NCBI GenBank assembly: GCA_044369345.1 | Contig: JBIPMC010000001.1 | Location: 1-25,504, forward strand | Length of the DNA: 25,504 nt | Origin: Terrimicrobiaceae bacterium | Lineage (GTDB): Bacteria > Verrucomicrobiota > Verrucomicrobiia > Chthoniobacterales > Terrimicrobiaceae | Direction: 5' to 3' | Shown: positions 1 through 25,504 of the stretch, piece after piece | Numbering within the stretch: the first letter of the stretch is position 1 | How the letters are laid out: each line of letters starts with the position of its first letter | Notes under the pieces: generated by a model | What the model saw: only the letters and a program-made list of their open reading frames with translations | Told to the model about the DNA's origin: nothing | Databases searched by the model: none | Position numbers and translations under genes: made by a program

Positions 1-1008
1 GCCGCCCTAGGTAGCCCGGATGTCTTGATTAACACGCTGCAAGCTCTCCAAGGGGTAGATGTTAACAACCCGCAAGCCATGGCAGACGCAACGCTCTCCT
101 TGCTTACTGGGGATGCCGCGCAAATCCAGCAAATTTCAAATATTGTTTCGGCTCTTATTATTACGCGTGCTGAACCTTTCGTGGCTCAGAGAGTTGCTAT
201 AGAAGTCGTTTCAGCCCTCCTCACCCAATCGCCTAATCTGGCTCCGAGTGTCGTTGGTGGTGTTGTAGCCACTACAACCATGGCCGCTAAAAACGGCATA
301 GCTCGATTAGCGTTCTCACAAATCTTAACCCGAGCCGCTGTAGTCTCCGCCGCCACCTCTGCTCCAGGTCAAGTCGCTGCCCTCACGGCATCCGGCGTGA
401 GTGTCGCAACCACCCGTGGAACGGAAACCATCGCCCCCGCAATCGCCAGTGCCGTCGTCGGAGCTGCCATTACTTCCTTGCCAACACAAGCCGGCCTGAT
501 CGCCGCTTGGGCCATCAATTCGGCCGCTAGATCAAATGCTAAACCGGCTGTTGTTGAGGTAGTTATATCGGCAATAGCCACTTCTGTGCTAGTGAACGCC
601 GCCTACGCCGAGATATCAAACGGTGCTGACCAGAAAACCGCCGAACGAGCCGCCGCCGAGGTTGCTGAAGCCATTCGCAAAAACTCAGCCAACACACCGT
701 TCTCCGGGGTCATCGAGTTCGCTACCGACGCCTCCATGATCCAAGAATCTATCAACCAGGCTATAATGCACTACGAGCGAGGGGAGGCGCCCAACACGGA
801 TGGAAGCACAGGAATACCGGGTGGCGCCAAATCCTTGGGCGACACCACATACAAATCCAAAGTCGAGATTCCTCTCCCTGGCCAGCCAAACGAATCCAAA
901 GAAACGCCGAAGGTAACAACAGGCGGTAATTCTACTACTAAATCAAAGAAGGTCATCGTGCAGGCGACGCCAACGCCAACGCCAACGCCGCACCCAAGCA
1001 ATCGTTAA
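1..1008 (+). CDS. Ala/Thr/Val-rich putative helical-repeat protein with low-complexity Pro/Thr tail; 5'-partial
   Basis: Frame 1 is open from base 1 (AALGSPDVLIN...), so the true start is probably upstream of the window. Recurrent P-x-x-A-x-x-I/V segments (SPNLAPSVV, APGQVAALT, LPTQAGLIA). Ends ...ATPTPTPTPHPSNR*. No catalytic motif recognised. Confidence 0.7.
   Translation, partial: AALGSPDVLINTLQALQGVDVNNPQAMADATLSLLTGDAAQIQQISNIVSALIITRAEPFVAQRVAIEVVSALLTQSPNLAPSVVGGVVATTTMAAKNGIARLAFSQILTRAAVVSAATSAPGQVAALTASGVSVATTRGTETIAPAIASAVVGAAITSLPTQAGLIAAWAINSAARSNAKPAVVEVVISAIATSVLVNAAYAEISNGADQKTAERAAAEVAEAIRKNSANTPFSGVIEFATDASMIQESINQAIMHYERGEAPNTDGSTGIPGGAKSLGDTTYKSKVEIPLPGQPNESKETPKVTTGGNSTTKSKKVIVQATPTPTPTPHPSNR
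967..990 (+). repeat. Coding hexamer tandem repeat (ACGCCA)x3 + ACGCCG, encoding TPTPTPTP
   Basis: Read directly at 967-990. Confidence 0.9.
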
Positions 1009-1026
1009 TTCTTGGCTTTGTATGTC

Positions 1027-2283
1027 TTAATTCTTTTTTGAAAATAGGCTGCTGGCAGTAATGCCAACGGCTACAAGCCACATCAGATTTTTGACTGAGT
1101 TAATCCAAAATAACGAATTTTCCAAAGGGTTCTTTGAGAAGCATTTTATGAAATCGGAGTAGTTTAGCGGATACACGATTTGGCCGATCAAGAGGCTTGA
1201 GAGGAGCAAGAGTAACACGACAGCCCATATCTTTTTCGAAAGCCATCCAGCCGGAGCAAAGGGCAACAGCGAAAGCGCCCACCAAGTATATTGCGGAGCC
1301 ATGAGCTTACCGAAGCCAACGAAGACTCCCAAGAGCACAAAAAGATCGCCGGCATTCGGATCCATCTGGACATGTTGTTTTCGGAGAATCAGAAAAATGA
1401 CCCCCAATGCGATTGGAAACCACATCCAGGTTATGGCGTTTGTGGCGAAAAGTCCCAAGTCCGAATCAAAGCCGTGGATACCGTTTCGCGGTGCCATTCT
1501 GAGAGGGATATCCAGGAAATCTTGGAGTAACGGAACGAGGCTCCCCAAGAATCCATCAATGCCGAACGGCTTGTTAATGTGGAACTGGATCGCTGTCATC
1601 AACTCCTGGCTTTGGGCACCGAATATCAACAACGAAAAAGTCATCCCGAAAAGTCCCAAGGCCCACGCAAACATCGAGCTGATGCTTTTCCGGATTTTTC
1701 CAGAAAACCAAGCGCCAACGAGCAGGAGCGGAGCAAGAAGAACGGGGTAAATTTTGGTGGCCATGGCCAATCCCATGAAAAATCCGCAGGTGTTGAAATG
1801 GCCTCGTCGCCAGAAAAGCCATCCCGTTAAAACAAGGAGCGAAACCAAAAGTTCAAATCGATACAGAAGAATGGGGCCGGTCGCCGCAGCCAAAATCATC
1901 ATCACCCACGGCGTGTGTTTTTCGCCAAAAACGGCGGCGAGAAGAATGTGCAAGCAGAGTAAAATGGAATTCGCGGTTAGGAGGGCGTGGCGGAAGTCGT
2001 CGAATTTGCGCGGGTCATCCAAACCGCAAGCGGTCGCGACAAAAAACCACAGAGCGCCGGGTTGATATTCATTGTGCCCTGCATGAGCCCACGAGGAATG
2101 CTCCAAAAAAAAGACCGCGCGGGTTTGGAAGACAACCGGGTCGATTTGCAAATGCCCCAACCATCGTGGGTCGGAAGCCCTTGTCCATAGCAGCAAAACC
2201 AGAGCTGCGGTTGAGAAGATCACGGCAATCCAAAAAAGGTCGCGATCCCGGGAAAAGGATGCTGGCTGTCTGGTTTCAAGCAT
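1027..2283 (-). CDS. Glycosyltransferase family 87 / DUF2029-like GT-C multi-pass membrane protein
   Basis: 418 aa, mostly hydrophobic segments. EYQPGA loop motif and RFELL...GFFMGLAMATKIYPVLL resemble the GT87 EYPP and R-[FY]-D...KxYP signatures. Confidence 0.72.
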   Translation of the reverse strand: MLETRQPASFSRDRDLFWIAVIFSTAALVLLLWTRASDPRWLGHLQIDPVVFQTRAVFFLEHSSWAHAGHNEYQPGALWFFVATACGLDDPRKFDDFRHALLTANSILLCLHILLAAVFGEKHTPWVMMILAAATGPILLYRFELLVSLLVLTGWLFWRRGHFNTCGFFMGLAMATKIYPVLLAPLLLVGAWFSGKIRKSISSMFAWALGLFGMTFSLLIFGAQSQELMTAIQFHINKPFGIDGFLGSLVPLLQDFLDIPLRMAPRNGIHGFDSDLGLFATNAITWMWFPIALGVIFLILRKQHVQMDPNAGDLFVLLGVFVGFGKLMAPQYTWWALSLLPFAPAGWLSKKIWAVVLLLLLSSLLIGQIVYPLNYSDFIKCFSKNPLENSLFWINSVKNLMWLVAVGITASSLFSKKN

Positions 2284-2350
2284 TTAGATGTCGGAGAGGT
2301 AAAGTCAAACAGGTGCTAACTCACAAGAACCGAAAATGGTGCAACTCGAT

Positions 2351-2400
2351 CCCGCTGCGTGGTCGAGCGAGAGTTCATTCTCGCTAGACCACGCAGCGGG
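2351..2400. repeat. 50-nt near-perfect inverted repeat (hairpin/cruciform)
   Basis: CCCGCTGCGTGGTC (2351-2364) pairs perfectly with GACCACGCAGCGGG (2387-2400). After one mismatch, AGCGAGAG (2366-2373) pairs with TTCTCGCT (2378-2385), with one G.U pair. Loop is TTCA. Confidence 0.9.
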
Positions 2401-3332
2401 GACGGTGCTTTTGGTGCCGCGGGTGGTTTTTGGAGATATCGAGGCCCGGTCTATGCTTTTCAAACAGCTGTCGGTTTGTCGGGGCCGCAGGGTGCGTTTG
2501 GGGTGTCATCACTGATTCTATGGTCGCTCATTCTCATGGTGGCGGTGGAATATGTGTTGCTGGCAGTGACGGGGGCCGAGGCGCTGTATGCGGATCTGGG
2601 GCATTGCGGTCTGGGGGGGGGCATGCGGTCTTGGCGGGCCCGTGTTTGCCGCCGGCGTTGTTATGCCCCGATTTGCCGCTCCAGGGCGCGTGCCTGACGA
2701 AACTGGCGGACGGGGGCCTAGCCCCCCTGCTGATCGCTGCCGGGACAGGGGTGATGATGCTCACTTGGCGGAAAGAAGACAGAATTTGTTGCTGAGTTCG
2801 GTGGACAAGCGGGGCCTCACTGGCGTGGTTGGAGCAAGCCGTGGGAGATTTTGAAACAAGGCGGATTCAGGGCTCGCAGGTTTTTGTCTTGAGGCAATCG
2901 GGTTCGGATTATGCGGCGGCGCGAGTGCTCGAGCAATACCGCCGAATGAATGTCCTCTCAGAGAACATCGCGATCCTTTTGCAGAAATCCGCGTGGGGGA
3001 AACCTTTCGCGGAGGCCGACAATATCGTGGCAAGGCGATTGGCTGGTGGGTTGTTTGTCATCGCGACGGACCACGGCTACATGCGCAAGCCGGGTGTGCC
3101 GTGGATCCTGCGGCACGCGATCAGCAAGGGCGGGTTGGATCTCAAGGAGAGCCGGATTTTCTGCATCCTCGCGAAGGAGTTGATCGTGACTTGTCCGAGG
3201 AGATTGATGCGGCGTTGGGAGAGGGTGCTCTTAGGATTCCTCGCGCGTAATACGCTTCCCGGGCCGGACTGCCTCGCAATCCCGACGGAGCGGCTGGTTG
3301 TTTACAATTGGATGCTGCGACTCAAGGGGTGA
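2401..3332 (+). pseudogene. kup: Degraded KUP/HAK/KT potassium transporter with frameshifts and large internal deletions
   Basis: Kup motifs appear in order but in different frames: VVFGDI (2423-2440) and GPVYAF; SLILWSLILMVAVEYV; AVTGAEALYADLGH; PALL...QGA; KLADGGLAPLLI...MMLTWRK; then the C-terminal domain ...LGFLARN...IPTERLV. Total is about 0.93 kb versus about 1.9 kb for a full-length Kup. Confidence 0.8.
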
Positions 3333-3388
3333 TTCGAAGCATGGGAATGGCTTGTGGCGTGCGAGGGGTAGGGTAGATTTCGCGGCGA

Positions 3389-4573
3389 ATGGGCAAGCGC
3401 GTTTTGATTTTGTCGGCCTCGGTCGGCTCGGGGCATGTGAAGGCCGCCGATGCCTTGGCCTGCGCGATGCGCGAGCGGCACGATGTGGAGGAGGTGCTGT
3501 GCGACGATTCGCTCGACCACACGAATGTCCTCCACAAGCAGTTCTACTCGACGCTCTACAAAAAACTCTCCGAGATGCTGCCGGAATTTCTCGGCTGGTG
3601 GTATGAGAGGAGTGACGATCCATGGGTGGCCGATAAAAGCCGTCTCGCGATCGATCTCCCACAGGCGCTGCCTTTGATGAGTCTGGTGAAGGATTTCCGC
3701 CCCGATGTGATTCTTTGCACCCACTTCATGCCGGCAGGGGTGATCTCTTGGCTCATTTCGAATGGAAAACTCGACGCGCGCCTCGGCGTGGTCGTGACGG
3801 ATTTTCACTTCCATGCGTTTTGGATCACGCGGGCGTTCCACTGGTATTTCGTGGCGCAGGAGGATGACAAAATTCACATGGAGGCGCTCGGCCTGCCGTC
3901 GGATCGGATCAAAATCACCGGCATTCCCGTGGCGCCGGATTTTGCGAAATCCGTGGATGTGGATGCGGTCTTGCTGCGGCATGGATTGCAGCCGGGGCGG
4001 CCGACATTTTTGGTGGTGGGAGGCGCGCTGGGATTGAGTCCTGCGACGGCGGTGGTCCGCCAGCTTTTGAACCTCGATCGCGATTTTCAAGCGGTGATTG
4101 TTTGCGGACGCAACAAGAATATGCAGGACGACATTGTGCAACTCGTCAAATCCCGCCCGGGCGATTTTTGCGTGCTGGGTTTCACCAAAGAAATGCCCGA
4201 ACTCATGGCGGCCTCGACGATGATTCTCAGCAAGCCCGGCGGAATGACCACAGCCGAGGCATTGGCTCGCGGGCTGCCGATGATGATTCTCGATCCGATT
4301 GGTGGGCAGGAGGAGCGGAATGCCGATGTGCTCCTCGAGGTCGGCGCGGCGGTGAAATGCACGGAGGTGACGCTCGTGGCCCACAAGCTCCGCCGCTTGC
4401 TGGACAACCCGGCGCGTCTGGAGCAGATGCGCCAAGCGGCACGGTCTCTCGGTCGCCCGAATGCGGCCTCGGAAATCGCCCAGATTACCCTCGAAGAGCC
4501 GGACAAGCGGCCTGTGATTATTTCCAAGCTTCGCGAAAAAGCCCTCCGCAAGCGCATCGCCGAGGGATCGTAG
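3389..4573 (+). CDS. GT28-type diacylglycerol glycosyltransferase (MGDG synthase / UgtP-YpfP-like)
   Basis: N-terminal ILSASVGSGHVKAA, plus VILCTHF, VVTDF..H..W, ITGIPV, VIVCGRN, and the C-terminal KPGGMTTAEALARGLPM...PIGGQEERNA motif. Confidence 0.87.
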   Translation: MGKRVLILSASVGSGHVKAADALACAMRERHDVEEVLCDDSLDHTNVLHKQFYSTLYKKLSEMLPEFLGWWYERSDDPWVADKSRLAIDLPQALPLMSLVKDFRPDVILCTHFMPAGVISWLISNGKLDARLGVVVTDFHFHAFWITRAFHWYFVAQEDDKIHMEALGLPSDRIKITGIPVAPDFAKSVDVDAVLLRHGLQPGRPTFLVVGGALGLSPATAVVRQLLNLDRDFQAVIVCGRNKNMQDDIVQLVKSRPGDFCVLGFTKEMPELMAASTMILSKPGGMTTAEALARGLPMMILDPIGGQEERNADVLLEVGAAVKCTEVTLVAHKLRRLLDNPARLEQMRQAARSLGRPNAASEIAQITLEEPDKRPVIISKLREKALRKRIAEGS

Positions 4574-4575
4574 GG

Positions 4576-6105
4576 ATGCAGAACGCGCGTGAAAAATTTC
4601 TCATCGGAGTCGCCACCTCGGGCTACCAAAGCGAGGGCGGCTATAACGGGCCCGGCGATCCGAAAAACAACTGGGGTGCCTGCGAGGCCTCCGGGCGGGT
4701 TCAAAAAACCGGAGCTGCTGTGGATTTCTGGAACCGCTATCGGGGTGATTATCAGCTCGCGCGTGGACTTGGGATGAACGCCTTCCGGCTCGGCCTCGAG
4801 TGGGCGCGCATCCAGCCTTCGACCTCCACCTCGCGTGGAGCTGCGCCGGAGTTCGACAACGAGGCGATCGCCGCCTATGCGCTCCGCATCGCCGCCTGCC
4901 GGGAGGAGGGGTTGGAGCCCGTGGTGACGCTCCAGCATTTCACACATCCCGCTTGGTTGGGCATCGATGCGTGGCTGATGGACGAAACCGTCGATCTTTT
5001 CGAAATCTTCGCCCGCCACGCGATCACCCGGCTGAACGACCGTCTGGCCGATGTCCACGGCCAGCCGCCGCTGCGGTGGTATATCACGATCAACGAGCCA
5101 AACATGCTCGTGCTAAATACCTATCTGAACCGCTGTTTCCCGGGCGGGCCGGATGTCGGCGTGGCAATCGGCTTGCGGGCCTACAACCGCCTGCTCGCGG
5201 CGCATGTGCGGGCCTACAACGCCGTCCACGACCTCTACGAATCGCGCGGCTGGGCGAGGCCGCTCGTCTCAATGAACACCTTTTGTAGTGATGTTTATTG
5301 GTCGGATGTGATGTTGCTCGACCTGCTGTGCCTCCGGAAAACGGGCGTGAAGCCCCCGGAGGTCGGCGGATACTTCAAAGCCCGCGCCGAGGATTTGTCG
5401 ATCCACTTCGCCGCTGCCGCCCTGCGACGCCGCACCGACCTTGCTGCGCTCGCCGGAGCCAGCCTTCACGGCATTGCGAATTTCCTGGCCTCACGCGCCG
5501 CGACGGAGCAAGGCTGCGGCTTTTTTTTGAAGGAGCTGGAACGCGCCAAGCGCGACAGCACGCTCGATTATCTCGGCGTGGATTACTACGACCCATTCCT
5601 CAGCCACGCGCTGCGGATGCCGGATTTTTCGGACCTCGAATTTAAAAGCCGTAGCCTTTCCGCGCATCTGTTCGATGTGCTCACCAGCAAGTGGTGGGAC
5701 TGGCATTTCCTGCCAGAGGGGATGTCGGCGTTTTGCTCGTATTACGCCAAAGCCTTTCCCGGCCTTGGAATCCTGATCGCTGAAAATGGCATGTCGCAGC
5801 GCTGCAGCCGCGATAACGCTGTCGTCGCCCGACGCCCCGATGGGCTCACGCGCAGTGATTATCTCGTGGCGCATTTGCGCGAAGTGAGGGGAATGCTCGA
5901 CCGGGGGGTGGCGCTGCTCGGCTATATGCACTGGTCGCTCACCGACAACTACGAGTGGGGCTCGTTCACGCCGCGCTTTGGGCTTTACCGGATCGACTTC
6001 GCGCGCGGCTTGGAGCGGCTTGCCGTGGATCACCTCGGCGACAATCCCTCGCAAACTTTCGCGCGGCTCGTGCGGGAGCTCGGTCTCGGTGGCACGGGAA
6101 GTTGA
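4576..6105 (+). CDS. Glycoside hydrolase family 1 (beta-glycosidase / possible transglycosylase), 509 aa
   Basis: GVATSGYQSEG, FRLGLEWARIQP, TLQHFTHP, acid/base TINEP (5092-5100), nucleophile IAENG (5782-5790), WSLTDNYEW..FTPRFGL. Start moved to ATG 4576, 2 nt after the GT28 stop. Confidence 0.9.
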   Translation: MQNAREKFLIGVATSGYQSEGGYNGPGDPKNNWGACEASGRVQKTGAAVDFWNRYRGDYQLARGLGMNAFRLGLEWARIQPSTSTSRGAAPEFDNEAIAAYALRIAACREEGLEPVVTLQHFTHPAWLGIDAWLMDETVDLFEIFARHAITRLNDRLADVHGQPPLRWYITINEPNMLVLNTYLNRCFPGGPDVGVAIGLRAYNRLLAAHVRAYNAVHDLYESRGWARPLVSMNTFCSDVYWSDVMLLDLLCLRKTGVKPPEVGGYFKARAEDLSIHFAAAALRRRTDLAALAGASLHGIANFLASRAATEQGCGFFLKELERAKRDSTLDYLGVDYYDPFLSHALRMPDFSDLEFKSRSLSAHLFDVLTSKWWDWHFLPEGMSAFCSYYAKAFPGLGILIAENGMSQRCSRDNAVVARRPDGLTRSDYLVAHLREVRGMLDRGVALLGYMHWSLTDNYEWGSFTPRFGLYRIDFARGLERLAVDHLGDNPSQTFARLVRELGLGGTGS

Positions 6106-6106
6106 A

Positions 6107-6157
6107 TTGACAGGCTGATGCAGAGGGAGAAAATTGCAAATTGCGTTTCCGCAATTT
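6107..6157 (+). promoter_or_regulatory. Candidate sigma70 promoter of lipA with adjacent 8-bp inverted repeat (operator, or terminator of the upstream operon)
   Basis: TTGACA (6107-6112), 17 nt, AAAATT (6130-6135). AAATTGCG-tttc-CGCAATTT (6138-6157) is followed by a T run. Confidence 0.35.
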
Positions 6158-6164
6158 TTTTCGA

Positions 6165-7052
6165 ATGGCCACCATCAAAATCGACCCCACGCTCCACCAA
6201 GCCAAGAAGCCCGATTGGATCAAGGTCCGGTTGCCCTCGAATCCGGTGTTCTTTTCAACCAAGGGACTGATCTCCGATCTGCGCCTTCACACGGTGTGCG
6301 AAAGCGCGCAGTGCCCGAACCGCTGGGAGTGCTGGAGCGGTGGCACAGCGACCTTCATGATCGCAGGCGACCGCTGCACCCGTGCCTGCGGGTTTTGCGC
6401 GGTGGATACGGCAAAACCCTTGCCGCTCGAGCAGGATGAACCCCAGCGGGTGGCCGAGGGCGTAAAGCGTCTGGGCCTCAAACATGTCGTCATTACCGCA
6501 GTGGCCCGTGACGATCTCGCCGATGGCGGGGCGGATCATTTTGGACAAACGATCGAAGCTATCCGTGCACTTGATCCCAAAATTGTGATCGAAGTTTTGG
6601 TTCCCGACTTCAACGGCAAGGACGCTCCGCTCCAGCGCGTGCTCGAAGCCGGCCCCGATGTTTTCAACCACAACCTCGAAACCGTCGAGCGCCTCACCCC
6701 GCTCGTTCGCTCCCGCGCCAAATACCGCCTCTCGCTTGATTTTCTCAAGCGCGCAGGCGAGCTGCGGCCTGACATCATGACGAAAAGCGGGCTCATGCTG
6801 GGCCTTGGCGAGACGGAGATCGAACTCTTCCAGGCGATGGATGACCTGCGCGAGTCCGGCGTAAAAGTGCTTACACTTGGCCAATACCTGCGCCCCACAC
6901 CGAACCACCTGCCGGTGGTGGAATATATCAACCCAGAGACCTTCGAACTTTACGGTGCCATCGCGCGCAAGAAGGGCTTCGAGTTCGTAGCCAGCGGCCC
7001 GCTCGTGCGCAGTTCCTACCACGCGGCCGACTTCAACCCGGTCCAGCGTTGA
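6165..7052 (+). CDS. lipA: Lipoyl synthase
   Basis: CESAQCPNRWEC (CX4CX5C), CTRACGFC (radical SAM CX3CX2C) and C-terminal RSSY. ATG at 6165 preferred over TTG at 6141. Confidence 0.97.
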   Translation: MATIKIDPTLHQAKKPDWIKVRLPSNPVFFSTKGLISDLRLHTVCESAQCPNRWECWSGGTATFMIAGDRCTRACGFCAVDTAKPLPLEQDEPQRVAEGVKRLGLKHVVITAVARDDLADGGADHFGQTIEAIRALDPKIVIEVLVPDFNGKDAPLQRVLEAGPDVFNHNLETVERLTPLVRSRAKYRLSLDFLKRAGELRPDIMTKSGLMLGLGETEIELFQAMDDLRESGVKVLTLGQYLRPTPNHLPVVEYINPETFELYGAIARKKGFEFVASGPLVRSSYHAADFNPVQR

Positions 7053-7483
7053 CCTGGAAAGTCCTCGCCGCCGGCAAGCCTGCGCTGGATTTTGCCCGCC
7101 TCGGCATCGAGGAATATTCTCGGAGGCTTGGGGGATGCTCGAAATTTGAAATTCATTTCGTCAAAACCGGCCCCCGTTTCGCGGAGCGGATGGGCGAACT
7201 CGCCAAGGGCTGCTATCGAATCCTGCTTGATGAGCGCGGCAGGCAATTTTCCAGCCGGGCCTTCGCCTCGGAAATCCAAAATCTCCAGAACCGCAGCATC
7301 TCGCGGTGTGCGTTGATGGTCGGCGCCTCGGACGGGTGGGATGCCGCCGCCCGTGCCGGAGCCGATATGCTTTGGTCCCTCGGCCCACAAACCCTCCAGC
7401 ATGAACTCGCCTTGCTGGTCGCCCTCGAGCAACTCTACCGCGCCGAATCGATCCTTGCCGGTTCGCCCTACCATCGGGATTGA
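7049..7483 (+). CDS. rlmH: 23S rRNA (pseudouridine1915-N3)-methyltransferase, SPOUT family
   Basis: LDERGRQFSS, LMVGASDG and HELALLVALEQLYRA...GSPYHR. TTGA overlap with the lipA stop. Confidence 0.9.
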   Translation: MTWKVLAAGKPALDFARLGIEEYSRRLGGCSKFEIHFVKTGPRFAERMGELAKGCYRILLDERGRQFSSRAFASEIQNLQNRSISRCALMVGASDGWDAAARAGADMLWSLGPQTLQHELALLVALEQLYRAESILAGSPYHRD

Positions 7484-7494
7484 GGCTTTTGTTT

Positions 7495-7672
7495 TGACGC
7501 CAATCGATGGCTCGCTTCTGAAACTAGGCTCTGACCATCACCCACTGAGGGCAGCCACTTAGCTATAATCACAGCCATCAAAGCCGGTGCCACGGCCTAT
7601 ATGACAAAGACATTTATCAAAAAGACCTCCAAAGCCCGAATGCTCAAATGCCTCGGCTTGGGCTTTGAGTAA
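7495..7672 (+). pseudogene. Remnant of a CheY-like receiver-domain gene (C-terminal half; absent from the ORF track)
   Basis: 7544-7672 reads TEGSHLAIITAIKAGATAYMTKTFIKKTSKARMLKCLGLGFE*, matching receiver beta4-alpha4-beta5-alpha5 (T-E...AIxAGAxxYxxKPF). It is preceded by in-frame TGA 7532. An upstream PIDGSLLKL in another frame resembles MPxxDGxxLLK. Confidence 0.5.
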
Positions 7673-7706
7673 CTGTGCCAAGCGCACAAACGCCGCCATT
7701 GGTTTT

Positions 7707-8525
7707 TTAGATATTTTGGGCGTGAGAGATGAGGGATCGGTAGTTCTCAAGAATCGCCGTGATGGCAGCGATGTGCGCGGCGGTCTGGAGATCGAAGGGA
7801 GTCTGATGGGGGGTTTCGAAAACGATCTCAAAGGGTTGAGGAGATTGTGTGGGCGGGGCTCCAAGGATGCCTGGGTATCCTTGCTCAATGATGCCTTGGT
7901 TGGCCTGGAAGTTGTCGATGCTACGATCGAAGTTCCGCGGTAGGAACCGCGAGGCAGACTCTAGCGCGGGCTCGAGAACATGGCGTGTGAGTTGGTGGCC
8001 CTTGGCAAAGCCGTAAAGGCCGTGGCTGGTATCGTCGGTGTGTAGGGCAATGATGCCGTCGAAGGCGAGGCGCATGAGCTGGCCCTCCAGAAGAAGGACT
8101 TCGACCTCATTGGAGCCGCGCCAGAATTCGCGGTTCATGTCGGCTCCGCTTTTCAGCCAGCGGGTGTTTTGTAAGAAGCCCCATGGATTGCAGACCGGAT
8201 AAACAAACAACTCGTAGCCAGTAACCGGATCGGGGTTTTCATGAAGATGGCGGAGAAGCTCCACTGCGGCATGGATGCCGCTGACCTCATCGCCGTGGAT
8301 GCCCGCAAAGATGCCAACCCGCAAAAAGGTGGAGCGTTCGCCGGGACCGGTGAAAAGAAATCGCGGAATGCTTGTGGTCGAACCCCGTGAATCGGTGAAC
8401 TCCAAATGCGCGGGAAAGAGTCTCTCGGATTCTGTCGCGAGATCTGTGAGTGGCTCGAAGAGCTCGGCGATGCAGTGTTTCCGTAGCCTGGAATCCATGG
8501 ACGGGGAATTGGTTTTGGGAGTCAT
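7707..8525 (-). CDS. M14-clan Zn metallopeptidase (succinylglutamate desuccinylase / aspartoacylase / MpaA-like)
   Basis: AGIHGDE (HxxE), PVCNPWG...R...[14 protein letters not shown] and C-terminal FETP. ATGA overlap with the cysA stop. Confidence 0.8.
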
Positions 8526-9583
8526 GGCGCTAAGAGGTTCGTATCCTCGCTGAAGCCGTTTTTTTCGAAGAGGCGGATGTGGCGGAAGGTGGCGGCGACC
8601 GTGTGCCCTTGTTCGAGGGCAAGTTCGCGGAGGCGTTCGCGGGGGACTTCGGCCTCGAAGTGCTCGTGGGTGCCGATTCGTTCGAGGGCGACCCGGGCGA
8701 AGTTTCCGGCGGAAAAGATGTGGAGCACTTTGGCGGCGATCGCATGTTGGTGCGGGGTGGTCCCGGAGGGCTGGATTTCGACATCGTGCGGTCGGACATA
8801 GAGGACGCCGGCTTCGGGGGGGGGATGGTTGGAGTCACCGGCGCGGAATCGGTTCACATTGCCGAGGAATTCGATGACGAAAGGGGATTTCGGGTTGTCG
8901 TAGACCTCCTGCGGCGAGCCGACTTGCTCGATGCGGGCGTTGTTCATCACAACGACTTCGTCGGCGAGTTCGAGGGCCTCTTCCTGGTCGTGGGTGACGA
9001 AGATAGTGGTGATTTTAATTTCCTCCTGGAAGGTGCGGAGCCAGCGGCGGAGGTCTTTGCGGACCTTGGCGTCGAGCGCGCCGAAGGGTTCGTCGAGCAG
9101 GAGCACGCGGGGTTCCACGGCGAGGGCGCGGGCTAGGGCGACGCGCTGGCGCTGGCCGCCGGAGAGTTCGGAGGGATAGCGGGCGTTCAAGCCATCGAGT
9201 TGGACGAGTTCAAGGAGGTTGTTCACGCGCTTGCGGATTTCGTCGTGCGAGGGGCGCTTCGAGCGCGGAAGGGAGCGGAGGCCGAAGGAGATGTTTTTTT
9301 CCACGGTCATATGCCGGAAGAGCGCGTAGTGCTGGAACACGAATCCGACGCCGCGTTTTCCCGGGGCGAGATCGGTGACATCCTCGCCGTGGAAGAGGAC
9401 GCGGCCGAGGGCGTCGGGGTCCGGATATTCGAGTCCGGCGAGGATGCGCAGGAGCGTTGTTTTTCCCGAACCGGAGGGGCCGAGCAGCGAGACGAGGCGG
9501 CCGTCGGGGACGGTGAGCGAGACATTTTGGAGGGCGCGGTAGTCGCCGAAGGTTTTGGAGATGTGGGTGGCTTGGATACTCAT
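8522..9583 (-). CDS. cysA: Sulfate/thiosulfate ABC transporter ATP-binding protein
   Basis: [64 protein letters not shown]. Confidence 0.95.
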
Positions 9584-9596
9584 GGATTCGAGGTGA

Positions 9597-10472
9597 TCAG
9601 TGGCGGGCGGATTTGGCCGAGCGCCATTCGATGAAGTTCTTAAGAAGGAGGGTGGCGAGCGCGAGGAGGCTCAGAATGGTGGCGAGCGAGAACGCGCTCA
9701 CGGTTTGGTATTCCATGTAGAGCGTTTCGATGTAGAGCGGCATGGTGGTGGTCTTGCCCTTGATGTTGCCCGAGACTACGGCGACGGCTCCGAATTCGCC
9801 CATGGCGCGGGCATTGCAGAGAATGACGCCGTAGAAGAGGCCCCACTTCACATTTGGGAGGGTCACATGAAAAAAGGTGCGCCAACCGCCTGCGCCGAGC
9901 GTGAGAGCGGCCAATTCCTCGTCTCGTCCCTGCGCCTGCATGACGGGGATCAACTCGCGGGCGATGAACGGGAGTGTGATAAAAATCGTGGCCAGCGCGA
10001 TGCCGGGTAGGGCGAAGATGATGCGGAGGTCCCAGGCTTTGAGCGGCTCCGCGAGCCAACCGTGGGTGGTGCTGAAAATGAGAACGAAGATGAGGCCCGC
10101 GATGACGGGCGAGACGGCGAAAGGAAGATCGAGCACGGTGACGAGAAGGCTTTTTCCGCGAAATGTGAATTTCGTGATGGCCCACGCGGCGGCGAGGCCG
10201 AAGAGGAGATTCAATGGCACGCTGATTGCGGTGACGGTGAGCGTGAGCCGAATGGCGTCGATCGCGTAGGGATCGGAGAAGGTGGCGAGGTAGAGGTGGA
10301 CTCCTTTTTTGAACGCTTCGTAAAAAACCGCAATGAGCGGCATCAGCAAAAAGAGCGAGAGGAATCCTAGTGCTATGGTTGTGAGCGTCCAGCGCATAGG
10401 AGCGGACTCCGTGATGGTGCGGAAGGATTTTGGCGGAACAAACGAGCGGGTGCGGGAGACGATGGAAGCCAT
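9597..10472 (-). CDS. cysW: Sulfate ABC transporter permease CysW
   Basis: [53 protein letters not shown]. Confidence 0.93.
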
Positions 10473-10479
10473 GGAAGGG

Positions 10480-11322
10480 TCAGGAATTTTTTTCGGCCCA
10501 ACGCTGGAGGAGGTTGATAACGAAAAGCAGGGCGAAGCTGGCGGTGAGCATCACGGCGGCCACGGCCGTGGCCTGGGGGTATTGGTAGTTCTCAAGGAAT
10601 TTAACAATGACAAGTGGCGTGATTTCCGTGCGGAGCGGGATGTTGCCGGAAATGAAAATGACCGAGCCGTATTCCCCGATGGCGCGTGCGAAGGCGAGGG
10701 CGAAGCCTGTGAGCATCGCGGGCAGCAGGGCTGGTAGGATGATTTGCGTGAAAGCCTTGGCGCGGCCGGCGCCGAGCGAGGCGGCGGCCTCCTCGACCTC
10801 GGCGTCCAAATCCTCCATCACAGGTTGCAGTGTTCGCACCACGAAGGGCAGGCCAATGAAGGTGAGCGCGATGTAGATGCCGACTTGCGAGTAGGCGGTT
10901 TCGATGCCCAGCGAATAGAAAAATTGGCCGAGCCACCCGGTGCGGGCGTAGAGCGCGGTAAGGGCGATGCCGGCCACGGCGGTCGGCAGGGCAAACGGCA
11001 AATCCACGAGCGCATCGAGAATACGCCGTCCGGGGAAGCGGTAGCGCGTGAGCACCCAAGCGACGAGAAATCCAAAGACCGCGTTGGTCGCGGCGGCCAG
11101 GAACGAGATTCCGAAGGTAACCTTGTAGGACGCCACGACCTGACGGCTGGTGATAGCGCTCCAGAAGGCGTCCCAGCCCATGCCGGAGGAACGGATGAAG
11201 ACGGCGGACAGCGGGATGAGCACGAGCAGCGTGAGATAGCTCACGGTGATGCCCATGGTCAGGCCAAAGCCAGGCAGAATGCGGCGCGCAGGGTAGCGCT
11301 TGGTTTTTTCACGAGTCTCCAT
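10480..11322 (-). CDS. cysT: Sulfate ABC transporter permease CysT (CysU)
   Basis: LPGFGLTMG, DLPFALPTAVAGIAL, FIGLPFVVRTLQPV, FARAIGEYGSVIFI. AGGAG SD upstream. Confidence 0.93.
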   Translation of the reverse strand: METREKTKRYPARRILPGFGLTMGITVSYLTLLVLIPLSAVFIRSSGMGWDAFWSAITSRQVVASYKVTFGISFLAAATNAVFGFLVAWVLTRYRFPGRRILDALVDLPFALPTAVAGIALTALYARTGWLGQFFYSLGIETAYSQVGIYIALTFIGLPFVVRTLQPVMEDLDAEVEEAAASLGAGRAKAFTQIILPALLPAMLTGFALAFARAIGEYGSVIFISGNIPLRTEITPLVIVKFLENYQYPQATAVAAVMLTASFALLFVINLLQRWAEKNS

Positions 11323-11338
11323 CCATTCTCCTGGGTTG

Positions 11339-12349
11339 TTATTTCAGGTAGATCTGGTCGAAGATCGCGCCGTCCTCGAAGAACTTCTTCGTGGCCGGAT
11401 TCCAACCGCCGAAGACCTCGTCGATGGTGAAGAGCTTCAGATTCGGATACTGCGATTGGAACTTCGCGAGGATGGCGGGATTGCTCGGGCGATAGAAATG
11501 TCTCCCGGCGATTTCCTGGCCCTCGTCGGAATAGAGGTATTCCAGATAGGCCAGCGCGACTTCGCGCGTTTTCTTTTTATCCACGTTCTTGTCGACTAAG
11601 GCCACGGTTGGCTCGGCGAGGATGCTGAGCGACGGGGTAACGATTTCGTATTTGTCGCCTTGTTCCTTCAACGCTAGGAGCAGCTCGTTTTCCCAGTTGA
11701 TGAGCACATCGCCGATCTGGCGCTCGGTGAAGGTGGTCGAGGATCCGCGTGCTCCGGTGTCTAGTACCGGGACATTGGCGTAGAGTTTTTTGATAAACTC
11801 CTGGGTCTTCGCCTCGTCGCCACCGAAGTGGTTCAAAGCCCAGCCCCAGGCGGCGAGGAAGTTCCAGCGTGCCACGCCGGAGGTTTTGGGATTTGGCGTG
11901 ATGACCTGCACATCGGGTCGAATGAGATCGTCCCAATCCTTGATGTTCTTCGGATTTCCCTTTCGCACGAGGAAGGCCAGCGTGGATTGGTAGGGCGCAC
12001 TGTTCGACGGCAGGCTGTTCTGCCAGTTTTCGCGCAGGAGCCCGGCCTTGGCGATGGCATTAACATCTGCGGCAAGCGCAAGTGTGACGACATCGGCCTC
12101 GAGTCCGTCGATGACCGCGCGGGCCTGCTTCGACGAGCCGCCGTGTGACTGGATGAACTCGATTTGCTGCCCGGTTTTTTGCTTCCAGTGTTTGGCGAAG
12201 GCGGCGTTGAAGTCAGTGTAGAACTCCCGCGTTGGGTCGTAGGAGACATTCAGGAGCGTTTGTGCGGCGGCGTTGAAAATCGCGAGGCCGAACAGGGCGA
12301 TGACGAGCGCGGCGGCGAGGCGGCGCGGGGTGCGTGGATGGGTTTTCAT
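11339..12349 (-). CDS. sbp: Periplasmic sulfate-binding protein (Sbp/CysP family)
   Basis: Signal peptide ending AAA|Q, then [56 protein letters not shown]. Confidence 0.93.
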
Positions 12350-12384
12350 GATATTGGTTTGGTTGGTTGGAGTTGTCGTAGGGT

Positions 12385-13803
12385 TCAGAAATTCACGCCC
12401 ATGTGCAGGCCGAGGATGGTGTCGTTGGCCACGAGGCCGCGCCCGCCAGGGTTGATGATGTATTGGAGAACGGGTTGCACATACGCGAAGCGGTTGAGCT
12501 GAATCCGGTAGTCGAATTCCATGACGGCTTGGTAGGTTCTGGGGTTGCGGTTTTTTTCGCGGTCCACATTCGCGGCTTCGAAGCTGTAGTTGCCGTAGGC
12601 GAAAGCGACGCCGGTTTGGTCCTTGTCGCGACCGGGGATGAGGCCTTTATAAACCAAACCACCCAGCGCGTAGAATTGCATGAGGTTGTTTTCCGGAGGA
12701 GCAAAGTTCAGCGTGCTGAACCAATAGAGGCCTTGTTCGTCATTCTTGGGTTTGACCGCCGCAACGGGGTTCTTGCCACCTTCGCTCCCCTCGCCGATCG
12801 AATGTGACGCGATGGATTTTTCACGGAACAATTGCTGATCTGCTTGCCAGTAGAACTGGAGATTTCCATCGTAGGGCACGCCCTCGAATCCGGTTTTTTC
12901 GACCCCCCAGTAGATCATGCCGGCGGCGTATTTTCCGGGAAGCTGCTCCGGGCCGATTTTCGGGGTGACGCCGATCTCGTTGAGGCTGTAGAGGCCGTTC
13001 AGCGAAGGATCGAATGCGTAACCTTGGAACGAGAGTCCGTGGTTCATCGGATCGGTGCCGAACGGGTAGGCCAAATACAAACCACTTTGCGCGTAGAGCC
13101 AGTCGGTGGGCTCGATTTTTGCGTAGCCGCCCCAGGTCGAGAAGGAACCGCCCCACGGGAGGTTCGGGTTGATGCCTTTCGCCGTGCGGATCGTTTGGTT
13201 TACGAAGAGCTTCGATTCCGGCTGGACGAGGAACAAATCGGTCGGCACCTGCCAACCGCCGGAGAGCGTGAGGAATTCGGGAATGCCGAAAAGCTCGGGA
13301 GTAGTGTAGGTCGCGTAGGCTTTGCGGAAGCGCCAACCGGCCCCGCCCGTGTAGGCGCTGGGGCGGAAGGTGCTGTCGGTGCCGGAATATTTGTTGATGC
13401 TGTAGGTGCCTTCGCGCCAGCGGACATCGCCGGTGAAGCTGAGGCCGTCGAGGTTATCGATCTTCGTGAGCTTGGCCGCATCGACAGTGAGTTCGAAGCG
13501 AAGCTCCTGGTCGAATCCGCCGCGTTGCTCGAGGCCGCCATCGACAATCGCGAGGAAATTGGAGCGCCAGTCGGCCCGGAAGTTCACGCCGCGATCCTGC
13601 AGGGAGTCGCGAACGGCATACCAATTTCCGGTGGCTTGTCTTCCATCCCACCATTCGGCGAGAGCGGATTTTTCGGCGGGAGGGGGTGGAGGTTCGGCAC
13701 TGCCTGCAAGGGCGGTGCCGATTGGGAGTGACCCGAGGGTGACGACCCCGGCGAGCGAAAGCTTCGCCGCGAGGCGGGATTTATAGTTTATTAATCTAGT
13801 CAT
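12385..13803 (-). CDS. OprB-family (carbohydrate-selective porin-like) outer-membrane beta-barrel
   Basis: Signal peptide (..TALA|G), [22 protein letters not shown] opening, [25 protein letters not shown]...[13 protein letters not shown], and terminal Phe (GVNF). Confidence 0.8.
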
Positions 13804-13822
13804 ATTAATGAGTGGTCTGCGA

Positions 13823-13847
13823 CAGCACTCCGCCTCGCGGGGTGCTG
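13823..13847. other. 11-bp GC-rich hairpin in the yezD-like / porin intergenic region
   Basis: CAGCACTCCGC-ctc-GCGGGGTGCTG, with one non-Watson-Crick pair and no U tract on the coding strand. Confidence 0.6.
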
Positions 13848-13864
13848 GTGTTGCGGATGGGTTT

Positions 13865-14029
13865 TCAGCCTCCTGGTTTCAGGTCGGACAAATTTGAGGT
13901 CGCGCTCTCCGAGGGGATGCGGACCTTCTTGGTTTGGCGGATTTCCATGACCCGCCCGTCGTGAGCCACGATCTCCACGGCGCCGAAACGAACCTCGCGA
14001 ACGGCCTGCAGGATTTCCCGCTCGGGCAT
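13865..14029 (-). CDS. YezD / DUF2292 (OscA-like) small protein, 54 aa
   Basis: ILQAVREVRFGAVEIVAHDGRVMEIRQTKKVR matches the DUF2292 pattern (FGSVEIxVHDGxVxQIER.EK.R). Such peptides are known at the head of sulfate-uptake operons. Alternative start at 14068. Confidence 0.8.
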   Translation of the reverse strand: MPEREILQAVREVRFGAVEIVAHDGRVMEIRQTKKVRIPSESATSNLSDLKPGG

Positions 14030-14096
14030 GGTTTGGTTTGGCTTGGAGAATGGAGACGGCGGATTCATTTCTTAATCGAATGAATCAGGAAATAAA

Positions 14097-14121
14097 TAAG
14101 GTGACTGAATTGGTCAACATA
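14097..14121 (-). promoter_or_regulatory. Candidate Rrf2-family operator overlapping a TTGACC -35 element
   Basis: Minus strand TATGTTGACCAATTCAGTCACCTTA has a GAC-N7-GTC core in AT-rich flanks, close to the IscR type-1 consensus ATASYYGACTRWWWYAGTCRRSTAT. It lies between the Rrf2 gene and the yezD-like gene. Confidence 0.5.
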
Positions 14122-14180
14122 ATATTTCGAAAAAATGTTTGTGATTTTTTACAAAGAACCCGAGCGGCGATCCGTGGAAC

Positions 14181-14687
14181 TCAGATTTGGTAATCCGGCG
14201 AGGATTGGTCTTGGGGAGCGGGGGTGGCGAAGGGCAGCACGATTTGGTCGCGACGGAGTTTTTGGAGGGTGACTTCGACGACTTGAGCGAGGCTGTATCG
14301 GTCAAGGATGTCGGCAATGGCGTTTCGCACATCGAGCATGAGGAGGCGCAAGCCGCAGTGGTCCTCGTCCGGGCAGGAACATTTTTTGTAGGCAGTCTGG
14401 CTCACGCAGGCGATCGGAGCGAGCGGACCGTCGATTAAGCGGACAATTTCACCCATGAAAATATTGGTGGCTGGGCGTGCGAGGAAGAACCCGCCGTGCT
14501 TGCCACGCTTGCCATCGACGACACCGGCTTCGCGGAGTTGGGCGAAGATTTGCTCGAGAAACGGAAGCGGTATTTTCTCGCGGGCGGCGACCTCCTTGAG
14601 CGGGAGCAAATCGCGACCAGCCTCGCGGGCGATGGCGAGATCAATGAGGGCGCGCAGGGCGTATTCGCCGCGTTTGGTGAGTTTCAT
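14181..14687 (-). CDS. Rrf2-family transcriptional regulator (IscR/CymR-like) with a 4-Cys motif
   Basis: MKLTKRGEYALRALIDLA, IPLPFLEQIF..L...G.V.GKRGKHGGFFLARP..I.MGEIVRLIDGPLAP, then CVSQTAYKKCSCPDEDHC. Confidence 0.9.
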   Translation of the reverse strand: MKLTKRGEYALRALIDLAIAREAGRDLLPLKEVAAREKIPLPFLEQIFAQLREAGVVDGKRGKHGGFFLARPATNIFMGEIVRLIDGPLAPIACVSQTAYKKCSCPDEDHCGLRLLMLDVRNAIADILDRYSLAQVVEVTLQKLRRDQIVLPFATPAPQDQSSPDYQI

Positions 14688-14818
14688 TCCATTTCGGAAG
14701 CGGCCCGCGGAGGGGATGCTTTCACGCTTTCCTAGGTAAATGCGGCGGCGAGTTCAAGTCGAGCCGGGAAGTTTTGGTTTTCAAAGCGGAACGCTCTGAA
14801 AAGATCCCATTTGAATTC

Positions 14819-15397
14819 ATGAAAACGCTCACAAGGGAGTTTTTCCAGCGTGATCCTCTCTCCTGCGCGCGGGAATTGATCGGAGCCGAGTTGGTTTGGA
14901 ATCAAGCTGGCGGCGTGATCGTCGAGACCGAGGCCTACTCTGTGCGGAATGACGAGGCGTGCCACACTTTCAGTCGTCCCTCCACGCGCGGCTTTGTCGC
15001 CGAAAAGCCGCCCGGCGCAGCGTATGTGTATTTGAATTACGGCATGTATTGGCTGCTGAATTTTCTGGTGAAAGGCGGCGCAGTGGACGGCTTCGTTCTC
15101 ATCCGCGCGCTCGAGCCCACGCGGGGAATCGAGGAAATGCGCCGGCGCCGTGGAATGAACGAACTGAAAAACCTCTGCTCTGGTCCAGGAAAACTCACCC
15201 GTGCCTTGGGCATCGAAGGAACTTTTCACGGGCAGGATTTTTTCGAGGCAGCCGACGGCCCGATCTTGCTCCCACCAACCGCCCCGCCGACAATTTCAGC
15301 CGGCCCGCGCATCGGAATCACTCGCTCCGCCGATCTGCCTTGGCGCTTCGTCGCGGCCGGAAGCCCGTTTCTCAGCATGCCGATGAAAAAGCGTTGA
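14819..15397 (+). CDS. mpg: DNA-3-methyladenine glycosylase (MPG/AAG family)
   Basis: FFQRD...ARELIG, IVETEAY, AYVYLNYGMYWLLN, VLIRALEP, LCSGPGKLTRALGI, GPRIGIT...PWRF. Start at ATG 14819. Confidence 0.92.
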   Translation: MKTLTREFFQRDPLSCARELIGAELVWNQAGGVIVETEAYSVRNDEACHTFSRPSTRGFVAEKPPGAAYVYLNYGMYWLLNFLVKGGAVDGFVLIRALEPTRGIEEMRRRRGMNELKNLCSGPGKLTRALGIEGTFHGQDFFEAADGPILLPPTAPPTISAGPRIGITRSADLPWRFVAAGSPFLSMPMKKR

Positions 15398-15467
15398 GGA
15401 TTTTCGCTGGCAGGCCAATATGAGAGTCCCTACCAAAACCTCGCCGCGATTCGGCCCTGCCCTTTTA

Positions 15468-16394
15468 ATGAAAAAACGAAAACCATACGGATTTGTGATG
15501 CTTGGCCTTTGCTTTTTGGTTATTGCCGGAGCGGCGTTGTGGTCCGGCTCGGCACCGAAGGTGATCGAAAATCTAAAAGGCTTGGATTTCCTGCCGCAAC
15601 CCGTGACCGAAAAAAAAATGCTCGATCAGATGGCTCTGGATCAAGTTGTGGATGCTCTCGAATCCGCCGGCTTGATGAATCCGGAATTTAAACCCGCGAT
15701 GCTCCGTGTGGAAGCCGGAGCCCTCCCAGCCTCCTCTGAACTCGCCGGCACGGCGGTCGCTGCGTTTCAGATCGGAAAATACGAAGTCACCTATGGCGAA
15801 TGGCAAGAGGTTCAAAGTTGGGCGCTCCAGCAGGGCTATGATTTGAACGGCGCGGGTCGCCTTTCGAGCCCGCAAACCCCCGTCGTGGGTGTGAGTTGGT
15901 TTGACTCCTTGAAGTGGTGCAACGCCCGGAGCGAGAGGGACGGATTGACCCCCGTCTATCAATTGGATGGAAAAATCTACAAAACCGGGGAATCCGTTCC
16001 CACCGTGAATCCCGCCGCCAATGGCTATCGGTTGCCGACCGCTGCCGAATGGGAATGGGCCGCACGCGGCGGGGTTTCAAGCCGGGATTTCATCTATAGT
16101 GGAAGCGATGAAGTGAATGAAGTCGCGTGGTATTTCGGCAGTTTTGTCGCTGAAGGCACCAAAGCCGTCGGAACCAAACTGGCAAACGAACTCGGTATCC
16201 ACGACATGAGCGGAAATGTCTTCGAGTGGTGCTGGAATCCCAGCGGCACGCAACCCCTGCAACGAAGCATCCGGGGCGGTTGCTGGGCCTACCACGCCAA
16301 CGAGTGTGCCGTCCACTACCGCGCGAGCTCCATGCCCCCCGATGTGCGAGTCATCCTCGTCGGACTCCGCGTGGCCCGAAACGCCACCCAATAG
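15468..16394 (+). CDS. Membrane-anchored formylglycine-generating-enzyme (SUMF1/FGE-sulfatase, CLec-fold) domain protein
   Basis: N-terminal basic plus hydrophobic anchor (MKKRK...LGLCFLVIAGAALW), then IGKYEVT, PVVGVSWFD..KWCNA, YRLPTAAEWEWAARGG, NELGIHDMSGNVFEWC, RGGCW...GLRVAR. Alternative start at 15420. Confidence 0.85.
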   Translation: MKKRKPYGFVMLGLCFLVIAGAALWSGSAPKVIENLKGLDFLPQPVTEKKMLDQMALDQVVDALESAGLMNPEFKPAMLRVEAGALPASSELAGTAVAAFQIGKYEVTYGEWQEVQSWALQQGYDLNGAGRLSSPQTPVVGVSWFDSLKWCNARSERDGLTPVYQLDGKIYKTGESVPTVNPAANGYRLPTAAEWEWAARGGVSSRDFIYSGSDEVNEVAWYFGSFVAEGTKAVGTKLANELGIHDMSGNVFEWCWNPSGTQPLQRSIRGGCWAYHANECAVHYRASSMPPDVRVILVGLRVARNATQ

Positions 16395-16400
16395 AAAGCT

Positions 16401-16419
16401 TTGGAGAGCAGCCCTCCAA
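16401..16419. terminator. Weak hairpin between convergent genes
   Basis: TTGGAG-agcagcc-CTCCAA, a 6-bp stem 6 nt after the FGE gene stop. Confidence 0.3.
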
Positions 16420-16444
16420 TTACGGGGCTTGGTTAGGATTCGTG

Positions 16445-17062
16445 TTACGACATCCCTGCGGCGACTTCGGATTCCTTGCCCCGGGCGATGAATTGCGCAA
16501 GGCCTGAAAATTCGAGCGCATTTGCGACGGCGGGGGAGGGGTTTAGGAGCAGGACGCGGCCGCCGTGCGCGGAGGCGGTTTTGATGGCTTGGAGGAGCAG
16601 TCGGATGCCGAGCGACACGACCATGTCGGTCGCGGAGAGGTCGAGAAGTAGTTGAGGCCGGTAGCCTTCGCAGAGTTTGAGCACATTTTGCTCTACGGCT
16701 TGGGTGCCCCGGAGGTCCAGATTGCCTGCGATTTGGAGGATTTTAACACCGCCTTTGAGTTCGCGCGCCTCGAACATCGCGCCCTCGGCGTGGGATGAGA
16801 GATTGATGATGTGGAAGCTGCCTCTGTGGTGTTCTTGGAGAGCGAGGAGTTTTGCAAAGACTCGGATGCCGTCGGCATTCACATGACGCAGCGCTGTGAT
16901 GTCGAGAACCAGATGGGAGGGCTCGGATTGAAGCACAGGTTGGAGTTCCTCCATCAAATGGGTGGCCCCGCCGCGATCGAGAATTCCCGAGAGCAGGACG
17001 GTTGTTCCGCCTGAGCCGAAGGGCGTGGATTTTTTCCGGATGCTGATGGAGAGAGGATTCAT
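16445..17062 (-). CDS. Tandem STAS-domain anti-anti-sigma-like protein
   Basis: Two copies of the G-x-LD...LxLD(I/L)(T/S)A...G(I)R STAS pattern: LSGILD...LVLDITALRHVNADGIR and IAGNLD...LLLDLSATDMVVSLGIR...GL. Confidence 0.8.
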   Translation of the reverse strand: MNPLSISIRKKSTPFGSGGTTVLLSGILDRGGATHLMEELQPVLQSEPSHLVLDITALRHVNADGIRVFAKLLALQEHHRGSFHIINLSSHAEGAMFEARELKGGVKILQIAGNLDLRGTQAVEQNVLKLCEGYRPQLLLDLSATDMVVSLGIRLLLQAIKTASAHGGRVLLLNPSPAVANALEFSGLAQFIARGKESEVAAGMS

Positions 17063-17490
17063 GGGCTGCTGGGTGAGGTGATCGATTTATGGATGCTCAG
17101 GCGGTTCCGCTCAAATATCCGATCATATTCAATGTGATCGGCCATCTTGCGCAAGAGATGAATTCCCAGTCCGCCGATCGGGCGCTGCTCGACGGGAAGG
17201 CTGGTGTCGGGCTCGGGGTGGTCGCGGGGGTCGAAAAAATGGCCGTCGTCCGTGATCGCAATGGTCATGCGTTCCCCCGCGATCAAAATCTCGATCTCGA
17301 TGAGATGTTCGGCGGAGTCATCGTAGCCATATTTGACGCAATTGCTCACGACCTCGTCGATCACCAGGCGCGCGAAGTGTGTCTCGTCGCGCGTCACGCC
17401 TCTCGAGACAAGCCACTGCGCGGCAAGCTCAGTCGCCGGCGGAATCTCGTCGAGGAGGTTTGTGATTCGGAGGGAAAACGCGCCGTCCAT
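17059..17490 (-). CDS. Anti-sigma / Ser kinase, RsbW/SpoIIAB-like HATPase
   Basis: N box EVVSNCVKYG, G1 DDGHFFDP, G2 RPIGGLGIHL. ATGA overlap with the STAS gene. Confidence 0.88.
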   Translation of the reverse strand: MDGAFSLRITNLLDEIPPATELAAQWLVSRGVTRDETHFARLVIDEVVSNCVKYGYDDSAEHLIEIEILIAGERMTIAITDDGHFFDPRDHPEPDTSLPVEQRPIGGLGIHLLRKMADHIEYDRIFERNRLSIHKSITSPSSP

Positions 17491-17492
17491 TT

Positions 17493-18671
17493 TTAGAAAC
17501 GGATACGGACAATCGAAAAATCATCCATCAATTTGCGGCCGCCTTGGCATTTTTTGACCCAAGCGAAAAGTTTTCCAAGGCCGTTCGGCTCCTGTCCATG
17601 CTGCCGCATGAAGGCCTCGAATTCATCAAATGCGACCATGGCACCGCTGGTATCGCGGATTTCGTAGCAGCCATCACAAAGGACCAGTAGCGTCGCGGCT
17701 TCGGGCACGGAGCAGGTTTGTGTCTCAAAGGTCATCCCCGGCAGCGCGCCGATAATCATCCCGGGTGCGTGGAGGCGATGCGAATCGCTACCCGTGAGAA
17801 GCAAGGCCGGCGGGTGGCCGCCGCTGGAGTGGTGCAATAAGCGGTTCGCGGCGTGGTACACGCCATACCAAATGGTGAAATACATGCCATTCTGGCGTTC
17901 CATCGGGAAAGCCTCGTTGAGAGCGGCGAGCACTGCGGAGGGATCGCAAAAATCGGTATTCGGCAACGAGCCGGAGCGGATCATGTTGATGGCGGTGACC
18001 GAGAGCAACGAGGCGGCGACGCCATGGCCGCAGACATCAAGCAGGTAAATGGCGAAATGTTCTTCATCGATCCAGTGGTAGCCGAACGCATCGCCGCCGA
18101 TTTCGCTCGAGGGGTGGTATTTCCAATCGATCTGGAACGGTTGCTCGAGCGGTTCGGGCAGAATGGAGCGGACATACCGCGCGGCTTCGGAGAGTTCGCG
18201 CTGCAGGCGCCGCTGGGTTTCCTCAACCTCCTGCAAGTGGCGAAGCCAGGCCTCGCCGAGGGCTTTCCTTTCCAAGCTGGCGGTTACACGGGCGCGAAGC
18301 AGCACAGGGTGGAATGGCTTCGGCAGATGGTCCTCCGCGCCGGCCTCGATGCAGCGGATCGCCTCCCCGGTTTCGTTTCTGGCGGTAACCACGATCACCG
18401 GGATGTGGCGCGTGCGGGGGCCGTCTTTGATTTTTGCCAAAGTCTCGTAGCCGCCCAAGGTGGGGTCTGAGGCCCCTAGAAGCACGAGATCGAACTCCGC
18501 AGACTTGAGCAACTCGAAAGCCGTATGGCCGTCCGCGACGAAGTGGGCCTCGAGACCTTGGCACTCGAGGAGCTTCGCGAGAGTTGCCATATCGCCCGGA
18601 TCGTCACAGGCCACGAGCACCCGGCCATGCAGGGCTATCGGTTGGCCCGCAGGATCGTCCGTGCGGATCAT
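17493..18671 (-). CDS. Receiver domain + PP2C/SpoIIE phosphatase (RsbU/RsbP-like), atypical receiver
   Basis: REC: VLVACDD...FDLVLLG...VIVVTA...GAEDHLPKPF. PP2C: IGGDAFG, LLDVCGHG, SGGHPP, LCDGCYE, DDFSI. Confidence 0.9.
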   Translation of the reverse strand: MIRTDDPAGQPIALHGRVLVACDDPGDMATLAKLLECQGLEAHFVADGHTAFELLKSAEFDLVLLGASDPTLGGYETLAKIKDGPRTRHIPVIVVTARNETGEAIRCIEAGAEDHLPKPFHPVLLRARVTASLERKALGEAWLRHLQEVEETQRRLQRELSEAARYVRSILPEPLEQPFQIDWKYHPSSEIGGDAFGYHWIDEEHFAIYLLDVCGHGVAASLLSVTAINMIRSGSLPNTDFCDPSAVLAALNEAFPMERQNGMYFTIWYGVYHAANRLLHHSSGGHPPALLLTGSDSHRLHAPGMIIGALPGMTFETQTCSVPEAATLLVLCDGCYEIRDTSGAMVAFDEFEAFMRQHGQEPNGLGKLFAWVKKCQGGRKLMDDFSIVRIRF

Positions 18672-18683
18672 TGGAGTTTGGTC

Positions 18684-20570
18684 TCAGGCCTCGGCGGCTT
18701 CGCTTTTGAGAGCGTGGATTTTGTTTTTCAACAAATCGAAATCGGTGAAGGCGCGGATCGATTCGATGGTTGCCTTGCGGACTCCGTTCTCGGCGGGTAG
18801 CTCGACTTCGGCCCCGGCCTCGGAGCCGAGGAGGGCTTGGCCGATGCCGGCTTTGTAGGAAACAATCCCGAGTTCCGGAGCGCTGTCCCAAGCTCCAAGA
18901 ATGCTGAATGTTTCGGAGGTGCCATCCTTGAGGCGCACAGTGACGACCGTGCCGATCGAAACCTGCGAGGTATTCGAATTTTCAAAATTCGTTCCGCGTG
19001 CGAGGGCGAGATCGCGCTCCATCTCGACGCGTCGGCGTTGGAGTACGCGCTGGTGCTCTTTTGCGGCTTTGAAGCCGGCGTTCTCGCGGAGATCGCCCTG
19101 CTCCTTGGCGATATTGATATCGCGGAGGTTTTTCGGGATTTCTTTGGTGACGAGATGGTCGAACTCGGCTTTGCGCTTTTCCAAGCTGGGCCAGGAAACC
19201 GTAAGGCTGGTGTCGCCCTCTTCGGCGTGAGCGCCGGTGATCATGTTTTGCGTCTCGGGATACAGCTTCACGATGCGGGCCATGAGCGAGCGCTTCGAGA
19301 GGTCGTCGAAGACCGGGGTGAGGACCAGCTTGCGCATCGAGTCGCGGACGACATCACGGCTGGCATTCATCAGGAGGTCGCCAACGAGTTCGCGATCGTC
19401 CATGAGGAGATCCTTGAGGCGCGAGGTGCGTTTCTCGGCAAGCATATCGGCCTCGAGCGCGCTGAATACGGCGGCGAGAAGCTCGGCATTGAAGAGATCT
19501 GGGAAACGCTTGTTTCGCTCCTTGCAGAGCCAGATGAGCATTTCCGAGGTGATCGATCGGTCGCTGATCCAGCGCTCGAGGGTGGATTGGAATTGCTCCT
19601 TGCGGCCGTGCTTTTCAAAGAGGCGGCAGATGTCGGCAATGAGGCGTCCGCCCGCCTCGCGGATGAGGCGCAGGGATTTGTCGGGCCAAGAATCGCCAAA
19701 CGCGGTGTCGAATTTTTCCAAAACCTCACGCTGCTTGGAGCCGGGCAGGGTGTTGAAAATCTCGACGAGGCGGGAGGATTCGGAGGAAAGGATGTCCGCG
19801 ATGGTTGGCGCCTCGGAGGCAAGCTGGAGCGACGGGAAGCGCTGCAGGATTTCGTCGCGGGCAACAAGAAGCTCGATCGCTGGGGCGGGTTGGAGGCGGC
19901 GGAGTTTTTGGGCGATGTCGTGGATGCGGGTGACGGCTTCTTGGAGCGAGGCTTCCTGACCGGAGAGTTCGTCGAGGGATTTTAGAATCTGGTCGAGTGC
20001 GAGTAGTTGGTCCTTCGTGTGGCGGGCCTCTTTAAAGGTGTTCACAAGGCCCTCGCCGGTGTTCACGCGGTTCTCGAGAAGCACATACGGGTCCGTTTTT
20101 TTGGCCGGAAGCTTGAAGTGTCCGTCGGACTTCATTTTCTTGCGGGCGCCTTCCCACCAGCGTTTGAAACCGGCGGCGTCGAGGACGGATGGGGAAAGCG
20201 CTCCGGCGATCTGGTCGGCATTCGCCTTGCCACCGAGGTCGGTGATGATCTGGCGAACAACCCCGAGCGCATCCGCCGAGCAGCGCTCGCGAAGGCCGGC
20301 CGGGTCGTTCTCGCGCTGGGCAAGGATGTGCCCGGCCGCAATCGGCGTGAGGGTCTCGGCGGCGTATTCGGCCTGCATCGGGTGGCTTTTCTTCGGTCCG
20401 AAATCGATGAGGATTTGGCCGGCGATCAGATTCCACTCCGCGACGCGTCCGAAGCCCCAGCTCTTGTGGGTGCAGAAGGATCCCGGCGCGAGGTGGGCGA
20501 GTTTGTCGGCCGTATTTTTATCGAATTTGCCGCTCTCAACGGCTTGGGCGAGTTCTTCAATCATCATCAT
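18684..20570 (-). CDS. greA: Long GreA/GreB-family transcription elongation factor with a large N-terminal extension (about 628 aa)
   Basis: C-terminal about 160 aa: EIPKN...AKEQGDLRENAG..AAKE.Q, VSIGTVV, FSILGAWDS.P....VSY...GQALLG. Start placed in the ATG run at 20562-20570. Confidence 0.85.
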   Translation of the reverse strand: MMMIEELAQAVESGKFDKNTADKLAHLAPGSFCTHKSWGFGRVAEWNLIAGQILIDFGPKKSHPMQAEYAAETLTPIAAGHILAQRENDPAGLRERCSADALGVVRQIITDLGGKANADQIAGALSPSVLDAAGFKRWWEGARKKMKSDGHFKLPAKKTDPYVLLENRVNTGEGLVNTFKEARHTKDQLLALDQILKSLDELSGQEASLQEAVTRIHDIAQKLRRLQPAPAIELLVARDEILQRFPSLQLASEAPTIADILSSESSRLVEIFNTLPGSKQREVLEKFDTAFGDSWPDKSLRLIREAGGRLIADICRLFEKHGRKEQFQSTLERWISDRSITSEMLIWLCKERNKRFPDLFNAELLAAVFSALEADMLAEKRTSRLKDLLMDDRELVGDLLMNASRDVVRDSMRKLVLTPVFDDLSKRSLMARIVKLYPETQNMITGAHAEEGDTSLTVSWPSLEKRKAEFDHLVTKEIPKNLRDINIAKEQGDLRENAGFKAAKEHQRVLQRRRVEMERDLALARGTNFENSNTSQVSIGTVVTVRLKDGTSETFSILGAWDSAPELGIVSYKAGIGQALLGSEAGAEVELPAENGVRKATIESIRAFTDFDLLKNKIHALKSEAAEA

Positions 20571-20681
20571 GGTTGTCACAGAAAAGGCCGCCTCCTTGCA
20601 AGGGGAAGAAAAGCAAGAGGCTCGCACGGTGGCTGCTTTTCGCCTTGTCGCGGGACGCCGCGTCGTCAAACTCCGCGCTCA

Positions 20682-21296
20682 ATGGCAAACAACGACGAGC
20701 TGGTTTTGGTTGTGAGGCGGAGTTTTTTTGACGAGATCGGGGCCTTTCAGGGCCTCTGTACGGCGGTGGATGGCTACCTGCCGAGGTTTTTGCAGAAGGA
20801 GAACAATTTTTTTGCCCCGCGCTCGACGGCGGAGGACGATCCCTCGCTGAAGCAGATCATTCCCTATGCGGTCTTCATGCACGGCGGCAAAATCCTACAC
20901 TACACGCGTGGCGCGAAGTCGGGCGAGAAGCGGCTCGTCGCCAAATCCTCGATCGGAATCGGCGGCCATATCAACGACACTGACGAGAGCCTGCACTACG
21001 ACCAATCGACTTACCACAACGCCGTTCGGCGCGAGATCAGCGAGGAATTGCGGCTCGGCGGGAGCTTCACGGAGCGCGCGGTGGCCTTAATCAATGACGA
21101 CTCAACCGAGGTCGGCAGCGTGCATCTTGGCGTGGTACATATTGTGGATCTCGAAAACCACGATGTCCGTGCCGGTGAGAAGGCGATTGCGGAACTCGGT
21201 TTTGCAACTCGAGAGGAATTGCTGGCTCGGCGTGAGGGTTTCGAAACCTGGTCGCAGATCGTGCTCGATTCTCTGCCGGAGTTGCTGGTGCGCTGA
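20682..21296 (+). CDS. Predicted Nudix-family phosphoesterase (COG4112/YmaB-like), 204 aa
   Basis: EDDPSLKQIIPY, YTRG...GEKRL....SIGIGGHIN, degenerate Nudix box RREISEE, INDD..EVGSVHLG, FETWSQI. Start at ATG 20682. Confidence 0.8.
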   Translation: MANNDELVLVVRRSFFDEIGAFQGLCTAVDGYLPRFLQKENNFFAPRSTAEDDPSLKQIIPYAVFMHGGKILHYTRGAKSGEKRLVAKSSIGIGGHINDTDESLHYDQSTYHNAVRREISEELRLGGSFTERAVALINDDSTEVGSVHLGVVHIVDLENHDVRAGEKAIAELGFATREELLARREGFETWSQIVLDSLPELLVR

Positions 21297-21342
21297 AGAT
21301 CGGTTTTGCCAACGCCGCAAGCCTGTGCGGTGATTTGCCGTC

Positions 21343-22215
21343 ATGTCCAAGCCCGACATCCAGAACGCCCCGCAAGACCGGATTCAATACCGGGAATACA
21401 AGATCATCCTTCAGCCCCGGCACTTCACCGGCCCGCAGGCGTTCAAGGATTTTTGGCACCTTGTCAAAACGACCGCAAAGAGGTTTGATGTAAAGATCAA
21501 GGAGGCGGACAGGGCTTTCGAGAGCCATGTGCGCGAGGTTTTGTTTTTCGATACCGAGGATTTCGCGCTTTACCGGAACCATTTCATCTTCCGCCTTCGC
21601 ACGAATTATAAAGGCGGCTGGCCGGACGGCGTACCGGAGGTGACTTTTAAATTCCGCCATCCGGAGTTTGAAAAAGCGGCCGCCGTGAATGTGCACCCTG
21701 TCGCGAGCGGCGGAATGGCGCGCATCAAGTTCAAGGAAGAGTTCCTCCCGCTCCGCGAGACCCTTGGCGGGATGCGCTCGATTTTTTCCCACAACTGCGT
21801 TCTCGCCAAACCCCGCGAGGATTTGGATATGGCCGTGAAGGATCTCGTGGCCACATTCCCTGCCGTGGGAGCGCTTGAAGCCAGCCACGATTCCCCGCTG
21901 CGCCTCGTCAACGACATGGCTGTCGAGGAGGTGCAGGTGAATGTCGGCGAGTTGCATTTTGGAAACGCCTTTAACGGAAAGACCACGATCGCCGTGTGGC
22001 GCACTCGCAAATACGAGAAGGCGTTTTGCGGGGAGTTCGCGTTCCAGTGCCGCTTCGACAGCCAGGACGGCCTGCACAAATCGAGCCTCCGGCGCGCGGA
22101 TGATTTCTACAAAGCGCTGCAACTCAACGCCCATGATTGGGTCTCGCTCGGCACCACCAAGACGGCGCTCGTTTACCAAATCGGCCAACCCTCCCATGCC
22201 ACCCGAAGCGAGTAA
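21343..22215 (+). CDS. Hypothetical protein with CYTH / triphosphate-tunnel-like motifs
   Basis: N-terminal REYK (ExExK-like), FFDT, FRLR, TFKFR, KFKEE, GEFAF and terminal TKT appear in the order typical of CYTH-like proteins. Confidence 0.55.
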   Translation: MSKPDIQNAPQDRIQYREYKIILQPRHFTGPQAFKDFWHLVKTTAKRFDVKIKEADRAFESHVREVLFFDTEDFALYRNHFIFRLRTNYKGGWPDGVPEVTFKFRHPEFEKAAAVNVHPVASGGMARIKFKEEFLPLRETLGGMRSIFSHNCVLAKPREDLDMAVKDLVATFPAVGALEASHDSPLRLVNDMAVEEVQVNVGELHFGNAFNGKTTIAVWRTRKYEKAFCGEFAFQCRFDSQDGLHKSSLRRADDFYKALQLNAHDWVSLGTTKTALVYQIGQPSHATRSE

Positions 22216-22762
22216 TCGACCTACAATAGCACAAATTTTCGGGGCCTTCGCGCGGATCGGCGCGGCGAGCTTCGGAGGCGGGCTTGTGGCTTACCTTCGC
22301 GATGCCCTCGTGGAGGAGAAAAAGTGGATGGACGCGGAGGAGTTCCTCGCCGCGCTCGAAATCGGGCAGACCCTGCCGGGACTGAATTCGGTGAATGTCT
22401 CGATCATTGCCGGACGCCATCTCGCCGGGCCGATGGGAGCCGTTGCGGCGGCGGCGGGAATCATCCTGCCAGGGGTTTTGGCGCTGGTGATTCTAGGGCT
22501 TCTTTACGACGAGTTCCGCCACAATCCCGATGTCGCCGCCGCGCTGGCGGGCGTTGCCGCCGCCGCTGTGGGCTTGCTTTTGCAGGTGACTTTGAAAATC
22601 GGGACGAAGCAATTTTCAAATCTGCGGGATATTTTCTTCGTCGCTGCGACATTTATCATGGTGGCGTTTTTTCATGTCTCGCTGCCGACGGTTTTGTTTC
22701 TTGTGGCTCCGATTGCCATCATCCTCTACCGCCCGAAACCCCAGCCTAGATCTCATGAGTGA
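22196..22762 (+). CDS. chrA: Short-chain chromate transporter (CHR family), first subunit
   Basis: FARIGAASFGGG....L....V....WM...EF......GQTLPG.NS.N and AAAAGIILPG. Start at ATG 22196 overlaps the upstream gene. Confidence 0.85.
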   Translation: MPPEASNRPTIAQIFGAFARIGAASFGGGLVAYLRDALVEEKKWMDAEEFLAALEIGQTLPGLNSVNVSIIAGRHLAGPMGAVAAAAGIILPGVLALVILGLLYDEFRHNPDVAAALAGVAAAAVGLLLQVTLKIGTKQFSNLRDIFFVAATFIMVAFFHVSLPTVLFLVAPIAIILYRPKPQPRSHE

Positions 22763-23306
22763 TCTTGTCCGTTTGCTGAATGTTTTTTGCCTGCTCTCGC
22801 TGCTCGCCGTGGGTGGGGGAAGCGCTGTGCTCCCCGAGATGCAGCATGAAACCGTCGCGCGACACCACTGGGTCACGGATCAGCAATTCACCACGATTTA
22901 TAGCCTGGGACAGATGGCCCCAGGGCCGAATATGTCCATGGTCGCGCTGATCGGTTGGCAGGTCGCCGGAGTGGCGGGTCTGCTCGTCGTGCTTGTGGCA
23001 TTTTATCTACCGTCGAGTTTTCTTGTTTATGGATGCAGCTACATTTGGGACCACTTCAAAGAAAACCGCTGGCGCGCCTCGGTCCAACGCGGCATGGCTC
23101 CAATCACGATTGGATTGATGCTCGCTGGCGTTCACGCCGTCGGAAAAACCGCCTGCATCAACCCCACGCACACGCTGTTATTTAATACCACCGCCTGCGG
23201 CATTGCGCTGGGCACCGCTGGGCTCCTCTTTGCAAAACACATCAATCCCGCATGGCTCATGCTCCTCGGCGGCATAGCCGGATGGTTTTTTTTAAGGGGT
23301 GGATGA
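22755..23306 (+). CDS. chrA: Short-chain chromate transporter (CHR family), second subunit
   Basis: LSLLAVGGG...LPEM....V....WVT..QF......GQMAPGPN, AFYLPS, GMAPITIGLM. ATGAGTGA overlap with the first subunit. Confidence 0.85.
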   Translation: MSDLVRLLNVFCLLSLLAVGGGSAVLPEMQHETVARHHWVTDQQFTTIYSLGQMAPGPNMSMVALIGWQVAGVAGLLVVLVAFYLPSSFLVYGCSYIWDHFKENRWRASVQRGMAPITIGLMLAGVHAVGKTACINPTHTLLFNTTACGIALGTAGLLFAKHINPAWLMLLGGIAGWFFLRGG

Positions 23307-23324
23307 AGTCGAGAATTTTTTGGT

Positions 23325-23353
23325 TTGACAATTAGGATTCAATTTTCCAGCCT
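23325..23353 (+). promoter_or_regulatory. Candidate sigma70 promoter for the pilin-like gene / rplS unit
   Basis: Perfect TTGACA (23325-23330), 17 nt, weak CAGCCT (23348-23353), then ATG 7 nt later. Confidence 0.3.
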
Positions 23354-23360
23354 ACAGTCT

Positions 23361-23966
23361 ATGAAATTCCTCATTCGTCTCAGAGCGTTTACACTGGTTG
23401 AACTACTAGTTGTTATTTCAATCATCGCTATTCTGGCATCATTGTCATTACCGGCTATTACCGGCGCGATAACCAAGGCTCAAATGTCCGGTGCATTGTC
23501 AAATCTCAGGCAAATATACACTGCAAATTTCCAAGCAGCTTCTGATGCGGTGACCACTGGTTCCACCAGTTTCGGGTGGCCTGGTGATGTTGCTGCCGTA
23601 ACAACAGTTCAAACCTATGTGGACATGCTGGTGGGAAATGGGTATCTGAAACCTCAAGACGCTGTGAAAATGTTTTCCGTTGCTGGGATCCCCCTTGGGG
23701 CTGTCACAGCTACAAATGCAACAATCGGTTTGGAGAATTGTGCATTTTCAATTTATAAAGTAATGGATTCCGACTCTGGAACGACTTTATTTGCAACGAC
23801 AAAAAATTACACATACAATACCGCGCTCACAACCAATATTCCATTTAAAGATGCAGGGTTTGTCGCTTTTCGCAAAGGCGGTGATGGGGCAGTTTACAAA
23901 AAGTCCCAATACAACGAAACTAATAACATTGGGGCTCAGCCTACTGCTACCGCTCCGTTACAATAA
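23361..23966 (+). CDS. Type IV pilin / T2SS pseudopilin-like protein with N-terminal methylation motif
   Basis: MKFLIRLRA|FTLVELLVVISIIAILASLSLPAI (A|F cleavage site, Glu at +5), followed by ...ALSNLRQIY. Confidence 0.85.
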   Translation: MKFLIRLRAFTLVELLVVISIIAILASLSLPAITGAITKAQMSGALSNLRQIYTANFQAASDAVTTGSTSFGWPGDVAAVTTVQTYVDMLVGNGYLKPQDAVKMFSVAGIPLGAVTATNATIGLENCAFSIYKVMDSDSGTTLFATTKNYTYNTALTTNIPFKDAGFVAFRKGGDGAVYKKSQYNETNNIGAQPTATAPLQ

Positions 23967-23984
23967 ACCATAAAATTATTTACA

Positions 23985-24338
23985 ATGTCCATTCTAGCTA
24001 AAATAGAAGCCGATCAGCTCAAGTCCGAAATTAAACCATTCAGTGTCGGTGACACTGTCAAAGTCCACACTCGCGTTGTGGAAGGTGACAAAGAGCGGAT
24101 TCAGGTTTATTCCGGGATCGTCATTGGCCGCAAGGGCACGGGGATCAACGAAAATTTCACTGTTCGTCGTGTTTCCTACGGCGAAGGTGTGGAGCGAGTT
24201 TTTCCGATCCATTCGCCGCGCATCGCGAAGATCGAAGTGGAGCGTAAAGGCGCTGTCCGCCGTGCAAAGCTCAATTACCTCCGCAACCGCAAGGGTAAAT
24301 CGGCAACAACGGTCAAGGATCAGGTAGACCGGAGCTGA
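23985..24338 (+). CDS. rplS: 50S ribosomal protein L19
   Basis: [55 protein letters not shown]. Confidence 0.98.
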
Positions 24339-24345
24339 TTTAAAG

Positions 24346-24960
24346 ATGGCGTGCTCCCTTGAGCACGAGCAAAAGCTCCGCGAAATGGGATTTTTCCCAG
24401 TCGCGGGGATCGATGAAGCTGGACGCGGCCCGCTGGCGGGGCCTGTCGTTTGCGCGGGAGCGATATTGCCTTTGGATATCACACTGCCCGGGTTGGACGA
24501 TTCCAAAAAATTGTCGCAGCGCCGTCGAGAGACCCTCTACTCGCAAATCACCCAAAATCCTGCCATCCGTTGGTCGGTAGTTCATATATCCCCCGAGGAA
24601 ATCGACCGCCTGAACATCCTCCGAGCTACCCATGCGGGAATGCGGCGGGCATGGGAAAAACTCAATCCGCGCCCGAGCCATGTGCTCATCGACGGACTCC
24701 CCGTTCCTGATTTTCCCTGCGGCCAAACGGCGCTGGTCGGAGGTGACGGCATCAGCCTGAGCATCGCTGCTGCGAGCGTGATCGCAAAGGTCGAGCGCGA
24801 CCGTTTAATGCTCGAATATGATCGAATGTATCCCGAATATGGCTTCGCGAAGCATAAAGGCTACCCAACCTCCGAGCACTTTGCCAAACTGCGTCTACAT
24901 GGGCCTTGTTCAATTCACCGAAGAAGTTTTGCGCCTGTGGCGCAGGCGGAACTCTGGTGA
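24346..24960 (+). CDS. rnhB: Ribonuclease HII
   Basis: AGIDEAGRGPLAGPV, LDDSKKLS, EIDRLNIL, LIDG, GDG.SLSIAAASVIAKV.RD, HKGYPT, IHRRSF. Confidence 0.96.
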   Translation: MACSLEHEQKLREMGFFPVAGIDEAGRGPLAGPVVCAGAILPLDITLPGLDDSKKLSQRRRETLYSQITQNPAIRWSVVHISPEEIDRLNILRATHAGMRRAWEKLNPRPSHVLIDGLPVPDFPCGQTALVGGDGISLSIAAASVIAKVERDRLMLEYDRMYPEYGFAKHKGYPTSEHFAKLRLHGPCSIHRRSFAPVAQAELW

Positions 24961-25342
24961 GGCCGAACACATCGCGCTCGGTCAGCATGGAGAGGCCCTC
25001 GCCGCCGAATTTCTCCGCCGCCACGGCTACAGAATTCTCTACAAAAACTTCCGTGCGGAACACGGTGGCGAGGTCGATGTCGTCTGCCGCGACAAAACGC
25101 ACAGCGAACTCGTATTCGTCGAAGTGAAGACCCGGACCACCGAGATTTTCGGCGCCCCCGCCGAGGCGGTGGATCAAAAAAAACGCCGCCTCATCATTCG
25201 CGGCGCGATGCAGTGGCTCCAAATGCTCGACAAACCTGAAATCACCTACCGCTTCGATATCGTGGAAGTCATCTCCGGCCCGCCGCTCGAAATCCGCCAC
25301 ATCCCAAACGCGTTTCCAATCCCCTCGAATTATCTCCGCTAA
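24929..25342 (+). CDS. yraN: YraN family (UPF0102) PD-(D/E)xK-like protein; start uncertain
   Basis: LGQHGEALAA.FL...GY.IL.KN, GEVDVV, LVFVEVKTR, AV...K.R.., RFDIVEV. Possible starts are TTG 24929 or ATG 24899, both overlapping the rnhB end. Confidence 0.88.
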   Translation: MRLWRRRNSGEAEHIALGQHGEALAAEFLRRHGYRILYKNFRAEHGGEVDVVCRDKTHSELVFVEVKTRTTEIFGAPAEAVDQKKRRLIIRGAMQWLQMLDKPEITYRFDIVEVISGPPLEIRHIPNAFPIPSNYLR

Positions 25343-25504
25343 TGTCTGCTTCTCTTCTTTCGGCGAATGAAATCCGTCTCGCCTACGGCCCGCAACTTCT
25401 TCTCGACGGCATCACCCTCACCGTTTCGCCCGGAGAAAAAGTCGCGCTTGTCGGCCGCAACGGCTGCGGAAAAACAAGCCTCCTCAAAATTCTCGCCCAG
25501 GAAA
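25342..25504 (+). CDS. ABC-F / Uup-like ATPase, 5' part only (runs off the window; absent from the ORF track)
   Basis: MSASLLSANEIRLAYGPQLLLDGITLTVSPGEKVALVGRNGCGKTSLLKILAQE contains Walker A GRNGCGKT. TAATG overlap with the yraN stop. Confidence 0.8.
   Translation, partial: MSASLLSANEIRLAYGPQLLLDGITLTVSPGEKVALVGRNGCGKTSLLKILAQE

What the first reader, a model, noticed from the sequence alone, without database searches (positions are those of the whole stretch)
3389..6105. MGDG-synthase-like GT28 coupled to an SFR2-like GH1: candidate bacterial glycolipid build-and-remodel system
Seen: the GT28 stop (4573) and GH1 ATG (4576) are 2 nt apart; the GH1 has both catalytic Glu (E174 in NEP, E403 in ENG), no evident signal peptide, and no sugar transporter nearby. 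Established: in chloroplasts MGD1 (GT28) makes monogalactosyl-DAG and SFR2, a GH1, acts as a lipid transglycosylase that converts it to oligo-galactolipids under freezing or dehydration. From memory, not a computed alignment, segments here (FRLGLEWARIQP, AWLMDETVDLFEIFAR, TINEPNMLVLNTY...FPG, LGYMHWSLTDNYEW) look closer to the SFR2/archaeal-type GH1 branch than to BglA/BglB (YRFSISWSR). Inference: a two-gene bacterial analogue for making mono- then oligo-glycosyl-DAG, or for turning glycolipids over under stress such as phosphate limitation, cold or desiccation.
Basis: partly seen in the sequence, partly recalled or inferred. Interest (0 to 1): 0.75.

Follow-up and report, generated by a model that had tools for sequence, protein, structure and literature searches.

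The report
Conserved glycolipid synthase plus GH1 gene pair
A lipid-sugar transferase gene and an unusual beta-glycosidase gene sit fused end to end here and in many Verrucomicrobia and cyanobacteria (including cultured Gloeobacter, Planktothrix and Gloeothece), which points to an undescribed bacterial system that builds and then trims or remodels a sugar-lipid; it is not a demonstrable relative of the plant enzyme SFR2.

Summary
A GT28 gene of the UgtP/MGD type (3389-4573) ends 2 nt before a GH1 gene (4576-6105). The GH1 has an intact active site and no signal peptide.

The pairing is real and conserved:
- The GH1 belongs to a deep, separate GH1 family with about 110 extra, mostly helical residues.
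- One subclade of that family (Verrucomicrobiota plus Cyanobacteriota) lies next to a GT28 in 19 of 20 loci. Flanking genes are not conserved beyond the genus.
- A second, unrelated GH1 clade lies next to a derived branch of the same GT28 lineage in 9 of 10 loci, in both gene orders.
- None of 71 control GH1 loci has a GT28 neighbour.

Family members in Actinomycetota and Myxococcota lack the GT28 partner.

The claimed SFR2 affinity is not supported. The maximum-likelihood tree puts SFR2 elsewhere, and SFR2's anchor, insert and tail are absent. A sister relation is not statistically rejected.

Best reading: the GT28 makes a beta-glycosyl-diacylglycerol and the cytoplasmic GH1 acts on its head group. 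Hydrolytic trimming or turnover is more likely than transglycosylation. No biochemistry exists.

First readers of this scan noted the same pair on at least six other genomes. I found no paper describing it.

The parts
3389..4573 (+). GT28 lipid glycosyltransferase gene (394 aa, P0001), UgtP/MGD type. The G-loop GSGH holds His16 (codon 3434-3436).
   Evidence: Pfam MGDG_synth plus Glyco_tran_28_C. The best NCBIfam hit is diglucosyl-DAG synthase NF010135 at 226.6 bits, below its cut-off of 500. The best PDB matches are 9wde, a processive DAG beta-glucosyltransferase, and 4wyi, MGD1. GSGH aligns with GNGH and GGGH, and the KPGG..T..EA and GQE..N motifs are conserved.
4562..4567 (+). Shine-Dalgarno-like GAGGGA inside the 3' end of the GT28 gene, 8 nt before the GH1 ATG. 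It suggests translational coupling.
   Evidence: Read directly from the sequence. The spacing between the stop and the ATG is 2 nt. In Gloeobacter kilaueensis the two called genes overlap by 11 nt.
4576..6105 (+). GH1 gene (509 aa, P0002). It is cytoplasmic and belongs to a distinct GH1 family. Acid/base E174 is at 5095-5097 and nucleophile E403 at 5782-5784.
   Evidence: Pfam GH1. It scores below every NCBIfam equivalog cut-off. Glycone-site residues Q18, H121, N173, Y338, W453, E460 and W461 are present. The AlphaFold2 model has pLDDT 95.1 and pTM 0.94. VIA-align gives Z 36-38 to GH1 structures with about 390-400 of 509 residues aligned.
5296..5550 (+). Family-specific helical region (residues about 241-325) between barrel strands beta5 (230-236) and beta6 (332-337). 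It begins at the C-terminal end of strand beta5, the face where GH1 active sites lie.
   Evidence: The DSSP assignment on the model shows helices 245-251, 253-256, 260-280, 289-308 and 315-323. The Pfam GH1 profile leaves about 223-329 unaligned. About 110 residues are not superposed on any solved GH1. That this region shapes the aglycone or membrane side is inference.

Best explanation
I read this as a two-gene glycolipid module.

1. The GT28 enzyme is a peripheral cytoplasmic protein of the UgtP/MGD type. It transfers hexose from a UDP-sugar to diacylglycerol, and perhaps processively to the growing head group. The product is a beta-linked mono- or oligo-glycosyl-DAG at the inner face of the cytoplasmic membrane.
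2. The GH1 protein is translated from the same mRNA and in the same compartment. It is a catalytically intact retaining beta-glycosidase whose substrate is that beta-linked head group.
3. Its most likely role is hydrolytic editing or turnover. It would cap the chain length of a processive synthase or recycle the lipid, much as dedicated hydrolases accompany processive polysaccharide synthases.

What is shown: gene order and spacing, intact catalytic sites in both proteins, the folds, and conserved and repeatedly evolved adjacency. What is inferred: the lipid acceptor, which sugar is used, that GH1 acts on the GT28 product, and hydrolysis rather than transfer.
For: Adjacency in the window's GH1 subclade:
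- It forms a clade of 18 rows with SH-aLRT support 100.
- Members lie next to a GT28 in 13 of 14 Verrucomicrobiota loci and 6 of 6 Cyanobacteriota loci.
- The cyanobacterial loci include Gloeobacter kilaueensis, Planktothrix agardhii and Gloeothece verrucosa.
- Flanking genes are not conserved beyond the genus.

Independent recruitment of a second GH1:
- A separate GH1 clade of ordinary length is GT28-adjacent in 9 of 10 loci, in both gene orders.
- On the GT28 tree, these partners and the unpaired GT28s nest inside a grade of GT28s paired with the insert-type GH1. The hydrolase partner was therefore lost or replaced, not merely inherited.

Control: 0 of 71 other GH1 loci, most with about 6 kb flanks, carry a P0001-like GT28.

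Chemistry and location:
- Characterised bacterial GT28 MGD homologues give beta-anomeric MGDG, MGlcDG and processive DGlcDG (PMC3276260). GH1 enzymes cleave or transfer beta-glycosides.
- Neither protein has a signal peptide.

Expression: exact-match contigs of a freshwater metatranscriptome lie on both genes (3422-3581, 3849-4182, 4609-4905). None lies on the neighbouring Kup remnant. This is weak evidence.
Against: - No biochemistry exists for any member.
- The wider GH1 family also occurs without a GT28. Actinomycetota members have no GT28 within 6 kb, and one such genome has no MGDG_synth at all. Two actinobacterial-type contigs put the GH1 next to PIG-L or BadF-type genes instead. Three Myxococcota loci have no GT28.
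- Many Verrucomicrobiota carry close GT28 homologues with no GH1 beside them (11 loci). One genome (G153) has the two genes unlinked.
- A synthase and a hydrolase of its own product in one operon looks futile unless activity is regulated or restricted to over-elongated products.
- The RNA contigs do not bridge the gene junction.
Confidence: 0.45

Rival explanations
1. The GH1 is an SFR2-like glycolipid:glycolipid transglycosylase. It moves hexose from one glycosyl-DAG to another, making oligo-glycosyl-DAG plus DAG without a nucleotide sugar.
For: - The adjacency evidence is the same as for the best explanation.
- A transferase avoids the futile-cycle problem of a co-translated hydrolase.
- The family-specific helical region starts at the active-site face and could exclude water or bind a lipid acceptor. 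This is inference.
- A tree constrained to unite the family with SFR2 is not rejected: p-AU 0.59 and 0.64. It even beat the quick free trees by 6.8 and 8.6 lnL.
Against: - The careful LG+C20 tree has lnL -45302.2, about 4 lnL better than the constrained tree. It places SFR2 with cyanobacterial, melainabacterial, Thermotogaceae and Planctomycetales GH1. One branch with support 95/85 lies between SFR2 and the family.
- Both groups have long stems (0.63 and 1.1-1.3), so long-branch attraction could explain the constrained result.
- The SFR2 hallmarks are absent. There is no N-terminal anchor. About 50 residues precede the FW motif against about 154 in SFR2. The beta5-beta7 span is longer here (162 residues) but shorter in SFR2 (84 residues). 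There is no C-terminal tail.
- Known GH1 transglycosidases are all from plants (my own knowledge).
Confidence: 0.2
2. The GH1 is a soluble catabolic beta-glucosidase or beta-galactosidase. It is linked to the GT28 only metabolically, for example by feeding hexose into the UDP-sugar pool, or through shared regulation. It does not act on the lipid.
For: - The glycone site is that of ordinary beta-gluco/galactosidases: Q18, H121, N173/E174, Y338, E403, W453, E460/W461.
- Family members in Actinomycetota and Myxococcota work without any GT28 neighbour.
- The second GT28-linked GH1 clade is of ordinary length and sits among ordinary GH1.
Against: - No sugar transporter, kinase or sugar regulator accompanies the pair here or in the named cyanobacteria.
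- Adjacency persists while every flank changes, and it arose with two different GH1 lineages.
- None of 71 control GH1 loci shows the adjacency.
- The GH1 scores far below the BGL equivalog cut-off: 172 against 478.5.
Confidence: 0.15
3. The GT28 glycosylates an acceptor other than diacylglycerol, such as another lipid or a small hydrophobic metabolite. The GH1 reverses or edits that glycoside.
For: - The GT28 is below the equivalog cut-offs for UgtP: 226.6 against 500.
- The genome has three MGDG_synth paralogues with different neighbours. This suggests diversified acceptors.
- In Planktothrix an Acyl_transf_3 gene follows the pair.
Against: - The MGDG_synth N-terminal domain matches over its full length, 1-169 of 169.
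- To my knowledge, characterised members with this domain use DAG or glycosyl-DAG (PMC3276260; PDB 9wde and 4wyi).
Confidence: 0.12

Closest known systems
Plant SFR2 (galactolipid:galactolipid galactosyltransferase, GH1), acting downstream of MGD1 (GT28)
   Same: The family pairing is the same: a GT28 lipid glycosyltransferase and a GH1 with both catalytic Glu. Both proteins face the same side of a membrane, and the substrates are beta-linked.
   Different: - It is not a demonstrable orthologue.
- It lacks SFR2's N-terminal anchor, the long insert after strand 1 and the C-terminal tail. It has instead its own helical region between beta5 and beta6.
- Here the two genes form an operon.
- Transferase activity is untested.
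UgtP/YpfP of Firmicutes, and RcDGlcD/RcMGlcD/RcMGD of Roseiflexus (bacterial GT28 glycosyl-DAG synthases)
   Same: The domain architecture is the same, as are the G-loop His and the UDP-sugar motifs. The best profile and PDB matches are to these enzymes. Their products are beta-anomeric and some are processive (PMC3276260).
   Different: P0001 scores below the equivalog cut-offs, and its sugar and processivity are unknown. I know of no GH1 partner for those enzymes. No GH1 family member was found in 251 Chloroflexota genomes.
Human cytosolic beta-glucosidase KLrP/GBA3 (GH1 glycosylceramidase, PDB 2e9l/2zox)
   Same: It is a cytosolic GH1 that hydrolyses a beta-glycolipid head group. It is among the structural and sequence matches.
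   Different: It is no closer than any other GH1: scores tie, with TM about 0.65. It lacks the helical region, has a different lipid substrate, and has no synthase partner gene.
Synthase-hydrolase pairs of processive glycan synthesis (for example BcsA with BcsZ in cellulose operons)
   Same: The logic is the same: a processive glycosyltransferase is encoded beside a hydrolase of its own product. This comparison rests on my own knowledge and is an analogy only.
   Different: The enzyme families are different, those products are exported polymers, and those hydrolases are periplasmic. Here both proteins are cytoplasmic and the product is a lipid.

Membership tests
GT28, MGDG-synthase/UgtP type | MGDG_synth N-terminal domain plus GT28 C-terminal domain, both above the Pfam gathering scores | tested here: met
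   86.3 bits (cut-off 25) over profile positions 1-169 of 169, and 43.6 bits (cut-off 22).
GT28, MGDG-synthase/UgtP type | G-loop histidine (GxGH) and the nucleotide-sugar motifs | tested here: met
   GSGH (H16) aligns with GNGH of 9wde and GGGH of MGD1 4wyi. KPGGMTTAEA and GGQEERN align with the same motifs. That this His is the catalytic base rests on my own knowledge.
Firmicute UgtP (diglucosyl-DAG synthase equivalog NF010135) | Score above the curated equivalog cut-off | tested here: not met
   226.6 bits against a cut-off of 500. The cyanobacterial partners score 190-195 bits.
GT28, MGDG-synthase/UgtP type | Diacylglycerol acceptor, and identity of the donor sugar | not testable with these tools
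   This needs an enzyme assay.
GH1 | Pfam GH1 above cut-off, (beta/alpha)8 fold, NEP acid/base Glu and ENG nucleophile Glu | tested here: met
   178.8 bits (cut-off 22.6). Z 36-38 at rmsd about 3 A to many GH1 structures. E174 and E403 are invariant in 39 family members.
Ordinary BglA/BGL-type beta-glucosidase (TIGR03356 equivalog) | Score above the equivalog cut-off, and grouping with such enzymes | tested here: not met
   172 bits against 478.5. The family is a separate clade with support 100 and a stem of 0.5-0.65.
6-phospho-beta-glycosidase | Score above the curated cut-off of the 6-phospho-beta-glycosidase models | tested here: not met
   The best score is 141.9 bits against a cut-off of 610. 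In addition, E460 and W461 are kept, which in my knowledge marks enzymes for unphosphorylated sugars.
SFR2 | Orthology: forms a clade with named SFR2 sequences | tested here: inconclusive
   The free trees, including the careful LG+C20 tree, place SFR2 elsewhere. The constrained clade is not rejected: p-AU 0.59 and 0.64.
SFR2 | SFR2-specific architecture: N-terminal membrane anchor, long segment after strand 1, C-terminal extension | tested here: not met
   The alignment to Brassica rapa SFR2 (P0286, 620 aa) starts at residue 155 of SFR2 and residue 51 here. It ends about 120 residues before the SFR2 C-terminus. The model's barrel spans residues 9-501 of 509.
SFR2 | Glycolipid:glycolipid transglycosylase activity | not testable with these tools
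   This needs an enzyme assay on glycosyl-DAG.

The most novel reading that the evidence does not exclude
The GT28-linked GH1 subclade is a bacterial glycolipid head-group transglycosylase. It would be a functional analogue of plant SFR2, or possibly a distant relative. It would make di- and oligo-glycosyl-diacylglycerol from the monoglycosyl lipid of its neighbour without nucleotide sugars. In cyanobacteria such as Gloeobacter it would be a second, unrecognised route to diglycosyl lipids. The GH1 tree suggests the gene moved between Terrimicrobiaceae-like Verrucomicrobia and cyanobacteria.
Probability: 0.2. Interest if true: 0.8.

Novelty: new variant of a known kind. Interest (0 to 1): 0.6.

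Why it matters
Bacterial glycosyl-diacylglycerols replace phospholipids under phosphate scarcity, and in cyanobacteria they are the main lipids of the photosynthetic membranes. As far as I could find, no bacterial enzyme that trims or remodels their head groups from the cytoplasmic side has been described.

Here a distinct GH1 subfamily is tied to the synthase gene in two phyla, and a second GH1 lineage was recruited to the same place. That is about as strong a comparative signal of shared function as sequence data can give.

The module is directly testable. It occurs in cultured strains with complete genomes (Gloeobacter kilaueensis, Gloeothece verrucosa) and in a cultured strain with a draft genome (Planktothrix agardhii). 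The Gloeobacter violaceus MGD homologue has been debated in the literature on the origin of galactolipid synthesis (PMC3276260), apparently without notice of its GH1 neighbour.

If the GH1 is a transferase, it would be the first bacterial counterpart of the plant SFR2 reaction. If it is a hydrolase, it defines a new synthase-editor pair for membrane lipids.

Tried and rejected
- **Genome-contig scan saturated.** It gave few family members. I used the result as a set of 71 control GH1 loci instead.
- **Cluster names uninformative.** Cluster look-ups of ten family representatives gave almost no organism names.
- **Chloroflexota.** I found no family GH1 at E <= 1e-40 in 251 genomes. I could therefore not test a link to the Chloroflexus-type MGD homologues.
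- **Myxococcota.** A GT21 glycosyltransferase lies convergent with the GH1 in one locus (L110). It is not near the GH1 in the other two genomes. I dropped this as evidence.
- **No named UgtP anchor.** I tried to add a named UgtP to the GT28 tree from a Sporosarcina MAG, but it has no MGDG_synth match. The GT28 tree therefore has no characterised anchor.
- **Literature gaps.** The SFR2 structure-function paper (JBC 2014) is not held, and 'glr3230' occurs in no held paper. I could not confirm from the held papers my recollection that Gloeobacter lacks dgdA, so I make no such claim.
- **AU test on the large set.** The 114-row test did not finish in two runs. I replaced it with a 62-row set.
- **RNA contigs.** Contigs of run X14 cover parts of both genes but none bridges the junction at 4573/4576. 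Co-transcription is not shown.
- **Promoter and terminator scan.** The number of sites was no higher than in shuffled sequence.
- **Structure searches.** Foldseek and VIA-align gave no preferred GH1 subgroup.
Full report
**What is there**

The window comes from a freshwater-lake Verrucomicrobium of the Chthoniobacterales/Terrimicrobiaceae. Source names of the closest hits say so, and the stretch is held by many lake metagenomes.

Gene 3389-4573 (+) encodes a 394-aa GT28 protein. It has the MGDG_synth N-terminal domain and the GT28 C-terminal domain. Its best profile match is the Firmicute diglucosyl-DAG synthase UgtP, at 226.6 bits against a cut-off of 500. Its best solved relatives are a processive DAG beta-glucosyltransferase (9wde) and plant MGD1 (4wyi). 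The GxGH loop and the UDP-sugar motifs are conserved.

Two bases after its TAG stop, ATG 4576 opens a 509-aa GH1 protein. E174 (NEP), E403 (ENG) and the glycone-site residues Q18, H121, N173, Y338, W453, E460 and W461 are all present. The enzyme should therefore be an active retaining beta-glycosidase or transglycosidase for an unphosphorylated hexoside. Neither protein has a signal peptide.

The AlphaFold2 model is very confident (pLDDT 95, pTM 0.94). It shows a TIM barrel starting at residue 9, plus a helical region at residues 241-325 between strands beta5 and beta6. All solved GH1 structures superpose equally well (Z 36-38, about 390-400 residues aligned). About 110 residues have no counterpart.

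**The GH1 is not an ordinary beta-glucosidase**

It scores far below every NCBIfam GH1 equivalog cut-off. An exhaustive representative search found about 80 clusters at 50% identity that align end to end as a single stretch at 480-550 aa. Below these, scores fall to ordinary GH1 proteins that align only in two pieces. In every tree the family is one clade with support 100 and a stem of 0.5-0.65 substitutions per site.

**Is it SFR2-like?**

The returned proteins carry source names such as 'galactolipid galactosyltransferase SFR2, chloroplastic [Brassica rapa]'.

- BLASTP to SFR2 gives 29-32% identity over core pieces. That is no better than to a second GH1 in the same genome or to solved GH1 structures.
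- Quick trees place SFR2 away from the family: 114 rows under LG+C20, and 62 rows under LG+G4 and LG+C20.
- The careful 62-row LG+C20 tree has lnL -45302.2. It places SFR2 beside a mixed group of ten GH1 rows (cyanobacterial, melainabacterial, Thermotogaceae, Planctomycetales and others) with weak support. One branch with support 95/85 lies between SFR2 and the family.
- A tree constrained to unite the family with SFR2 is only about 4 lnL worse than the careful tree. It was better than the quick trees, and it is not rejected (p-AU 0.59 and 0.64).
- Both groups sit on long stems, so this test is weak.
- In architecture the two differ. SFR2 has about 100 extra residues before the FW motif and a C-terminal tail of about 120 residues, and it is shorter between beta5 and beta7. 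This family is longer between beta5 and beta7.

Verdict: the affinity to SFR2 is not supported, and it is not excluded.

**Is the pairing conserved?**

Yes, strongly.

- *Phylum sample.* I searched 400 other Verrucomicrobiota genomes. Ten have a clear orthologue (E < 1e-100), and nine of those have the GT28 immediately upstream. Three more named MAGs show the same arrangement.
- *Cyanobacteriota.* Three of 301 sampled genomes have a GH1 that is 52-54% identical to the window protein. Each has a GT28 directly upstream.
- *Named strains.* Gene calls show MGDG_synth followed by GH1 in Gloeobacter kilaueensis (overlapping by 11 nt), Planktothrix agardhii and Gloeothece verrucosa.
- *Subclade.* In the family tree these GT28-linked proteins form one subclade of 18 rows with support 100. 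Across all loci examined, 19 of 20 are paired.
- *Flanks.* Flanking genes are shared only within the genus, and they differ in every cyanobacterium.
- *Control.* None of the 71 other GH1 loci returned by the genome scan, most with 6 kb flanks, has a P0001-like GT28.

**A second, independent association**

Other Verrucomicrobiota classes carry a different GH1 clade of ordinary length (428-459 aa) that sits among ordinary GH1. It is GT28-adjacent in 9 of 10 loci. Three of the first six loci have the order GT28 then GH1, and three have GH1 then GT28.

On the GT28 tree the cyanobacterial GT28s branch outside the Verrucomicrobial clade, which has support 97. Within that clade, the GT28s paired with the insert-type GH1 form a basal grade. 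A derived clade of 18 rows (support 97) holds both the unpaired GT28s (11) and those paired with the second GH1 clade (7).

The simplest reading is that the pair is ancestral. One lineage then lost the original GH1, and part of that lineage acquired another GH1 at the same place. Replacement of a partner by a non-orthologous enzyme of the same activity is good evidence that the activity itself is needed beside the synthase. The root of this tree is not inferred, so the order of events is an inference.

**Discordant histories**

Cyanobacterial GH1s nest inside the Verrucomicrobial ones, as sister to the Terrimicrobiaceae (support 99). Their GT28s are only 30-32% identical to P0001 and lie outside the Verrucomicrobial GT28 clade on a long stem. 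Either the GH1 moved between phyla and joined a resident GT28, or the cyanobacterial GT28 evolved much faster. Yuzawa et al. reported that the Gloeobacter violaceus MGD homologue groups with Chloroflexus homologues and attributed this to horizontal transfer (PMC3276260).

**Limits of the coupling**

- The wider GH1 family also lives without a GT28. Acidimicrobiia and other Actinomycetota loci have no GT28 within 6 kb, and one such genome has no MGDG_synth at all.
- Two actinobacterial-type contigs put the GH1 beside a PIG-L deacetylase or a BadF-type ATPase.
- Three Myxococcota loci have no GT28.
- P0001-like GT28s occur in 75 of 401 Verrucomicrobiota genomes (G000 included), far more than have the GH1.
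- The window genome itself has three MGDG_synth paralogues and two GH1 genes, and only this pair is linked.

The family's catalytic capability is therefore more general. Only one subclade is specialised to the GT28 context.

**Mechanism**

Characterised bacterial GT28 MGD homologues make beta-anomeric MGDG or MGlcDG, and one of them makes diglucosyl-DAG processively (PMC3276260). GH1 enzymes act on beta-glycosides with retention. Both proteins here are cytoplasmic and appear translationally coupled.

I therefore propose that the GH1 acts on the head group of the lipid made by its neighbour. Most GH1 enzymes are hydrolases, and the only GH1 lipid transferase I know of is plant SFR2. So I rate hydrolytic editing or turnover, meaning chain-length control of a processive synthase, above SFR2-like transglycosylation. 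Sequence cannot separate the two. The helical region that starts at the active-site face is the obvious candidate for lipid or membrane recognition, but it is a trait of the whole family, including members without a GT28.

**Expression**

One freshwater metatranscriptome holds exact-match contigs on both genes and on lipA, and none on the adjacent Kup remnant. This is a weak hint of transcription in nature. No contig bridges the junction.

**Novelty**

Eight full-text searches found no description of a bacterial GT28-GH1 module or of this GH1 family. First readers of this scan flagged the same pair on at least six other genomes; no follow-up verdict was shown with those notes. Both proteins are new subfamily members of known families. 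The conserved module, and a bacterial GH1 dedicated to a glycolipid, would be a new variant of known kinds.

Noticed in passing
window 2359-3332 (+): Only fragments of a Kup-type K+ transporter lie here: a K_trans piece at 2359-2697 and K_trans_C at 2829-3332. They sit in about 1.1 kb where a full gene needs about 1.9 kb. It looks like a truncated remnant. The C-terminal piece is also present in two genomes of the same genus (77-79% identity).
   Followed up: partly
window 6107-6134 (+): A promoter-like site (TTGACA, 16 nt, GAAAAT; 10 of 12 matches) lies in the 35-nt gap between the GH1 stop and lipA (6141). It suggests lipA-rlmH is a separate unit. The number of such sites in the region is no higher than in shuffled sequence.
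   Followed up: no
L020 454-3414 (own genome, contig C167): A second MGDG_synth-type GT28 paralogue (2212-3414) follows lpxI (454-1266) and a Gfo/Idh/MocA oxidoreductase (1263-2279). All three are on the same strand with overlapping ends. This may be a lipid-A-related role for a GT28 of this type.
   Followed up: no
L007 3214-4316 (G279, a one-contig genome): The GT28 next to an intact family GH1 is split into two reading frames (residues 4-127 and 126-379). This is either a frameshifted synthase beside a kept hydrolase or a sequencing error.
   Followed up: no
L143 6728-7777 (Planktothrix agardhii): An Acyl_transf_3 membrane acyltransferase gene follows the GT28-GH1 pair on the same strand. 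It could acylate the sugar head group. It was seen in this genus only.
   Followed up: no
L110 1420-4340 (Myxococcota, G1075): A family GH1 is convergent with a GT21 glycosyltransferase gene and overlaps it by 4 nt. GT21 is the family of ceramide and processive DAG glycosyltransferases. This arrangement is not repeated in two other Myxococcota genomes.
   Followed up: partly
L108 310-2988 (Myxococcota, G1117): The open reading frame holding a family GH1 here is 892 codons long, with about 390 residues before the GH1 domain. That N-terminal part has no Pfam match. It may be a fused domain or simply an over-long open frame.
   Followed up: no
L022 6575-8035 (-) (own genome, contig C382): The genome's second GH1 (486 aa) sits on a very long branch (1.66) and has about 80 extra N-terminal residues. 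It lies next to purC and has no GT28 nearby.
   Followed up: no
SFR2 rows in the trees: In the trees built under the site-mixture model, plant SFR2 sits nearest a group that includes a cyanobacterial GH1 (L040) and a melainabacterial GH1 (L055). Support is weak (72/88). This is a lead on the prokaryotic origin of SFR2.
   Followed up: partly
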